Assembly: GCA_018969605.1 (NCBI GenBank)
Contig: JAGWXY010000003.1
Location: 66-64,065, forward strand
Reading direction: 5' to 3'
Length of the DNA stretch: 64,000 bases
Origin: Verrucomicrobiota bacterium
GTDB taxonomy: Bacteria > Verrucomicrobiota > Verrucomicrobiia > Verrucomicrobiales > Akkermansiaceae
Position numbers and translations under genes: made by a program. Of the stretch, positions 1 to 64,000 are shown one piece after another (the stretch's first letter is position 1; every line of letters starts with the position of its first letter). The notes under the pieces are model-generated. The model saw only the letters and a list, made by a program, of their open reading frames with translations. It was not told the DNA's origin and searched no databases.

Positions 1-109
1 GACTTTGCTTTCTTTGATTTACTGCTCATTGCGCGCTCAACCTGCGTGAGTTAGAAATTCATTGCAAGGAAAAGTTTTAATAACGATTTGTTATAAATTT
101 CTAACAGAT

Positions 110-598
110 TCACCATATATACCCTGCCCACCCCTCTTCATTTTCCGGGTAAATCTCCACTCGATCCCCGCAATTCACCATTTCATGTAGGGCAATCATA
201 TCAAGGTTGGTCATGCGAATGCAGCCATGGCTGGCCGGATATCCTATGGATGATTCATGATTGGTACCATGAATGTAAATATATCGATCCATGGTGTTAA
301 GGTTCCACGGATCCATTCCCTCAAGCCTCAGAATGCGGGTCAGAATGAGATCATCATCCGATTTCTCGTCCTCCTGCCACACCCCACAAACGACGCGTGA
401 TTTGAAGATGGTACCCACCGCTTGACCATCGCCAATTTTTTCGGAAATTCTGAAGCGTCCGGTAGGAGTTCGCAAACTGCCTATCTCACAACCCATGCCC
501 TTGGCGGCAGTCGATACCGCGAAGCGAGCCAGCAATTGGTCGCCATCGAAGACAAGCATCTGCTGGCCACTCACGGATACAACGATGCGTTTCATCAT
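110..598 (-). CDS. L,D-transpeptidase (YkuD-domain) protein, no recognisable signal peptide
   Basis: 162-aa ORF. 'YIYIHGTNHESSIGYPASHGCIRM' matches the YkuD His/Cys catalytic signature. Its ATG overlaps the stop of the upstream ORF (ATGA at 595-598). Confidence 0.8.
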   Translation of the reverse strand: MMKRIVVSVSGQQMLVFDGDQLLARFAVSTAAKGMGCEIGSLRTPTGRFRISEKIGDGQAVGTIFKSRVVCGVWQEDEKSDDDLILTRILRLEGMDPWNLNTMDRYIYIHGTNHESSIGYPASHGCIRMTNLDMIALHEMVNCGDRVEIYPENEEGWAGYIW

Positions 599-1764
599 GC
601 GTAAGCGGGAGAAATGACCAACAACGCGTTGTGACCACCCATGGCATTGGAGACCTTTGCCACGGGACCGGTGACTTCAAATGAATCATGCGGCAAAACA
701 AATCCCTGCGGCGCGCTCAGCCCTTTCACATTTCCCGGCAGTCGGCGGTTTTTCATAAATCCCGCCAGAATCGCGCTTTCGAGCAAACCGCTGGCACCGA
801 TGGTGTGACCGGTAAACGGCTTGAGCAAAATCAGCGGTGGCTTTGCGTCGGTGAACACGCGTTGCATCCATGCCGGATCCGCAACTGCCTGAACCATCGT
901 GCCAGTCGCATGCGGGCAAAGTGCCGACAAACCACGCGTGAGGTCATGAGTGAAAAGCTCTGAGCTACGACCACCGTTCGCAGGAATGCTCACCGGATTT
1001 CCAGCATCGGAATTGCATGCGTAATGAAGCAGTCGCGGATGATTTCCCTCACCTATTTCAATCGCCATTGCCGCCGCAGCCTCGGCAGGCACAAATCCGG
1101 TGGTCGATGAATGATAAGGATCCAGTTTTGCAGTTTTTGAAAGCAAACCCGAGGACGCATACTGATCGAGCAGCATCGGCACCAATGGCAGATCCACCGC
1201 CACCGCCAATGCGCGCGATGCGAGACCGCATTCGAGCATCATCATCGCCACGCCCACCGCATCGAGCCCGGCGGCACAACCACTGGCGACGACATGATTC
1301 GGCCCTGTGATGCCAAACTCGATGCTGATCGCCGATGCCGGTTCGCTGTGAATGGTGTTGCTGGCAGCCATCAAACGAAACGGCCTGCGTCCTGGCCATG
1401 GCCCAAGCCAACCCGCCGCATTGCCGCGACTCGTGCCGACCACCAAGGCGGCATCTCGCAGATCACTTTCACTCCACGCCGCGTCAGCGATCGCCTCACG
1501 CGCCGCATGCAAAGCTGCCATGGTCGCCGGACCCCATTTGCGACTGGTCAGGCATTCGCGATCCGCAATCCATGCCCCCGGCGTAGCCGCGTGAGCGCAA
1601 TCATTTCCCAACAAATCCCCAAGCGGCCGAAATGGAACGACCCCCTTCGCGATCGAATCAAGATGCGAAGGCAGATCAACACCGAGCGCCGACAAAGCAC
1701 CCAGGCCCTTGATGGAAAATGACTGGCGGATGCCCACGGGTAGCAAGATGCAAGCGCACCGCAA
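595..1764 (-). CDS. beta-ketoacyl-ACP synthase-like condensing enzyme
   Basis: 389-aa ORF with 'ASGCAAGLDAV' (active-site Cys), 'HATGT' and 'FTGHTIGASG' (His motifs) typical of KAS I/II thiolase-fold enzymes. Start codon uncertain. Confidence 0.75.
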   Translation of the reverse strand: MRCACILLPVGIRQSFSIKGLGALSALGVDLPSHLDSIAKGVVPFRPLGDLLGNDCAHAATPGAWIADRECLTSRKWGPATMAALHAAREAIADAAWSESDLRDAALVVGTSRGNAAGWLGPWPGRRPFRLMAASNTIHSEPASAISIEFGITGPNHVVASGCAAGLDAVGVAMMMLECGLASRALAVAVDLPLVPMLLDQYASSGLLSKTAKLDPYHSSTTGFVPAEAAAAMAIEIGEGNHPRLLHYACNSDAGNPVSIPANGGRSSELFTHDLTRGLSALCPHATGTMVQAVADPAWMQRVFTDAKPPLILLKPFTGHTIGASGLLESAILAGFMKNRRLPGNVKGLSAPQGFVLPHDSFEVTGPVAKVSNAMGGHNALLVISPAYA

Positions 1765-1776
1765 ATCAAAATCCCA

Positions 1777-3174
1777 TCAGCGCGAACCGCCCACACCAGC
1801 ACCTCGTTGACCCCCAAAGCGTCCGCCAAACCATCCGCCGCCATTCAGGATGCGGTTCTTGTCCGGCTCCGAAAAAATTTGGCTTTGTTCGACATACACT
1901 CTCGCCGCAGCCGCATCCTCACGCATCCACCGAGTCGCCGCGATGCTCATCGACCTAATCCGCTCGCCCTCGTCCTGAATGTTTTCCGCAACCAAGATCA
2001 CCTGCGATGGATCCGCAGCGGTGTTGGCCATGACATATGCCTGCAGGGCGCTGTCCCGCACATCACCGGCCTCAAGCGCAAAGGCATATGCCAAAGCATT
2101 CGGCGCGTCCTTGTTCACCCACGATGACATCAACTCGCGCATGCTCAGGCGCTTGGCATCATCACCACCTTGGTCTTGGAGAAACTCCGCCGCGTACTTC
2201 GGATCATCGCGCGCAATGTCCCCGACCACCTCTGCCACCGCACGATCCTTGGCCGCACCTTGCGACATGAGTTTTACCTGCGCCGCAGCGGCGGCCGCAG
2301 CATCATCACTCGAGAGCCCCCCAATCGCGGATGCCAAAGCCTCATCCTGCTGATCGGCAGGAAGCGACTTGATCCATGCCTGTGCCTCTTCGAAATTTTT
2401 CGCACCATAGCTTCTCGCCACATTTCGAAACGCATCGGTGAAATCCTCACCACTCATCCCCGCAAGCATCTTCGATGCCTTGGCCGGATCCAACTTCGCC
2501 ACCTCTCCCACCACTGCGCTGATCGCTTCCGTGCGCTCCTCACCCAAAGAACTCGCCCACGCCATCGCCGCCGCAGGGTTCTGCCTCGCCCACTCAGAGC
2601 CAATGATCGAAACACCACCACGCCCACCGGCCGGACCCCCATAGCCCATCATCGAAAACTCACGCGGATTCGCCGCCAGATACGCCGCAGCCCCGGCCGG
2701 ATCGACACTCGCCCACCCTTGCAGGATCGTCGGTTTCACAAACATCCCGCCAAAACCCATCGAACCGGAAAAACCCATCGCCGCCGTAGGATCCAACTCC
2801 GCCCATCGACCGAACAACAAAAATGAAGCAAGCAGGCGCTCGTTCATCGGCAACTGATCCAACTTGCCCGCCTCCCGTTCGAATTGCGACGGACTCAGAT
2901 CCGCATAAAAATCGAGCATCGCCTGCACCCGTTGCGTACTGCCCTGCGTACCGCTGATCTGACTGATGCTCGTTGGCCGTTTCGCTCGCTTGGTTTCGCG
3001 CGCGATACCGGATTCATTTCGCGCCCCCTGTTTCGCCTTCGCTGGGGCCGCGCTCTGCTCCTTTGACGATGACCCCGCCTTTTCCTTCTCCGACTGAATG
3101 TTTTGCCCAGTGATAAATCCACCGAGCGCGCCAAGCGCCAATGCCAAGAGAGCAAACATCCACGGTTTTTTCAT
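1777..3174 (-). CDS. hypothetical membrane-anchored helical-repeat protein
   Basis: Start taken at 'MKKPWMFALLALALGALGGF' (N-terminal TM/signal). About 8 internal repeats of the form W-x3-DP-x2-A (WAELDPTAAMGF, WASVDPAGAAAYL, WARQNPAAAMAWA, VAKLDPAKASKML and others). Gly-rich C-terminus. Confidence 0.6.
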   Translation of the reverse strand: MKKPWMFALLALALGALGGFITGQNIQSEKEKAGSSSKEQSAAPAKAKQGARNESGIARETKRAKRPTSISQISGTQGSTQRVQAMLDFYADLSPSQFEREAGKLDQLPMNERLLASFLLFGRWAELDPTAAMGFSGSMGFGGMFVKPTILQGWASVDPAGAAAYLAANPREFSMMGYGGPAGGRGGVSIIGSEWARQNPAAAMAWASSLGEERTEAISAVVGEVAKLDPAKASKMLAGMSGEDFTDAFRNVARSYGAKNFEEAQAWIKSLPADQQDEALASAIGGLSSDDAAAAAAAQVKLMSQGAAKDRAVAEVVGDIARDDPKYAAEFLQDQGGDDAKRLSMRELMSSWVNKDAPNALAYAFALEAGDVRDSALQAYVMANTAADPSQVILVAENIQDEGERIRSMSIAATRWMREDAAAARVYVEQSQIFSEPDKNRILNGGGWFGGRFGGQRGAGVGGSR

Positions 3175-3278
3175 AAAAATGCAGTGTGACCCACCCATTC
3201 AACCACGATCCGCCGATTTCGTCGCAATGAATTTTCAGGACTTGCATCTCCCCTCGGATCGTTAATTCTTCGCGCCGC

Positions 3279-4499
3279 ATGAGCCGTTTAGAAGGAAAAG
3301 TACTCGTCGCCCAAGGAGGCGGCCCCACCCCCGTCATCAACCAAAGCGTCGTCGGCGTCGCCCTCGAAGCCCGCAAATTCAGCCAGGTCACATCGATTTA
3401 CGGTGCCGTCCACGGTGTGCGCGGAATCATCGAGGAAAACTTCGTCGATCTGACCCGCGAGACCACCCACAACCTCGAGCAGGTCGCCGACACACCGTCC
3501 TCGGGACTCCTCTCGACCCGCGACAAGCCCGATGAGGAATACTGCGCCCGCATGTTCAAGGTCATGCAGGCCCACGACATCCGATACTTCTTCTATGTCG
3601 GCGGCAACGATTCTTCCGACACCGTCCGCATCGTCAACGAACAAGCCCAGCAGGCAAACTACGAACTGCGCGCGATCCACATTCCCAAGACGATCGACAA
3701 CGACCTGATGGAAAACGACCACTGCCCGGGCTTCGGCTCCGCAGCCCGTTTCGTCGCGCAGGCATTCACCGGCGTCAACCTCGACAACCGCGCGCTCAAG
3801 GGCGTTTACATCGGCGTCGTGATGGGTCGTCACGCCGGATTCCTCACCGCCTCATCCGCCCTCGGCCGCAAGTACTACGACGATGGCCCGCACCTCGTCT
3901 ATGTGCCGGAGCGCGCCTTCGATACCGAGAAATTCCTCGCCGATGTCGATCGTGTGTACTCGAAGTTTGGCATGTGCACGATCGCTGTTTCGGAAGGTAT
4001 CTCCGACAAGGATGGCACCCCGATGATCACCAAGCTGATGGGCGAAGAACGCGATGCCCACGGCAACCTCCAACTCTCCGGCACCGGCGCCCTCGGCGAC
4101 CTGCTCTCGCAGACGATAAAGGACGGCCTCAAGCTCAAGCGCGTTCGCTCCGACACCTACGGATACCTTCAGCGTTGCTTCATCGGATGCCGCTCCGACC
4201 GCGATGCCCACGAAGCCCGCGAGGTCGGTGAAAAGGCAGTCCAGTACGCCATGTGGGACAATGTCGATGGCTCGATCGCGATCCGCCGCCCGGTCCTCAA
4301 CTACAGCGTCGATTACGAACTCGTGCCGATCGAAAAGGTCGCCGGCAAAACCCGCCACATGCCCGACAATTTCATCAACGCCGACGCCAATGGCGTCACC
4401 GAGGACTTCCTCAACTACTGCCGCCCGCTGCTTGGCTCGGACTTCCCGCAGTCCCACCGCCTGCGCGCGCCAATGGTGCCAAAAATCCTCCACAAGTGA
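3279..4499 (+). CDS. 6-phosphofructokinase family protein (possibly PPi-dependent type)
   Basis: 406-aa ORF. 'AQGGGPTPVINQS', 'GGNDSSDT' and 'PKTIDNDL' are PFK-family motifs. Phosphoryl-donor specificity cannot be decided by eye. Confidence 0.85.
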   Translation: MSRLEGKVLVAQGGGPTPVINQSVVGVALEARKFSQVTSIYGAVHGVRGIIEENFVDLTRETTHNLEQVADTPSSGLLSTRDKPDEEYCARMFKVMQAHDIRYFFYVGGNDSSDTVRIVNEQAQQANYELRAIHIPKTIDNDLMENDHCPGFGSAARFVAQAFTGVNLDNRALKGVYIGVVMGRHAGFLTASSALGRKYYDDGPHLVYVPERAFDTEKFLADVDRVYSKFGMCTIAVSEGISDKDGTPMITKLMGEERDAHGNLQLSGTGALGDLLSQTIKDGLKLKRVRSDTYGYLQRCFIGCRSDRDAHEAREVGEKAVQYAMWDNVDGSIAIRRPVLNYSVDYELVPIEKVAGKTRHMPDNFINADANGVTEDFLNYCRPLLGSDFPQSHRLRAPMVPKILHK

Positions 4500-4534
4500 T
4501 CGCTCGCGCGACCACTCTCAGTTGATCCCCATCA

Positions 4535-4569
4535 GGGCCGGTGGACTTCGCTCCGCCGGCCCGTTTTTT
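4535..4569 (+). terminator. Rho-independent terminator after pfk
   Basis: GGGCCGGTGG / CCGCCGGCCC stem (one G-U pair), 8-nt loop, followed by TTTTTT. Confidence 0.7.
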
Positions 4570-4639
4570 GTCGCGGATCATCGGCGTCAATGCCCATTCG
4601 GCTTGCCCTTACCCCCTCATGCCCTAGCATGATTGCCTC

Positions 4640-7600
4640 TTGCCAATGCACCGCGTTTTTGTCGAAAAATTTTCTCCCCACGATATCGAGGCCCGCCACT
4701 TGCTCGCCGATCTCAAGGAGTCGCTCACACTCCCCGGCCTCGAATCCCTGCGCATCATCCAACGCTACGAAATCGACGGCATCGGCGCAGACCTCATCGG
4801 CGACGCCACCCAGCAGATTCTTTCCGAACCGCAAGTCGATCGCACCAGCACCTCACTCGAAATTTCCAACAACGAACACGCGTTTGCGATCGAGTACCTG
4901 CCGGGCCAGTTCGATCAACGCGCCGACTCAGCAGCCCAGTGCATCCAGATCCTCACCGGCGGTTCGCGACCCACCGTTGCCTCAGCCAAGGTGATCATCC
5001 TGCGCGGCAATCTTTCCACTTCGGAAATCGATGCGATCAAATCCTACGCGATCAACCCGGTGGATTCACACGAAGTTCCCGTGGCCGGATCCGGCGAACG
5101 CCATCAGCCGGCTGCTCCCGCCGATGTCGCGGTTTTGAACGGCTTCAACATCAGCGACCCTGCCGAACTTCGCAAACAACTCGGCCTCGCGATGTCCGCC
5201 GCCGATGTGGCATTTTGCCAAACCTATTTCCGCGACCAGGAAAAACGCGAACCAAGCATCACCGAAATCCGCGTGCTCGACACCTATTGGTCCGACCACT
5301 GCCGCCACACGACATTCCTTACGGAAATCACCGATGTCGTTTTCGACAATGAAAACAGTCCGGTCTACCGCGCATGGCAAACCTACCTTGCGACGCGCAA
5401 AAAACTCGGACGCGACAGCAAGCCCGTCACGCTGATGGACATCGCCCTCACCGGCATGCGCGAACTTCGCGCCTCCGGCGAGCTCGACAACCTCGAAGAG
5501 TCCGATGAAGTCAACGCAGCCTCGATCGTCGTCCCGGTCACCATCAAAAAATCAGCCACAGCCGAACCCACCACCGAGGAGTGGCTCGTGATGTTTAAAA
5601 ATGAAACTCACAACCATCCGACCGAGATCGAACCCTTCGGCGGCGCCGCCACCTGCCTCGGCGGCTGCATTCGCGATCCGCTCTCCGGCCGCTCGTATGT
5701 TTATCAAGCCATGCGCGTCACCGGCGCGGGCAATCCGCTCACGCCATTTTCGGAAACGCTTCCGGGCAAATTGCCACAACGAAAAATCTGCCGCACCGCA
5801 GCTCACGGTTATTCCTCCTACGGCAACCAAATCGGCCTCGCCACCGGCGAAGTCGCCGAAGTTTTCCACCCGGGTTATGTCGCCAAACGCCTCGAGATTG
5901 GTGCGGTCGTTGCCGCCGCCCCACGCTCGCAAGTCTTCCGCGGCAAACCGGCCACCGGCGATGCGATCCTTTTGATCGGCGGCCGAACCGGACGCGATGG
6001 CGTCGGCGGCGCCACCGGATCTTCCAAGGAACATACCGACACCGCGCTCGAAAATTCCGCAGAGGTACAAAAGGGCGACGCCCCAACCGAACGCAAAATC
6101 CAACGCCTTTTCCGCAACCCGGTCCTCACTCGCAAAATCAAGGTCTGCAATGACTTCGGCGCCGGCGGCGTCTCGGTCGCTATCGGCGAAATCGCGCCCT
6201 CGCTTCGCATCAACCTCGATGCCGTTCCCAAAAAATACGACGGACTCGACGGCACCGAACTCGCCATTTCCGAATCCCAGGAACGCATGGCGGTCTGCAT
6301 CGATCCCGCCGACATCCCCTACTTCCTCAAAGAAGCCGATCGCGAAAATCTCGACTGCACACAGGTCGCCGAAGTCACCAACGACGGCCGCCTCGTCATG
6401 CTCTGGCGCGACAAAAAAATCGTCGATCTCTCACGCGCATTCCTCGACACCAACGGCGCCAGCCAATCGGCCACGGTCCGTGTTTCCTCTCCCTTGACAC
6501 CCGGCTTATTATACTCCCATGAACAATCAGCAAATCTACTTGAACGAAGCCCACAAGGCAGCCTGCGAGAAAGCCTTGGCGCTGCAGGCGAATCAATCGC
6601 CGAGACCCTTGAGCGAGTCCATCAAGCAAGCGAAAGATCTGGCATCTCTGTCCCCAAGACAAAAAATGAGCGACACGAGCTCCACAGAGCCCTACGCACC
6701 ATTGAAGAACAGCAACTACGAAGCCGCTTGACCCGACTTTTCATCGCACCTGATGAATTCCAGCATCACTGGAACACAACCGGCTGTCTCGGGGGAGCTG
6801 AACAAAAAGTCTATCCGACAGGTAACTGCGAGTACATCAAGGCAAACAATGGCAGCTACCACGGACACTGGCTGCAATACATCGAGAGGTTGAGACTTCA
6901 CGCAATCCTCTTTCCCGACACCGCTTATAAGATTATCGGTCTTCTAGATGACAATGGAGAGCTTTCAATTGTCGTTTCACAGCCAGAAGCTTACGCAGCT
7001 ACGGATGGCAACGGATACCATCTCGGAGCCTCACGCTCCAAAGTCGAAGAGCACATGAAATCTCTCGGCGCATTTCGCTTCCGTAATGACGACTATTACC
7101 TTCCTTCCGAAGATCTTTTCATCGAAGATCTTCATGAGGAAAATGTGCTAATCGGCACCGACGGAGAAACGCTGCGTTTCATTGATCCCGTCATCTATCT
7201 CCGCCCCCCCGATCTGCCAGTTCCATCTCCCTTGGCGGAGGCGCCCCACCCGCTGACTTCCTCTATTGATCTTCGCTCATCGCTCACGGATCGCTTGTCC
7301 GCTCTGAGCACCTGCTCACGCAAAGGCCTTGGCGAGCGCTTCGATGCCTCGGTGGGCGCCGGCACTGTACTGTGGCCTTTCGGTGGAAAACACCAACTCA
7401 CCCCACCCGACGCGATGGTGGCCAAGCTGCCTCTCCTCGAAGGTGACACCGATGCCTGCAGCTTCATGGCATGGGGTTTCGATCCCTTCCTCTCCGAGAA
7501 ATCCCCCTTCCACGGCGCGGTCCACGCGGTGACCGAATCCGTCTGCAAAGTCGTCGCTGCCGGCGGCCGACTCCAAGACATTCGCCTCACCTTCCAAGAG

Positions 7601-9118
7601 TATTTCCCAAAACTTGGCAACGACCCGCAACGCTGGGGCATGCCCTTCGCCGCACTTCTTGGCGCCTATCACGCGCAGCACTCGCTGCGCCTCGCCGCCA
7701 TCGGTGGCAAGGACTCAATGTCCGGATCGTTCAATGATTTGGATGTGCCGCCGACCCTCGTTTCCTTCGCTCTCGCACCCGGACTCGCAAGCCTTGCGCT
7801 CAGCCCGGAGTTCAAGGAAAGCGGATCCGCTATCTCATTGGTGGAAATTCCACTCGATGCGGAAGGTTTGCCTCAATTCGATTTGTTGAAATCGACAGCC
7901 GAGGCAATTCACCAGCTCAACACCGCGGGTCATTTCCTCTCGCTGCATTGCATCGGCCAAGCAGGCATCGCTGCCGCGCTTGCAAAAATGTCCTTCGGCA
8001 ACCACATCGGCGTCGATGTCGAGACCACCCTCGATCTGCTCGTACCACGCAGTTTTGCCTTCCTGATCGAAAACAGAACCACCTCAAGCGACGCCATCCA
8101 AAAAGCACTCCCTACGCTCGTTGCTCTCGGCACAACAAGCGCTGATCCGCAACTCACCCTCAACGGCATCAGCCACCCGATCGACGCGCTTCAAGCCGCA
8201 TGGACCGGAACACTCGAGCCGGTCTACGCCAGCAAGGCTTCCGAAGACTCCGCAACAAAATCGGTGGAATTGCCCGCATTCAAAGCATCAAAGCAAAACC
8301 GCTCGAAAAACAGCGCCGCCACACCAAAGGTCATCATCCCCGCATTTCCCGGCACCAACTCGGAATACGATTCCGCCAAATCATTCCGCAAAGCGGGTGG
8401 CAATCCCGAGATCCTTGTCTTCCGCAATCTCAGCCAACAACACATCAGCGAATCCCTCGACGCATTCGCCGCAAAAATCCGCGAGAGCCAAATCCTCATG
8501 TTTCCTGGCGGATTCAGCGCCGGCGACGAACCCGACGGCTCGGCAAAATTCATCGCTACCATCATCCGCAGCCCGAAAGTCGCCGAGGCCATCATGGACC
8601 TCATCCATCATCGCGACGGACTCATCCTCGGCATCTGCAACGGCTTCCAGGCACTGATCAAAACCGGCCTCGTCCCCTACGGCGAAATCCGCCCACCCTC
8701 GACCGATTCGCCAACCCTCGTTCACAACACGATCGGTCGTCACATCTCCCAGTATGTCGACACGCGAGTGGTATCAAACCAATCGCCGTGGCTCTCTCTC
8801 TGCAATCCCGGAGACATTCACACCGTGCCAATCTCACACGGCGAAGGCCGCTTCTTCGCCGATGATGCAACGGTCCAACAACTCGCCGCAAACGGCCAGA
8901 TCGCCACCCAGTATTGCGATGCCAATGGAAATCCATCGATGGGCAACGCCATCAACCCGAACGGCTCGGCCTTTGCGATCGAAGGGATCACCTCGCCCTG
9001 TGGCCGAGTCTTCGGAAAAATGGCCCACTCGGAACGCGCCGGCAAACATGTCGCCAAAAACATACCGGGCAACAAGCATCAGCCGATCTTCGAAGCCGGC
9101 ATCAGATACTTCAGCTGA
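4640..9118 (+). CDS. purL: phosphoribosylformylglycinamidine (FGAM) synthase, single-chain form, carrying a 246-codon in-frame insertion
   Basis: 1492-aa ORF. It has PurL N-terminal, duplicated AIRS-like synthetase and C-terminal glutaminase regions ('YWSDHCRHTTF', 'NETHNHPTEIEPFGGAATC', 'GERFDASVGAGTVLWPFGGK', 'LGICNGFQAL', 'ISHGEGRF'). It is longer than expected because of the block at 6497-7234. Confidence 0.95.
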   Translation: MPMHRVFVEKFSPHDIEARHLLADLKESLTLPGLESLRIIQRYEIDGIGADLIGDATQQILSEPQVDRTSTSLEISNNEHAFAIEYLPGQFDQRADSAAQCIQILTGGSRPTVASAKVIILRGNLSTSEIDAIKSYAINPVDSHEVPVAGSGERHQPAAPADVAVLNGFNISDPAELRKQLGLAMSAADVAFCQTYFRDQEKREPSITEIRVLDTYWSDHCRHTTFLTEITDVVFDNENSPVYRAWQTYLATRKKLGRDSKPVTLMDIALTGMRELRASGELDNLEESDEVNAASIVVPVTIKKSATAEPTTEEWLVMFKNETHNHPTEIEPFGGAATCLGGCIRDPLSGRSYVYQAMRVTGAGNPLTPFSETLPGKLPQRKICRTAAHGYSSYGNQIGLATGEVAEVFHPGYVAKRLEIGAVVAAAPRSQVFRGKPATGDAILLIGGRTGRDGVGGATGSSKEHTDTALENSAEVQKGDAPTERKIQRLFRNPVLTRKIKVCNDFGAGGVSVAIGEIAPSLRINLDAVPKKYDGLDGTELAISESQERMAVCIDPADIPYFLKEADRENLDCTQVAEVTNDGRLVMLWRDKKIVDLSRAFLDTNGASQSATVRVSSPLTPGLLYSHEQSANLLERSPQGSLRESLGAAGESIAETLERVHQASERSGISVPKTKNERHELHRALRTIEEQQLRSRLTRLFIAPDEFQHHWNTTGCLGGAEQKVYPTGNCEYIKANNGSYHGHWLQYIERLRLHAILFPDTAYKIIGLLDDNGELSIVVSQPEAYAATDGNGYHLGASRSKVEEHMKSLGAFRFRNDDYYLPSEDLFIEDLHEENVLIGTDGETLRFIDPVIYLRPPDLPVPSPLAEAPHPLTSSIDLRSSLTDRLSALSTCSRKGLGERFDASVGAGTVLWPFGGKHQLTPPDAMVAKLPLLEGDTDACSFMAWGFDPFLSEKSPFHGAVHAVTESVCKVVAAGGRLQDIRLTFQEYFPKLGNDPQRWGMPFAALLGAYHAQHSLRLAAIGGKDSMSGSFNDLDVPPTLVSFALAPGLASLALSPEFKESGSAISLVEIPLDAEGLPQFDLLKSTAEAIHQLNTAGHFLSLHCIGQAGIAAALAKMSFGNHIGVDVETTLDLLVPRSFAFLIENRTTSSDAIQKALPTLVALGTTSADPQLTLNGISHPIDALQAAWTGTLEPVYASKASEDSATKSVELPAFKASKQNRSKNSAATPKVIIPAFPGTNSEYDSAKSFRKAGGNPEILVFRNLSQQHISESLDAFAAKIRESQILMFPGGFSAGDEPDGSAKFIATIIRSPKVAEAIMDLIHHRDGLILGICNGFQALIKTGLVPYGEIRPPSTDSPTLVHNTIGRHISQYVDTRVVSNQSPWLSLCNPGDIHTVPISHGEGRFFADDATVQQLAANGQIATQYCDANGNPSMGNAINPNGSAFAIEGITSPCGRVFGKMAHSERAGKHVAKNIPGNKHQPIFEAGIRYFS
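6488..7234 (+). other. in-frame insertion of foreign composition within purL, bounded by 9-bp direct repeats; encodes a kinase-like domain
   Basis: TCTCCCTTG occurs at 6488-6496 and 7226-7234, both codon-aligned as Ser-Pro-Leu, 738 nt (246 codons) apart. The interior is visibly AT-richer and uses tta/cta/aga/agg/att codons that are rare in the flanks. Motifs: 'GCLGGAEQKVY', 'EYIKA', 'EDLHEENVL', 'FIDPV'. Confidence 0.7.
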
Positions 9119-9156
9119 TCGCCGCAAGCCACCCATCGGCATCGGCCACACGAAAA

Positions 9157-9187
9157 TCAGGCATGCGATAAAGCACCGCATGCCTGA
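9157..9187. terminator. hairpin between convergent purL and pterin dehydratase genes (probable bidirectional terminator)
   Basis: Perfect 11-bp stem TCAGGCATGCG / CGCATGCCTGA with a 9-nt loop, flanked by A-rich sequence on the left and T-rich sequence on the right. Confidence 0.55.
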
Positions 9188-9230
9188 GTTTGAATTTCCA
9201 AGCGATCAATTCAGACAAGCGCCCGCTTGA

Positions 9231-9515
9231 TCAGTCGACGAGGTTGTCGATGCGCTGAGCCAACTCAATGTCGAGTTGGGTCACGCCACCTGCATCATGG
9301 CTCGTAAGGAGCAAACTCACCCGGGTGTGACGGATGATGATGTCAGGATGATGCTGCGCCTCCTCCGCGATCTCCGCGAGGTCGTTTACAAAATCAATCG
9401 CATCATTGAATTCCTCAAACTCAATGGTTCGAGTGATGGCTTTCTTTTCAAGTTCCCACTCGGGACATTTCTTGAGGGCGATCGACAGTTCTTCGTCTTC
9501 TAGCAGTTCTGACAT
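9231..9515 (-). CDS. phhB: 4a-hydroxytetrahydrobiopterin (pterin-4-alpha-carbinolamine) dehydratase
   Basis: Start taken at 'MSELLEDEE'. 'EEAQHHPDIIIRHTRVSLLLTSHDAGGVT' is the PCD/DCoH signature. Confidence 0.85.
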   Translation of the reverse strand: MSELLEDEELSIALKKCPEWELEKKAITRTIEFEEFNDAIDFVNDLAEIAEEAQHHPDIIIRHTRVSLLLTSHDAGGVTQLDIELAQRIDNLVD

Positions 9516-9720
9516 GTGTGAATGAAGGAAAGAGTTTCCGCGCAGAGATTGCGTTCGCCCCTTCACGGTTGGCAAGCCGTTTCAACGCAAAATTTCACAC
9601 GAATTTTTCGCGCGGAAAATAAGGCAAAACGCCTTACATTTGGACGTGGAAAAAATCCCCGACTGATTGGCTTGCAATTCAGCGATCAAATGACAGCCTA
9701 GTAACGAATCCATCCAAACC

Positions 9721-10395
9721 ATGAATCGAAAACACATCTACAGCCTCGCTGCCGCTATCGTTGCCGCCATGCTCATGCCATCCTGCACCAGCTCGGGCGG
9801 CGGCGGCCTCGCCGCCTACCACGCCTACGACCGCCCGGCGAAACTTCCGAAAAATCCAAACAATGTCGGCGTGAAGGTTTCGCTCAGCAAACAACGCGCT
9901 TATGTGATGGAAGGCTCCGATTGTCTTCTCGCCATGCCTGTCTCCGTCGGCACTGCTGCCAAACCCACTCCCAAAGGCAACTTCCGCATCTTCAACAAGG
10001 TGGAAAAGAAACGCGCCAACTCGCACGGCTACGCGCACAACGGCAGCAACATCAAGCAAACCATGCTGAGCAAAAAACCCGCCGGCTGGTCGTTCAAAGG
10101 CACTCCATTGCCCTACTGGTGCGAATTCAAACCCAACTACGGATTTCATACCGGATGGATCAAACACCATCCCTGCACCCATGGCTGCATCCGCATGCAT
10201 GAAAACCTTTCGCCAAAATTCTTTCGCCTCGTGAAAGTGGGCACACCGGTCAATATCGCCTACTCACAACCCGAAGACGCCACCCACGGCAACATCCCAC
10301 TGCCACCCGACTCCGGCCCGCTGCCGGACTACGCCGGATCGATGTATGTCGGCGACGGATACTTCACCCGCCACAAAACGCCGACCTTCCAATAA
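9721..10395 (+). CDS. L,D-transpeptidase family lipoprotein
   Basis: Lipobox 'AAMLMPSC'. YkuD catalytic motif 'YGFHTGWIKHHPCTHGCIRMH'. Confidence 0.85.
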   Translation: MNRKHIYSLAAAIVAAMLMPSCTSSGGGGLAAYHAYDRPAKLPKNPNNVGVKVSLSKQRAYVMEGSDCLLAMPVSVGTAAKPTPKGNFRIFNKVEKKRANSHGYAHNGSNIKQTMLSKKPAGWSFKGTPLPYWCEFKPNYGFHTGWIKHHPCTHGCIRMHENLSPKFFRLVKVGTPVNIAYSQPEDATHGNIPLPPDSGPLPDYAGSMYVGDGYFTRHKTPTFQ

Positions 10396-10407
10396 AACAA
10401 TTCACGC

Positions 10408-10758
10408 TCACAAGGCCCTGCCATTCGGCAGGGCCTTTTTTTTGCCCTCGTCCAGCGACTTGGCCGCCAACACATACTCAAGCAACAAGGCCTCATCCGC
10501 ATGCGCAAGCCCCGCATTCCAACACATTCCAGGCATCACCAGACGCCAGTCGGCCACCTTCAAGTCCTCCGGCTTCACCAACTCATGACACTGCCCACAC
10601 TGGGTAAGGTAAATGCCATGCCCCCGCTGCAATCGCTCAACTGGCACACCGCTGATTTTTGACATGTCTCCATACGGAACCACCGATCTTGGACCCAATG
10701 AAACACATGCCGAAATCAGCACAGCCACCGACAATACCAGAATTTGATGCGCCCGCAT
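10408..10758 (-). CDS. c-type cytochrome-like lipoprotein
   Basis: Start taken at 'MRAHQILVLSVAVLISAC' (lipobox). Single haem-binding motif 'CGQCH' with a downstream 'PGM' as candidate axial Met. Confidence 0.6.
   Translation of the reverse strand: MRAHQILVLSVAVLISACVSLGPRSVVPYGDMSKISGVPVERLQRGHGIYLTQCGQCHELVKPEDLKVADWRLVMPGMCWNAGLAHADEALLLEYVLAAKSLDEGKKKALPNGRAL
10412..10443 (+). terminator. Rho-independent terminator after the L,D-transpeptidase gene
   Basis: Perfect 11-bp stem AAGGCCCTGCC / GGCAGGGCCTT, loop ATTC, then a run of T. It overlaps the last codons of the convergent cytochrome-c-like ORF. Confidence 0.8.
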
Positions 10759-10802
10759 GGTAATCAGTATAAATGAAAATTTCCGAATGCCCAATACCCG
10801 AA

Positions 10803-12485
10803 TCACCATGCTTTTGCGACTCCAAAATGGATCATGGCATTGCCGTCCTCCGATTCCGGGTAGTCCAAAGGAAGAGCGACATCAAACCTCGCTGAGGTAT
10901 TGCCGTCGAGCTGCCATCTGAATCCAATGCCGCCGGATAACAACTGACCCTCATCACTTACCTGATCACGACTCAGTGAGGCACCATCAATGAATGTCAA
11001 AGCGAGAATCTTACCCATGTCAAAAAAACGATAAGGCCGCGTCTGCAATTCGATCCCTCCCACCAGTCCTTTTGATCCATATCCAACGGACTCATCAAAA
11101 CCTCGCACTAGGTTGTATCCCCCAGCGTGAATTTGATCCGATGCGAGCAGATCACTTTCGGTCCATTGCGCCTGCAACCTGCCTGAGAGATTCAAATGCT
11201 TTCCAAGTTTCAAAGTCCTACGCAATTCCGTCTTGGCGATCAATGCCTCGGCGCCGGATCCGCCAAGCTCGATGAAATCCTCGTCACTCGATCCCAAAGC
11301 CCCATTACCGGGAGAGTAACTGAGGGAAAAATCCACACGCGTCATTCCAAAACGATCACTTCGCCGCCCCTTCCATCCGGTTTCGATTTGAAAAAACTGA
11401 ACTGCCGAATCGGAACCATCCGAGAAAAGGTAATTGTTGGTCCTCAATTCCGCACCAAACCGGCATTCGTGCAAAACCGAATGCCAGTGCCCAAGCGGAA
11501 TTCGATGCGTCACTCCAACCCGCGAAAACTTTCCACTTTGATCCAAAGGACCGTCAGATTCTGCCTCGGATTGACTGTAACCGGATGATATCTCAGTGAT
11601 CTGCCTGATCATCCACGGTATCTCATAAACAAAACTAACAGCTTGGAGCCTGCCGCTCTCCAAAGCCGTGGTGTACTGACCGGTTAACCTGTGATCCAAT
11701 TTCCAAAGATCACCATATTGATAAAGCAGGTAGGCCCGCTCATCACCCAGCGAATCGCCGAGCTGATTGTCCACTCCCGCATACAATTTCCACGGTTTTG
11801 GGGAACGAACTCGCAGCAAGAGATCCACAAGGTCATCAACCTCGCCTTCAACCATCGAAATGCTTGCATTTCTGAGTGGGTTCTCATTGATCCACTCGAC
11901 GTCTTCTATGATGCGCGATTTGTCGATGGGGGCACCTTTTTGAGCACGCATACCCCTTGCAACGAACTTATTCCCGAATGAGGACTCCGTCATCATTACC
12001 TTTCCGTAGCGAGCAGGAGCCAGTCGCACCGCAAGAATGCCTGAAGTGATTTCCTGGGGAGGAAATATCGCTTTCAACATTTCTCCGCTGGCGGGTTGGG
12101 CGGCCGACTCGATCTTTTTTCTCAAAAATTCCAATGACTCGAGCGAAACAGGCTCGCCCAAAAAACCTGGTACGATCCGATTGATCGCGCTTTTGGTGCG
12201 TTCATCAAAACCATCGATCAACAGCCCACGGGGATTTTTCGCCTGCAAAGCCAATGCCGATTGGGCCGATTTCGAAATCACAACCCCTTTCAAAGCTGGC
12301 AGAATGGCTTCTTTTCGGTTTGCAACTTTTCGACCGTCTTCTGCAGTGTCAACCGAACTTTCTACGGCATGATCCTTCAGACCGCGGATCTCAGTTCGAG
12401 TGACATCATCGGCACTCAGTCCATACATCGGCAGTGCCAGAACGACCGAAAAAACAAACCATAAAATCAGCAATTTTTTTGGCAT
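10803..12485 (-). CDS. ShlB/FhaC/HecB-family outer-membrane two-partner-secretion transporter (TpsB)
   Basis: 560-aa ORF with signal peptide, POTRA-like N-terminal part and beta-barrel. 'LRVRSPKPWKLYAGVDNQLGDSLGDERAYLLYQYGDLWKLDHRLTGQYTTA' is typical of haemolysin activation/secretion proteins. Lower GC than its surroundings. Confidence 0.8.
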   Translation of the reverse strand: MPKKLLILWFVFSVVLALPMYGLSADDVTRTEIRGLKDHAVESSVDTAEDGRKVANRKEAILPALKGVVISKSAQSALALQAKNPRGLLIDGFDERTKSAINRIVPGFLGEPVSLESLEFLRKKIESAAQPASGEMLKAIFPPQEITSGILAVRLAPARYGKVMMTESSFGNKFVARGMRAQKGAPIDKSRIIEDVEWINENPLRNASISMVEGEVDDLVDLLLRVRSPKPWKLYAGVDNQLGDSLGDERAYLLYQYGDLWKLDHRLTGQYTTALESGRLQAVSFVYEIPWMIRQITEISSGYSQSEAESDGPLDQSGKFSRVGVTHRIPLGHWHSVLHECRFGAELRTNNYLFSDGSDSAVQFFQIETGWKGRRSDRFGMTRVDFSLSYSPGNGALGSSDEDFIELGGSGAEALIAKTELRRTLKLGKHLNLSGRLQAQWTESDLLASDQIHAGGYNLVRGFDESVGYGSKGLVGGIELQTRPYRFFDMGKILALTFIDGASLSRDQVSDEGQLLSGGIGFRWQLDGNTSARFDVALPLDYPESEDGNAMIHFGVAKAW

Positions 12486-12515
12486 AAGAAAAAGGCCACC
12501 ATGTGACGGCGGCCT
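12486..12515 (-). terminator. hairpin plus U-run between the repeat-protein gene and tpsB (terminator or attenuator)
   Basis: On the minus strand: AGGCCGCC-GTCACAT-GGTGGCCT (7 of 8 bp paired) followed by TTTTTCTT, ending directly at the tpsB ATG. Confidence 0.5.
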
Positions 12516-12549
12516 GAATGTTTCGTATCAAGAATCCATCTTTTGCAGC

Positions 12550-13326
12550 TCATCGCAGAAAAACTCGACCACCTTTCAACACTGCTGATTTCGCACTGCC
12601 TGAAGCATCAGCGGTGTCATTGTCATCCGCAACATTGAGATCCTTGCTTTTCTGGAGTTTGCCTGAAGCGGAAATCGCCTTGTCGTCCTCAACAGGACTC
12701 TCAGCATTGATGACTGCCACTTCTTCGACGGCATTAACGATTGCCAGCTCATTTTTTATCAGCTTGCCACCGACAACCACTGCTTCCCCGGGAGATGAGG
12801 AGGTGTCAGCAAAACTCATTTTGTCGTTCCGTGAAAAAGTAACAATTCCGGAAGAGTAAGCAAGCTCGGGACTAGGGGTGCCGGTCGAAGCAACAGACCT
12901 TTCATTTTCCGCAATCCTGCCACCAGTGACAGCCACTTCGCCGTCAAATGAACTTTCGCCAGTCGGTACCAGACCATCACACGAGAAGGCCACGGCATCC
13001 TTGGAATCATCCGAGTCACCTGCCTGTACGCCAGCGTCTTCGACGATCTCGCCGCCAGTGACAACTGTCTCGCCATCAAACGAACTCTCACCCGACAGAA
13101 CCAGCGGGCATACGCAAGGATCTGTTCCCACACTGGAAAATTCCGAATTTGCCTCCACAAGCGGATCGCCATCGACAACGGCATCACCCTCGATCACAGC
13201 TTCACCATCGAATGATTGAGAGCCAGACAAGATAAGGCTGCCAGTCGTCAGAGTGCCGTCACCAAAAACCGCTGTTGCGCCTGCAAGAAACGCAGCAGTC
13301 AAGAGGCATAAGTGTTTGTTTGACAT
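12550..13326 (-). CDS. small secreted repeat protein (PATR-like beta-strand repeats), candidate TpsB cargo
   Basis: 258 aa with signal peptide 'MSNKHLCLLTAAFLAGATAVFG'. Three to four repeats: 'LSGSQSFDGEAVIEGDAVVDG', 'LSGESSFDGETVVTGGEIVED', 'PTGESSFDGEVAVTGGRIAEN', 'SSPGEAVVVGGKLIKNE'. Acidic. Confidence 0.6.
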   Translation of the reverse strand: MSNKHLCLLTAAFLAGATAVFGDGTLTTGSLILSGSQSFDGEAVIEGDAVVDGDPLVEANSEFSSVGTDPCVCPLVLSGESSFDGETVVTGGEIVEDAGVQAGDSDDSKDAVAFSCDGLVPTGESSFDGEVAVTGGRIAENERSVASTGTPSPELAYSSGIVTFSRNDKMSFADTSSSPGEAVVVGGKLIKNELAIVNAVEEVAVINAESPVEDDKAISASGKLQKSKDLNVADDNDTADASGSAKSAVLKGGRVFLR

Positions 13327-13452
13327 AACAACAACATTTTAGGCTGTGCGGGCAGCTGGGCAAAGTAAAAAACCACCTGATTTCCATTTTTCGCCGAATT
13401 CGGGGGTTGCCAGTCATTTGCCCACCTGTGTATGGTTTTTTGAGCTGAATCC

Positions 13453-14292
13453 ATGGTGAAATTCCTCATATCGCACTGGCGTGATGGCGTTGAAATTCTT
13501 CTCCTCGCGGCATGCATCTATCAGATTTACCGGACCTTCCGGGCCACACGCGGCGCCCAAATTCTGGTGGGGCTAATCATGATTCTGGTTTTCCTCACGC
13601 TGGTTTCGGCCCTCTTCAAATTCGAGGTGATTCAGTGGATCATCACCCGCGCGGCTGCCGTGCTGGCTTTTGCGCTGATCGTGATTTTCCAGCCGGAACT
13701 TCGCAATGGCCTTGCCCGCCTCGGCAGCAACCGCCTGTTCTCATTCTATAGCAAACGCCAACTCGATTTCCTCGAGCGCTTCGCCGACGCAGTCATCCAC
13801 CTCTCCAAAAAACGCATTGGCGCGCTCTTCGCGATCCAGCGTGACATCAGCCTCAAGGAGCAACTCGACACCGGCGTGATGCTCGACGCGCGATTCTCGC
13901 CCGAGCTTGCCATGGCGGTCTTTCACCCGAAAGCCCCGCTCCACGATGGCGGCATGATCATAGCCGACGACCGCATCGCCGGAGCCGCGTGCGTGTTCCC
14001 GGTCACCGAGCGCGAAATGCAGGATCGCTCAACCGGCCTGCGCCACCGTGCAGCCATCGGCCTTACCGAACGTACCGACGCCGTTGCGATCGTGGTCAGC
14101 GAAGAAACCGGGGGCATCTCGATCTGTGAAAATGGTGTCCTCATGCGCAATCTCAGCGATAAGATCTTCCGTGAAAAACTCGCCGAAATCTTCTTCTCCA
14201 GCACTCCCTCCCATGAAACTGAACCTGGCCAACAACTGGATCGCAAAGATCCTCTCGCTGCTTCTGGCGATCGCGATCTGGTTTCTCGTTAA
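13453..14292 (+). CDS. cdaA: diadenylate cyclase CdaA (c-di-AMP synthase)
   Basis: Three N-terminal TM helices. DAC-domain motifs 'LHDGGMII' and 'TGLRHRAAIG...AIVVSEETGGIS'. Confidence 0.9.
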   Translation: MVKFLISHWRDGVEILLLAACIYQIYRTFRATRGAQILVGLIMILVFLTLVSALFKFEVIQWIITRAAAVLAFALIVIFQPELRNGLARLGSNRLFSFYSKRQLDFLERFADAVIHLSKKRIGALFAIQRDISLKEQLDTGVMLDARFSPELAMAVFHPKAPLHDGGMIIADDRIAGAACVFPVTEREMQDRSTGLRHRAAIGLTERTDAVAIVVSEETGGISICENGVLMRNLSDKIFREKLAEIFFSSTPSHETEPGQQLDRKDPLAASGDRDLVSR

Positions 14293-14362
14293 GTACGACC
14301 TCGCCGGTGGCGGTCGACTCTTCGAAAAACCCCCGCGCGCCCTCGTCGTCCCGGAAAATTGA
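14213..14362 (+). CDS. possible short membrane ORF resembling the N-terminal anchor of YbbR/CdaR
   Basis: 49 codons, 'MKLNLANNWIAKILSLLLAIAIWFLVKYDL...'. It overlaps the cdaA 3' end in another frame. Only the anchor-like segment is present. Confidence 0.3.
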   Translation: MKLNLANNWIAKILSLLLAIAIWFLVKYDLAGGGRLFEKPPRALVVPEN

Positions 14363-14403
14363 TCCGGGATGGACATCCGCCATGCATGTTTCATGCTCCG
14401 ACC

Positions 14404-15492
14404 ATGCCGACCGTCCATGTCGATCTCGCCGAACGTTCCTACGACATCCATGTCGCCAAGGGTTCCGTTCGTGATGTCGGAAATCTGATCAGGCTCGCCG
14501 GACTCGCCGGCCGCCGCGCGGCGCTCATCACCGATGATTCGGTCGCAAAACTTCACGCGTCGCCACTGGTCGCCGCGCTCGATGGCGCTAACATTTCCCA
14601 CTCATTCCACACGGTTCCCGCAGGCGAAAGTTCGAAGTCGATGCTGGCGACCGAAGAACTCTGTCGCGAAATGATTCGTGCCGGCCATGACCGCAAATCA
14701 TTCGTCATCGCACTCGGCGGCGGCGTGATCGGCGATCTCGCAGGCTTCGTCTCATCGATCTTTTTTCGAGGGCTTCCTTTCATCCAGATTCCCACCACGA
14801 TCGTCTCACAAGTCGATTCATCGGTCGGCGGCAAAACCGGCGTCAATGTCGCCGAAGGTAAAAACCTTCTCGGCTGCTTTCACCAACCGCGCATGGTGAT
14901 CATCGATCCAGACACGCTGGCCACACTTCCCGATCGTGAGTTTCACCAAGGCTTCGCCGAAATGATCAAACACGGCGCGATTCGCGACGCGACGATGCTC
15001 GATGAGCTTGCCGCCCTCGATCCACAAAGTCGCGACATCCCTGCCGATCTCATCGCACGAAATGTCGCCATCAAAGCACGCATTGTCGAAAGCGACGAAC
15101 ACGAAACCATCGGCACCCGCGCGCTGCTCAACTTCGGCCACACGATCGGCCACGGCATCGAAGCTGCAGTCCCCTACGGCTCGCTGCTTCATGGCGAAGC
15201 AATTTCCCTCGGCATCCGCGCGGCCTTGCTGATTTCTCAACGCCATGCGGGACTCAGCACCGACGCCTCCGCAAAAATCCTCAAGCTCCTGAAGCGCTTC
15301 TCGCTCCCGCTGGTCCTGCCCGACTCGATCGCCACCGATACGGTCATGGAAAAATTGTTACATGACAAAAAGTTCTCCGCCGGCAGCATCCGCTTCGTGG
15401 TCCTCTCCGCGCTCGGCAGCGCCAAAGTGGTCGATACCGTCACGCTCACCGACCTGCGCGAGGCAATCGACCAGCTAAGGTCCGCTGTCTGA
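14404..15492 (+). CDS. aroB: 3-dehydroquinate synthase
   Basis: Start taken at 'MPTVHVDL'. 'GGGVIGDLAGFVSS', 'IQIPTTIVSQVDSSVGGKTGVN' and 'FGHTIGHGIE' are present. Confidence 0.9.
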   Translation: MPTVHVDLAERSYDIHVAKGSVRDVGNLIRLAGLAGRRAALITDDSVAKLHASPLVAALDGANISHSFHTVPAGESSKSMLATEELCREMIRAGHDRKSFVIALGGGVIGDLAGFVSSIFFRGLPFIQIPTTIVSQVDSSVGGKTGVNVAEGKNLLGCFHQPRMVIIDPDTLATLPDREFHQGFAEMIKHGAIRDATMLDELAALDPQSRDIPADLIARNVAIKARIVESDEHETIGTRALLNFGHTIGHGIEAAVPYGSLLHGEAISLGIRAALLISQRHAGLSTDASAKILKLLKRFSLPLVLPDSIATDTVMEKLLHDKKFSAGSIRFVVLSALGSAKVVDTVTLTDLREAIDQLRSAV

Positions 15493-15574
15493 TATCGCTC
15501 ATTTCACAAAAACCATGGCAAAAACACGGACTTTTTGGTAAATCATACCGACAACAAACGGAACAAGATCAAGT

Positions 15575-17722
15575 ATGCCGCTCATCGCAACCACCCTTCA
15601 CGAAGAACGCATTCCCGCACACGGGGTGCTGGTGGTACCCGGGCGTCTTGATTTCGACCAGTTGCTCGAGATCGAAAGCGTTTTTTCCAAACGACGGATC
15701 ACTTGGCTCATCGAGGAATCTGCTCATCAGGATCCTGCAATTCGCACCCATTTGGAAAAATCCAATTCCGGCGCGATGTTCAGCATCACCGATGCCGCAC
15801 CCGAGGCGGCCGGCAAGGAGCTCAAAACCTACCTCGATAACGGCGGCGTACTGATCCATGTACCGGGCACAGCCAACACCCGCAATGCCACACCCTGCCA
15901 CATCCCCTCGGCAGAACTGCGCGTGCTTTGCTCCTTCGGACTTCCCATCCTTCCAATCGCGATCGACTGCCCACACGAATCCGCACTCTCGATCGAAAAC
16001 ACCAACGGGCTGCCATCGGCAGTCATCGTCATCGGCGAAGAAATTCCCGCCGCATCGGTGAGCATCGCGAGCTATCGTCAAGCATTGCTTGCCGCGCACG
16101 AGGAAGCCTTCTCGCAACACAGCCTGCTCGATCAATCGCTTGCCATGGCATTGCTCGAAGGTTTGAAAAAACACGGCAAAGACGGTCGCATCATCGATGG
16201 TGCCGATGACTCGGAGCTGGGCTACGACAAGATCCTCGCCGCCGCTCTCGCATTCTCGCGCTTCATCCGCGAAGAAACCGATCAACTTCGCGTCGCGATC
16301 GTGCTCCCTCCCGGCAAGGCCGGCCTCATCGCCAATCTCGCAGTCATTTTCGCTGGAAAAATTCCGGTAAATTTCAACTTCACCGCCGGGCCCGATGCCG
16401 TACGCTCCGCGATCCGCCAGTCAGGCGTCGACCGCTTCATCACCGCCGACCCCTTCGTCCGCCGCGTGCCAAGCTTCCCATGGCCGCCCAACCGCGACCT
16501 GATCTTCATCGAACGCGCGATGCCGAGCCTTAAGAAAAAAATCATCCTCTGGGCCGTCATTTCAAAAATCCTGCCTGCATCGCTGATCGGCAAATTTCTC
16601 AAACTCAACACCCGTCGCGGCAATGACGAAGCCGTCCTGCTTTTCACATCAGGTTCCTCGGGCGAACCGAAAGGCGTCGCGCTCAGCCACCGCAATGTGT
16701 TGGCCAATGTCTCGCAGTTTGGCTCGCGACTCGATTTGCCAGGGCATTCGTCAATGCTCGGATGTCTTCCGCTTTTTCACTCGTTCGGCTCAACCGTCAC
16801 GCTTTGGTTTCCGGTCATCCAAGGCGTGAATCTCGTCACTTACCCCAGCCCGCTCGAAACGAAACGCCTCGCCGAACTCATCGCCATCCACCAAGTCGAT
16901 GTCCTGCTCTCGACGCCGACCTTCATGCGCGGCTTCATGAAGCGCGTCGATTCCGCACAACTGGCATCGCTGAAACTGGTTGTCACGGGTGCGGAAAAAC
17001 TTCCGCAATCACTGGCGGAAGCCTTTAGAGAAAAATTCGGCATCGCACCGCAAGAAGGTTACGGGCTCACCGAAACTTCTCCCGCCACAAATGTGAACCT
17101 GCCCGACCCGGCCGATCACGCGAATGCCATCACACTGCCTTCATCGCGCAACGGCACCGTTGGTCAACTGCTTCCCGGCATCGCCATCCGCATCACCGAT
17201 CCGACCACCGATGAACACCTGACCATCGACCAGCAGGGCATGATCTGGCTCAAAGGTGCCAACATCTTCCAAGGCTACTTGGGCAAACCCGAAAAATCCG
17301 CCGAGGTGTTGGTCGACGGCTGGTTCAAAACCGGCGATGTCGGCCGCGTCGATGATGAGGGATTCCTCCACATCGAAGGTCGCATTTCCCGCTTCTCGAA
17401 AATCGGCGGCGAAATGGTCCCCCACGAAACCATCGAAAGCGCCATCAACAAAGCTCTCGGACTCGATGCGGAATCGGAACGCCGCATCGCCGTCGTCGGC
17501 GTGCCCGATCCCCAAAAAGGCGAAGCCATCGTGCTGCTTTCCGCACTCGAAAACGCCACCATCGAGCGTGATTGCATCGACCTTCGTTACAAGCTGCTCG
17601 AGCAAGGCATCCCCTCGCTTTGGTGTCCCAAAACCATCATTGCCGTCCCTGAAATCCCCGTCCTCGCCTCCGGCAAACTCGACATCAAACGCTGCGAAAC
17701 CCTCGCCAAAAGCGCCCGATAA
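15575..17722 (+). CDS. AMP-forming acyl-CoA/acyl-ACP synthetase with N-terminal acyltransferase-like domain (Aas-like)
   Basis: 715 aa. Adenylation motifs 'LLFTSGSSGEPKGV', 'EGYGLTETSP', 'WFKTGDVGRVDDEGFLHIEGRISRFSKIGGEMV'. The N-terminal ~230 aa resemble a PlsC-type domain but I see no clean HX4D. Confidence 0.7.
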   Translation: MPLIATTLHEERIPAHGVLVVPGRLDFDQLLEIESVFSKRRITWLIEESAHQDPAIRTHLEKSNSGAMFSITDAAPEAAGKELKTYLDNGGVLIHVPGTANTRNATPCHIPSAELRVLCSFGLPILPIAIDCPHESALSIENTNGLPSAVIVIGEEIPAASVSIASYRQALLAAHEEAFSQHSLLDQSLAMALLEGLKKHGKDGRIIDGADDSELGYDKILAAALAFSRFIREETDQLRVAIVLPPGKAGLIANLAVIFAGKIPVNFNFTAGPDAVRSAIRQSGVDRFITADPFVRRVPSFPWPPNRDLIFIERAMPSLKKKIILWAVISKILPASLIGKFLKLNTRRGNDEAVLLFTSGSSGEPKGVALSHRNVLANVSQFGSRLDLPGHSSMLGCLPLFHSFGSTVTLWFPVIQGVNLVTYPSPLETKRLAELIAIHQVDVLLSTPTFMRGFMKRVDSAQLASLKLVVTGAEKLPQSLAEAFREKFGIAPQEGYGLTETSPATNVNLPDPADHANAITLPSSRNGTVGQLLPGIAIRITDPTTDEHLTIDQQGMIWLKGANIFQGYLGKPEKSAEVLVDGWFKTGDVGRVDDEGFLHIEGRISRFSKIGGEMVPHETIESAINKALGLDAESERRIAVVGVPDPQKGEAIVLLSALENATIERDCIDLRYKLLEQGIPSLWCPKTIIAVPEIPVLASGKLDIKRCETLAKSAR

Positions 17723-17741
17723 TTCCCCCATCATTTTCACC

Positions 17742-18545
17742 ATGTCCGATCGACTCGCCCGCACCTTCCAATCCCTTCGCGAAAAAAATCAAAAAGCCTT
17801 CGTCGCTTACATCGCCGCCGGTGATCCGAATTTCGATGCATCGCTCGCAATCATGAAGTCACTCGCCGACACCGGTGCCGACATCATCGAACTCGGCCTC
17901 CCCTTCTCCGATCCGCTTGCCGATGGCATCGTCAACCAAATGGCCGCCGAACGCGCCCTGAAATCGGGCATGACCACTGCACGCGTGCTCGACCTCATTC
18001 GTGAATTCCGCAAATCGCACGAGACGCCGATCGTTCTTTTCACCTATCTCAATCCGGTTTTCACCTACGGCTTCGATTCATTCCATCACGACGCAGCCGC
18101 GGCCGGTGCCGATGGCATCCTTCTGCTCGACCTTCCGCCCGATGAAGCCGCACGCAACAAGGACCTCACCGGCGGCAGCGGACTCAAGGCGATTCGCCTT
18201 ATTGCTCCGACCACTCCACCCGAGCGCATGGCCACCCTCGCGCAATCCGCCCAAGGCTTCATCTATGCACTCTCACGCACCGGCGTCACCGGCGCCCATG
18301 GTGGCCCCTCCGCCAACATCGCCTCCATGGTCGCTGCCATCAAACATCACACCGATGTGCCAGTCTGCGTCGGCTTCGGCATCAGCACACCCGATCAAGC
18401 CGCGATGGTGGCCTCGGCCGCCGATGGCGTGATCGTTGGATCGGCGATCGTGAAACAGGTCGAGCTCAACACGCAGGACCCGGTACGCGCCGTGGTGGAT
18501 TTCACCAAACCGCTCATCGATGCGGTGAAGTCGGTGAAAGCATGA
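17742..18545 (+). CDS. trpA: tryptophan synthase alpha chain
   Basis: Start taken at 'MSDRLARTF'. 'AYIAAGDPNF', 'ELGLPFSDPLADG' and 'GFGISTPDQA' are present. No trpB is adjacent. Confidence 0.9.
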   Translation: MSDRLARTFQSLREKNQKAFVAYIAAGDPNFDASLAIMKSLADTGADIIELGLPFSDPLADGIVNQMAAERALKSGMTTARVLDLIREFRKSHETPIVLFTYLNPVFTYGFDSFHHDAAAAGADGILLLDLPPDEAARNKDLTGGSGLKAIRLIAPTTPPERMATLAQSAQGFIYALSRTGVTGAHGGPSANIASMVAAIKHHTDVPVCVGFGISTPDQAAMVASAADGVIVGSAIVKQVELNTQDPVRAVVDFTKPLIDAVKSVKA

Positions 18546-18548
18546 GCC

Positions 18549-20294
18549 TCAGCGCTTGGCTTTTGGCTTCTTGAGAAACGCCTCGATTTCCGCCGTCTTG
18601 CGGGTGTTCAGCACATCGCCTTTTCCAAGCCATCCCTTGCGCGCGATGCGCACACCGAGGCCCAAATAATGCAGGCCCTCCCTTGAATGAGCGTCGGGGT
18701 TGATCGAACAAAGCACGCCCTTGTCCTTCGCGCGCTTCCACCAACGCCAGTCCATATCGAGACGCTGTGGATTGCAGTTGAGCTCGATGATGGTCCGCGT
18801 CTCAGCCGCGCAATCGATCACCATCGCGTGATCAACGGCATATGCCTCACGCTTGAGCAACAATCGTCCGGTGAGATGCCCCAGCATCGTGACATGCGGG
18901 TTCTCCATCGCCCGGCATATGCGCCGCGTCATTTCCTTTTCGGGCAAATGAAACGAGGTGTGCACCGAGGCCACGCAGTAATCGAGCGATGCAAGCATTT
19001 CGTCATCAAAATCCAGGGTGCCATCCTTGAGGATGTCGACCTCGGTTCCTGCAAAGAGCCGGAAATGGGAAAATGCGCGATTGAGCCTGCGGATCTCCGC
19101 CACTTGCGCCGCAAGGCGTTCTTCATCGAGACCGTTCGCCACAGCCATCGACTTCGAGTGATCCGCGATGCCAAGGTATTCGAGACCCAACTCCATCGCT
19201 TCCTCGGCCATTTCCTCGAGCGTGTGATGACCATCGGACGCGGTGGTGTGATTGTGAAATGTCCCGCGCAGGTTCGAGAGCTCGATCAAGCGAGGCAACT
19301 TGTGCTCTGCCGCTGCTTCAATTTCACCGCGGTTTTCCCGCAGTTCTGGTTCGATGAATGAAAGCCCCAGCACTTTGTAAATTTCGCGCTCGTCATGAAT
19401 GCCATCCGGCACCTCCGTCTTGCGCGCAGATCCCTCCGCCGCAGTGAAGCCGTATTCGTTGAGCGAAAGACCCTTCTTCAAGGCAATCCCGCGCAACGCG
19501 ACATTGTGCTCCTTCGATCCGCTGAAGTATTGCAGCGCAAATGGAAACTGCTTGTTCGACACCGCACGCAAATCGCACTGGATGCCGTTCTTCAAACGCA
19601 CCGATGCCTTGGTTTCACCACACGCAATCACCGATTCAACCTCTGCCAGCGTGGTGAAATCCTCGCACACCAGCTTCGGCTCCTTGGTCGCCACCAAAAA
19701 ATCCAAATCGTGCACAACCTCCTTGGCCCGACGGAACGATCCCGCCACCGCCACCAACGAAATTTCCGGATGCAGCCGCAAGGTGTCGAGAATCTCGGAA
19801 ACCAAAGGCGTGACCGAACCCAGCAAAAATGAATCGGCAAATTTTTCCTTCAAGGCAATCGCCTCAAGAATCGCCGCTTGGGTCTTGGCACCAAAGCCCG
19901 GCAAGCCCGCCACCTTTCCCGCCTCACACGCCGCCTTGAGGTCGACCACGCCACCGATCCCAAGCTCACGATGCAAGGCCTTGACCTTCTTCGGCCCCAA
20001 TCCCTGAAGATCAAACAAGCCAAGCAAACCCTCGGGAAATTCCGCGCGCAGGTTCTGATGAAATTTCAACGCGCCCGTCGATGCGAGCTCATGCAACTTG
20101 TCGCGCAGCGCCTCGCCGATGCCCTTGATCCCCTCCAGTTCGTTGTCCTCGGCGAGCTTCACAATGTCGCCATCATACGCCATCACGGCCTCCGCGCCAT
20201 GACGGTAGGCCCGCACCTTGAACGGATTCTCATCCTTGAGCTCGAGCAAAAGCGCGATCTCCTCCAGCACGGCAGCCATCTGCTCACGAGTCAT
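18549..20294 (-). CDS. polX: family X DNA polymerase with C-terminal PHP domain (PolX)
   Basis: 581 aa. N-terminal HhH / pol-beta-like region and PHP motif 'GTFHNHTTASDGHHTLEEM...GIADHS'. Confidence 0.85.
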   Translation of the reverse strand: MTREQMAAVLEEIALLLELKDENPFKVRAYRHGAEAVMAYDGDIVKLAEDNELEGIKGIGEALRDKLHELASTGALKFHQNLRAEFPEGLLGLFDLQGLGPKKVKALHRELGIGGVVDLKAACEAGKVAGLPGFGAKTQAAILEAIALKEKFADSFLLGSVTPLVSEILDTLRLHPEISLVAVAGSFRRAKEVVHDLDFLVATKEPKLVCEDFTTLAEVESVIACGETKASVRLKNGIQCDLRAVSNKQFPFALQYFSGSKEHNVALRGIALKKGLSLNEYGFTAAEGSARKTEVPDGIHDEREIYKVLGLSFIEPELRENRGEIEAAAEHKLPRLIELSNLRGTFHNHTTASDGHHTLEEMAEEAMELGLEYLGIADHSKSMAVANGLDEERLAAQVAEIRRLNRAFSHFRLFAGTEVDILKDGTLDFDDEMLASLDYCVASVHTSFHLPEKEMTRRICRAMENPHVTMLGHLTGRLLLKREAYAVDHAMVIDCAAETRTIIELNCNPQRLDMDWRWWKRAKDKGVLCSINPDAHSREGLHYLGLGVRIARKGWLGKGDVLNTRKTAEIEAFLKKPKAKR

Positions 20295-20389
20295 GCGCGC
20301 AATCTCACCCCCATGCGAAATCGGGTCAAGCCCGCTGCTAGCAATACAGATTCAACTTTCAGGCAGATCTGCAGTCGCAGCCACCCACT

Positions 20390-22924
20390 TCACACGCCCG
20401 CCTCTTGCTTTGGCTCAGGCCGATGGGTCTCGAAGCTCAACTCTTCGCTGTCGGACTTCTTCACCACGCTTACCGTATCGCCGGCTTTGACATCACCGCG
20501 CAGAATGGACTCCGCGAGTGGATCTTCGAGGAACCTTTCCACCGCGCGGCGCATCGGACGCGCGCCGTAGGACGGATCGAAGCCTTTCTCGGAGAGAAAA
20601 TCGCGAGCCTCGGTTGCAAGCACGAGAGCAACATCCTTTTCCTTGAGTCGCTTGACCAATTTGTCGACCTCGAGATCGACGATTTGGTTGAGGTCGACCT
20701 TTTCGAGCATGTGGAAAACGACTTGTTCGTCGAGGCGATTGAGAAACTCCGGCTTGAAGTACCTCTTGGCCTCTTCGAGGATTTTTTCCTTCATGCCTTG
20801 GAAGTCGGACTCATCTTCATTCATCGCACCGAAGCCGAGCGAGGTCTGACGCTTGATCGTCGAGGCGCCGACATTCGATGTCATGATGATGATCGTGTTG
20901 CGGAAATCGATCTTGCGACCGAGCGAGTCGGTGACCGTGCCTTCTTCGAGAATCTGCAGGAGCAGGTTCATCACATCCGGGTGGGCTTTTTCGACTTCGT
21001 CGAAGAGCACCACCGAATACGGGCGACGGCGCACTGCTTCGGAAAGCTGACCACCCTCTTCATACCCGACATAACCCGGAGGCGAACCGATCAGGCGGCT
21101 CGCGGTGAATTTCTCCATGTACTCGGACATGTCGATTTGGATCAGCGAATCCGGATCGCCAAACATGAACTCGGCGAGGTTGCGCGCGAGGTAAGTTTTG
21201 CCAACGCCGGTGGGCCCAAGGAAAAGAAACGATCCGATCGGACGACGCGGATCCTTGAGGTCCGCACGCGAACGGCGCAAGGCCTTGGAAATCGCGACCA
21301 CCGCCTCGTTCTGACCAATGACGCGCCCCTTGAGCTCGTCCTCCATCTTGAGAAGTTTTTCGGTTTCCTTCTCTTCCATGCGGCGCAGCGGCACACCGGT
21401 CCATTTGGAAACGACGGCCATGATGTCATCGTCGGTCACCGTCACGATCGTCTCTTCGGAGGTCGCGCGCCATGACTTGAGCGTGTCTTCAAGTTTCTTC
21501 TTCGCAGTCTTCTCATCGTCACGCAACGAGGCGGCCGTTTCAAAATTCTGCTCGGCGATCGCCGCGAGTTTGTCGCGGTTGATTTGCTCGATCTTTTCTT
21601 CGAGCTGCTTGATTTCCGGCGGACGCGTCATCGTGCCGATGCGGGCACGAGCACCGGCCTCGTCGAGCACATCGATCGCCTTATCGGGCAGGAATCGCGC
21701 GGTAAGGTAGCGCGAAGTGAGCTTGACCGCCGCCTCGATCGCTTCGGGCGTGAACTTTGCCTTGTGGTGCGATTCGTATTTTTCCTGCAAGCCCTCAAGG
21801 ATGCGGATCGCGTCGGACACGGATGGCTCGTCGACCTTGACTTGTTGGAAACGGCGCTCGAGCGCGGAGTCCTTTTCGATGTGCTTGCGGTACTCGTTGA
21901 GCGTGGTGGCACCGACGCATTGCAGCTCGGCACGGCTGAGTGCCGGCTTGATGATGTTTGACGCGTCCATCGCCCCTTCGGCCGATCCCGCGCCGACAAT
22001 CGTGTGAAGCTCGTCGATGAAAAGAATGATGTTCTTCACCTTGCGGATCTCATCCATCACGGCCTTGATCCGCTCCTCGAACTGGCCGCGGTATTTCGTG
22101 CCGGCAACCATCAGCGCGAGGTCGAGCGTCACGACTTTTTTATCGCGCAAAATTTCCGGCACATTGCCCGAAGCGATCTCCTGGGCAAGGCCCTCAACGA
22201 TTGCTGTCTTGCCAACGCCCGCTTCACCGATCAGCACCGGATTGTTCTTGGTGCGGCGGCAGAGAATTTGAATGACGCGCTCGATTTCACCCTGACGCCC
22301 GATCACCGGATCGAGCCCGCCTTCTTTGGCCACCTTGGTGAGGTCACGACCGAAGGCTTTGAGCGCCGGGGTCTTGGTCTTGCCCTCGCTCTCGGGACCG
22401 GCGGCTTGAACTTGGCTTTCATCCTCAAAGGGCCCTTCAGCACCCTCGATGTCATCGTCATCATCGTCATCGTGATCCTCCGGCGAGAAATTCGGATCAA
22501 TCTCGGCGAGAATTTCGTTGCGGGTGCGTTGGATATCGACATCGAGCCTGCGCAGCACACGAGCGGCGACGCCCTCACCTTCGCGAAGCAGCCCGAGCAG
22601 AAGGTGCTCGGTGCCGACATACGAATGGTTGAGCGCCTTGGCTTCCTTGTTGGCAAGAGCGAGGACTTTCTTGACGCGTGGCGTGTAAGGGATGTTGCCA
22701 GCCGCCTTCTGAGGCGGTCCCGAGCCCACCTCTTTTTCGACCTCCATGCGCACGGTATCGAGCTCGAGGCCCATGCGTTCGAGCACATTCACCGCGACCC
22801 CTTGGCCGAGCTTTATGAGGCCCAGCAACAAGTGCTCGGTGCCGACATAGGAATGGTTGAAACGGTCTGCCTCCTTGCGGGCAAGGGCCAGTACCTGTTG
22901 GGCGCGTGGTGTGAAGTTGTTCAT
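20390..22924 (-). CDS. clpC: ATP-dependent Clp protease ATP-binding subunit ClpC
   Basis: 844 aa. Duplicated Clp_N repeats ('[11 protein letters not shown]' twice), two AAA+ modules ('GEAGVGKTA', 'GPTGVGKT'). Unusual poly-Asp linker '[13 protein letters not shown]'. Confidence 0.9.
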
Positions 22925-24048
22925 GGGTCGCCTGGGTTGTTGATATCGGAAGAAGCCTCGGATTTTCCGTTTGTAAAATGATTATCAGGGGATTCGAGAG
23001 ATTGCAAACGGGAGCGTACGATTTCCGCGCGAATGGCATCACGCTCTTCAGGGGGTAGTTTCCTTCCCGAATGAAGTTGAAGGTGGGCCGGCTGGATGTC
23101 CATGAGCAACGAATCGCACAATATGACCGTCTCTGCAGGAAAAAAACCAAGGGTCGCACCGAGCCGGAGCAATGAGAGGTGGTTCAGCGCCTCCTTGGAG
23201 TCGATCAGATGCGCGTGGCGCAACACTCCGTAGGCGCGGCCAATCTTGTCGGCAACCATGTCGGGGTCGTCTTCGAGCAGTTTTTCACGCGCATTTTGCT
23301 CGTGGGTCGCCACCTGCGAGATCACGCGTTCAAGGCGGCGGATGATGGTTTCCTCGGACTCACCAAGCGTCGACTGATTGGAAATTTGATAAAGGTTGCC
23401 GAGCGATTCGGTGCCCTCGCCATAGATACCGCGCACGGCGAGGCCTATTTTATTGACCGCTTGCAGCACCTGGCCGATCTGGTCGCTGAGCACGAGCGCG
23501 GGCAGATGCAACATCGACGACGCACGCAATCCCGTGCCGAGGTTGGTCGGACACGCGGTGAGGTACCCTAGCCGAGGATCGAAGGCAAATTCCAGCGAAT
23601 CCTCCAATTGGCTGTCGAGCTCGGAAAGTGCCTGAAAGGCAGACCCAAGTTGCAAGCCCGGGCGGATCGCCTGCATCCGCAGATGATCCTCTTCGTTGAG
23701 CATGAAACTGAAGGTCTGGCGTCGCTCGATCACCGCGCCCGAGCCATCGGCCCGCGCTGCATGCTCGCGCGAAATGAGATGACGCTCGACCAGCACCTGT
23801 TTTTGCACGGAGTTGAGACCGGAAAGTTCCTGCGAAAATGCATCCTTCATCGCCGGCAGTTCCTCCACCGCCGGTTTCATTTCCTCCAAGGCCGCCGCAC
23901 GCTGATCGCGCTTGGCCCAGCCGGGAAACGGATGACGCCGCAAATTACGCGCCAAACGAATGCGCGAGGTGATCACCGCGCCATGCTGGCCCTTGCCACC
24001 GGTCATCCAGTCTGCAGGATGCTTCACCAATGTCGAAAAGCGCATCAT
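22921..24048 (-). CDS. mcsB: protein arginine kinase McsB (ATP:guanido phosphotransferase family)
   Basis: 375 aa. 'EEDHLRMQ' and 'CPTNLGTGLRASSMLHLPAL' are phosphagen-kinase catalytic motifs. 4-nt overlaps with both neighbouring genes. Confidence 0.85.
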   Translation of the reverse strand: MMRFSTLVKHPADWMTGGKGQHGAVITSRIRLARNLRRHPFPGWAKRDQRAAALEEMKPAVEELPAMKDAFSQELSGLNSVQKQVLVERHLISREHAARADGSGAVIERRQTFSFMLNEEDHLRMQAIRPGLQLGSAFQALSELDSQLEDSLEFAFDPRLGYLTACPTNLGTGLRASSMLHLPALVLSDQIGQVLQAVNKIGLAVRGIYGEGTESLGNLYQISNQSTLGESEETIIRRLERVISQVATHEQNAREKLLEDDPDMVADKIGRAYGVLRHAHLIDSKEALNHLSLLRLGATLGFFPAETVILCDSLLMDIQPAHLQLHSGRKLPPEERDAIRAEIVRSRLQSLESPDNHFTNGKSEASSDINNPGDP

Positions 24049-24557
24049 GATACCAAATTTTCGTTGAGTTGGCGGATCTCATCACGAATGCCGGCGGCTT
24101 CCTCGTAGCTTTCAGCAGCAACGGCCTGATCCAACCTCGCCCTCAGTTCTTCGAGCCGTTGGCGCAGCACCTGACGCTTCATCAGCCCGGTCGGCACCTT
24201 GCCCTGATGGCTGGGGCCCTTGTGCATGCCGCGAATCATTGGCGAAAGCTCTTCACGGAATGTCGTGTAACACTCGCTGCAGCCAAGCCGGCGAACGCGA
24301 CGCAAATCCTCGAGCGTAAACCCGCACGCCGGGCAAGTCCCGTTGCCAAGCGGCATCGGAATGGCCGTACCAGCGGCAATCGGCTTACCCTCACCCAAGC
24401 CACCACCCATCAAGAGATCGGCCAGCGAAAATCCTGTGGGATCGGTCACGCCCCGCTCCTTGGCACACGGGTCGCAAAGGCATACCTTTTTCATCTGACC
24501 CTCCACCAGCTGGGTCAGAAAGACGGTCGCCTTGCTGTCGCAGAAATCACATTTCAT
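24045..24557 (-). CDS. mcsA: McsA-like zinc-finger / UVR-motif protein
   Basis: 170 aa. CxxC pairs ('CDFCDS', 'CLCDPC', 'CPACG', 'CSEC') and a C-terminal UVR motif 'ESYEEAAGIRDEIRQL'. Confidence 0.8.
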   Translation of the reverse strand: MKCDFCDSKATVFLTQLVEGQMKKVCLCDPCAKERGVTDPTGFSLADLLMGGGLGEGKPIAAGTAIPMPLGNGTCPACGFTLEDLRRVRRLGCSECYTTFREELSPMIRGMHKGPSHQGKVPTGLMKRQVLRQRLEELRARLDQAVAAESYEEAAGIRDEIRQLNENLVS

Positions 24558-24607
24558 CGGGTCATTCTCGAAGAGCGATGCGTGCCATGAAAGGGAAAAT
24601 TTTCAAA

Positions 24608-25477
24608 TCAGGAAATCGGCGTGCCAGTGGTGGTCGCAAGTTCTTGGAAACCAGCGAGAAAACGCTTGGTCCATTCGCCAGGTTTGCCAGTGCCAATCAC
24701 CCGGCGGTCGAGCGCGACGACAGGAATCACCTCAGCTGCCGTGCCGGTGAGGAAACATTCGTCGGCGGTGAAGACATCGTAACGCGTGATCGAACGCTCA
24801 ATGACCGGGATGCCAAGTTTCTCGGCGACCTCGATGATCACCGCACGCGTGATGCCATCAAGCGCACCATCGCTGATCAATGGCGTGTAAAGTTTGCCGT
24901 TCTTCACGAGGAAAAGGTTGTCGCCCGTGCACTCGGCGACATAGCCCTGCTCGTTGAGCATGATCGCCTCAAGCGCGTTGGCCTGAATCGCCTCGACCTT
25001 GGCCATGATGTTGTTGAGGTAGTTAAGTGACTTGACCTGTGGCATCAAGGCACCCGGTGCCGGACGACGCGTCGCGCAGGTGATGATCGATAGGCCTTTT
25101 TGGTAATGCTCGTCGGGGTAGAGCTTGATCGTCGATGCAATGATGAACATCGATGGCTTTTCGCAAAGGTAAGGATTCAAGCCCAGCTCCCCTGCTCCGC
25201 GCGTCACGACGAGGCGGATGTAACCGTCGGTCAAACCATTCGCGGCCACCGTTTCGCAGGTGAACTTGCAGACCTCTTCCTGCGTCCATGGCATGTCGAT
25301 CACGATCGCGCGCGCCGAATCAAACAAGCGCCGGATGTGTTCTTCGAGTCGGAAGACCCTGCCATTGTAAAACCGGATGCCCTCAAACACGCCGTCGCCA
25401 TAAAGCAGGCCGTGATCGAAGACCGAGATCTTCGCCTGTGATTCATCCACCAATTCGCCGTCGAGCCAGATTTTCAT
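24608..25477 (-). CDS. ilvE: branched-chain amino acid aminotransferase (class IV)
   Basis: Start taken at 'MKIWLDGELVDESQAKISVFDHGLLYGDGVFEGIR'. Class IV fold motifs run throughout. Confidence 0.9.
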   Translation of the reverse strand: MKIWLDGELVDESQAKISVFDHGLLYGDGVFEGIRFYNGRVFRLEEHIRRLFDSARAIVIDMPWTQEEVCKFTCETVAANGLTDGYIRLVVTRGAGELGLNPYLCEKPSMFIIASTIKLYPDEHYQKGLSIITCATRRPAPGALMPQVKSLNYLNNIMAKVEAIQANALEAIMLNEQGYVAECTGDNLFLVKNGKLYTPLISDGALDGITRAVIIEVAEKLGIPVIERSITRYDVFTADECFLTGTAAEVIPVVALDRRVIGTGKPGEWTKRFLAGFQELATTTGTPIS

Positions 25478-25692
25478 GTGTGTGCGCCCCCAAGTTAGGT
25501 GGCAGGCCCACGCTGGCAAGCGGAAGATGGAAAAGGTTTTCGAACCCGATTCTTTCGGGCTCAACGACCCCTTCAGATTTTCTGCCACCCAGCGAGTGCC
25601 GCTCTATTTCTCGCAATGCGCACCAATGAAACAATCCCAACTCCGGGCTTCACTCGCCGCATTTCATGCGGTTGAATGACGCATCCCCCGCC

Positions 25693-26727
25693 ATGCCGGA
25701 AAACTTTTATCAACAGGCAACCTCAGCGCCCGCGACGAACTTTGATGTCTCGCTGCGCCCGCCGGCATTTTCCGAGTTCATCGGCCAGGAAAAGGTCAAG
25801 GACCGCCTGCTGCTGATGCTCGAGGCGGCCAAGCAACGCGGCGATGTGCTCGACCATGTGCTGCTTTCCGGTCCACCAGGCCTCGGCAAAACCACACTCG
25901 CAAATCTCATCGCCAAAGCCGCCGGCACCCAACTCCACACGACCTCGGGCCCGCAGATCGAAAAAGCCGGCGATCTCGCGGGCGTGCTCACCAACATCCA
26001 AAAGGGCGATGTGCTCTTCATCGATGAAATCCACCGCCTGCATCCGGCGATTGAGGAATACCTCTATCCGGCAATGGAGGACTTCCGCCTCGACATCATC
26101 ATCGATTCGGGGCCATCCGCGCGATCGATCCAGATCAACCTGCCACGCTTCACGCTGGTCGGCGCCACCACCCGCTCGGGCATGCTCACCGCGCCGCTGC
26201 GGTCACGCTTCGGACTCGTGAACCGCCTCGATTACTACACGCATGGCGAGCTGGCACAAATCATCGAACGCTCGGCCGGCTTGCTCGATGTGCCGATCGA
26301 ATCCGCCGGTGCGCTTGAAGTCGCCTCACGCTCGCGCGGCACTCCGCGTGTGGCCAATGCCCTGCTGCGTTGGGTGCGCGACTTCGCACAAGTCCGCGGC
26401 GCAGGCACCATCACCGGTGAAATCGCCGATGCGGCACTGGCGATGATCGAGATCGATTCGCAAGGGCTCGACGAAATGGACAAGCGCTTGCTCGAGGTGC
26501 TGATCTACAAATTCAGCGGCGGCCCGGTCGGCCTCAACTCGCTGGCCGTCGCGGTCGGCGAAGATTCGGCGACCATCGAGGAAGTGCACGAACCTTTCCT
26601 TATCATGCAAGGTTACCTCATGCGCACCCCGCGCGGTCGCATGGCCATGCCTGCGGCCTATGAAAAACTAGGCATCCCGGCACCACCGGCGATCAATCCC
26701 GACGCACCCCAACGTGAGCTGTTTTGA
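25693..26727 (+). CDS. ruvB: Holliday junction branch migration helicase RuvB
   Basis: '[15 protein letters not shown]', Walker A '[11 protein letters not shown]', 'FIDEIHRL'. The start could instead be the upstream ATG at 25666. Confidence 0.9.
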
Positions 26728-26779
26728 AAATTTACGGATTTTCGCGTTCGCGCGCCACAGCAATCCATGACATCTTGAT

Positions 26780-27214
26780 ATGAAGCAAATGAACAAGACC
26801 GTTCAGGACCTCATCGCAAACTGCCGCGAGGCGGGACTGCGACGCACGAAGGCGCTTGAGGAACTCATCAGCACGCTGCTGGAGAGTGGTCGTCCAATGA
26901 CATTGGCAGAGCTCGCCACTTCGCCGCGCCTCAGTTCGCAATGCGACAAAGCGACGGTTTTCCGTCTGCTGCAACGCCTTGCCGGACACGGCATCGTGCG
27001 CCGCCTCGGCCTTCACGAACGCGCCGCCTACTTCGCGCTGCAGATCCCCGGCAAACACAGCGACTATTTGATCTGTACCTCATGCGGTACGATCGAACCG
27101 GTCAAAGCTCCCTGCCCGGTCCACGAACTCGAAGACGAAATTCGCAAGAAAACCGGATTCCAAAACCTCTATCACGAACTCGAGTTTTTCGGCATTTGCC
27201 CGAAATGCGCGTAA
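26780..27214 (+). CDS. Fur-family metalloregulator
   Basis: 144 aa. Winged-helix N-terminus and two CxxC pairs ('CTSCG', 'CPKC'). The subtype (Fur/Zur/PerR) cannot be called by eye. Confidence 0.8.
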   Translation: MKQMNKTVQDLIANCREAGLRRTKALEELISTLLESGRPMTLAELATSPRLSSQCDKATVFRLLQRLAGHGIVRRLGLHERAAYFALQIPGKHSDYLICTSCGTIEPVKAPCPVHELEDEIRKKTGFQNLYHELEFFGICPKCA

Positions 27215-27227
27215 ATCAAGCATTACG

Positions 27228-27929
27228 ATGAAACTCGATATTCGGCGCTCGTCCGATCGCGGTCATGCCAATCACGGCTGGCTTGATTCGCGTCACAGTT
27301 TCAGTTTTGCGGACTACTACGATCCGAAGCACATGGGCTTTCGCAGCTTGCGCGTGATCAATGAAGACCGCGTCGCGCCAGAAGGCGGATTCCCAAGTCA
27401 TCCGCACCGGAACATGGAGATCTTCAGCTATGTCATCGACGGCACGCTCGAACACAAGGACAGCATGGGCAACGGCCGCAGGCTCAAGCCTAGCCAAATC
27501 CAATTGATGAGCGCCGGCACGGGCGTCACCCATTCGGAGTTCAACCCCTCCAACACCGAAGCCGTTCACTTTTTGCAAATCTGGATCACGCCGAAACAAA
27601 ACGGGCTTACGCCAAACTACAGCGAATGGCACCCGTCGCCAGACACGGAAAATTCATCGAAAATTCTTGTGATCTCCGCCGACGGTCGCGATGGCTCCGC
27701 CCGCATCCAACAGGACGCCGATGTTTACCGCATCCGGCTCGCTGCCGGTGAAGCGATCGAGCATGCATTGAAACCCGGCCGCGGGCTTTGGCTGCAAATG
27801 ATTTCCGGCACAGCGACTGCCCATGATTGCCTGCTCAAGGCCGGCGATGGTGCGAGCACCGAATGCACCGGAAATTTCGAACTCCACGCCAACACTGCGA
27901 CCGAGGCCTTGCTGTTTGATCTCGGCTGA
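27228..27929 (+). CDS. pirin-family protein
   Basis: 'GFPSHPHRNMEIFSYVIDGTLEHKDSMGN' is the cupin metal-binding motif of pirins. Confidence 0.85.
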   Translation: MKLDIRRSSDRGHANHGWLDSRHSFSFADYYDPKHMGFRSLRVINEDRVAPEGGFPSHPHRNMEIFSYVIDGTLEHKDSMGNGRRLKPSQIQLMSAGTGVTHSEFNPSNTEAVHFLQIWITPKQNGLTPNYSEWHPSPDTENSSKILVISADGRDGSARIQQDADVYRIRLAAGEAIEHALKPGRGLWLQMISGTATAHDCLLKAGDGASTECTGNFELHANTATEALLFDLG

Positions 27930-27962
27930 TGCCATTTCTCCAACCCCCACCAACACACCACC

Positions 27963-29042
27963 ATGTCCGATCTTTTCACACCACTGCCACTCGGCCCACT
28001 GCGTCTTCCCAATCGAATTTTGATGGCACCCCTTACCCGCTGCCGCACTGAAAGGGATCACATCCCAACGCCCTTGATGGCCGAGCACTACGCGCAGCGT
28101 GCAAGCGCGGGGCTTATCATTGCCGAGGCGACGATGGCGATGAAGGGCAACTCGGCATTCTGGATGGAGCCCGGCATTTATTCGGATGAGCAAATCGCCG
28201 GATGGAAAATCGTGACCGATGCCGTGCACCAAGCTGGTGGCAGAATCTTTCTGCAAATCTGGCACGGCGGCCGTGCTTGTCATCCGCTTCTCAATGGCGG
28301 GGCACAACCGGTCGCCCCGAGCGCAATCGCCATCACCGGCGAGGAAGTCCACACGCCCGAAGGCAAAAAGCCCTATGTCACACCGCGCGAATTGCGTGAC
28401 GATGAAATCCCGGCGATCGTCGCCGGCTTTCGCACCGCCGCACTCAATGCCCGCGCTGCGGGATTCGATGGCGTCGAAGTTCATGGCGCCAATGGCTACC
28501 TACTCGACCAATTCCTGCGCGATGGATCCAACAAACGCAGCGGTCCCTACGGCGGATCAATCGCCAACCGCGCGCGCCTCATGCTCGAGGTGGTCGATGC
28601 CGTATCATCCGCCATCGGCAGCGATCGCGTCGGCCTGCGCATTTCCCCGCTCAACAGCTTCAACAGCATGAGCGACAGCAACCCGGTCGCCGTGGCCAGC
28701 CACCTCGCCGAAGAATTGAACTCACGCCATCTCGCCTACCTCCATGTGATGCGTGCGGATCTCTTCCAGCAGCAAAAGGGCGATGTGCTCACACCGATCC
28801 GGAAAATTTTCAAAGGAACGCTCGTTTCAAACATGGGCTACGACGCGAAGGAAGCCAACGAGGCCATCGCCGCCGGCAAGATCGATGCGGTCGCCTTTGG
28901 CACCTCATTCCTTGCCAACCCGGACCTGCCCGAGCGCATCCGCACCAACGCCACCCTCAACCAGCCAGATCCCGCGACCTTCTACACCCCCGGGCCCAAA
29001 GGCTACACCGACTACCCGGCGCTGCATGGTGGTCGCGACTGA
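27963..29042 (+). CDS. Old Yellow Enzyme-family NADH:flavin oxidoreductase (N-ethylmaleimide reductase-like)
   Basis: 359 aa. 'MAPLTRCR', 'QIWHGGR' and 'GVEVHGANGYLLDQFL' are present. Confidence 0.85.
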   Translation: MSDLFTPLPLGPLRLPNRILMAPLTRCRTERDHIPTPLMAEHYAQRASAGLIIAEATMAMKGNSAFWMEPGIYSDEQIAGWKIVTDAVHQAGGRIFLQIWHGGRACHPLLNGGAQPVAPSAIAITGEEVHTPEGKKPYVTPRELRDDEIPAIVAGFRTAALNARAAGFDGVEVHGANGYLLDQFLRDGSNKRSGPYGGSIANRARLMLEVVDAVSSAIGSDRVGLRISPLNSFNSMSDSNPVAVASHLAEELNSRHLAYLHVMRADLFQQQKGDVLTPIRKIFKGTLVSNMGYDAKEANEAIAAGKIDAVAFGTSFLANPDLPERIRTNATLNQPDPATFYTPGPKGYTDYPALHGGRD

Positions 29043-29096
29043 TACAAGCAAAATTCCATGCTTCCCGCCGGATCGGCGTTTCGATTGAATCCGCAC

Positions 29097-29567
29097 ATGA
29101 TCGACATGCTTGTGCGCCTCTATGATCTGCCGGACTCGTCCCAGACCTATCAAAAAGTCGCCGACAACGGTGTCACGCTCCGCCGCGCGAGGGCTTTCGA
29201 GAAACACACGGTCGCGGCATTTGTGCGCGCGAACTTTTCCGAAAAATGGGTCAGCGAAGTCGAAGTCGCGATGACCCGCCAGCCGATCGCCTGTTTCATC
29301 GCCACCAAGGACAAAGAGATTCTCGGCTTCGCCTGTTACGACACGACACTGCGCGGATTCTTCGGGCCTACGGGTGTTCTTGAATCCGCCCGCAAGCTCG
29401 GACTCGGCAAGGCCCTGCTCATGCGTTCGCTCGAAGCCTTGCGTGAATCAGGCTACGCCTATGCAATCATCGGCGGCGTCGGACCCAAGGAATTCTACGA
29501 GAAAAACTGCGGTGCCATCGAGATCCCCGGCAGCGATCCGGGCACCTACACGGACCTCCTGCCATGA
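29097..29567 (+). CDS. GNAT-family N-acetyltransferase
   Basis: Start taken at 'MIDMLVRLYDL'. Acetyl-CoA-binding-like segment 'RKLGLGKALLMRSLEALRESG'. Confidence 0.7.
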   Translation: MIDMLVRLYDLPDSSQTYQKVADNGVTLRRARAFEKHTVAAFVRANFSEKWVSEVEVAMTRQPIACFIATKDKEILGFACYDTTLRGFFGPTGVLESARKLGLGKALLMRSLEALRESGYAYAIIGGVGPKEFYEKNCGAIEIPGSDPGTYTDLLP

Positions 29568-29619
29568 ACTCGTACATTGCATGATTGCCGCGAGACGACA
29601 CCTCTAGGCGCCGACTACA

Positions 29620-30702
29620 TCAAACCAAATTTCGCGAGAGGATCCGCGAGTCACGGCCGCTCTCCTCATATTGCTTTCTGCGCGCGGCAGGCAACACCTC
29701 AAGCGTCGCTTCGCTGTAACCAAGCCGTTGGATGAAAAAATCCGATGCCCGATTGCTGAGTGCAAATACCCGCGGTATGCCCCGGTGTTTGGCCACCGAT
29801 TCCACGTGCCTCACAAGCTCAATCCCATAACCACGGCGCTCATGAGCTTGCTTGACATACAGGCAGGCCACCTCGGCACAGGCTTCGGCCGGGTACTCAT
29901 GCAGGGCGACACAGCCCACAACATTGTCGTCGATCGCGAGCACATGGAAATCGTTGATCCTCGACTGGATGTCCTCATAGGTTCGCTCGACCAGTTTGGT
30001 GCGACGCACCGACCTGCCAATCATGCCAAGCAATTCGGGGATGTCCTCCTCACGCAACGGACGAATCAACCGGTAGCTGTCGGCATGCACCATCGTCCCC
30101 ACCCCCTCGTTGGAAAACAATTCGTCGACCAGCACCCCCTGGCGCCGACCGTTGAGCACATGCACCCGTGGCACGCCAGCCAAGCAAGCTCTGGCCGCAG
30201 ACTTCAACAAGGCCGCTCCAAGCTTGTCCGTCCGGGTCACCAATGACTCAGCCTCGGCCGCGCGGATCGCATGCGCCGGATGACCGTCGATCAGGATCGC
30301 CTCCTCCAGCAAGGTGATGATCTTTGCCACCCCGATGCCCTTCGCAAAATCCACCACTGCTTCATCCAAGGGGCCTACCACTGAAGCATCAACCACCGCC
30401 GACTGCCCGCGTCCCAGGATTTCCAAAACCTCACTCACCGCCAAAGGATCCGAAATCGGTCGCGAAACCCGCGCAGCCATGATCTCGCACTCGAGGGTCC
30501 AATCATACAAATCCTTCAAATCCCCACCCAATACCCCCAAAACCAATTTTACCCCCAAGTCCTCCAAAACCGCCAAATCCAACAATGTTTCGGCAAGCGC
30601 CGGCTCTGGCAAAAGTCCTGCCTCAACCAATACGAGGAATACCTTCCCACGAAATTGGGGAATGTACTGCAAAACTTCTCTCACATCGCTGGATTGCGCC
30701 AC
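29620..30702 (-). CDS. ArgA-like amino-acid N-acetyltransferase (amino-acid-kinase-fold plus GNAT)
   Basis: 360 aa. N-terminal AAK-like region ('RGKVFLVLVEAG') and C-terminal GNAT ('VKQAHERRGYGIELV'). Shorter than classical ArgA. Confidence 0.65.
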   Translation of the reverse strand: MAQSSDVREVLQYIPQFRGKVFLVLVEAGLLPEPALAETLLDLAVLEDLGVKLVLGVLGGDLKDLYDWTLECEIMAARVSRPISDPLAVSEVLEILGRGQSAVVDASVVGPLDEAVVDFAKGIGVAKIITLLEEAILIDGHPAHAIRAAEAESLVTRTDKLGAALLKSAARACLAGVPRVHVLNGRRQGVLVDELFSNEGVGTMVHADSYRLIRPLREEDIPELLGMIGRSVRRTKLVERTYEDIQSRINDFHVLAIDDNVVGCVALHEYPAEACAEVACLYVKQAHERRGYGIELVRHVESVAKHRGIPRVFALSNRASDFFIQRLGYSEATLEVLPAARRKQYEESGRDSRILSRNLV

Positions 30703-30796
30703 AACGCTTTCCTAGCAAATCAGGCCATACCCGCAAGTGCGCGTTTGCCAACAATCGCATTGGCTCCGCTGGCGGATCATGCTTGGATCATCACAC

Positions 30797-31027
30797 ATGC
30801 ACCAGCCACTCATCGATTTGCTCAAACACCGAGAGTCTGTCATCGCCAATCACGCGTGGCGCGATCGCGACCCTGTCGGCCATCTCGATGCACTGCGCGC
30901 AGTCTCCGAATCTATTACCGCATGGCATCGCGAAAACCAAAACCGCATCGATCCGCAACTCCGCCACTATTTACAAAAATCCAGTTTCGCCAAAGCCCTC
31001 GCCCATCTCGAGTCTGCCACCGACTGA
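30797..31027 (+). CDS. small hypothetical protein (76 aa)
   Basis: 'MHQPLIDLLKHRESVIANHAWRDRDPVGHLDALRAVSE...' has host-like, GC-rich third codon positions and ends 25 nt before the next gene. It is hidden inside larger ORF-track entries (30737..31027). Confidence 0.45.
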   Translation: MHQPLIDLLKHRESVIANHAWRDRDPVGHLDALRAVSESITAWHRENQNRIDPQLRHYLQKSSFAKALAHLESATD

Positions 31028-31052
31028 AATTTCTCCATCTCCCTACCCACCC

Positions 31053-31799
31053 ATGAAACATCTCATCACGATTGCCGTCGTCGCTGCCGCAGCCTACTTC
31101 GGTTACAAATTCGAACCCGATCTTCGCCTCTCCATCACCGGCATCCCCTATGGCGTAGGCCACAAAATCCTCAACGGCAGCCTGCCAAATGTCGATCTCA
31201 CCGCACTCCGCCCGGACCAACTGCCCAAGGAAGTCACCATCTTCACCGCCATGCCATTCAAGGACACCAGCGCCAACCTCGTCATCAATCTCCCCCCAGG
31301 CAGCAAGCATCAGCCAGTCAAAATCACTCCGCCCAATGTCCAACTCCTAGTCAAAGGCACAAAATACCAAATCGTCCTGCCAATAGATAAAACCGACCTG
31401 ATCGAACAACTCTCGCAGATGCCGCTCAGCTCGGCACCAACGGAAACGCCCGCCGAGCCGAAACCTGAACCTGAACCCGCCGCCCCCGAAGCACCACCGG
31501 CAGAACCCGCACCCCTCGCCGCATCCACCCCCACCGCTCCCATCGGGCCAGTCGATCCGGTCAAGTTGATGCGCGAATGCCTCCAAAACAACCCCATCAA
31601 AGAATTCAGCATCGGCCAAGTCACTACGTGGTCCTCCGGTCCCGAGGAAACGATCGATGGCGAAACCTTCGCCACCGGAATCATCAGCTACGAAGCCAAA
31701 ACCATCCTCGGCCAAAAAACCATGCAAGCCAAAGCACTCATCAAAAATGGCAGCATCCTAAAATGGACTCACGCCAAAAGCGGTATCGAAATCAATTGA
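31053..31799 (+). CDS. hypothetical membrane-anchored protein with Pro/Ala/Glu-rich linker
   Basis: Start taken at 'MKHLITIAVVAAAAYFGYKF' (TM helix). Linker 'APTETPAEPKPEPEPAAPEAPPAEPAP'. The longer 404-aa ORF-track entry is probably an artefact. Confidence 0.6.
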   Translation: MKHLITIAVVAAAAYFGYKFEPDLRLSITGIPYGVGHKILNGSLPNVDLTALRPDQLPKEVTIFTAMPFKDTSANLVINLPPGSKHQPVKITPPNVQLLVKGTKYQIVLPIDKTDLIEQLSQMPLSSAPTETPAEPKPEPEPAAPEAPPAEPAPLAASTPTAPIGPVDPVKLMRECLQNNPIKEFSIGQVTTWSSGPEETIDGETFATGIISYEAKTILGQKTMQAKALIKNGSILKWTHAKSGIEIN

Positions 31800-31878
31800 G
31801 GCAGCATTCGGGCAGGAAGCAAAAAATCGAGGCGAAAACATGAACGCCGACAAAGCCACAAACTCTTTATTTTCAACG

Positions 31879-31965
31879 CGGAGAGGGTGGGATTTGAACC
31901 CACGGTGAGTTTTACCCCACGTCCGATTTCGAATCGGGTGCCTTAGACCACTCAGCCACCTCTCC
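31879..31965 (-). tRNA. tRNA-Ser (anticodon CGA)
   Basis: Reverse complement: GGAGAGGTGGCTGAGTGGTCTAAGGCACCCGATTCGAAATCGGACGTGGGGTAAAACTCACCGTGGGTTCAAATCCCACCCTCTCCG. Cloverleaf with long variable arm, anticodon loop TTCGAAA and T-loop GGTTCAAATCC. Confidence 0.9.
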
Positions 31966-32021
31966 TTGCGCGGGCGGCGATGATAGAACCCCGGCCAAGG
32001 CTTGTAAAGCCTGCAATTGCC

Positions 32022-32882
32022 TCAATCGGGGAAAACAATGGCGCGGTGACCGTCAATGATTGTCCGGTCGTGAACATGGTAGCGGATGCCCTTGGCGATC
32101 GCGATGCGTTCGCAGTTACGGCCGAGGCGAACAAGATCATTGGGTGCGTGAAAGTGATGAACGCGCTCAACCTCCTGCTCAATGATCGGCCCGGCATCGA
32201 GGTCGGCCGTAACATAGTGGCAGGTGGCGCCAATGAGTTTCACCCCGCGCTCGTAGGCCTGCTTGTATGGATTGGCACCAATGAAAGCTGGCAGGAAACT
32301 ATGGTGAATATTGATGATGCGGCCGGCAAAATCGCGGCAAAAATCATTGGGCAAAATCTGCATGAAACGGGCGAGCACGATCAACTCAACATCCTGCTCG
32401 ACGATGAACTTGCGAATTTCCGCAAAACCCGCGGCGCGCTTGTCGCCATCCATGTCGATCTCGTGAAACGGGATGTTTGAGCGCTCGGCGATCGGACGAC
32501 AATGCGGACGGTTGCCGATGATCGAGGTGATCTCGATGGGCAGCTCGCAGAGCTCGGTGCGCCATAGGATTTCGTTGAGACAGTGATCGGTCTTGGTGAC
32601 CAGCAAGGCGGTGCGCATGCGATAGGGCAAACGGCGGAAGTGCCACTCCGCATGAAGCGAGCGCCCAAGAGTACCGAAGCCGTCGATGAAATCCTGCGCT
32701 TGGACATCGAGATCGTTGGTTTCAATTTCAAGACGCGCGAAAAACTTGCCCTCGAGCGCATCGGAAAATTGGTTGAACTCGACGAGGTTGCCGCGGTGAC
32801 TTGCGACATAGTTGGCAATTTTTGCGACGATGCCTGCCTGATCGGGGCAGCTGAGTTTGAGGATCAATCCAGGGCGAGCCAT
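32022..32882 (-). CDS. purU: formyltetrahydrofolate deformylase
   Basis: Start taken at 'MARPGLILKLSCPDQAGIVAKIANYV' (ACT domain). Formyltransferase core 'IINIHHSFLPAFIGANPYKQAYERGVKLIGATCHYVT'. Confidence 0.9.
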   Translation of the reverse strand: MARPGLILKLSCPDQAGIVAKIANYVASHRGNLVEFNQFSDALEGKFFARLEIETNDLDVQAQDFIDGFGTLGRSLHAEWHFRRLPYRMRTALLVTKTDHCLNEILWRTELCELPIEITSIIGNRPHCRPIAERSNIPFHEIDMDGDKRAAGFAEIRKFIVEQDVELIVLARFMQILPNDFCRDFAGRIINIHHSFLPAFIGANPYKQAYERGVKLIGATCHYVTADLDAGPIIEQEVERVHHFHAPNDLVRLGRNCERIAIAKGIRYHVHDRTIIDGHRAIVFPD

Positions 32883-32913
32883 GCGGAATGTTTTGATGAT
32901 CGCATTGATGGTG

Positions 32914-33366
32914 TCAATCCTCGCTATCAGATACCCGAGTATCTTGTATCCGATCCATATCTCGCGCCAAACGCAGACACATCCGTCGAAACACCACAGC
33001 CCCGGCGATGCCACCGAGGAAGTCCGCCACCCAGTCGGCCAAGTTGGCACCGCTGCGGCCAGGTGTGAAACACTGGTGCCATTCATCATACCACCCGAGC
33101 AGGCCAATGGTGATCGCGGTCGCGCCGATGATAAAATCCCAACGCACTTTGCGCCGCAATAGAACCAGAGTGACGGTCGTGAATAATCCCGCGATGAGAA
33201 TGCCCCCACCGGCAAAGCCGAGGAAATGAGCCAGCTTGTCGAGCTGCATTTTGAGCTGCGGATTCTTATCGCCCGGAATCGATGACAGGAACCAGATGGT
33301 TCTCATCCACACCAACACCGCAATAAACCAAATCAGCGGGTGACGAAACCAACGCAAGATTCTCAC
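32914..33366 (-). CDS. VanZ-like membrane protein
   Basis: 'LDKLAHFLGFAGGGILIA' and 'WYDEWHQCFTPGRSGANLADWVADFLGG'. Start placed at a GTG that overlaps the brnA stop (GTGA). The upstream ATG at 33405 would overlap brnA by 43 nt. Confidence 0.7.
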   Translation of the reverse strand: MRILRWFRHPLIWFIAVLVWMRTIWFLSSIPGDKNPQLKMQLDKLAHFLGFAGGGILIAGLFTTVTLVLLRRKVRWDFIIGATAITIGLLGWYDEWHQCFTPGRSGANLADWVADFLGGIAGAVVFRRMCLRLARDMDRIQDTRVSDSED

Positions 33367-33635
33367 TGTTTGCGCATCTCCTCTTCGAGCCTTTCTGCCA
33401 GCCATTGTTTCATCATCGACTGGTAATTCAGGAATCTCGAGCGTGCGATGCGCTTGATGCGCGAAAGCATGCGCGGGTCGAAACGCAATGTAATGGTGGT
33501 CGAGTCGCGCGAATCCGCTTCAAGAATCGATGCGGCCATGAGCCTGCCGTCGAGTTCATGGTTTTCCCAAAACCGCGCCTCCGCCGCCTCGTCGGCAAAC
33601 TCCGGAATTTCTGACCAGCTGTTGATAGGCTTCAT
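33363..33635 (-). CDS. brnA: BrnA-like antitoxin
   Basis: 90 aa. 'EARFWENHELD...ITLRFDPRMLSRIKRIARSRFLNYQSMMKQWLAERL' fits BrnA/CopG-like antitoxins. It lies immediately downstream of brnT. Confidence 0.7.
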   Translation of the reverse strand: MKPINSWSEIPEFADEAAEARFWENHELDGRLMAASILEADSRDSTTITLRFDPRMLSRIKRIARSRFLNYQSMMKQWLAERLEEEMRKQ

Positions 33636-33664
33636 GGCGGATGGGAATGGGCTCGATGGATCAC

Positions 33665-33943
33665 TCAGCGGCAGTCGGCATATTTTCGATCGTAAAATTT
33701 TCGTTCCGTTTCAGTCATGTCGCGCGCGGCCACCACGCGCGCGGTTTTTCCATCGGTCCAAAATGCGCAGAACAAATGACGATCACCAACCGTGCGCCCA
33801 AGCGTATAGAATCGCGTTGCGCCATCCTGCCGTTCGCAGTCGGGCAGGAAACGGACCGCAAAGGGATCTTCCAGCGCTTCCTCAAGTTCGCGCGGCTTGA
33901 CTTCGTGCAGGTCGAATTGCACGTCGATCAGATCAAGTTCCAT
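33665..33943 (-). CDS. brnT: BrnT-like toxin (DUF497 family)
   Basis: 92 aa. 'EVKPRELEEALEDPFAV...RFYTLGRTVGDRHLFCAFWTDGKTARVVAARDMTETERKFY' matches the BrnT pattern. Confidence 0.7.
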   Translation of the reverse strand: MELDLIDVQFDLHEVKPRELEEALEDPFAVRFLPDCERQDGATRFYTLGRTVGDRHLFCAFWTDGKTARVVAARDMTETERKFYDRKYADCR

Positions 33944-34013
33944 GTCATCAATGTGGGGGCAAAGGGGTGCCTAGCGCAACAAAGACTTTGCCTGGCGCGG
34001 CTGGGCGCTGCGG

Positions 34014-35219
34014 CTAGAGCGCGTGCCCCATGCGCAGGCGCTTGGTTTCCAGGTACTTTTCGTTGTGAAGGTTGGCCGGCAGCGAGAGCGGGATTTGCTC
34101 GGTGATTTCGAGGCCATAGCCTTCAAGGCCGACGACTTTTTTCGGGTTGTTGGTGAGCAGGCGGATCTTGCGCACGCCGAGGTCGCAAAGGATCTGCGCA
34201 CCCATGCCGTATTCGCGCAGATCGGCGGCGAAGCCAAGTTTTTCGTTGGCCTCGATCGTGTCCATCCCTTGCTCCTGCAGCTTGTAGGCGCGGATCTTTG
34301 CCGGCAGGCCGATCCCCCTGCCCTCCTGGCGCAGGTAAAGCAGCACGCCGCCTTCATTTGAAATGCGCTCGAGCGCCGCAGCCAATTGGCCGCCACAATC
34401 GCAACGCTGCGAATGAAAGACATCGCCGGTAAGACACTCGGAATGCACGCGCACCAGCGTCGGAACATCCGGATCGATCTCACCACGCGTGAGGGCGAGA
34501 TGATGACTCAGGTCGGTAGCAATGCGATAAAGGTGGCAGTCAAATTCACCGAAATCGGTAGGCATCTTGATGCACTCCTCGCGCAGTACGAGTTTCTCCG
34601 AACGGCGACGGTACTCGATGAGCTGCGCAATCGTGCAGGCCTTCAGGCCATGACGGCGTTGGAAATCGCCGAGGTCACCCACGCGCGCCATCGTGCCATC
34701 GTCGTTGATGATTTCACAAATCACCGCAGCTTCGGGCAAACCGGCCAAACGAGTGAGGTCCACCGCCGCCTCAGTGTGGCCCGCGCGACGCAGCACGCCG
34801 CCGGGGCTTGACAGCAAAGGAAACACATGGCCCGGACGCACGAAGGCATCGGCACCCACCGACTGGTCAGCCAGCAGGCGAATCGTGTGCGCGCGATCCG
34901 CCGCCGAAATGCCGGTGCCCACGCCTTTCGCGGCATCGACACTGACGGTGAAGGCTGTCTTATGTCCCTCGGTGTTGCGACGCGTCATTTGTGGCAGATC
35001 CAATTCCTCGGTCCGCTCGGCGACCAATGGCGCGCAGATCAATCCGCGGCCATGCACGGCCATGAAGTTCACCATTTCCGCCGTGCACAGCGATGCGGCA
35101 CCGATCAGGTCGGCCTCGTTCTCGCGCGAGGGATCATCAGCACAAATCACCAAGCGGCCCTCCGCAATCTCGGCGATGATTTCATCAATCGGGCTGAACT
35201 GGATGGTGGTTTGAGACAT
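34014..35219 (-). CDS. ribBA: bifunctional 3,4-dihydroxy-2-butanone-4-phosphate synthase / GTP cyclohydrolase II
   Basis: Start taken at 'MSQTTIQFSPIDEII'. 'DDPSRENEADLI' (RibB) and 'VRVHSECLTGDVFHSQRCDCGGQL' (RibA). Confidence 0.9.
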   Translation of the reverse strand: MSQTTIQFSPIDEIIAEIAEGRLVICADDPSRENEADLIGAASLCTAEMVNFMAVHGRGLICAPLVAERTEELDLPQMTRRNTEGHKTAFTVSVDAAKGVGTGISAADRAHTIRLLADQSVGADAFVRPGHVFPLLSSPGGVLRRAGHTEAAVDLTRLAGLPEAAVICEIINDDGTMARVGDLGDFQRRHGLKACTIAQLIEYRRRSEKLVLREECIKMPTDFGEFDCHLYRIATDLSHHLALTRGEIDPDVPTLVRVHSECLTGDVFHSQRCDCGGQLAAALERISNEGGVLLYLRQEGRGIGLPAKIRAYKLQEQGMDTIEANEKLGFAADLREYGMGAQILCDLGVRKIRLLTNNPKKVVGLEGYGLEITEQIPLSLPANLHNEKYLETKRLRMGHAL

Positions 35220-35295
35220 GAGGAAAATCGAAGTGTCGGGTGACGCTGCAGGAAAAGGGATGCGGACCGATCGGGCAATCACAGAATCCCGCGGC

Positions 35296-35859
35296 TCAAT
35301 TCAAATACGGATCATCGGGCGCCTCGACGAGAATGCGGTAAAGCGGCGAAACATTTCCCAGCAGGCTTTGCCAAAGCGCAATGTCATGCCCTGCCCCGAG
35401 AAATCCCCTCTTGGTGGGCTCGGCGCTGATCCATGTTTGCTGCCTCATTTCGCCCTCGAGCTGACCCGGGCTCCATCCGGCATGACCCAAATAAGCCCGC
35501 ACGATGCGTCCAGGGCGACGGGCGTGTTCGGTTGCCTCCTCAATCGAGATCCGCATCGCCCAATGAAGCCCACGCTTGGGCGTCCACCACATCGAGCAAA
35601 ACATCAGCTGATCGCGCAAAACCGGCCCGCCCTCATAGACCTGAATGTTTTTCAAGGGCTCAAAGGCCTTGTCCTTGAGCAGCTCGCCCACCACCTTGCC
35701 GAGCGGACGGTTGAGGATCAGGCCGCTCGCCCCATCGCCAGGCTCATGACCGCAGATCAAGAGCACCGTGCGCCGAAATGACGGATCACGCATGCCCGGC
35801 TCCGCGAGCAACAACTTGCCGCGCAGTTGCATCTGGTGCGTTTGGAAATCGGATGACAC
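35296..35859 (-). CDS. YqgE/AlgH-family protein
   Basis: 'GKLLLAEPGMRDPSFRRTVLLICGHEPGDGASGLILNRPL' is the UPF0301 signature. Confidence 0.8.
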   Translation of the reverse strand: MSSDFQTHQMQLRGKLLLAEPGMRDPSFRRTVLLICGHEPGDGASGLILNRPLGKVVGELLKDKAFEPLKNIQVYEGGPVLRDQLMFCSMWWTPKRGLHWAMRISIEEATEHARRPGRIVRAYLGHAGWSPGQLEGEMRQQTWISAEPTKRGFLGAGHDIALWQSLLGNVSPLYRILVEAPDDPYLN

Positions 35860-35969
35860 GCCGCCAAATTAAACGCATCCCCCGAATCCGCCAACCGGGG
35901 AATTTCGGAAAAATCGAAATTTCCGATTTTCTCTGGCATCGGGCCCTCGACTCACAGCATCCTTGGCGC

Positions 35970-36965
35970 ATGGCGATGACCCGATTTCAGAAGCTGGCCA
36001 CCGCGGCCTTGGTTTCGGTCCTGTTCCTCATTTTTGTCGGCGCCATTGTGCGCGTCACCGGGTCCGGCATGGGCTGTCCCGATTGGCCAACCTGCTGGGG
36101 CTGCCTGATCCCGCCAACCAGTGCCGACAAGGTGGATTTCGAAAAACTTCCAATCGAAAAATTCCAACGCAAGGCCGAGCGCATGGGTCGCGATCCATCA
36201 ACGATCACCGCCGAAACCCTGCGTGCGGAGTTCAACCCGCGGCATGTGTGGACCGAATTCATCAACCGCCTCTGCAGCCTGCCGGTCGGGTTTTTCTCGC
36301 TCGCCACCTTCATCGCCGCATTCTGGCAACGATCGCGCAGACCCCTCGTATTTTTCACGGCCTTCGCATCATTGGCGGTGGTGCTGATCAATGCGTGGAT
36401 GGGCGCCCGGGTCGTGTACAGCGGTCTCAAGCCCGGCGTGCTCACCATCCATCTCGCACTGGCGATGTCCCTCACCGGCATGCTGGCCTACTGCGCATGG
36501 CGCGGCACCGATCAACCATGGAGGGTACGCATGGACGAACCCGCCAGGGCCAAGCTGAGGCTGCTTCTCACCGTGCTTTTGGGCTCCATCATCTTCACCG
36601 GCATCATCGGCGCACAAGTCCGCGAACTCACCGACGCGATGTCAAAATTCCACCACGACGCACCACGCTCGGAATGGATCGGCGAACTCGAACAATCGTG
36701 GAAGTACTTGCTCCACCGAAGTTTCTCATGGTTCATCCTCGCACTCGGGATCTTGATTTGGAGCCACTGCAAACGAAATGGTGGCATCGGCAAGGTCGGC
36801 TATGGGGTGCTCCTCATCATTCTGACGCAGATGATCCTCGGCATCATCATGTCGCAGATTCACATCTACTCATGGGTGCAAGTCCTGCATGTTGGCCTCT
36901 CGGCCATCTTGCTCAGTCTCACATGGCTCTGGTGGTTCTCCACGGGGAAAAAACCGCAAGAGTAA
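35970..36965 (+). CDS. ctaA: haem A synthase (COX15/CtaA)
   Basis: Start taken at 'MAMTRFQKLA'. 'GAIVRVTGSGMGCPDWPTCWG' and a multi-TM profile. Confidence 0.8.
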   Translation: MAMTRFQKLATAALVSVLFLIFVGAIVRVTGSGMGCPDWPTCWGCLIPPTSADKVDFEKLPIEKFQRKAERMGRDPSTITAETLRAEFNPRHVWTEFINRLCSLPVGFFSLATFIAAFWQRSRRPLVFFTAFASLAVVLINAWMGARVVYSGLKPGVLTIHLALAMSLTGMLAYCAWRGTDQPWRVRMDEPARAKLRLLLTVLLGSIIFTGIIGAQVRELTDAMSKFHHDAPRSEWIGELEQSWKYLLHRSFSWFILALGILIWSHCKRNGGIGKVGYGVLLIILTQMILGIIMSQIHIYSWVQVLHVGLSAILLSLTWLWWFSTGKKPQE

Positions 36966-36975
36966 CGAAGCGGAG

Positions 36976-37599
36976 TCATGCCGCATAGAGTCGGCGCGTG
37001 CGGATATACGCGGCCACGTCGGGATGCAGCCATCCGTCTTTGGCATCACCGCCAGCCAAGGCTCTGCGAATTTCCGTGGCGGAGGCGGGGTGCTCGGTCG
37101 TGATGGGATGCATGGTGAAGTGATCGCGCGATGGAATGTTTCCACCGCGCGAAACCACGATGAATTCGACGCATCGCGCGAGCCTCTCGGGATGCTTCCA
37201 CCTCGGCAAGGCCTCCCATTGATCGCCGCCCATGATCCAGTAAAGTTTGGCATCCGGAAATTGCGCGCGCATCGCCTCGGCGGTCTCGTAGGAAAATGAT
37301 GGACCATCACGACGCAGCTCAAGGTCGTCAATCACCGCCCATCGCACATCCGCCATCGCAAGACGCAGCATCGCCAACCTGTCCTCGGCCGAGGCAGGGG
37401 CCGATCCCTGCTTGTGCGGCGAAATCCGGCACGGAATAAAGCGCACCTGATCAAGCCCGAGCGACTTCAAAGCCGCCTCGGCCATGTGACGATGCCCGAG
37501 GTGGACCGGATCAAAAGTGCCGCCGAATAAGGCGATTTTCCGTGGCTGGGTCACAGCATCAGTTCGGACATCAGGCACGACATTGCAAGCCCCGAGCAC
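36976..37599 (-). CDS. nadD: nicotinate-nucleotide adenylyltransferase
   Basis: 'IALFGGTFDPVHLGHRHMAEAA' is the (H/T)xGH nucleotidyltransferase motif. Start uncertain. Confidence 0.85.
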   Translation of the reverse strand: MLGACNVVPDVRTDAVTQPRKIALFGGTFDPVHLGHRHMAEAALKSLGLDQVRFIPCRISPHKQGSAPASAEDRLAMLRLAMADVRWAVIDDLELRRDGPSFSYETAEAMRAQFPDAKLYWIMGGDQWEALPRWKHPERLARCVEFIVVSRGGNIPSRDHFTMHPITTEHPASATEIRRALAGGDAKDGWLHPDVAAYIRTRRLYAA

Positions 37600-37670
37600 G
37601 GGAATTGCTGACCAAACGACCTCGTTCCGGCTTTACCCGGCCCCCGCAAGCGTTTTACAAAGCTCCCGCC

Positions 37671-38960
37671 ATGCACGGATTTTCCTACAAAAACGAGTCC
37701 CTCTTCTGCGACGATGTCGAACTGAACTCCTTGGTCGAGGAACACGGCACACCTCTCTACGTCTACTCCGCCGGCACGATTCTCGATCACTACCGCCGCC
37801 TCGACCAAGCGCTCTCAGGCGTCAGCCACGAGGTCGCTTATGCGGTGAAAGCAAACTCCAATCTCTCGGTGCTCCGCCTGCTTGCCCATGAAGGCGCGGG
37901 CTTCGACATCGTCTCGGGTGGCGAACTTTTCCGAGTGATCAAAGCCGGCGGCGATCCGGCCCATTGCACCTTTGCCGGTGTCGGCAAAACGCGCGATGAA
38001 ATCGTCTATGCACTCGAGCAGGGAATCTACTCATTCAATGTCGAGAGCGAAGAGGAACTCCGCTACCTCAACGAAGTCGCCGGCGAACTCGGCATGATCG
38101 CTCCCGCAGCCGTGCGCGTGAACCCGAATGTCGACGCCAAAACGCACAAGTACATTTCCACCGGCAAATCGGAAAACAAATTCGGCGTCGACTTCGATGC
38201 CATCGCCGGGCTCTACGAACGCGCCGCCAAAGAGCTCCCCCACATCCGCATGCGCGGGCTCCAAATGCACATCGGCTCGCAGCTCACCTCGGTCGCGCCC
38301 TTCGTCGAAGCGGTCGAAAAAGTCGCACCGCTCGCGCGGCAATTGAAAGAACGCCACGGCATCGAGTTCTGGTCGATCGGCGGCGGCATTGGCATCGTCT
38401 ATCAGGATTCGCTCGAGTCGGGTCCCTCACAATGGTGGGAAAGCAAAGCCGAAGACGAACGCCCACTCACCATCGAACAATACGGACGCGAAGTCGTGCC
38501 GCGCCTCAAGGACCTCGGCCTCAAAATTCTCGTCGAGCCCGGCCGCTTCATCGTTGGCAACGCCGGCGTGCTCATCACCCGCTGCCTCTACGAGAAAAAA
38601 GGCTCAGCCAAAACTTTCCGCATCGTCGATGCCGGCATGAATGACCTCATTCGCCCGGCCCTCTACGAAGGCCACCATGAAATTGTGCCGCTTCGCAAAG
38701 CCGCCAACAGCAGCCTGCAAAAAGTCGATGTCGTCGGCCCGATCTGCGAAAGTGGCGACTTCTTCTGCCAGGACCGCGAGCTCCCGCACTTCGCCCCTGG
38801 CGATTGCGTCGCGCTGATGTCCGCCGGCGCCTACGGCTTCGTGATGGCCTCGAACTACAACTCGCGCCCGCTTCCCGCCGAGGTTCTCGTCGAGGGCGAG
38901 ACCGCCACCCTCGTGCGCAAACGCCAAACGCTCGACGACCTCATCGAAGGCGAGCTCTGA
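37671..38960 (+). CDS. lysA: diaminopimelate decarboxylase
   Basis: Start taken at 'MHGFSYKNESLFCDDVEL'. 'YAVKANSNLSVLRLL', 'HIGSQL' and 'GPICESGD' are present. Confidence 0.9.
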   Translation: MHGFSYKNESLFCDDVELNSLVEEHGTPLYVYSAGTILDHYRRLDQALSGVSHEVAYAVKANSNLSVLRLLAHEGAGFDIVSGGELFRVIKAGGDPAHCTFAGVGKTRDEIVYALEQGIYSFNVESEEELRYLNEVAGELGMIAPAAVRVNPNVDAKTHKYISTGKSENKFGVDFDAIAGLYERAAKELPHIRMRGLQMHIGSQLTSVAPFVEAVEKVAPLARQLKERHGIEFWSIGGGIGIVYQDSLESGPSQWWESKAEDERPLTIEQYGREVVPRLKDLGLKILVEPGRFIVGNAGVLITRCLYEKKGSAKTFRIVDAGMNDLIRPALYEGHHEIVPLRKAANSSLQKVDVVGPICESGDFFCQDRELPHFAPGDCVALMSAGAYGFVMASNYNSRPLPAEVLVEGETATLVRKRQTLDDLIEGEL

Positions 38961-38984
38961 TTGCATCACGCACGCTGATGCGGA

Positions 38985-40016
38985 GTGGACGCGCCGGCAG
39001 CCATCATCTTCATTTCACCCGTGCTCGCCTGGTTTTCCAACGACCGCTTTCCGCTCTACCTCGCGCCGATGGCCGGGGTCACGGATGTGATTTTTCGCCA
39101 GATCTGCAAGGAACTCGGTGCCGATGTGATGGTCACCGAATTCGTCTCCGCCGAGGGCATCCTTCAGCGCGATGACCGCACCCGCAAGTACACCGAGTTC
39201 AGTGACGATCAACGCCCGGTCGGCGTCCAAATCTTCGGTGCCGATGGCAAACGCATGGGCGAAGCGGCGAAGAAAATCATCGATTGGAAAAAACCCGATT
39301 TCATCGACATCAACTTCGGTTGTCCGGTGAACAAAGTGGTCGCAAAAAATGGTGGATCCTCACTGCTGAAAAATTGCCCCGTGCTGGCAGAGGTTGCATC
39401 CGGCGTCGCCCATGCGGTCGGCAACGAGGTGCCGGTCACTGCAAAAATCCGCACCGGCTGGGACTCTGAATCGATCAACGCGGTCGAGGTCGCAAAGATC
39501 CTCGAAGACAGCGGCATGAGCGCCATCACCGTGCACGGCCGCACCCGCGCCCAAGGCTACGGCGGTGAGGCCGATTGGAATGTCATCGACTCGGTCGCTC
39601 GCTCGGTGCGCATACCGGTCATCGGCAATGGCGACATCACATGCGGACGCGATGTGATCAAGCGCCGCAATGAAACCGCCGTCTCCGGCGTCATGATCGG
39701 ACGCGCCGCAATGCAGAACCCATGGGTCTTTCGCGAAGCCCGCCACTTCATCGAAACCGGCACCGACCTTCCGCCCATCGATCTCGACGAGCGGTGGCAA
39801 CTGGTCATCCGCCACTGCCGCCTCGCCATCGAAAGCGAACGCTACGGCAGCGAGAAACAAACACTCACCTCGATGCGCTCAAGGCTCATGGCCTACTGCA
39901 AAGGCTTCCCCGGCGCCCGCGAACTGCGCCAAAAACTTTGCCATGTCACCAGCATCGAAGAAGTGAACGACCTCGCCGCCTTTTCCATCTCTCATGCGGA
40001 AATTGAGGAGGGGTGA
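38985..40016 (+). CDS. dus: tRNA-dihydrouridine synthase
   Basis: 'LAPMAGVTDVIFRQIC', 'DINFGCPVNKV' and 'AITVHGRT' are present. GTG start inferred. Confidence 0.85.
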   Translation: MDAPAAIIFISPVLAWFSNDRFPLYLAPMAGVTDVIFRQICKELGADVMVTEFVSAEGILQRDDRTRKYTEFSDDQRPVGVQIFGADGKRMGEAAKKIIDWKKPDFIDINFGCPVNKVVAKNGGSSLLKNCPVLAEVASGVAHAVGNEVPVTAKIRTGWDSESINAVEVAKILEDSGMSAITVHGRTRAQGYGGEADWNVIDSVARSVRIPVIGNGDITCGRDVIKRRNETAVSGVMIGRAAMQNPWVFREARHFIETGTDLPPIDLDERWQLVIRHCRLAIESERYGSEKQTLTSMRSRLMAYCKGFPGARELRQKLCHVTSIEEVNDLAAFSISHAEIEEG

Positions 40017-40125
40017 GAAGAGTTATTGGTTATTCGTTATTGGTTAATGGGGAAGAAAAAGAAGCCGCTTCTTCATTTTCTTCTCTTGAAACTGAAAACT
40101 TGAAACTTGAAACTTCACTCAATGT
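40017..40125 (+). repeat. dispersed intergenic element, copy A
   Basis: TTGGTTA-type short repeats (40021-40049). Purine/pyrimidine hairpin GAAGAAAAAGAAG..CTTCTTCATTTTCTTC (40051-40082). Tandem heptamers GAAACTT (40087-40114). Related to the copies at 42668-42712 and 55917-56024. Confidence 0.6.
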
Positions 40126-40965
40126 TCATCCCCCCACCTTAACCAGCGGACCAATCAACTCAATCGTCTTCGGCCCCATACCTGATACTCTTTCAAGCTC
40201 CTTCAACGACCGGTAAGGCCTTGCCTTGATGATTTCCTCTGCCGTTTTCCGGCCAACCTTGGGCAGCTTCATGAGCTCTTCGAGAGTCGCTTTGTTGAGA
40301 TCGACCGGATTGTCCTCGCTCGCATTTTCCTCGCCCTGCGCGACCTTGATTTCCTTCACCTCATCACGCGCTTCTTTGCGGGACTCCGCGAGCTTCGACC
40401 AATCGGTGTGCTTCCATGCGCCCAAACCTTTGCGCGCAGCGATTAGCTCCAAATCCCTGAGATGCTCGGCCCATTCCTCGCCGGTTCTGCCATCGTGAAG
40501 TTGCCGCACCACGCCAAAGGCCCGAGCCAGGCCCGCCTCGACCAAGGCTTCTGACAGATCACGCCCGTCGGACAATTCCACAAATCCATAGACGCGCTCA
40601 AAACGGCTATCACCGCGCGCATCGGCAAACATCGTGCGCACGGTGAATGGCTTTTGCATCCACCCGGCGGAACTCACCTTCGCCGCCTCGCCCACCGATT
40701 TGGCAATCGTGATGTCGGCAATGCCGAAATACCGGCGCTGATCCCGCAAGCGACGCGCATTGGTGTCATCGCCCTTCACATGCATCTCGATGCAATCAAC
40801 GCCGTAAAGCCTCACCGTCCGCTCTTTGCCATCGGGAAACTTCACCGCAAAGCTGTCACCGTCCGCCCAATCCTTTACGACCAAGCTGCAATTACGAAAT
40901 GTCTGCAACTGTCCAAACAGGGCCGTCGTCAGAATCATCCACAGCAAAGGAACCAGCCTTATCAC
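40126..40965 (-). CDS. secreted thermonuclease (SNase)-like protein with C-terminal ComEA-type helix-hairpin-helix
   Basis: 'DGDSFAVKFPDGKERTVRLYGVDCIE' is SNase-like. 'VDLNKATLEELMKLPKVGRKTAEEIIKARPYRSLKELERVSGMGPKTIE' is a ComEA-type HhH. Confidence 0.7.
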   Translation of the reverse strand: MIRLVPLLWMILTTALFGQLQTFRNCSLVVKDWADGDSFAVKFPDGKERTVRLYGVDCIEMHVKGDDTNARRLRDQRRYFGIADITIAKSVGEAAKVSSAGWMQKPFTVRTMFADARGDSRFERVYGFVELSDGRDLSEALVEAGLARAFGVVRQLHDGRTGEEWAEHLRDLELIAARKGLGAWKHTDWSKLAESRKEARDEVKEIKVAQGEENASEDNPVDLNKATLEELMKLPKVGRKTAEEIIKARPYRSLKELERVSGMGPKTIELIGPLVKVGG

Positions 40966-42296
40966 GCGGATGGAGTATCACGCCGAACGCGGAACCACAA
41001 GCGCGGACCCAGAGTCGCACAGGCTACAAACAATCCCGCCGCGAGCCCCCACCAGACACCCGGCGCGCCAAGCCCGCCGCGAAACGCCAGCCATGCCGCC
41101 ACCGGCAAGCCCGCGACCCAATACGCCACAAAGCCAATCAATGCCGGCATCCGCGCATCGTGCAATCCACGCAGCATCGACGACGAACCCACCTGCAAAC
41201 CATCGAAGACTTGGAAAATTCCCACGATTATGAGCATCGACGCCGCGATGCCCACCACCTCCGACGCTGGCGTGAACGCCAATGCCATTTCCCTGCCAAA
41301 GAGCAGAAAACTTGCCGCCGCAATCACCCCATACACCAAGAGCAAAAACCAACCCGACCTCACAATCGGCGAAAGCCGATGCATTTCACCCGCGCCATGC
41401 GCCTCACCCACCCGCACGGTCAGCGCCATCGATAGTCCCAGCGGCACCATGAAGGCCACCCCCGCCAGCGTGATCGCAATCTGATGCCCAGCCATCGCCT
41501 CGCGCCCGAAACGGCCCATGATCAAGCCCGTCACGGAAAATGCCGCAACCTCACTGAGCATCTGCAAACTCGCCGGCGCGCCGATCGTCATCAGCTTTTT
41601 CATGCCCGCCAATTTTCCCAAGCGCAGCCACGACTCAGGCACCCAATCGTTCAGACCGGCATGCCTCAGCCACACCAGCATCGCCACCAAGATCGCCGTC
41701 CGCGCAATCAGCGTCGCCCATGCCGCACCCTCGAATCCCAATTTTGGAAACCCCATGTTTCCATAAATCAAAAACCAATTGAGAACGACATTGAGCAAAA
41801 CCCCACCGAGAAAAATCCAAAACGGCGGCCATGGACGGTTCAATGCATCCGCATGGTTCTTCAACGCGATCGAGGCCAGCGCCGGCACCATCGATGCCAT
41901 GATAATCCGAAAATACCCGACCATGCTCGCGGCCACTTCCGGGGGCTGACGAAACCAATCCAGCCGCATCGACACAACCCATGCGACCGCAAACAACAAG
42001 AGACCTATCCACAGAGCCATCCACAACCCGTCAAGGCAACTCCCTCGCGCTTTCGCCGGTTCATCAGACCCACGCGCGTTGGAACTGAAAACCGACACCG
42101 CCGAAAGCAAACCAATGCCAAACACAAACGGCACATGAAACAGCGAGTTGGCAAAGGTCAGCGCCGCCAGCTCGGTCACGCCCAACTTCCCAACCATCAG
42201 CGTGTCGACCACACCCATCAGCATCTGGCTCAACTGACCGATCATCAGCGGCACTGCCAAACGCAGGGTCAGTCGGGACTCGTGTAAAAAACTCAT
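40962..42296 (-). CDS. MATE-family efflux transporter
   Basis: Start taken at 'MSFLHESRLTLRLAVPLMIGQLSQMLMGVVDTLMVGKLG'. Twelve-TM profile. The stop overlaps the nuclease start by 4 nt. Confidence 0.85.
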   Translation of the reverse strand: MSFLHESRLTLRLAVPLMIGQLSQMLMGVVDTLMVGKLGVTELAALTFANSLFHVPFVFGIGLLSAVSVFSSNARGSDEPAKARGSCLDGLWMALWIGLLLFAVAWVVSMRLDWFRQPPEVAASMVGYFRIIMASMVPALASIALKNHADALNRPWPPFWIFLGGVLLNVVLNWFLIYGNMGFPKLGFEGAAWATLIARTAILVAMLVWLRHAGLNDWVPESWLRLGKLAGMKKLMTIGAPASLQMLSEVAAFSVTGLIMGRFGREAMAGHQIAITLAGVAFMVPLGLSMALTVRVGEAHGAGEMHRLSPIVRSGWFLLLVYGVIAAASFLLFGREMALAFTPASEVVGIAASMLIIVGIFQVFDGLQVGSSSMLRGLHDARMPALIGFVAYWVAGLPVAAWLAFRGGLGAPGVWWGLAAGLFVACATLGPRLWFRVRRDTPSA

Positions 42297-42483
42297 GAAA
42301 GCGCACCTGTCATGCGTGAAACGACGCACGACTCCAACGAAATTATGTCCGAATCGCCCACTCCGCGCCGTCACGCGATTTCGCCCCATGACCAAAAATT
42401 TTTTGCTTTGCCACCCATGCGCGCCGCGTTAGTTTCACCCCTGTCAGCGATATTGACTTTCAAGCCAATTCGCCACACCCAAT

Positions 42484-42559
<76 letters not shown>

Positions 42560-42667
42560 AACGCCTCTTGTGGGGGCAGTAATCGGTAAATCTTTTTGAA
42601 GAATCGGCGACGCGAGGCAGCGTAGCCTTACCGGGGCGGACCGTTGCGGAGAACGGTCCCTGCCATG

Positions 42668-42712
42668 AAAGAAGCAGCCTCTTAATTTTCTTCCACTTCG
42701 ATGTTCGAAGTT
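42668..42712 (+). repeat. dispersed intergenic element, copy C
   Basis: AAAGAAGCAGCCTCTTAATTTTCTTCCACTTCGATGTTCGAAGTTCC. I count about 35 of 46 identical positions with copy B by eye. It contains the 7-bp inverted repeat ACTTCGA-TGT-TCGAAGT. Confidence 0.6.
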
Positions 42713-42714
42713 CC

Positions 42715-44148
42715 CTACCCCCTCATCCTCCTCGCCGATTGTGCAGCTTGGCGTCTGAGTTCGATGGCGTCGCCGATTTCATCGGCGAGGACGGGTGATT
42801 GGTTGAGCAGGTCGCCGATAACTTCATCTTCGAAGACCATGATCTTGAGGTCTTCGATGGCGATGATGCCGATGTCGCTAACCGAGGCGCCGGCGGTGAG
42901 TTGATCGCCGAAGCATTCGCCAGCGCCGATTTCGCCGATCTGGATTGCTTTGCCGTTGGCATCGGTCGAGAGCAATTTCGCACGACCTTCGAGAATGAGC
43001 GCGAAACCTTTGAATTTGAGCTCTGCGTCTTGCACGGTTTCACCTGCGGCGTACACCTTGACCAACGGTTCCGACTCCTCGTGCTTGAGCGCGGGTTTGA
43101 AGCGCGGATAAGAACTGAGCAGTTGGGCGGGTGTCGGTGGTGTCGGCGTCGGGCTCTCGCCAGGGCCGTACTCGAAGGCAATGGGAAACGGAATCGTGAT
43201 ACCCTCGCGCTTCACCACATACCAAATTCGCGTCATGATGCTGTCGCGAATCTCCGGAAGGTCCTCCATGCTATCGACAGTGAATGACAGACGATAGATG
43301 ATCGAGAAATCGGCGTAATTGAAGGTCCGCACCGATGGCGGCGGCTGCTGGATCACGCCTTCGGTGGTGGTAAGAATCCCCATCATGAGGCTCTTCACGC
43401 GATTCGGCGGATCATCGTAGCTGAAGCCGATTTCAATGCGCTCCGTGCGGGCGGTGGTTGGTCGCGAGAGGTTGGTGAAGGGCCCTTTGTAGAGTGAGAC
43501 ATTGGGAATGATCTGGAGCTCACGCGTTGGGGTCTCGATGTGAACCGAGCGCCAGTTGATTTCGATGACGCGACCGGTGACACCTTCGGCGATGACCCAA
43601 TCACCCACATTGAGCGGGCGCTCAAAAAGCAGCATGAGTCCGGAAACGATGTTGCCGAGAGGTTCTTGCAGCGCGAGGCCGATCACGATCGATCCGACGC
43701 CAAGGGCGGCAAGCGCACCTTCGATTTCGCGACCCCAGACCTGAGAGTAGATCACCATCGCGCCAACGGCCACAAGCAGCGCGCGGACGAGGTCGCGGAA
43801 AAGTTTCGGCACCTTTTCGCGCCATGTATCGCTACGCGCGGATCCGAAGACGAGGTCATTGACGACACCAAGCAAGGCATAGAGCAAGAGCACCCAGAAG
43901 CCGGTCTCGATCACCCGCACGAGTGCACTCGACTGAGGCAACTCGATGATGTAGCGCACAAAGATCAGCAACGCGAGCGCTGGTGCCACAAGATTACGGA
44001 TTGAGCGCAGCGTGCGTGCCAGCACCAGTCCGGCCCGGTTGCAGGCGGCGATGCTCTCGTTGAGGATCAAGAGCACCACCGGAAAACCCACGGCCAAAAA
44101 AATGGCAGGCCACAGGTTTGAGATTGTTTGTTGGAGAAGCGTGTTCAT
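42715..44148 (-). CDS. MscS-family mechanosensitive channel with C-terminal cyclic-nucleotide-binding-like domain
   Basis: 477 aa. MscS core 'IVSGLMLLFERPLNVGDWVIAEGVTGRVIEINWRSVHIETPTRELQIIPN'. C-terminal CNB-like beta-roll 'VKVYAAGETVQDAE...IGEIGAGECFGDQ'. Confidence 0.8.
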   Translation of the reverse strand: MNTLLQQTISNLWPAIFLAVGFPVVLLILNESIAACNRAGLVLARTLRSIRNLVAPALALLIFVRYIIELPQSSALVRVIETGFWVLLLYALLGVVNDLVFGSARSDTWREKVPKLFRDLVRALLVAVGAMVIYSQVWGREIEGALAALGVGSIVIGLALQEPLGNIVSGLMLLFERPLNVGDWVIAEGVTGRVIEINWRSVHIETPTRELQIIPNVSLYKGPFTNLSRPTTARTERIEIGFSYDDPPNRVKSLMMGILTTTEGVIQQPPPSVRTFNYADFSIIYRLSFTVDSMEDLPEIRDSIMTRIWYVVKREGITIPFPIAFEYGPGESPTPTPPTPAQLLSSYPRFKPALKHEESEPLVKVYAAGETVQDAELKFKGFALILEGRAKLLSTDANGKAIQIGEIGAGECFGDQLTAGASVSDIGIIAIEDLKIMVFEDEVIGDLLNQSPVLADEIGDAIELRRQAAQSARRMRG

Positions 44149-44179
44149 GGCTCGGACTTTGTTTCAGATCAGCGCTGTT

Positions 44180-46288
44180 TCAGCCGACGACTTCCCATGC
44201 TTCGATGGCTGCTTTGCCTTCGGTTTCGATTTTGTGCGAAGCACCGAAGTTGAATTGATCGCCAATGCGCTCGCGAATTTGCGAGGTCACGCGGATCGCG
44301 GTGCTGTTGCCGGCCGAGAGCTTTTTGGCAATCGTCACCGTGTCGCCCCAGAGGTCATAAAGAAACTTGCGTCGGCCCACCACACCGCCGACCACAGGAC
44401 CGGAGTTGATGCCGATAGAAATGGCGAGATGAGCCTTTTCGTCGCGGTTGAAGACCCCGATGATGCGCTCCATTTGTTGGGCAAACTGAATGATGCGACG
44501 CACGTGGTCGGGTCTTGTGACCGAGAGTCCGCAGACCGCGAGGTAGGATCCGCCGATTGTCTTGACCTTTTCGATGCCGGATTCCTCCGCGGCTTCGTCG
44601 AAAGCCTCTATCAAGTCGCCGAGGGATGAAAGCGCTGCAGCCTCGCCGAGTTTTGCCCCCAGCGCTTCCATGCCGACGATCTCGGCAAAGAGCACCGAGA
44701 CATCGGCAAACTCGCGGTTCGCTTTTTCATCACCCTCCTGCCGCTGCGCCACCGCCGACGCCGGCAGAATGCTGTGAAGCAGCTCCTGATTCTCGCGCAC
44801 TTGCCCCTCTAGCCGTTCGGTCTGCAACTTGATGTTTTCGGACATCTGATTGAACACCCTGCCAAGCTCGCCGAATTCATCGCGCGACTTGACCCTCACC
44901 TTCACATCCGTTTCGCCACGACCCAGTCGCAAAGCCCCCTCGGTGAGCGCACGCAAGGGCCGCGTAAGCAAATGGGAAAACATCAGTGCCAAAAGCGTGA
45001 CCGCCAAGGCCATGCCACTCGCCACAATCAGCACGGTGCGTCCCAGCTGGTGAATCGGTGCCTCAACCTCAGCTAGGTCCTTTTCGGTGATCACCGCCCA
45101 GCGCAACGAATTAAGCTCAAGCGGTCCATAGGCACTCAAAGTTTCCTCGCCGCGATAATCGTTCACCACCGCGATGCCCTTCTGCCCGCGGAAGGCGGCT
45201 TCGACGCTTTCCGACTCGACCGGCATCGCGCAAATCACATTACCCTGCTTTTCAATTCTCTCGACCACCGATGTCGGCACGCTGCTCTGCCGAAGAAGTT
45301 TCAGAAAACCTTCGGGGTCCGAGTACATGAAGCGCGAGCGGCTACGCATCGTCTTGTCGGGACCGACGAGATAGGTCTCGCCTGTTTGACCCATACCCTC
45401 CTCCGCCCAATTGAAATTGCCTGTCAGAACCTTGTTGAAGTTATCAATCGGAAACTGCAGCACCAGCAAACCAATCATTTGCGGACCATCAAATATCGGG
45501 CTCACCGCAAATCCCATCGGCTTGCCAAGGCTCGGGCGGTACGGCTCGAAATCGGCGATTTTGAAATCATCGCGGTCATTGTTGCTGCGCATTGTCCGCA
45601 CCTTCGATGCCATCAGCGTGTTGGCGTAGGGGCCCGTCTCAAGGTTGGTCGCAAATTCACTGGTCTTCTGATAGCTGTAAACAATTTCCATGCTTTCAGC
45701 ATCGACCAGCATCACATCCTCAAATCCAAAAATCTGCACCGCGCGCTCAAAGGACTTGTGATAGGTCTCGTGCACCTTTGCGTAAGAGGATTGATCCGAT
45801 TCCGATTCCTCGAGTTCTTGCTTCTTGCCGTAAGGATGGGGATTGTTCGAAAGGTAATGGTACTGAAGGTACCGCTCGGCTGGCTTTACTGGCAGGTATT
45901 GCTCGAGCACAGGCTCACCATCGATCTGCTTGTCGAGCTTTGGCAGGAAATCATTTTCATAAAACCCTTCGAGTTTCTCAGACTGCTCCTGCGTTAGTGA
46001 CGCGGCATTGAGGCTCTTGTACGCCGCGCGAAACTCCCTCATGCCGTCGATGGTCACATGGCTGTCCGACATGGAAATGACCTGATCCCGCAGTGAATCG
46101 AGCATTGCCTTCAGTGTCGTGGTCTTGGCCACCTGCACACCCTTGAGGTGATCCTCCGCCGCACGGATCAGCGCCGCTCTGCCAGACTTGTAACTGTTCC
46201 ATGCCACTACAGCGATGGACGACAAACTCACTGCCAGCAGCAGCAGGATCATCTTCGTCTGGATGCTCAATCGGTTCAGGCCTAACAT
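44180..46288 (-). CDS. membrane sensor protein: Cache-like periplasmic domain, HAMP, class III cyclase-homology domain (non-canonical active site)
   Basis: 702 aa with two TM segments flanking a ~270-aa periplasmic domain. HAMP 'LTRPLRALTEGALRLGRGE'. Cyclase-homology motifs 'VSVLFAEIVGME', 'KVKTIGGSYLAVCG', 'GINSGPVVGGVVGRRKFLYDLWGDTVTIAKKL'. Confidence 0.8.
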   Translation of the reverse strand: MLGLNRLSIQTKMILLLLAVSLSSIAVVAWNSYKSGRAALIRAAEDHLKGVQVAKTTTLKAMLDSLRDQVISMSDSHVTIDGMREFRAAYKSLNAASLTQEQSEKLEGFYENDFLPKLDKQIDGEPVLEQYLPVKPAERYLQYHYLSNNPHPYGKKQELEESESDQSSYAKVHETYHKSFERAVQIFGFEDVMLVDAESMEIVYSYQKTSEFATNLETGPYANTLMASKVRTMRSNNDRDDFKIADFEPYRPSLGKPMGFAVSPIFDGPQMIGLLVLQFPIDNFNKVLTGNFNWAEEGMGQTGETYLVGPDKTMRSRSRFMYSDPEGFLKLLRQSSVPTSVVERIEKQGNVICAMPVESESVEAAFRGQKGIAVVNDYRGEETLSAYGPLELNSLRWAVITEKDLAEVEAPIHQLGRTVLIVASGMALAVTLLALMFSHLLTRPLRALTEGALRLGRGETDVKVRVKSRDEFGELGRVFNQMSENIKLQTERLEGQVRENQELLHSILPASAVAQRQEGDEKANREFADVSVLFAEIVGMEALGAKLGEAAALSSLGDLIEAFDEAAEESGIEKVKTIGGSYLAVCGLSVTRPDHVRRIIQFAQQMERIIGVFNRDEKAHLAISIGINSGPVVGGVVGRRKFLYDLWGDTVTIAKKLSAGNSTAIRVTSQIRERIGDQFNFGASHKIETEGKAAIEAWEVVG

Positions 46289-46323
46289 GGTATCGTGAAG
46301 TTTGAAGCTTGGGATAACCCTGC

Positions 46324-46340
46324 GGAATCAGCGTGATTCC
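46324..46340. promoter_or_regulatory. palindrome upstream of the cyclase-channel operon
   Basis: GGAATCA-GCG-TGATTCC, perfect 7-bp arms, 36-52 nt upstream of the ORF start at 46288. Confidence 0.3.
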
Positions 46341-46435
46341 ATGCACTTGCACAGGATTCTGAAAATTAGCGATGCCAGACACACCGAGGCAAGGCCATAT
46401 CCAAACAAGGCTGACAAATGCGGCATGCTGGAAAC

Positions 46436-46477
46436 AAAAAAATCGGCGGACCCGCTGCCGGATCCGCCGATTTTTTG
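46436..46477 (-). terminator. Rho-independent (bidirectional-looking) terminator downstream of eno
   Basis: ATCGGCGGA ... TCCGCCGAT, 9-bp stem, flanked by an A-run on the left and TTTTTT on the right. On the minus strand the hairpin is followed by a U-run. Confidence 0.75.
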
Positions 46478-46499
46478 AATGGTTCGTGAGATCAGCCGA

Positions 46500-49666
<3,167 letters not shown>

Positions 49667-49757
49667 GGCGCGGAAGATGCGAGGCCACTCGGCGAAACGC
49701 AAGGCATTCCCGATGAAATTCGCATGTTTCACCTGGCCATGTCGCGGCAGGTGGAAA

Positions 49758-50558
49758 TTAGGGCGTGACCGATTGGCTCGGCACCGTCGGCGGCGGCACG
49801 ACCCGCGGCCGTGGCTGGCGCAGCACGGGCAACTCGCCATTGATCGACCGATCGAGGGCGCGCTTCAGGGCCATGACTCTGTATTTCCACTCGGACGGCA
49901 CACCTTCCCACGATCCGTCCGCAGGAAATGTTCCATTGAAAATTTGCACCTGCTTGTTGTCCTTAATGCTGAGCCGATACCCTTCGCCTTCCTTGACCAC
50001 CTCCGCCTCGCCATCCGCGCTCGTGGTTTTGGCAAACATCTCGCTGGCATTGACGACCCGGGTAATGCCGTTGTCGATCTGTTCCGGGGAAGTGCCGGCC
50101 ATGGTGAAGATTCCAGAAAAGCGCGTCTTGGGCTTGCCGACCCGTACTTTGAACTGCTGCGGCATCCCCGAACGAAATGCGGAAAACACCACTTGGTCGC
50201 CGGGCTGATGCAGGCGCAGCAGTGCCGCCATTTGGGCTTCATTGACCAACATTTGATCGCCAAGCTTCCAAATCACATCGTGAACTTGGACGCCGGCCTT
50301 CGCGGCTGGCCCACCATCATCGACCGCAGTCACCAAAAAACCAATACCCACCGGAAGATTCGGCAGCTGGGCGGTCACCATCGGATCAGGCTTTTGCAGC
50401 GAGATTCCCAGCGTCGGCGGCGGCGGTGCGATGCGCGACCTGCCCTGCACGATTTTTTCCGTCGAGGCATCAACGGGCTTGTCAGCACTTTTCGTCGGCT
50501 CGGCGTGCGACGCAATGCATAGACCCAACAAACAAAATGGAAGTGCCAACCTCATCAA
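49758..50558 (-). CDS. secreted PDZ-domain protein
   Basis: Signal peptide 'MMRLALPFCLLGLCIASHA'. PDZ-like 'GIGFLVTAVDDGGPAAKAGVQVHDVIWKLGDQMLVN'. Confidence 0.65.
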   Translation of the reverse strand: MMRLALPFCLLGLCIASHAEPTKSADKPVDASTEKIVQGRSRIAPPPPTLGISLQKPDPMVTAQLPNLPVGIGFLVTAVDDGGPAAKAGVQVHDVIWKLGDQMLVNEAQMAALLRLHQPGDQVVFSAFRSGMPQQFKVRVGKPKTRFSGIFTMAGTSPEQIDNGITRVVNASEMFAKTTSADGEAEVVKEGEGYRLSIKDNKQVQIFNGTFPADGSWEGVPSEWKYRVMALKRALDRSINGELPVLRQPRPRVVPPPTVPSQSVTP

Positions 50559-51019
50559 AATTCCGAAATGTTCGCAACCACCTTTCCCAGTTCGCGCCGA
50601 CCGATGAGCATGACAAAATCATTTTTTTTGTCCCTAATCACGTTGATGTCCTCTGCTTTGTAGTCAGCCGCAGACAATGGAATTTCATCGATCTGCTCGA
50701 CCCACATCTCGTCGGATGTACGCATTGTGGATTTGATGGTTTTTACAAATTCATACTGGCCGATAGCACCGGAATTGGTTTGGGGTCGATCCAGAAGAAC
50801 CAGACCAAGGCCCGCAGTCAGGCTCGCTGCAATGCCGACCCGCCACCAGGTTCGGGGCTTGACGATCATCTTCAAACCACTCGCTTGAGTGCCGACCAGG
50901 CCATCGATCATCGAGTCGTTCGCGCGCGTGGCCCTCTCGCTCATCGCCGCCGGCACAAGGCGGTTGAGGATGTTTTCTACTTCTTCAATCGGCTCCAATG
51001 GCTTGTCAGGCTTGCGCAT
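50555..51019 (-). CDS. probable anti-sigma factor (single-pass membrane protein)
   Basis: 154 aa with one TM helix 'WWRVGIAASLTAGLGLVLL'. It overlaps the ECF sigma gene upstream and the PDZ gene downstream. Confidence 0.5.
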   Translation of the reverse strand: MRKPDKPLEPIEEVENILNRLVPAAMSERATRANDSMIDGLVGTQASGLKMIVKPRTWWRVGIAASLTAGLGLVLLDRPQTNSGAIGQYEFVKTIKSTMRTSDEMWVEQIDEIPLSAADYKAEDINVIRDKKNDFVMLIGRRELGKVVANISEF

Positions 51020-51536
51020 GTCGGTCCTCCTTGATGCGGCGCAGGTCGTGCGCCAATTGTTCCAACGCGTAACGGTATCGCGAAGCAGCGGTGTTCGCTG
51101 AAATGGCGAGTGTCTCGGCGATCTGTTGAAAGGTAAGCCCGCCCCAGAATTTCATGATCACCACCTCACGAAGCTTCGGGCTCAGATCCTTGATCTTTTC
51201 GCGCAGCAAAAGGGCATCCTCATCATCCTCGAGCACAGGATCGAGCCACATGTCCTGAAAGTCATTGAGGTAAATCACCGACTCCTCGCGTTTTTTGCGC
51301 CGACGCTCGCTGCGATGGAAATTGAGACCACAAAAACGGATGGTCGAAAACACCAGCGGCAGGTCCGGTGGCATGTGACCGCGTTCGGCCTGATGATGCC
51401 ACATTTTTAAAACAGCTTCCTGCACGAGATCCTCGGCATCCTCGCGAGATTGACACCAACTGCGCGCAAAAAGCAAAAGCTTCGAGCCGTGCTCGGCCAG
51501 CCAGCCCTTCCAATTTTCTGCGACGCAGGATGCCAT
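51006..51536 (-). CDS. ECF-subfamily RNA polymerase sigma factor
   Basis: 176 aa. Region 2 'EDAEDLVQEAVLKMW' and region 4 'REVVIMKFWGGLTFQQIAETLAISANTAASRYRYALEQL'. Confidence 0.85.
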   Translation of the reverse strand: MASCVAENWKGWLAEHGSKLLLFARSWCQSREDAEDLVQEAVLKMWHHQAERGHMPPDLPLVFSTIRFCGLNFHRSERRRKKREESVIYLNDFQDMWLDPVLEDDEDALLLREKIKDLSPKLREVVIMKFWGGLTFQQIAETLAISANTAASRYRYALEQLAHDLRRIKEDRHAQA

Positions 51537-51602
51537 CAGGGGAATAATGCCACCCTTGAGGGGCTTTGTCTGTAAATTACCCCAAAATTTGGCCAGAAAA
51601 AA

Positions 51603-51974
51603 TCAGTCTATGAAGCGGATTTTTGCCGGCATCGGCAGCTTGCCCTGAGCCATCGCAGCATGCTGTTCATCCGTACAAGCGGAGTTGATCGGCGCATCGG
51701 GAGCCGCGTCGTTGGCTTGAAGCAGGCCATTGGAAATCATCCACGCCTCGACTTCTTCGCCGCTGATGTCCGGCAGCATATGGCCGTTGATCTCGACGCA
51801 TGGTGAGAGCGACTGACCGCTTCGCTGTTCCATCTCCCAGCGGAAGGCGGGGTTCTTGATGATATCCTTTTCTTCATACTCGAGGCCGTATTTGCGCATG
51901 ATGGCGCGAACTCCTTCGCTCCATCCGCAATAGGTTTTGAGGTAGGCGGTGATTTTCAAAGGTGACTGGCTCAT
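51603..51974 (-). CDS. glutaredoxin-like (thioredoxin-fold) protein
   Basis: Start taken at '[26 protein letters not shown]'. Monothiol-type 'YCGWS' and '[11 protein letters not shown]'. Confidence 0.6.
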
Positions 51975-52164
51975 GGTAGGAAAGTGCCCAAGCCATAGCG
52001 CGGGACGCCTCAGTCCGCAAGCAAAGCGATCGGAGTTTCTCGCACGACAGCATGAGGGCAAATGTGCTGGGCAAGCGAAGCTGGCGATAATAGGGTCCGC
52101 CTCGCCCCAAATTTTTTCCGATTTACCCGCCGTGCCGACGCCGCCGCCGCAAAAACCGCTTCTG

Positions 52165-54264
52165 ATGACGCCGCACGATGCGCTGAAGAAATACTTTGGC
52201 TACAGCGGGTTTCTCGACGGCCAGGAAGAGGTCATTTCGGAAATTGTCGCCGGCCGGGATGGCTTGGTCGTGATGCCCACCGGCGGTGGCAAGTCGCTTT
52301 GCTTTCAAATCCCGGCACTCTGCTTCGGCGGAGTCACGATCGTCATCTCGCCGCTCATCGCGCTGATGAAAGATCAGGTCGATGCACTCACAGCGCGCAA
52401 CATTCCGGCGACGATGATCAACTCGACCCTCAGCTGGCCGGAGCAGCGCGAGCGGCTCGACGGCATGAAAAACGGCGATTGGAAACTCGTGTATGTCGCG
52501 CCCGAGCGGTTTCGCGCCGAGAGTTTTCTCAAAGCCCTCGAGGGCATCGAAATCTCGCTGTTCGCAGTCGATGAGGCCCACTGCCTCAGTCAGTGGGGTC
52601 ACGATTTTCGGCCCGATTACCTACGCCTCGGACGCGCGCTGAAAACCATCGGTCATCCGCAATGCGTCGCCCTCACCGCCACCGCCACGCCGGTGGTGCG
52701 CCACGACATCAGCTCGGTGCTCGCCCTGCGCGAACCATTCGAACGCGTCAGCGGATTTTCGCGACCGAACCTTTCCCTCAACATCACCGCCGTCGACACG
52801 ACCCTGCAAAAGGACGAGCGGATGAAATCAGTCATCGCCGCCCACAAAACCGGCATTGTCTACTGTGCGACGCGCAAAAAAGTCGAGTCGGTTTCCGAAA
52901 CCATCGCCAGCTGGGGGCTCAAGTGCGTGGCTTACCACGGTGGCATGAGCGACCAGGAACGCGAACAGGCACAGGAACAATTCATTTGCCGCAAGGCCGA
53001 CATCGCGGTCGCGACCAACGCCTTCGGCATGGGCATCGACCGCTCGGATGTGCGCTTTGTGATCCATTACGAAATCCCCGGCAGCGTCGAGGCATACTAC
53101 CAGGAAGCGGGACGCGCTGGACGCGATGGCGAGGCTTCCACCTGCGAGCTGCTTTTCAATTATGCCGACACCCGCACTCAGGAATTTTTCATTGATGGCG
53201 CCAACCCCACCGCCGCGGTGATCCGCTCGATTTACCGTCACCTGCTCGATCAGTGCGACAAGGAATTCGAAGTCCACGAAACCCTCGAAGAAATCGCCGA
53301 GGCTTCCGATGTGCGCAACTCGATGTCGGTAGGCAGCGCCCTCACCGCCCTCAGCCGCGCAGGATACATCGAGCGCTTCGATGTCCCCAAACGCCGCATG
53401 CGCGGCACCCGCTTGCTCAAACCGCACATCAACCCCGGCCAACTCGAACTCGACGAGGCCGCAATCGAGGAAAAAGAAAAACGCGACCGCGACAAACTCA
53501 AGTCAATGGTCGAAATGAGCTACTCGCGAACCTGCCGCCAGCAATGGATCCTCGCGTACTTCGGTGAAGCAAATCCCAGCACCTGCGGGAGCTGTGACAT
53601 ATGCCGAAACTCGAGCGCCAGCGAGCACCGCGCACCCACGAAAGAAGAAGCACTCATCGTCAAAAAAGCCCTCAGCGGCGTTGCCCGCATGTCACGCCGC
53701 ACGGCCAACGGCTGGGAAGCACGCTTCGGCCGCGGCCGCATCGTGCAAATGCTCGCCGGCAGCAAGTCTCAGGAAATCATCAGCGCCGGGCTCGACCAAC
53801 TCAGCACCTACGGCATCCTGCGCGAAAAAGGCACCGGTTACCTCAACAGCCTCATGCGCTCACTCGCCGATGCGGGACTCGTCCAAACGATCGCCGGCGA
53901 ATATCCGCTGATGACGCTCACGCCACTTGGCGATTCGGTGATGCGCGAAGAGGCCTCCTACACGCTCGTCTGGCCAGACAGCGAAGCCTCGCGCCCGACA
54001 GTCGATCTCAAGGACCACGGTTTTGACCCGCAACTTTACTCCTTGCTCAAAGGACTGCGCGCCAAACTCGCCGCACGCGAAAAAGTCCCGCCCTATGTGG
54101 TCTTCGGCAACAAAACGATCGAAGCGATCGCCCGCTATCAACCCACCAACCACGACGAAGCTCTCCTCATCCCCGGCATCGGCGCCGCCAAACTCCAACG
54201 CTACGCCACACCCTTTCTCGAACTGATCCGCTCGTGGAAATATTCCCGAAAACCCACCAGATGA
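52165..54264 (+). CDS. recQ: ATP-dependent DNA helicase RecQ
   Basis: Start taken at '[16 protein letters not shown]'. '[18 protein letters not shown]', '[19 protein letters not shown]', zinc-binding 'CGSCDIC' and a C-terminal HRDC-like region. Confidence 0.95.
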
Positions 54265-54937
54265 TTTAAGGTTCACTTGGATCTTGGCTGGAACGCATCC
54301 GTCTTCCTGCTGCATAAGAAACCCGGCTCGTTCTATCACAATCACGTTCAGTAAGTCGAAATCACTCTGGGATATCTGGTTTGCCGAATCGCTAGCGGTA
54401 AAGATACGCCTCATGCGCGAGCCATTCATAGCCAAGCGGGTTGCATACTCAAGCGAACGAAAACCGCAAAACGGAGCGTCGATCTTAGAAAAAATGTTGC
54501 AATGCGAGGCATGACCCCAGAGACGCAACACTCAGAAGCCAGTCACGAAGTGGAAGTGTTTTTTTTGAATCGCAATTCATCCGATCAGATGAATTCGTTG
54601 ATCAGATTTTCGATGAATTCCTGGCGGCCGCTTTGATTCTTGGTCGGATTGCCTTTTTTGAGGGCGTAGTGCTCGAGTGATTTGATGCATGCCCTGCCGG
54701 CCGGCATGGATCAACGCAACGACTACCTCGGCGAGGAGGTCATCGTCATGCTCTTCTCGATGATCCATCACCACGAAGCCGCCGTGCAGAAACACCCGAG
54801 CGCCAGCATGATCGGCTGCAGATGAATGAACGGCTCGACAGTGAAACATAGAGAACCGTGACATCTTCGCCACATTCCAGCGCTGCCACATGTGACAAGC
54901 AATTCACCAAAAACCATTCGCGAGATGCTGCCGCGTT
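54265..54937 (-). pseudogene. decayed coding remnants, AT-richer than the flanks
   Basis: There is no clean ORF. Minus-strand fragments switch frame ('VFLHGGFVVMDHREEHDDDLLAEVVVALIHAGRQG', then 'IKSLEHYALKKGNPTKNQSGRQEFIENLINEFI*'). A second fragment ('RMRRIFTASDSANQISQSDFDLLNVIVIERAGF') has no stop before running antisense into recQ. Confidence 0.45.
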
Positions 54938-55918
54938 TTGGATGCTCCAATGCGAACCAGGAAACGCCGCATCATGGAAGCTGGAAACCAAGTCACCATT
55001 CCCGCACCCGCCTATCGCAAAATTCGCAACCACGAAGAACTCAAACGGCCCCGCAATCCAAAAAAATTTCCGGAAGAAAAATTCGGTTCCAACACAGTCG
55101 ACGACCTCAGCCACCGACTTCTCAAGATTGCCCTCATCGCCGCGCCACTCTTCATCGTCACCGGTCTCTGGCTCCTTGGCCTTTCGCGCAACGAGCCCGA
55201 ATCCTTTGAGGACAAGTCGCCGCAAATCCACAGCCCCGACGCTCGCGCGCAAAGCACGCCCAAAGCCACATGGGCCGGTCTCCAGCCACGGCAAATTGCG
55301 GAAAATTTTCTCCAAGCCACCACCCATGAAGAACGCCTCAAATGGGTGCGCGAATCCGCCAACATCGCGGACATCGTCGGCGACTACTACCGCAGCGCTA
55401 GCGGTGCCTCGGAAACGATGCGGCGCCTCCGCAGCATGGATGACATCGAGACCGGAGACGGACTCCTCGCACGCTTCATGGTCGAGATGAAGGACGGCAG
55501 CGAACGCCTGCTGTTTGTTCCCTACTCCGAGAGCGGCGTTCGCGGCGTGGACTTCAAATCCTTCAGCATCCATTGCAGCCACCCATGGAATGCCATTCTC
55601 GACGGCACCGCTAGCAAGGCCGATGAGGTTCGCGTCAACCTCGAGCTCGCCAGCTACTACAACTTCGAATTTGCCGATGAAACCCAATGGTTCTGTTTCG
55701 CCGCAACCTCACCTAGGCTCGAAGGCACGCTTCACTTCTACGCACGCCGCGACGACCCCACGCTCCAAGCCCTCATCAACTACCCCTTCGCAAGCCCGCT
55801 GCGCTTCACCGTCTCGATCGAAAGCACCGGCCAATCCCACCAACACCGCCAATGGCGATTGAGCAAAGTGCTCTTCCCCGGTTGGGTCGAGCCGACCATA
55901 GCAACGAGAGATGGGTGA
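54938..55918 (+). CDS. hypothetical single-pass membrane protein
   Basis: 326-aa ORF (alternative start at 54974). TM helix 'LLKIALIAAPLFIVTGLWLLGL'. No recognisable domain. Confidence 0.55.
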   Translation: MDAPMRTRKRRIMEAGNQVTIPAPAYRKIRNHEELKRPRNPKKFPEEKFGSNTVDDLSHRLLKIALIAAPLFIVTGLWLLGLSRNEPESFEDKSPQIHSPDARAQSTPKATWAGLQPRQIAENFLQATTHEERLKWVRESANIADIVGDYYRSASGASETMRRLRSMDDIETGDGLLARFMVEMKDGSERLLFVPYSESGVRGVDFKSFSIHCSHPWNAILDGTASKADEVRVNLELASYYNFEFADETQWFCFAATSPRLEGTLHFYARRDDPTLQALINYPFASPLRFTVSIESTGQSHQHRQWRLSKVLFPGWVEPTIATRDG

Positions 55919-56024
55919 TGGTTTGGTTGGTTGAAGGTTATTATAGAAGAGAAAGAAACGGCTTATTCTTCATCTGCCACTTCGATGTTCAATGTTGGAT
56001 GTTCGACGTTCAATTCTTTGCCTC
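55917..56024 (+). repeat. dispersed intergenic element, copy B
   Basis: GGTTTGGTTGGTTGAAGGTTATTATA, then an imperfect purine/pyrimidine hairpin, then four tandem heptamers CACTTC-GATGTTC-AATGTTG-GATGTTC-GACGTTC (55977-56013). Confidence 0.6.
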
Positions 56025-57866
56025 TCACTCAACCGTCACGCTCTTGGCGAGGTTGCGTGGTTGGTCGATCTCGCAGCCGCGAAGTCGGGCGACATGGTAG
56101 GAGAAAAGCTGCAGCGCCACGACTGCGGGAATCGTCGCGACCAACGGGTGACAACGCGGGATGGCGATGAAGTCATCCATGCACTCGGCGGCTTCATCAT
56201 CACCTTCGGTGACGATGCCAATGATCCTTGCCCCGCGAGCGCGGCATTCCTCGATGTTGCCCAGCACCTTGTCCTTGCCGGGAATGTCGCAGGCGAGTGC
56301 CACCACCGGCGTGCCATCGACGAGCAATGCGATCGGGCCATGCTTCAATTCCGCCGCATGATATCCCTCGGCGTGGATGTAAGAAATTTCCTTGAGCTTC
56401 AATGCCCCCTCCAAAGCCACCGGATACATCGGCCCGCGACCGATGAAAAACGCATGTTCTTCGTTGGCGTAGGATTCGGCGATCTTTGCAATGTGCGCAT
56501 CCTGCGCCACGACCTTTTGTACCAGCGTCGGAATCATTTCGATCTCATGCGCCAATCGAATGCCCTCGTCGCGAGAATATCGCCGGCCACGGCCGATCTT
56601 GAGCGCCATCATTAGCAACACCGCCACTTGGCAGGTGAAGGCCTTGGTCGAGGCGACCGAAATTTCCGGCCCTGCGTGCAAATAAACTCCCCTGCCTGTT
56701 TCACGCGCAATGGTCGATCCGACGACATTGCACAAGCTCATCACAAAGGCCCCCTTCTGGTTCGCCTCGCGCACCGCTGCGAGCGTGTCGGCAGTCTCGC
56801 CCGATTGCGAAATTGCGACCACCAGATCGCGACTGCCAACGATCGGATTCCGATAACGAAACTCCGCTGCCTGCTGGACTTCGGCATTAATGTCGGCCAA
56901 GTCCTCAAACGCATATTCGCCCACCAAACCCGCATGCAGCGATGTGCCACAGCCAACGATCACCACGCGGTTGAGGTCGGCCAAATCGCGTGCCGAAGTC
57001 CCCATGCCCGCGAGCACCGAAGTACCGAGGTTGAGGTCAAGCCGCCCGCGGATCGCATTGCCCAAGGAGTCCGGTTGCTCGTGGATCTCCTTCAACATGA
57101 AATGCTCATAACCACCCTTCTCCGCCGCCGAGGCATCCATGCCAAGCTCGGCAATCTCGCGCGTGACAGGCACATTGTTGAGATCGCGGATATCGACGGA
57201 GTCCGCCGTGACAATCGCGATATCGTCGTCGTCGAGATAAATCACTCGCTGCGTGTGGGCAACGATCGCCGAAGCATCGGACGCAATGATCGTTTCGCCA
57301 TCGCCGACGCCGATCACGATCGGGCTGCCGCGTCGCGCGGTGATGATGCGACCCGGCTCGCGCGCCGAGAGCACCGCGATGCCAAATGTTCCTTCGACCT
57401 GATGCAAGGCATCGCAGACCGCTTGGAAAAGATCGCCCTTGTCGCAATCGCCAATCAAATGCGAGAGCACTTCGGTGTCGGTTTCCGAGAGGAAATGATG
57501 ACCCTTGCCCTCGAGCCTCGCACGCAGCGAGCGGTAGTTTTCAATGATGCCATTGTGCACCAATGCGATGTCGCCACTTTGGTCGAGGTGCGGATGTGCA
57601 TTGACCTCGGTCGGCGGCCCGTGGGTTGCCCAACGCGTGTGCGCGATGCCGGTGCTGGCGCGCACAAACCTTTCCGCCGGCCAGTCGGCGCGCGCGCGAT
57701 CCTTCAATGCCGCCACCTTGCCCGGAGCCTTCGCCACCGCGATGCGATCGCCATCCATCACTGCGAGACCGGCCGAGTCGTAGCCGCGATACTCAAGCCG
57801 ACGCAGGCCATTGATGAGCACCTTGGGCGCCTCCGCTTTGCCAATGTATCCGACGATTCCGCACAT
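56025..57866 (-). CDS. glmS: glutamine--fructose-6-phosphate aminotransferase
   Basis: 613 aa. N-terminal 'MCGIVGYIG', two SIS domains and C-terminal 'NLAKSVTVE'. Confidence 0.95.
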   Translation of the reverse strand: MCGIVGYIGKAEAPKVLINGLRRLEYRGYDSAGLAVMDGDRIAVAKAPGKVAALKDRARADWPAERFVRASTGIAHTRWATHGPPTEVNAHPHLDQSGDIALVHNGIIENYRSLRARLEGKGHHFLSETDTEVLSHLIGDCDKGDLFQAVCDALHQVEGTFGIAVLSAREPGRIITARRGSPIVIGVGDGETIIASDASAIVAHTQRVIYLDDDDIAIVTADSVDIRDLNNVPVTREIAELGMDASAAEKGGYEHFMLKEIHEQPDSLGNAIRGRLDLNLGTSVLAGMGTSARDLADLNRVVIVGCGTSLHAGLVGEYAFEDLADINAEVQQAAEFRYRNPIVGSRDLVVAISQSGETADTLAAVREANQKGAFVMSLCNVVGSTIARETGRGVYLHAGPEISVASTKAFTCQVAVLLMMALKIGRGRRYSRDEGIRLAHEIEMIPTLVQKVVAQDAHIAKIAESYANEEHAFFIGRGPMYPVALEGALKLKEISYIHAEGYHAAELKHGPIALLVDGTPVVALACDIPGKDKVLGNIEECRARGARIIGIVTEGDDEAAECMDDFIAIPRCHPLVATIPAVVALQLFSYHVARLRGCEIDQPRNLAKSVTVE

Positions 57867-57899
57867 GATTTTTGAGGGCTGATGATTTGGTTCGAAAAC

Positions 57900-58739
57900 T
57901 CAAGCGAGCGGATGCACATCGCGTTGCACGATGGAGCCCGGTAAAGTGGTGGTACCCGGCCACATTTTGCGACCGGGATAAATCGATGTGTTGATGCCAG
58001 TATGCACGCCGTCGCCGACGATCGCGCCAAATTTCCTGCGCCCCGTGTCGACGAGCTCGCCGGCAACCGTCGAGCGATGATTCGATCCATCGTGCCGCAG
58101 GTTCGAAGTGGTGGTGCCGGCACCGAAGTTGACGCCTTCGCCAAGCACCGAATCGCCGACATACGACAAATGCCCGATGCTGCTGCGATCGAGCACGATG
58201 GTGTTCTTGATCTCAACCGACTGACCGATGTGGCAGCCATCGCCGATGCTGGTGTTGCCGCGGATGTAGCAATTCGGCCCAATCTTGCAGTTGCGACCGA
58301 TCACCACATTTCCCTCGATGAAAACTCCCGGCAAAATCCGCGTGCCTTCGCCGATATGGATCAAGCCCTCGACCACTGCCAAGGGGTGCACTTCGCCATC
58401 GATGATGCTTTCACCGAGCGAGCCGACCCATGCTTCGTTGGCGCGCAAAAAATCCCATGGATAGCGAATGAGAAACGATTCGCGCGCGGCAATCGCATCA
58501 CCAATACCATCAAGCCTCCACGCAATCTTCTCACCCGATGCGTCGAGCAAAGAGCTGCATTCGCCTGCGGCAAGCAGCGCCACTTCGTCAGACGCCAGCC
58601 ATGCGTGCGAATGAACGCCAAGTGCCGCGGAACCCACCAAGCGTTGCTGGTGCGCGGACAAGGCAATGTTGCCAATGGGGAAATCACCAATCGCCCGACC
58701 AAGGGTCAGCGGATGACAGTCGCTTGCTTTGAACTCCAT
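57900..58739 (-). CDS. left-handed beta-helix (hexapeptide-repeat) protein, GlmU C-terminal-domain-like
   Basis: Start taken at 'MEFKASDCHPL'. Hexapeptide repeats 'IGEGTRILPGVFIEGNVVIGRNCKIGPNCYIRGNTSIGDGCHIGQSVEIKNTIV'. The N-terminal ~110 aa are too short for a full nucleotidyltransferase fold. Confidence 0.6.
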   Translation of the reverse strand: MEFKASDCHPLTLGRAIGDFPIGNIALSAHQQRLVGSAALGVHSHAWLASDEVALLAAGECSSLLDASGEKIAWRLDGIGDAIAARESFLIRYPWDFLRANEAWVGSLGESIIDGEVHPLAVVEGLIHIGEGTRILPGVFIEGNVVIGRNCKIGPNCYIRGNTSIGDGCHIGQSVEIKNTIVLDRSSIGHLSYVGDSVLGEGVNFGAGTTTSNLRHDGSNHRSTVAGELVDTGRRKFGAIVGDGVHTGINTSIYPGRKMWPGTTTLPGSIVQRDVHPLA

Positions 58740-58752
58740 GTGAAAAAAAACT

Positions 58753-60099
58753 CTAACCGATTTCCTCGCGAATGACCGACGAGAATTTTTCGACCCATGC
58801 CCGGCACTCGACGGCATCCTTGTGTTCGACCAGCACGCGGATCTTGTTCTCGGTGCCCGAGTAACGGATCAGGTGCCGTCCGTGATCGCCAAACTCGCTG
58901 GTCGCGCGATCCATGAGCTCGTTGAGTTTTCCAAGCGTGCCGATCGGCGGCTTTGATGCCACCGGCATGTTGACGAGTTGCGAGGGATACTCGTGCATCA
59001 CCGCCGCCAACTGCGCGAGCGTCGCATTGCGATCACGCATCATGCGCAGCACCTGCAAGGCACTCAGGATGCCGTCACCGGTCGTGGCGTAATCGCCGAA
59101 AATCAAATGACCCGAATTTTCCCCGCCAAACGAATGCCCACCCTTGCGCATGCGCTCGATGACGTTGCGGTCGCCCACCGCCGTCGCTTCGACGCGGATG
59201 CCATGACGCTTCATGGTTTCCTTGAGCCCAAGATTGCTCATGACCGTCGCCACCAAAGTGTCATTGCGCAGTTTGCCCTGTTCCTTGAGGCTGATCGCAC
59301 AAAGGGCGAGAATCCGATCGCCGCTCACGACTTGTCCGTCCGCGTCGGTAAAGATCACGCGGTCGGCATCGCCATCGAATGAGACGCCAAGGTCCGCGCC
59401 AAACTTGCGCACGAGCTCGCCGGCATTTTCCGGATGCAAAGCACCGCAGCCGTGATTGATGTTGAGTCCGTCGGGCTGAATGCCGGTGGTGTAAACCTCG
59501 GCACCAAGCTCCTTGAAAATCAGCGGCGCGATGAAATACGCGGCACCATGACCGCAATCGACAACAATCTTGAGCCCATGCAGCGAGATGTTATCGGCGG
59601 CATTTTTTGCAAACTCGATGTAGCGGCCGCGCGCGTCATCGATACGATGCGCCTTGCCAATCTGCCGCGGCGGCAAGGGAGCGGCCTCGGCGACATCTCC
59701 CAAAATGTGACGCTCGATCATCGCCTCAAGGTCATCGGAAAGTTTGTAGCCATCGGGCCCGAAAATTTTCAGCCCGTTGTCCTCATACGGATTGTGCGAA
59801 GCAGTGATCATGATCCCGGCCGCGGCACCCATCGACTTGGTCAAATGCGCCACCGCCGGCGTCGGCAAGGGCCCGACCATGAAAACATCCATGCCCATCG
59901 ACACCAAGCCACTGGTCAGCGCCGTCTCCAACATGTAGCCGGAAATCCGCGTGTCCTTGCCGACCAAAACCCGGTTGCGGCTCGCCCCCGGCGATCGCAG
60001 GACATTGGCCACTGCCTTGCCCGTTCTCAATGCCACTTCCGCCGTGATCGGAAATTCGTTCACCCGCCCGCGGATACCGTCTGTGCCAAACAATTTCAT
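58753..60099 (-). CDS. glmM: phosphoglucosamine mutase
   Basis: 'MKLFGTDGIRG' and active-site 'ITASHNPYEDNGLK'. Confidence 0.95.
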   Translation of the reverse strand: MKLFGTDGIRGRVNEFPITAEVALRTGKAVANVLRSPGASRNRVLVGKDTRISGYMLETALTSGLVSMGMDVFMVGPLPTPAVAHLTKSMGAAAGIMITASHNPYEDNGLKIFGPDGYKLSDDLEAMIERHILGDVAEAAPLPPRQIGKAHRIDDARGRYIEFAKNAADNISLHGLKIVVDCGHGAAYFIAPLIFKELGAEVYTTGIQPDGLNINHGCGALHPENAGELVRKFGADLGVSFDGDADRVIFTDADGQVVSGDRILALCAISLKEQGKLRNDTLVATVMSNLGLKETMKRHGIRVEATAVGDRNVIERMRKGGHSFGGENSGHLIFGDYATTGDGILSALQVLRMMRDRNATLAQLAAVMHEYPSQLVNMPVASKPPIGTLGKLNELMDRATSEFGDHGRHLIRYSGTENKIRVLVEHKDAVECRAWVEKFSSVIREEIG

Positions 60100-60144
60100 A
60101 AAATCTTATCGAATATATTTTAGATGGAAAAATGCGGTTTAACA

Positions 60145-60166
60145 TTGTTCAAAAAAATTTGAACAA
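60145..60166. promoter_or_regulatory. perfect palindrome upstream of the glmM operon (candidate operator)
   Basis: TTGTTCAAA-AAAA-TTTGAACAA, 9-bp arms, 46-67 nt upstream of the glmM ATG in an AT-rich region. Confidence 0.45.
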
Positions 60167-60332
60167 ATCAAGACAAAAGCCAACAATTCCGAGAAAATTG
60201 GCATTTTTACCCCATCAAGCAGTCTCCCCAAGGGAAACCAAATGAGCGCCACTGCGGCACGGGGAACAAACAAAAGGTACGCCACCGATATGGACCCGCC
60301 CCGCGCCGCCGGCAAGCGATAATTTTGCGCGA

Positions 60333-61151
60333 TCAGGCAAGAACCGCCCGCTGGATGCGCCCGGAGGACTTGCTCAGGAAACGCCGCGCCAAAGTTTCAA
60401 ACTCCTCCGACAAGTCGGTGAGGTGGATCTCAAGGGTCCCTTCGCGCTCCTGATCATTGAGCATGTCAAGGCGCAGCAATTCCTGCTTGAGATGCTCGGC
60501 ACAGGTCGTGGCGCTGTCGACCAATCGGATGCCATCGGGCAACAAGCGTCGCAAGACCGGAACCAGCAAGGGGTAATGCGTGCAGGCAAGCATCAGAGTA
60601 TCGATGTCCTTCTCAATGAGCGGCTCAAGATAGGTTTTGAGAATGAGCTCTGCCGCAGGGTGATCGATCCAATCCTCCTCAACGATTGGCACCAGCAAGG
60701 GCGCGGGCTGCGCGTGAATGATCAAACCCGTGCGCTTCAATGCCAAGGCATGCTGATAGGCATGCGAACGAACCGTGCCGCGCGTGGCAATGATCCCTAC
60801 CCGCCCGGCTGCCGGATCGCTCAGCGCCGATTCGACACCGGCCTCGATCACGCCAATCACGGGCAGATCAAAATTTTCCCTGAGCATCGGCAGGGCGTGC
60901 GCGGTGGCGGTGTTGCAGGCGACGACGATGGCTTTGACCCCGCGCCCGACCAAAAACTTCGCATCCTCCTGCGCAAAACGCCGGATCGATTCCGGGCTTT
61001 TCGAGCCGTAGGGCAAACGCGCGGTATCGCCGAGGTACAGGATGTTCTCGCGCGGCAGCAAATCCTGCACCGCACGCACCACGGTGAGGCCTCCCACTCC
61101 CGAATCAAAAAATCCCAATGGCGCCGAGTTCACGCGCCGGATCTTGCCCAT
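60333..61151 (-). CDS. murI: glutamate racemase
   Basis: Start taken at 'MGKIRRVNSAPLGFFDSGVGGLTV'. 'VVACNTA' and 'LACTHYPLL' are the catalytic Cys motifs. Confidence 0.9.
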   Translation of the reverse strand: MGKIRRVNSAPLGFFDSGVGGLTVVRAVQDLLPRENILYLGDTARLPYGSKSPESIRRFAQEDAKFLVGRGVKAIVVACNTATAHALPMLRENFDLPVIGVIEAGVESALSDPAAGRVGIIATRGTVRSHAYQHALALKRTGLIIHAQPAPLLVPIVEEDWIDHPAAELILKTYLEPLIEKDIDTLMLACTHYPLLVPVLRRLLPDGIRLVDSATTCAEHLKQELLRLDMLNDQEREGTLEIHLTDLSEEFETLARRFLSKSSGRIQRAVLA

Positions 61152-61200
61152 TCCACGCCCTCCGACAAGACGGAAGCACGCCTCCAATTGCCAAACCTTC

Positions 61201-61731
61201 TCAAGCTTCGAAAATCAAGCGAAATGCGGCATCCATGCGCGGACGCAACTCAACCGGCAAGTCGATCAATGCCATTCGCTCACGGACCTTCTCCGCATGG
61301 ATCAAACCGGCATCCGACAGAAATTTCACCAAGCTCAGATCCTTCGGCCGCCCCACCAGAATTTTAATTGCACACAGATCATGGGGCTCTAGCGCATGCG
61401 CCTTGTCGGCCCCAGGCACTGGCACCAGACGCTCACGCCAACCGGAAGGAAAAGTATCGACGATGGAGTCACGCATGATGTCCGCATGATAACCATGGCG
61501 CAGATAATAAGAGCGGTTTTCACCAAGAGCCTCATGCCACATCATCGCGACCAATTCATCAAATGGATCCGGGTAAAGGTCGGCATCAAAGGTGGTGGTC
61601 AAAGGCCCCTGGTCTTTTCCCAACTCGGGAAACGATGCCAGCAAGGATGAAGAACCCAACACAATGACCGGTTGGTTTTCCGCAAGCGCTTGTGCGGCCC
61701 TGATGAGGTGCTGAAGCGCGGAGAGATTCAT
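61201..61731 (-). CDS. DUF6036-like nucleotidyltransferase-fold protein (TA-module-like)
   Basis: 176 aa. 'VIVLGSSSLLASFPE...TFDADLYPD...LGENRSYYLRHGYHADIM...FPSGWRERLV...LEPHDLCAIKILVGRPKDLSLVKFL'. I recognise this pattern from memory as the DUF6036 family. Confidence 0.55.
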   Translation of the reverse strand: MNLSALQHLIRAAQALAENQPVIVLGSSSLLASFPELGKDQGPLTTTFDADLYPDPFDELVAMMWHEALGENRSYYLRHGYHADIMRDSIVDTFPSGWRERLVPVPGADKAHALEPHDLCAIKILVGRPKDLSLVKFLSDAGLIHAEKVRERMALIDLPVELRPRMDAAFRLIFEA

Positions 61732-62036
61732 GGGTATGCTGCAATTTTTGAGAACCCGACAAATGGCGAACAGGATTTGATGAGCTCGGCATCATGGTTG
61801 TCCGCCGCAAGAAAATCGAGCAACTCACGCATGCCGGCATCCGAGGCCTGAGCCTCATGGATCCGCCTCCTCCATTCGATCAGCGGCGCGGGGTGCACCC
61901 TTCCCCCAGCCATCCATCGCTCGATGTTGGCCAATGGAATCTCGAGCTCCTCCGGATGATCAGCAAGATACGCCGCAATCCTTCGCCAGTAAACCAAGCG
62001 GTCTTCCCTCATGAAATGATGGTCTTCAGCGGACAT
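61728..62036 (-). CDS. small hypothetical protein, putative partner of the nucleotidyltransferase-fold protein
   Basis: Start taken at 'MSAEDHHFMRE'. 102 aa. Its stop overlaps the downstream start by 4 nt. No recognisable domain. Confidence 0.5.
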   Translation of the reverse strand: MSAEDHHFMREDRLVYWRRIAAYLADHPEELEIPLANIERWMAGGRVHPAPLIEWRRRIHEAQASDAGMRELLDFLAADNHDAELIKSCSPFVGFSKIAAYP

Positions 62037-62140
62037 GGATCGAAGGCAACACACTCAAACTGCGCGCCCGCAGAAAAATGTCAATCTCACGCCCGCCATT
62101 GGGGTTCGACAATCCGACCGACTTGAGGCCTATTCCCGGC

Positions 62141-63292
62141 ATGCCGACCGTCCAAATCAAAAACATCACCTATCACCCGTCGATCTGGCCAAAGATGATC
62201 GGCGAGGCCTCGCGCGACGCGAAGCCGGGTGACCTCGTGCAAGTGCTCGATAAGGATGGCGGCGCATTTGGCTGGGGCCTCTGGAATCCGAAGTCGCGCA
62301 TGCCACTGCGCATCGTGAGCCACGCGAGCGAGGAAATCGACGAATCGTTTTTCGACGATGCGATCCGCCGCGCCGCATCGATGCGCCGCGAAATGCTTGC
62401 ACTCGACGAAACGACCGAGGCCTATCGCGCGATCCATGGCGACGCCGATTTCATGCCCGGCATCGTCGCCGACAAGTTCGCCGATGTGCTCTCGGTGGAA
62501 ATCACCAACCTCGCCGCATGGCAACGCCTGCCACGCTGGATTCCGATCCTTCACGAATGCCTCGACACCCAACGCGTGGTCATCGGCATCGACGCGGAAC
62601 TCGCACGCATCGAAGGCGTCCCCCGCAGCGGCGGCGCTAACTCCGACAATGTCCGCTCGGTAAAAATCCGCGAACACGGCATCCGCTACGAAATCGATTT
62701 CAGCACCGGCCACAAAACCGGCTTCTTCTGCGATCAACGCGACAACCGCAAGCTTTTCGCCTCACACGCCAAAGACCGCTCGGTGCTCGATCTCTGCTGC
62801 TACACCGGCGGCTTCTCAATCTCCGCCGCACTTGCCGGCGCCAGCGATGTGACCGCAGTCGACCTCGACGAAACCGCGATCGAAATGGCCAAACGCAACG
62901 CCAACCTCAACTCAGCACGCGTGAAGTTCACCCACGCCGATGCCTTCACATGGATCCGCACGATGATCGAAAACGGCCGCACTTGGGACCTCGTCATCGC
63001 CGATCCGCCAAAATTCATCCACGGCCGCGAAGACGAAACCGGCATTGCGAAATATGCCGACCTCAACAAGCTCGCTCTCCAACTCGTAAAACCCGGCGGC
63101 ATCTTCGTCACCTGCTCATGCTCCGGCCAACTCGGTGCCGATGACTTCGAGCGCACCGTCATCGCCGCCGCCCACCGCACCAACAGACGCCTCCAGATCA
63201 TCCAGCGCACCGGCGCGGGTGCCGACCACCCGACGCTCTCAAACTACCCGGAATCCCGTTACCTCAAGGTGATCTGGTCGCGCGCGCTTTGA
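62141..63292 (+). CDS. rlmI: class I SAM-dependent rRNA (cytosine-C5) methyltransferase, RlmI-like
   Basis: PUA-like N-terminus ('GDLVQVLDKDGGAFGWGLWNP') and methyltransferase motifs 'VLDLCCYTGGFSI' and 'DLVIADPPKF'. The start could be 62078. Confidence 0.8.
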   Translation: MPTVQIKNITYHPSIWPKMIGEASRDAKPGDLVQVLDKDGGAFGWGLWNPKSRMPLRIVSHASEEIDESFFDDAIRRAASMRREMLALDETTEAYRAIHGDADFMPGIVADKFADVLSVEITNLAAWQRLPRWIPILHECLDTQRVVIGIDAELARIEGVPRSGGANSDNVRSVKIREHGIRYEIDFSTGHKTGFFCDQRDNRKLFASHAKDRSVLDLCCYTGGFSISAALAGASDVTAVDLDETAIEMAKRNANLNSARVKFTHADAFTWIRTMIENGRTWDLVIADPPKFIHGREDETGIAKYADLNKLALQLVKPGGIFVTCSCSGQLGADDFERTVIAAAHRTNRRLQIIQRTGAGADHPTLSNYPESRYLKVIWSRAL

Positions 63293-63332
63293 TTGAAATT
63301 TTCCTGCCAAGAGAGTTTTTCATGCTCAAAAA

Positions 63333-63357
63333 ACACATATACTTGGCACATATACTT
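63333..63357 (+). promoter_or_regulatory. tandem direct repeat in the vapBC promoter region (candidate operator)
   Basis: CACATATACTTG-G-CACATATACTTG, 33-57 nt upstream of the vapB ATG. Each copy contains a TATACT -10-like hexamer. Confidence 0.45.
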
Positions 63358-63389
63358 GACTTTGAAGAGTTCGCTGTCAATTTCCCCCC

Positions 63390-63626
63390 ATGGCCCAACT
63401 CACCATCTATCTCGATGCGGACACGCAGAAAAAAGTCGAGGCCGCCGCCCGCCGCGAATCGGTATCCCTCTCCCGCTGGGCGCGCGACCACCTTGCCCGC
63501 GCCGCCGATCTGGACGATGCGTCGGCATGGAACCACCTCTCGGCATTCACCGGCACGGTCGACAAATCGTTTGCCATTCCCAAGCGCGAAGGCGGACACC
63601 GCGCCATTCCCAATCTCGAAGACTAA
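63390..63626 (+). CDS. vapB: VapB-type antitoxin (ribbon-helix-helix-like)
   Basis: 78 aa. 'MAQLTIYLDADTQKKVEAAARRESVSLSRWARDHL'. Directly upstream of a PIN-domain ORF. Confidence 0.7.
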   Translation: MAQLTIYLDADTQKKVEAAARRESVSLSRWARDHLARAADLDDASAWNHLSAFTGTVDKSFAIPKREGGHRAIPNLED

Positions 63627-63630
63627 GCTC

Positions 63631-64000
63631 GATGTACTGCCTCGACACCAACATCTGGTCCTGCATTTTGCGTCAGCCAAACAAGGCACTGATCCGCAAT
63701 CTCAGTTCCAAAAAAACGGCCGACCTCTGCCTTGCGGAGCTCACACGCGCCGAGTTGCTCTATGGCGCCTTGAGAAGCAGCAAAGCCACTCACCTGCGCC
63801 AACGCATCAACGATCTCCTCTCACCCTACGCCCACTTGCCCTTCGGTGGTGAGGCTGCCGAGCATTATGCCGACATCCGCATGCGTTTGAAAAAAGCCGG
63901 CAAACCGATCAGCCCCAACGATCTCATCATCGCCGCCACCGCAAGAGCCGCCGGCGCGACATTGGTGACCGCCAAGCTCCGGGAATTCTCGCGTGTACCC
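63631..64000 (+). CDS. vapC: PIN-domain toxin VapC (3' end beyond window)
   Basis: My own translation from the ATG at 63631: 'MYCLDTNIWSCILRQPNKALIRNLSS...AELTRAELLYG...ISPNDLIIAATARAAGATLVTAKLREFSRVP'. The acidic residues (D5, E, D) sit at PIN-typical spacing. No stop before the window end, so it is absent from the ORF track. Confidence 0.75.

Follow-up and report, generated by a model that had tools for sequence, protein, structure and literature searches.

A polymorphic Kinase-PolyVal-type domain within the essential purine-biosynthesis enzyme PurL of Verrucomicrobiota

Why should an essential enzyme of purine biosynthesis carry, in the middle of its reading frame, a kinase of a family known from the effector proteins of phages and conjugative elements? 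The question is raised by the purL gene of a 64 kb stretch of verrucomicrobial DNA, the whole of which was analysed and is termed the window here. The purL frame is uninterrupted over 4640..9118 and gives 1492 aa if the TTG at 4640 is used, or 1490 aa from the ATG at 4646, which is the start in relatives' gene calls and yields a protein beginning MHRVF. Insert-free PurL has 1241 aa and the window protein is ~249 aa longer than its insert-free orthologues, in agreement with the first-pass annotation, which had described a single open reading frame of 1492 aa that was oversized by ~240 aa. The protein scores 1659 bits against TIGR01857 (cutoff 1057), with the insert splitting the match into two stretches, and at the equivalog level both PurL halves and the glutaminase domain are present, AIRS_C and GATase_5 having been found.

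A minimal kinase in the central linker of PurL

The kinase sits, in frame, in the surface linker joining the two pseudo-symmetric halves of the PurL FGAM-synthetase domain. The features of the gene and of the inserted module are as follows.

4646..9118, + strand: purL, encoding a TIGR01857-type single-chain FGAM synthase that contains the inserted kinase (ORF, Pfam, TIGR01857 match, orthologue starts)
4646..6489, + strand: N-terminal part of PurL, with N domain, FGAR-AT linker and first AIRS/AIRS_C half (domain search, allele comparison); DNA ~96-97% identical to the insert-free allele L001 as far as base 6489
6490..7307, + strand: polymorphic block of purL, where L001 has 72 unrelated nt encoding IHDQLSDKSSRTKKSIAEILSDLS
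6494..7234, + strand: complete Kinase-PolyVal module, aa 619-865, colinear with ~240-aa stand-alone proteins and with segments of polyvalent proteins (pLDDT 87)
6782..6814, + strand: Gly-rich, ATP-binding loop GCLGGAEQKVY; G-A-E (aa 719-721) invariant in 20 diverse PurL inserts
6791..7204, + strand: Pfam match to PF18762 (Kinase-PolyVal), aa 718-855, profile positions 31-159 of 160
6839..6841, + strand: Lys734 (IKAN), invariant in the alignment of PurL inserts, predicted ATP-anchoring lysine
7127..7144, + strand: catalytic loop D830-L-H-E-E-N835, its Asp and Asn invariant in the same alignment
7184..7186, + strand: Asp849 of the I-D-P-V motif, likewise invariant, metal-binding, equivalent to that of DFG
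7235..7307, + strand: rapidly evolving linker that follows the insert (AEAPHPLTSSIDLRSSLTDRLSALS; dN/dS 0.7-1.2)
7308..9118, + strand: second AIRS/AIRS_C half and C-terminal GATase_5 glutaminase domain (domain search, allele comparison)

Kinase-PolyVal domains (PF18762) are known from the polyvalent proteins of phages and conjugative elements, and the paper on the family reports a Verrucomicrobia/Bacteroidetes range and stand-alone versions, with PurL or FGAM synthase absent from it (Iyer et al., 2017; PMC5512222). The PurL insert scores 99.8 bits against this profile, for which the gathering cutoff is 27 (E = 2.1e-28). The kinase-like motifs picked out in the first-pass annotation lie where it had placed them and all form part of this match, and its comparison with the kinase family of polyvalent proteins is upheld by the profile search of the insert, which gave PF18762 (E = 2e-28). 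In insert numbering, G101-A102-E103, K116, Q163, D212, N217 and D231 are invariant across 20 diverse PurL inserts, which share with Kinase-PolyVal the truncated kinase architecture as well as the family-specific, diagnostic Glu that precedes strand 2 (GAE) and a conserved Gln (VSQP); unlike other members, they have an extra loop of ~7 aa before GASR. In an AF2 model of the insert (pLDDT 87) the structured part stops a few residues past the IDPV strand. Foldseek aligns ~150-180 columns of this model to CK2, JAK and other protein kinases (prob 0.9-0.99), the best 50 PDB matches listed are eukaryotic-type protein kinases throughout, and among viral structures a large polyvalent protein of a phage matches best (E = 3e-9). 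Judged by sequence and model, the insert is one complete minimal kinase of the Kinase-PolyVal type, without the usual C-terminal subdomain, that has kept its ATP-binding and catalytic residues.

All 249 aa of the insert align to stand-alone proteins of ~233-260 aa, and the insert also aligns to polyvalent proteins with InPase, LPD1, PBECR5 or NUDIX domains. Because it is colinear with the former from the N-terminal helices to the Pro-rich C-terminal tail, it corresponds to an entire stand-alone kinase gene. In Bacteroidota, stand-alone Kinase-PolyVal proteins (~230-260 aa) are colinear with the whole insert at 30-43% identity but, unlike it, are encoded by free-standing genes in varied chromosomal contexts. 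Polyvalent proteins differ in another way, being invader-delivered multi-effectors; the host of the PurL kinase is a chromosomal, essential purine-biosynthesis enzyme which has PurL domains only and a neighbourhood of chromosomal housekeeping genes, and it does not belong among them. Searches with the insert gave no match in PHROGs or NCBIfam and 0 families at E<=1 in PADLOC-DB. A word-index protein search with the insert alone returned a single 161-aa match, which is a limit of the index rather than a sign of rarity, as dozens of insert-bearing PurLs exist.

The foreign composition ascribed to the insert at first pass is also borne out. Its GC is 0.51 and its GC3 0.50, compared with a GC3 of 0.70 in the purL flanks and 0.67 +/- 0.07 in the ORFs of the window (n=46), and the rare codons that had been named are ~7-fold enriched within it (15/243 vs 11/1218, p=2e-6). 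The GC3 of the insert is lower in all 24 lineages carrying the kinase, which could reflect weaker codon selection as an alternative to gene flow.

Origin of the insert and the nine-base repeats

The insert is present, at the same site, in 50 of the 121 PurL sequences compared (the window and its 120 nearest relative clusters). Its carriers amount to 24 GTDB species, including the isolate Roseibacillus ishigakijimensis (KCTC 12986), and are Akkermansiaceae-, Luteolibacter-, Roseibacillus- and Verrucomicrobiaceae-like Verrucomicrobiota, with presence patchy on the PurL tree. Other PurL inserts are 49-83% identical to that of the window and non-PurL relatives 30-43%, and the close relatives (at least 48% identity) all occupy the same PurL site. 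Occupation of one site by a single clade of mutually closest inserts implies that the PurL-borne kinases probably have a single origin, in one ancient insertion of an entire stand-alone gene and not in recent transposition. No close relative of the insert was found by tblastn of phage and plasmid collections or by an IMG/VR scan with PurL-type patterns. There are no other housekeeping host proteins among the top kinase relatives, for which the known co-domains are of effector type and the remainder have no other Pfam domains; the stand-alone Bacteroidota homologues have no conserved neighbours, pur genes included. Around purL itself no defence island was seen at the loci examined, and synteny is the same for filled and empty alleles. 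The prospect that the fusion is an assembly chimera or annotation artefact is negligible, since the same junctions recur in independent JGI, ENA, NCBI and Logan assemblies and in the genome of the cultured isolate, and the open frame is under purifying selection.

In the first-pass annotation the block had been read as a transposon-like mobile cassette, of a possibly new kind, inserted in purL with a 9-bp target-site duplication at its ends. The two repeats are these.

6488..6496, + strand: left copy of the 9-mer TCTCCCTTG, Ser-Pro-Leu (exact match), judged to be a coincidental likeness of Pro-rich linkers
7226..7234, + strand: right copy of TCTCCCTTG, within the kinase module's own C-terminal Pro-rich tail

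The description of identical in-frame 9-mers is accurate: exact copies occur at 6488 and 7226, and nowhere else in the 64 kb window, with a spacing of 738 nt and both in frame as Ser-Pro-Leu. The position of the pair, one copy close to each end of the module, and its extension to 13/15 nt favour a transposon, as do exact direct repeats, 18 and 24 nt long, that bracket the module in two other species. However, the 9-mers do not delimit the insertion, nor do they exceed chance, with 121 exact 9-mer direct-repeat pairs inside the purL ORF alone and repeats of at least 9 nt in 4.9% of pairs drawn at random from the window at a distance of 737 nt. The right copy reads TCTCCCTTA in the closest insert-bearing relatives, L002 and L004 (8/9 match), and boundary repeats are just 5-7 nt long at 17/21 other loci (8 nt at L017 and 9 nt at L021), while the 24-nt repeat is a member of a dispersed REP-like palindrome family found on at least 120 unrelated metagenome contigs. 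The target-duplication reading is contradicted by the empty allele L001, which comes from the same species (~96% DNA identity, same synteny) and has no TCTCCCTTG, not even as a single copy. Because 72 unrelated nt replace 6490-7307 in this allele, deletion of one repeat and the interior, which had been proposed to restore an ordinary-looking linker, would not recreate the natural insert-free gene. Terminal inverted repeats are absent from the insert ends, no transposase was found and the 64 kb window holds no second copy of the insert. A transposon with target-site duplication is therefore very improbable, and the 9-bp repeats are best taken as coincidental.

Turnover of the kinase among PurL alleles

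If the insertion is old, how has it come to be distributed so unevenly? Two segments of the block are relevant here.

6593..7163, + strand: kinase core exchanged between alleles, with 53-70% DNA identity to L004 and pS 0.75, the insert ends and PurL flanks being 95-100% identical
6650..7261, + strand: segment lost in L085/P0005, a remnant allele, through an in-frame deletion of 612 bp whose junction shows CTCT microhomology

The dN/dS of the kinase core is 0.06 and that of the PurL flanks 0.06-0.11, which shows purifying selection on the kinase to be as strong as on PurL itself. Near-identical PurL backbones nevertheless bear inserts that are just 51-65% identical, with saturated synonymous divergence; between the window and L004, dS is 0.18-0.26 in the flanks but pS reaches 0.75, that is, saturation, in the core. 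The identity of insert and flanks is only loosely related (r=0.29), so that flanks of 93% identity may surround inserts of 51%, and flanks of 88% inserts of 98%. Rapid positive selection in situ was considered as a source of the allele divergence and rejected, as the saturation of synonymous sites is confined to the core.

Backbones of 96-98% identity may carry no insert, a remnant or a very different kinase allele, and several independent in-frame deletions, giving remnant alleles, are found among relatives alongside null alleles. The presence/absence polymorphism anticipated at first pass thus does exist among near-identical PurL genes, but its boundaries are not at the 9-mer, the difference extending over 6490-7307, with its 72 unrelated nt. 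The kinase is dispensable and modular, having been removed repeatedly by in-frame deletions, and deeply diverged kinase alleles and a null allele are exchanged between PurL genes via homologous recombination, with breakpoints that map, in the alleles compared, to the conserved insert ends or to the PurL flanks. On this evidence the later turnover is a matter of homologous recombination and in-frame deletion, not of transposition. In the window's own species the insert could have been regained by recombination, or retained with loss in relatives.

Possible functions and parallels in other systems

The most likely function is that of a trans-acting, conflict-related kinase using PurL as its carrier. 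PurL would serve mainly as a constitutively expressed carrier, from which the looped-out kinase may phosphorylate other proteins in trans. The family originates from phage and conjugative-element effectors, and this, together with the presence/absence, deep allelic classes and introgression of the PurL-borne kinases, suggests that they take part in conflicts involving phages or mobile elements. Taken in full, the proposal that this domain insertion is a recombining cassette, with PurL as carrier and a conflict-linked kinase acting in trans, has about an even chance of being correct; it lies in the direction of the regulatory or defence-related fusion that the first-pass annotation had offered as its alternative, and that direction is favoured here. 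It is also conceivable, if rather unlikely, that the kinase is a domesticated invader-type effector used by the host against phages and mobile elements, as defence or decoy, and that long-term balancing selection keeps several deep allelic classes and a null allele, which introgress across species.

Simple regulation of PurL in cis is the less likely role. In that case the kinase would phosphorylate PurL or other purine-pathway enzymes and couple FGAM synthesis to a signal, its allelic diversity being incidental, and both its tethering between the two catalytic halves of PurL and a level of purifying selection equal to that on PurL speak for such an arrangement. In some bacteria purine biosynthesis is indeed under the control of Ser/Thr kinases, one case being that of Staphylococcus aureus, where Stk1/PknB acts on PurA. 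However, a scan of the flanks for phosphosites or docking surfaces detected no PurL position whose residue varies with the presence of the insert (the largest frequency difference, 0.32, follows phylogeny), a weak negative given that a cis target could be invariably conserved or lie inside the insert. Null, remnant and divergent kinase alleles on 96-98% identical backbones are, moreover, not what one would expect if an essential enzyme had an integrated regulator, and the stand-alone and polyvalent relatives work without PurL, so that cis-regulation is a doubtful explanation, albeit one that retains some weight. The same lack of co-adapted host residues would suit a selfish in-frame passenger, following the logic of an intein without splicing, that persists in an essential gene and spreads by recombination with no benefit to the host. 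Its location, where only precise in-frame loss is tolerated, its patchy distribution and exchange between lineages, and its atypical composition in every lineage are all compatible with this. Against it, a dN/dS of 0.06 and invariant catalytic residues show selection for kinase activity, for which no role in DNA mobility is known, and the variable linker tolerates many different in-frame deletions, which makes loss easy. As Hint/intein or nuclease domains are also missing from the window PurL (Pfam), a purely selfish passenger is improbable.

Neither the kinase family nor domain insertion as such is new. A literature search found no description of a PurL-kinase fusion, in accord with the first-pass impression that no such cassette had been described; new relative to the literature searched are the presence of a conflict-system kinase inside an essential biosynthetic enzyme and the segregation of present, absent, truncated and deeply divergent kinase alleles on near-identical backbones. 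It is unusual for a housekeeping gene that a block should be present, absent, partly deleted or replaced among close relatives. If the kinase does serve in phage or mobile-element conflicts, accessory fast-turnover functions would be deployed in a new way within core genes, a place where pangenome and defence-island searches do not look, and if it is a domesticated effector, essential metabolic enzymes would be carriers for hypervariable immune-like modules. Should it regulate PurL instead, it would constitute a natural swappable regulatory module in purine synthesis. The system is tractable, as the cultured R. ishigakijimensis has the insert and natural insert-free alleles are available for comparison.

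Several known systems share features with the trans-acting cassette favoured here. Like inteins and other in-frame insertions, the PurL kinase is domain-sized, polymorphic, located in an essential gene and spread by homologous recombination. It differs in having no Hint domain, splicing motifs or homing endonuclease and no sequence sign of splicing from the protein, in lying within a variable linker and not at a conserved active-site motif, and in being a kinase under selection. The identification of the insert as an intein was rejected on the lack of Hint motifs in the Pfam search and on its junctions, SSPL|TPGL and PSPL|AEAP. The swapping of diverged alleles on near-identical backbones, with breakpoints in conserved junctions, recalls polymorphic-toxin tips and hsdS target-recognition domains. 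Unlike in those cassettes, a metabolic enzyme provides the backbone, there is no evident toxin/immunity or restriction-modification logic, and no silent cassette array was found near purL within the window.

Rickettsia palindromic elements and REP-like repeats occur in frame in coding genes. Similarly, in some species short dispersed palindromes are translated within the linkers of PurL that adjoin the kinase, a likeness that is limited to the flanking linkers and does not extend to the kinase module, with no intact element in the window. A more speculative suggestion is that REP-like hairpin repeats bracketing the kinase in some lineages may aid the exchange or excision of the cassette. The first part of the post-insert linker (7235..7307) reads A(E/Q)xSCPxP in relatives and resembles a recurrent linker motif.

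A polyvalent-type kinase in a PurL linker

The window purL is a single open frame (4640..9118; 1492 aa from TTG). Close orthologues are all called from ATG 4646 (MHRVFVEKF...) as against the mechanical start at TTG 4640; the true protein probably begins at that ATG and has 1490 aa. The product belongs to the TIGR01857 type of single-chain FGAM synthases (1659 bits; cutoff 1057), with the match broken into two stretches and the insert site lying between both halves of the FGAM-synthetase fold. The foreign composition and extra length reported in the first-pass annotation hold, since the block between the 9-mer copies has a GC of 0.51 and a GC3 of 0.50, against a GC3 of 0.70 in the remaining purL (0.67 +/- 0.07 over 46 window ORFs), and uses TTA, CTA, AGA, AGG and ATT in 15/243 codons against 11/1218 (p=2e-6). 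In 23 of the 24 insert-bearing species lineages the insert has a lowered GC3 (equal in one, L019), as it does in both allele classes of the window's species, a pattern that fits ongoing exchange and weaker codon selection alike and does not separate the two. The sole other window ORFs with a GC3 as low, 10806-12485 (-) and 12553-13326 (-) (0.51 and 0.47 against the mean of 0.67), encode a 560-aa product and its neighbour, both of which may have been horizontally acquired.

The suspicion of a kinase-like domain was well founded. A Pfam search places Kinase-PolyVal (PF18762) over aa 718-855 (E=2e-28), and G-A-E, K734, Q, D830, N835 and D849, for which equivalents are listed for the family (Iyer et al., PMC5512222), are invariant across 20 diverse PurL inserts. 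The AlphaFold2 model of the insert has a pLDDT of 87; the best 50 PDB fold matches listed are protein kinases only and are weak, as expected of a truncated kinase fold, and the strongest match among viral proteins is to a phage 'large polyvalent protein' (E=3e-9). An exhaustive HMMER search yielded 446 relatives, many aligned across nearly all 249 aa, which comprise stand-alone proteins of ~230-260 aa and segments of 2000-4800-aa proteins, the latter classed as polyvalent because they bear InPase, LPD1, PBECR5 or NUDIX domains. Aligned with a full stand-alone protein, the insert matches it colinearly from its N-terminal helices through to the Pro-rich C-terminal tail. The family has been described in (pro)phage polyvalent proteins of the Verrucomicrobia-Chlamydia group and Bacteroidetes, and as stand-alone kinases in Bacteroidetes, in a paper that does not mention PurL (Iyer et al., PMC5512222), and full-text literature searches turned up no account of PurL fused to a kinase. 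Domain insertion and the family itself are both already known; it is the insert's population-genetic behaviour that is unusual.

Another embedded Kinase-PolyVal copy in a Verrucomicrobiota genome is found in the 'Opitutus sp. GAS368' MAG (L050:5353-8085), mid-protein at aa 272-439 of a 911-aa product in which a Pfam search gave no other recognisable domain. Within the window kinase, 7101-7141 contains two exact copies of CGAAGATCTT 15 nt apart, and the sequence is part of a 17-nt imperfect palindrome over the catalytic-loop codons (SEDLFIEDLHEE); this is probably coincidental.

Origin of the insertion and the flanking 9-mers

The complete set of kinase motifs occupies the same site in 50 of 121 PurL sequences (the window and its 120 nearest clusters); five more have long linkers there, at least one of which (P0043) is a partly deleted kinase. 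When GTDB species genomes were scanned, 24 species proved to carry the insert; they bear the labels Akkermansiaceae, Luteolibacter, Verrucomicrobiaceae and similar. The cultured Roseibacillus ishigakijimensis KCTC 12986 is one of them, and an assembly artefact is therefore rejected. PurL inserts are 49-83% identical to that of the window and any non-PurL relative only 30-43%, which points to a single old insertion. The block is the product of one old event in which a complete polyvalent-type kinase gene entered a permissive PurL linker. Five insert-bearing PurLs, P0069 (1711 aa) and P0027, P0071, P0037 and P0070 (1549-1581 aa), are 60-220 aa longer than the window's, which suggests more insertions elsewhere in the protein or much expanded linkers.

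The 9-mer TCTCCCTTG does occur in the window solely at 6488 and 7226, 738 nt apart and read as Ser-Pro-Leu in both, with similarity reaching 13/15 nt on extension, but its reading as a target-site duplication is ruled out. The insert-free allele L001, from the same species (same gene order, 95-97% DNA identity, PurL of 1241 aa), carries, at the position of window 6490-7307, 72 nt that are unrelated in sequence and encode IHDQLSDKSSRTKKSIAEILSDLS, so that presence/absence polymorphism is real and the empty site lacks even a single 9-mer. Exact 9-mer direct-repeat pairs number 121 within the purL ORF alone, and of random position pairs set 737 nt apart, 4.9% have a repeat of 9 nt or more within +/-40 nt. 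The window contains neither terminal inverted repeats nor a transposase, nor any second copy of the payload of the mobile insertion that had been proposed. The right-hand copy, which is TCTCCCTTA in the closest insert-bearing relatives, sits within the kinase module's own Pro-rich tail, a tail also present in stand-alone homologues.

Deletion, exchange and possible role

On a tree built from the flanks only, insert presence is extremely patchy, with linkers of ~280, ~80-106 and ~35 aa adjacent to one another. The ~80-100-aa linkers are independent remnants that keep the first 40-70 insert residues, lack the kinase core and have junctions that all differ; relative to the window, one such remnant, L085, has cleanly lost 612 bp in frame (6650-7261), and its junction shows CTCT microhomology. 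By member counts, the window's species-level cluster contains roughly equal numbers of alleles with and without the insert. Insert identity is barely correlated with flank identity (r=0.29): flanks and insert are 93% and 51% identical between clusters P0026 and P0035, 96-97% and 65% between the window and P0003, and 88% and 98% between P0003 and P0004. Against the insert-bearing relative L004, the insert ends are identical in DNA and identity falls to 53-70% over 6593-7163, where pS is 0.75 (saturated) beside a flank dS of 0.18-0.26; this indicates allele replacement and leads us to reject fast in-situ evolution of the core. The insert is dispensable, repeatedly deleted and swapped among lineages via homologous recombination. 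Within an allele class, dN/dS of the core is 0.06, equal to that of PurL, and selection has maintained a catalytically intact kinase.

Partial inserts (N-terminal remnants or internally deleted kinases) occur in at least nine PurL clusters, with junctions all different (P0114, P0083, P0094, P0095, P0089, P0086, P0087, P0075 and P0043), and a novel tail, GFGRKKP..GETG(A/S)N(L/I)T, is common to four partial-insert clusters.

Because no PurL residue in the comparison set co-varies with insert presence and very different kinase alleles sit on identical backbones, the kinase would act in trans, with PurL as its carrier. The invader-effector origin of the family, together with the occurrence of null alleles, deeply split allelic classes and sharing across species, tentatively suggests a conflict-related role, a possibility that we hold at somewhat less than even. 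Defence gained no direct backing from the searches: the insert matched no known defence system component in a PADLOC search, purL lies outside any defence island in the neighbourhoods examined, and phage, plasmid and IMG/VR collections yielded no phage-borne copies. Cis-regulation of purine synthesis by the embedded kinase is a serious though less likely rival.

Palindromic repeats in PurL linkers

Exact in-frame direct repeats bracket the kinase module in two other species and are not a feature of the window locus. In L024 the repeat is 24 nt (ACGGAGCGCGGACTTCAGTCCGCC, translated TERGLQSA; 5965-5988 and 6733-6756) and in L027 it is 18 nt (translated GSLPVS; 3327-3344 and 4098-4115), each a small hairpin-forming palindrome (GCGGAC-TTCA-GTCCGC and GGGCA-GCT-TGCCC, respectively). 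Such repeats are also found at L009:7513 and L028:2008, and several other lineages have the same peptide on both sides of the module, or downstream only. The 24-nt element has a 21-mer core that recurs, dispersed, on at least 120 metagenome contigs, frequently as inverted pairs immediately downstream of stop codons, in a REP-like manner. These palindromes, which resemble the in-frame Rickettsia palindromic elements, seem to colonise permissive PurL linkers, and direct repeats beside the kinase could favour its excision by recombination.

A further peptide, (V/L)A(G/R/L)ASCPPPSS, recurs in the linker downstream of the kinase, sometimes upstream too (P0063, P0030, P0034, P0035, P0042, P0051 and P0071), and is probably another palindromic element in a different reading frame. 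Window 7235-7264 encodes AEAPHPLTSS, the P0002 counterpart being AEASCPPPAS, and looks like a decayed copy of it.
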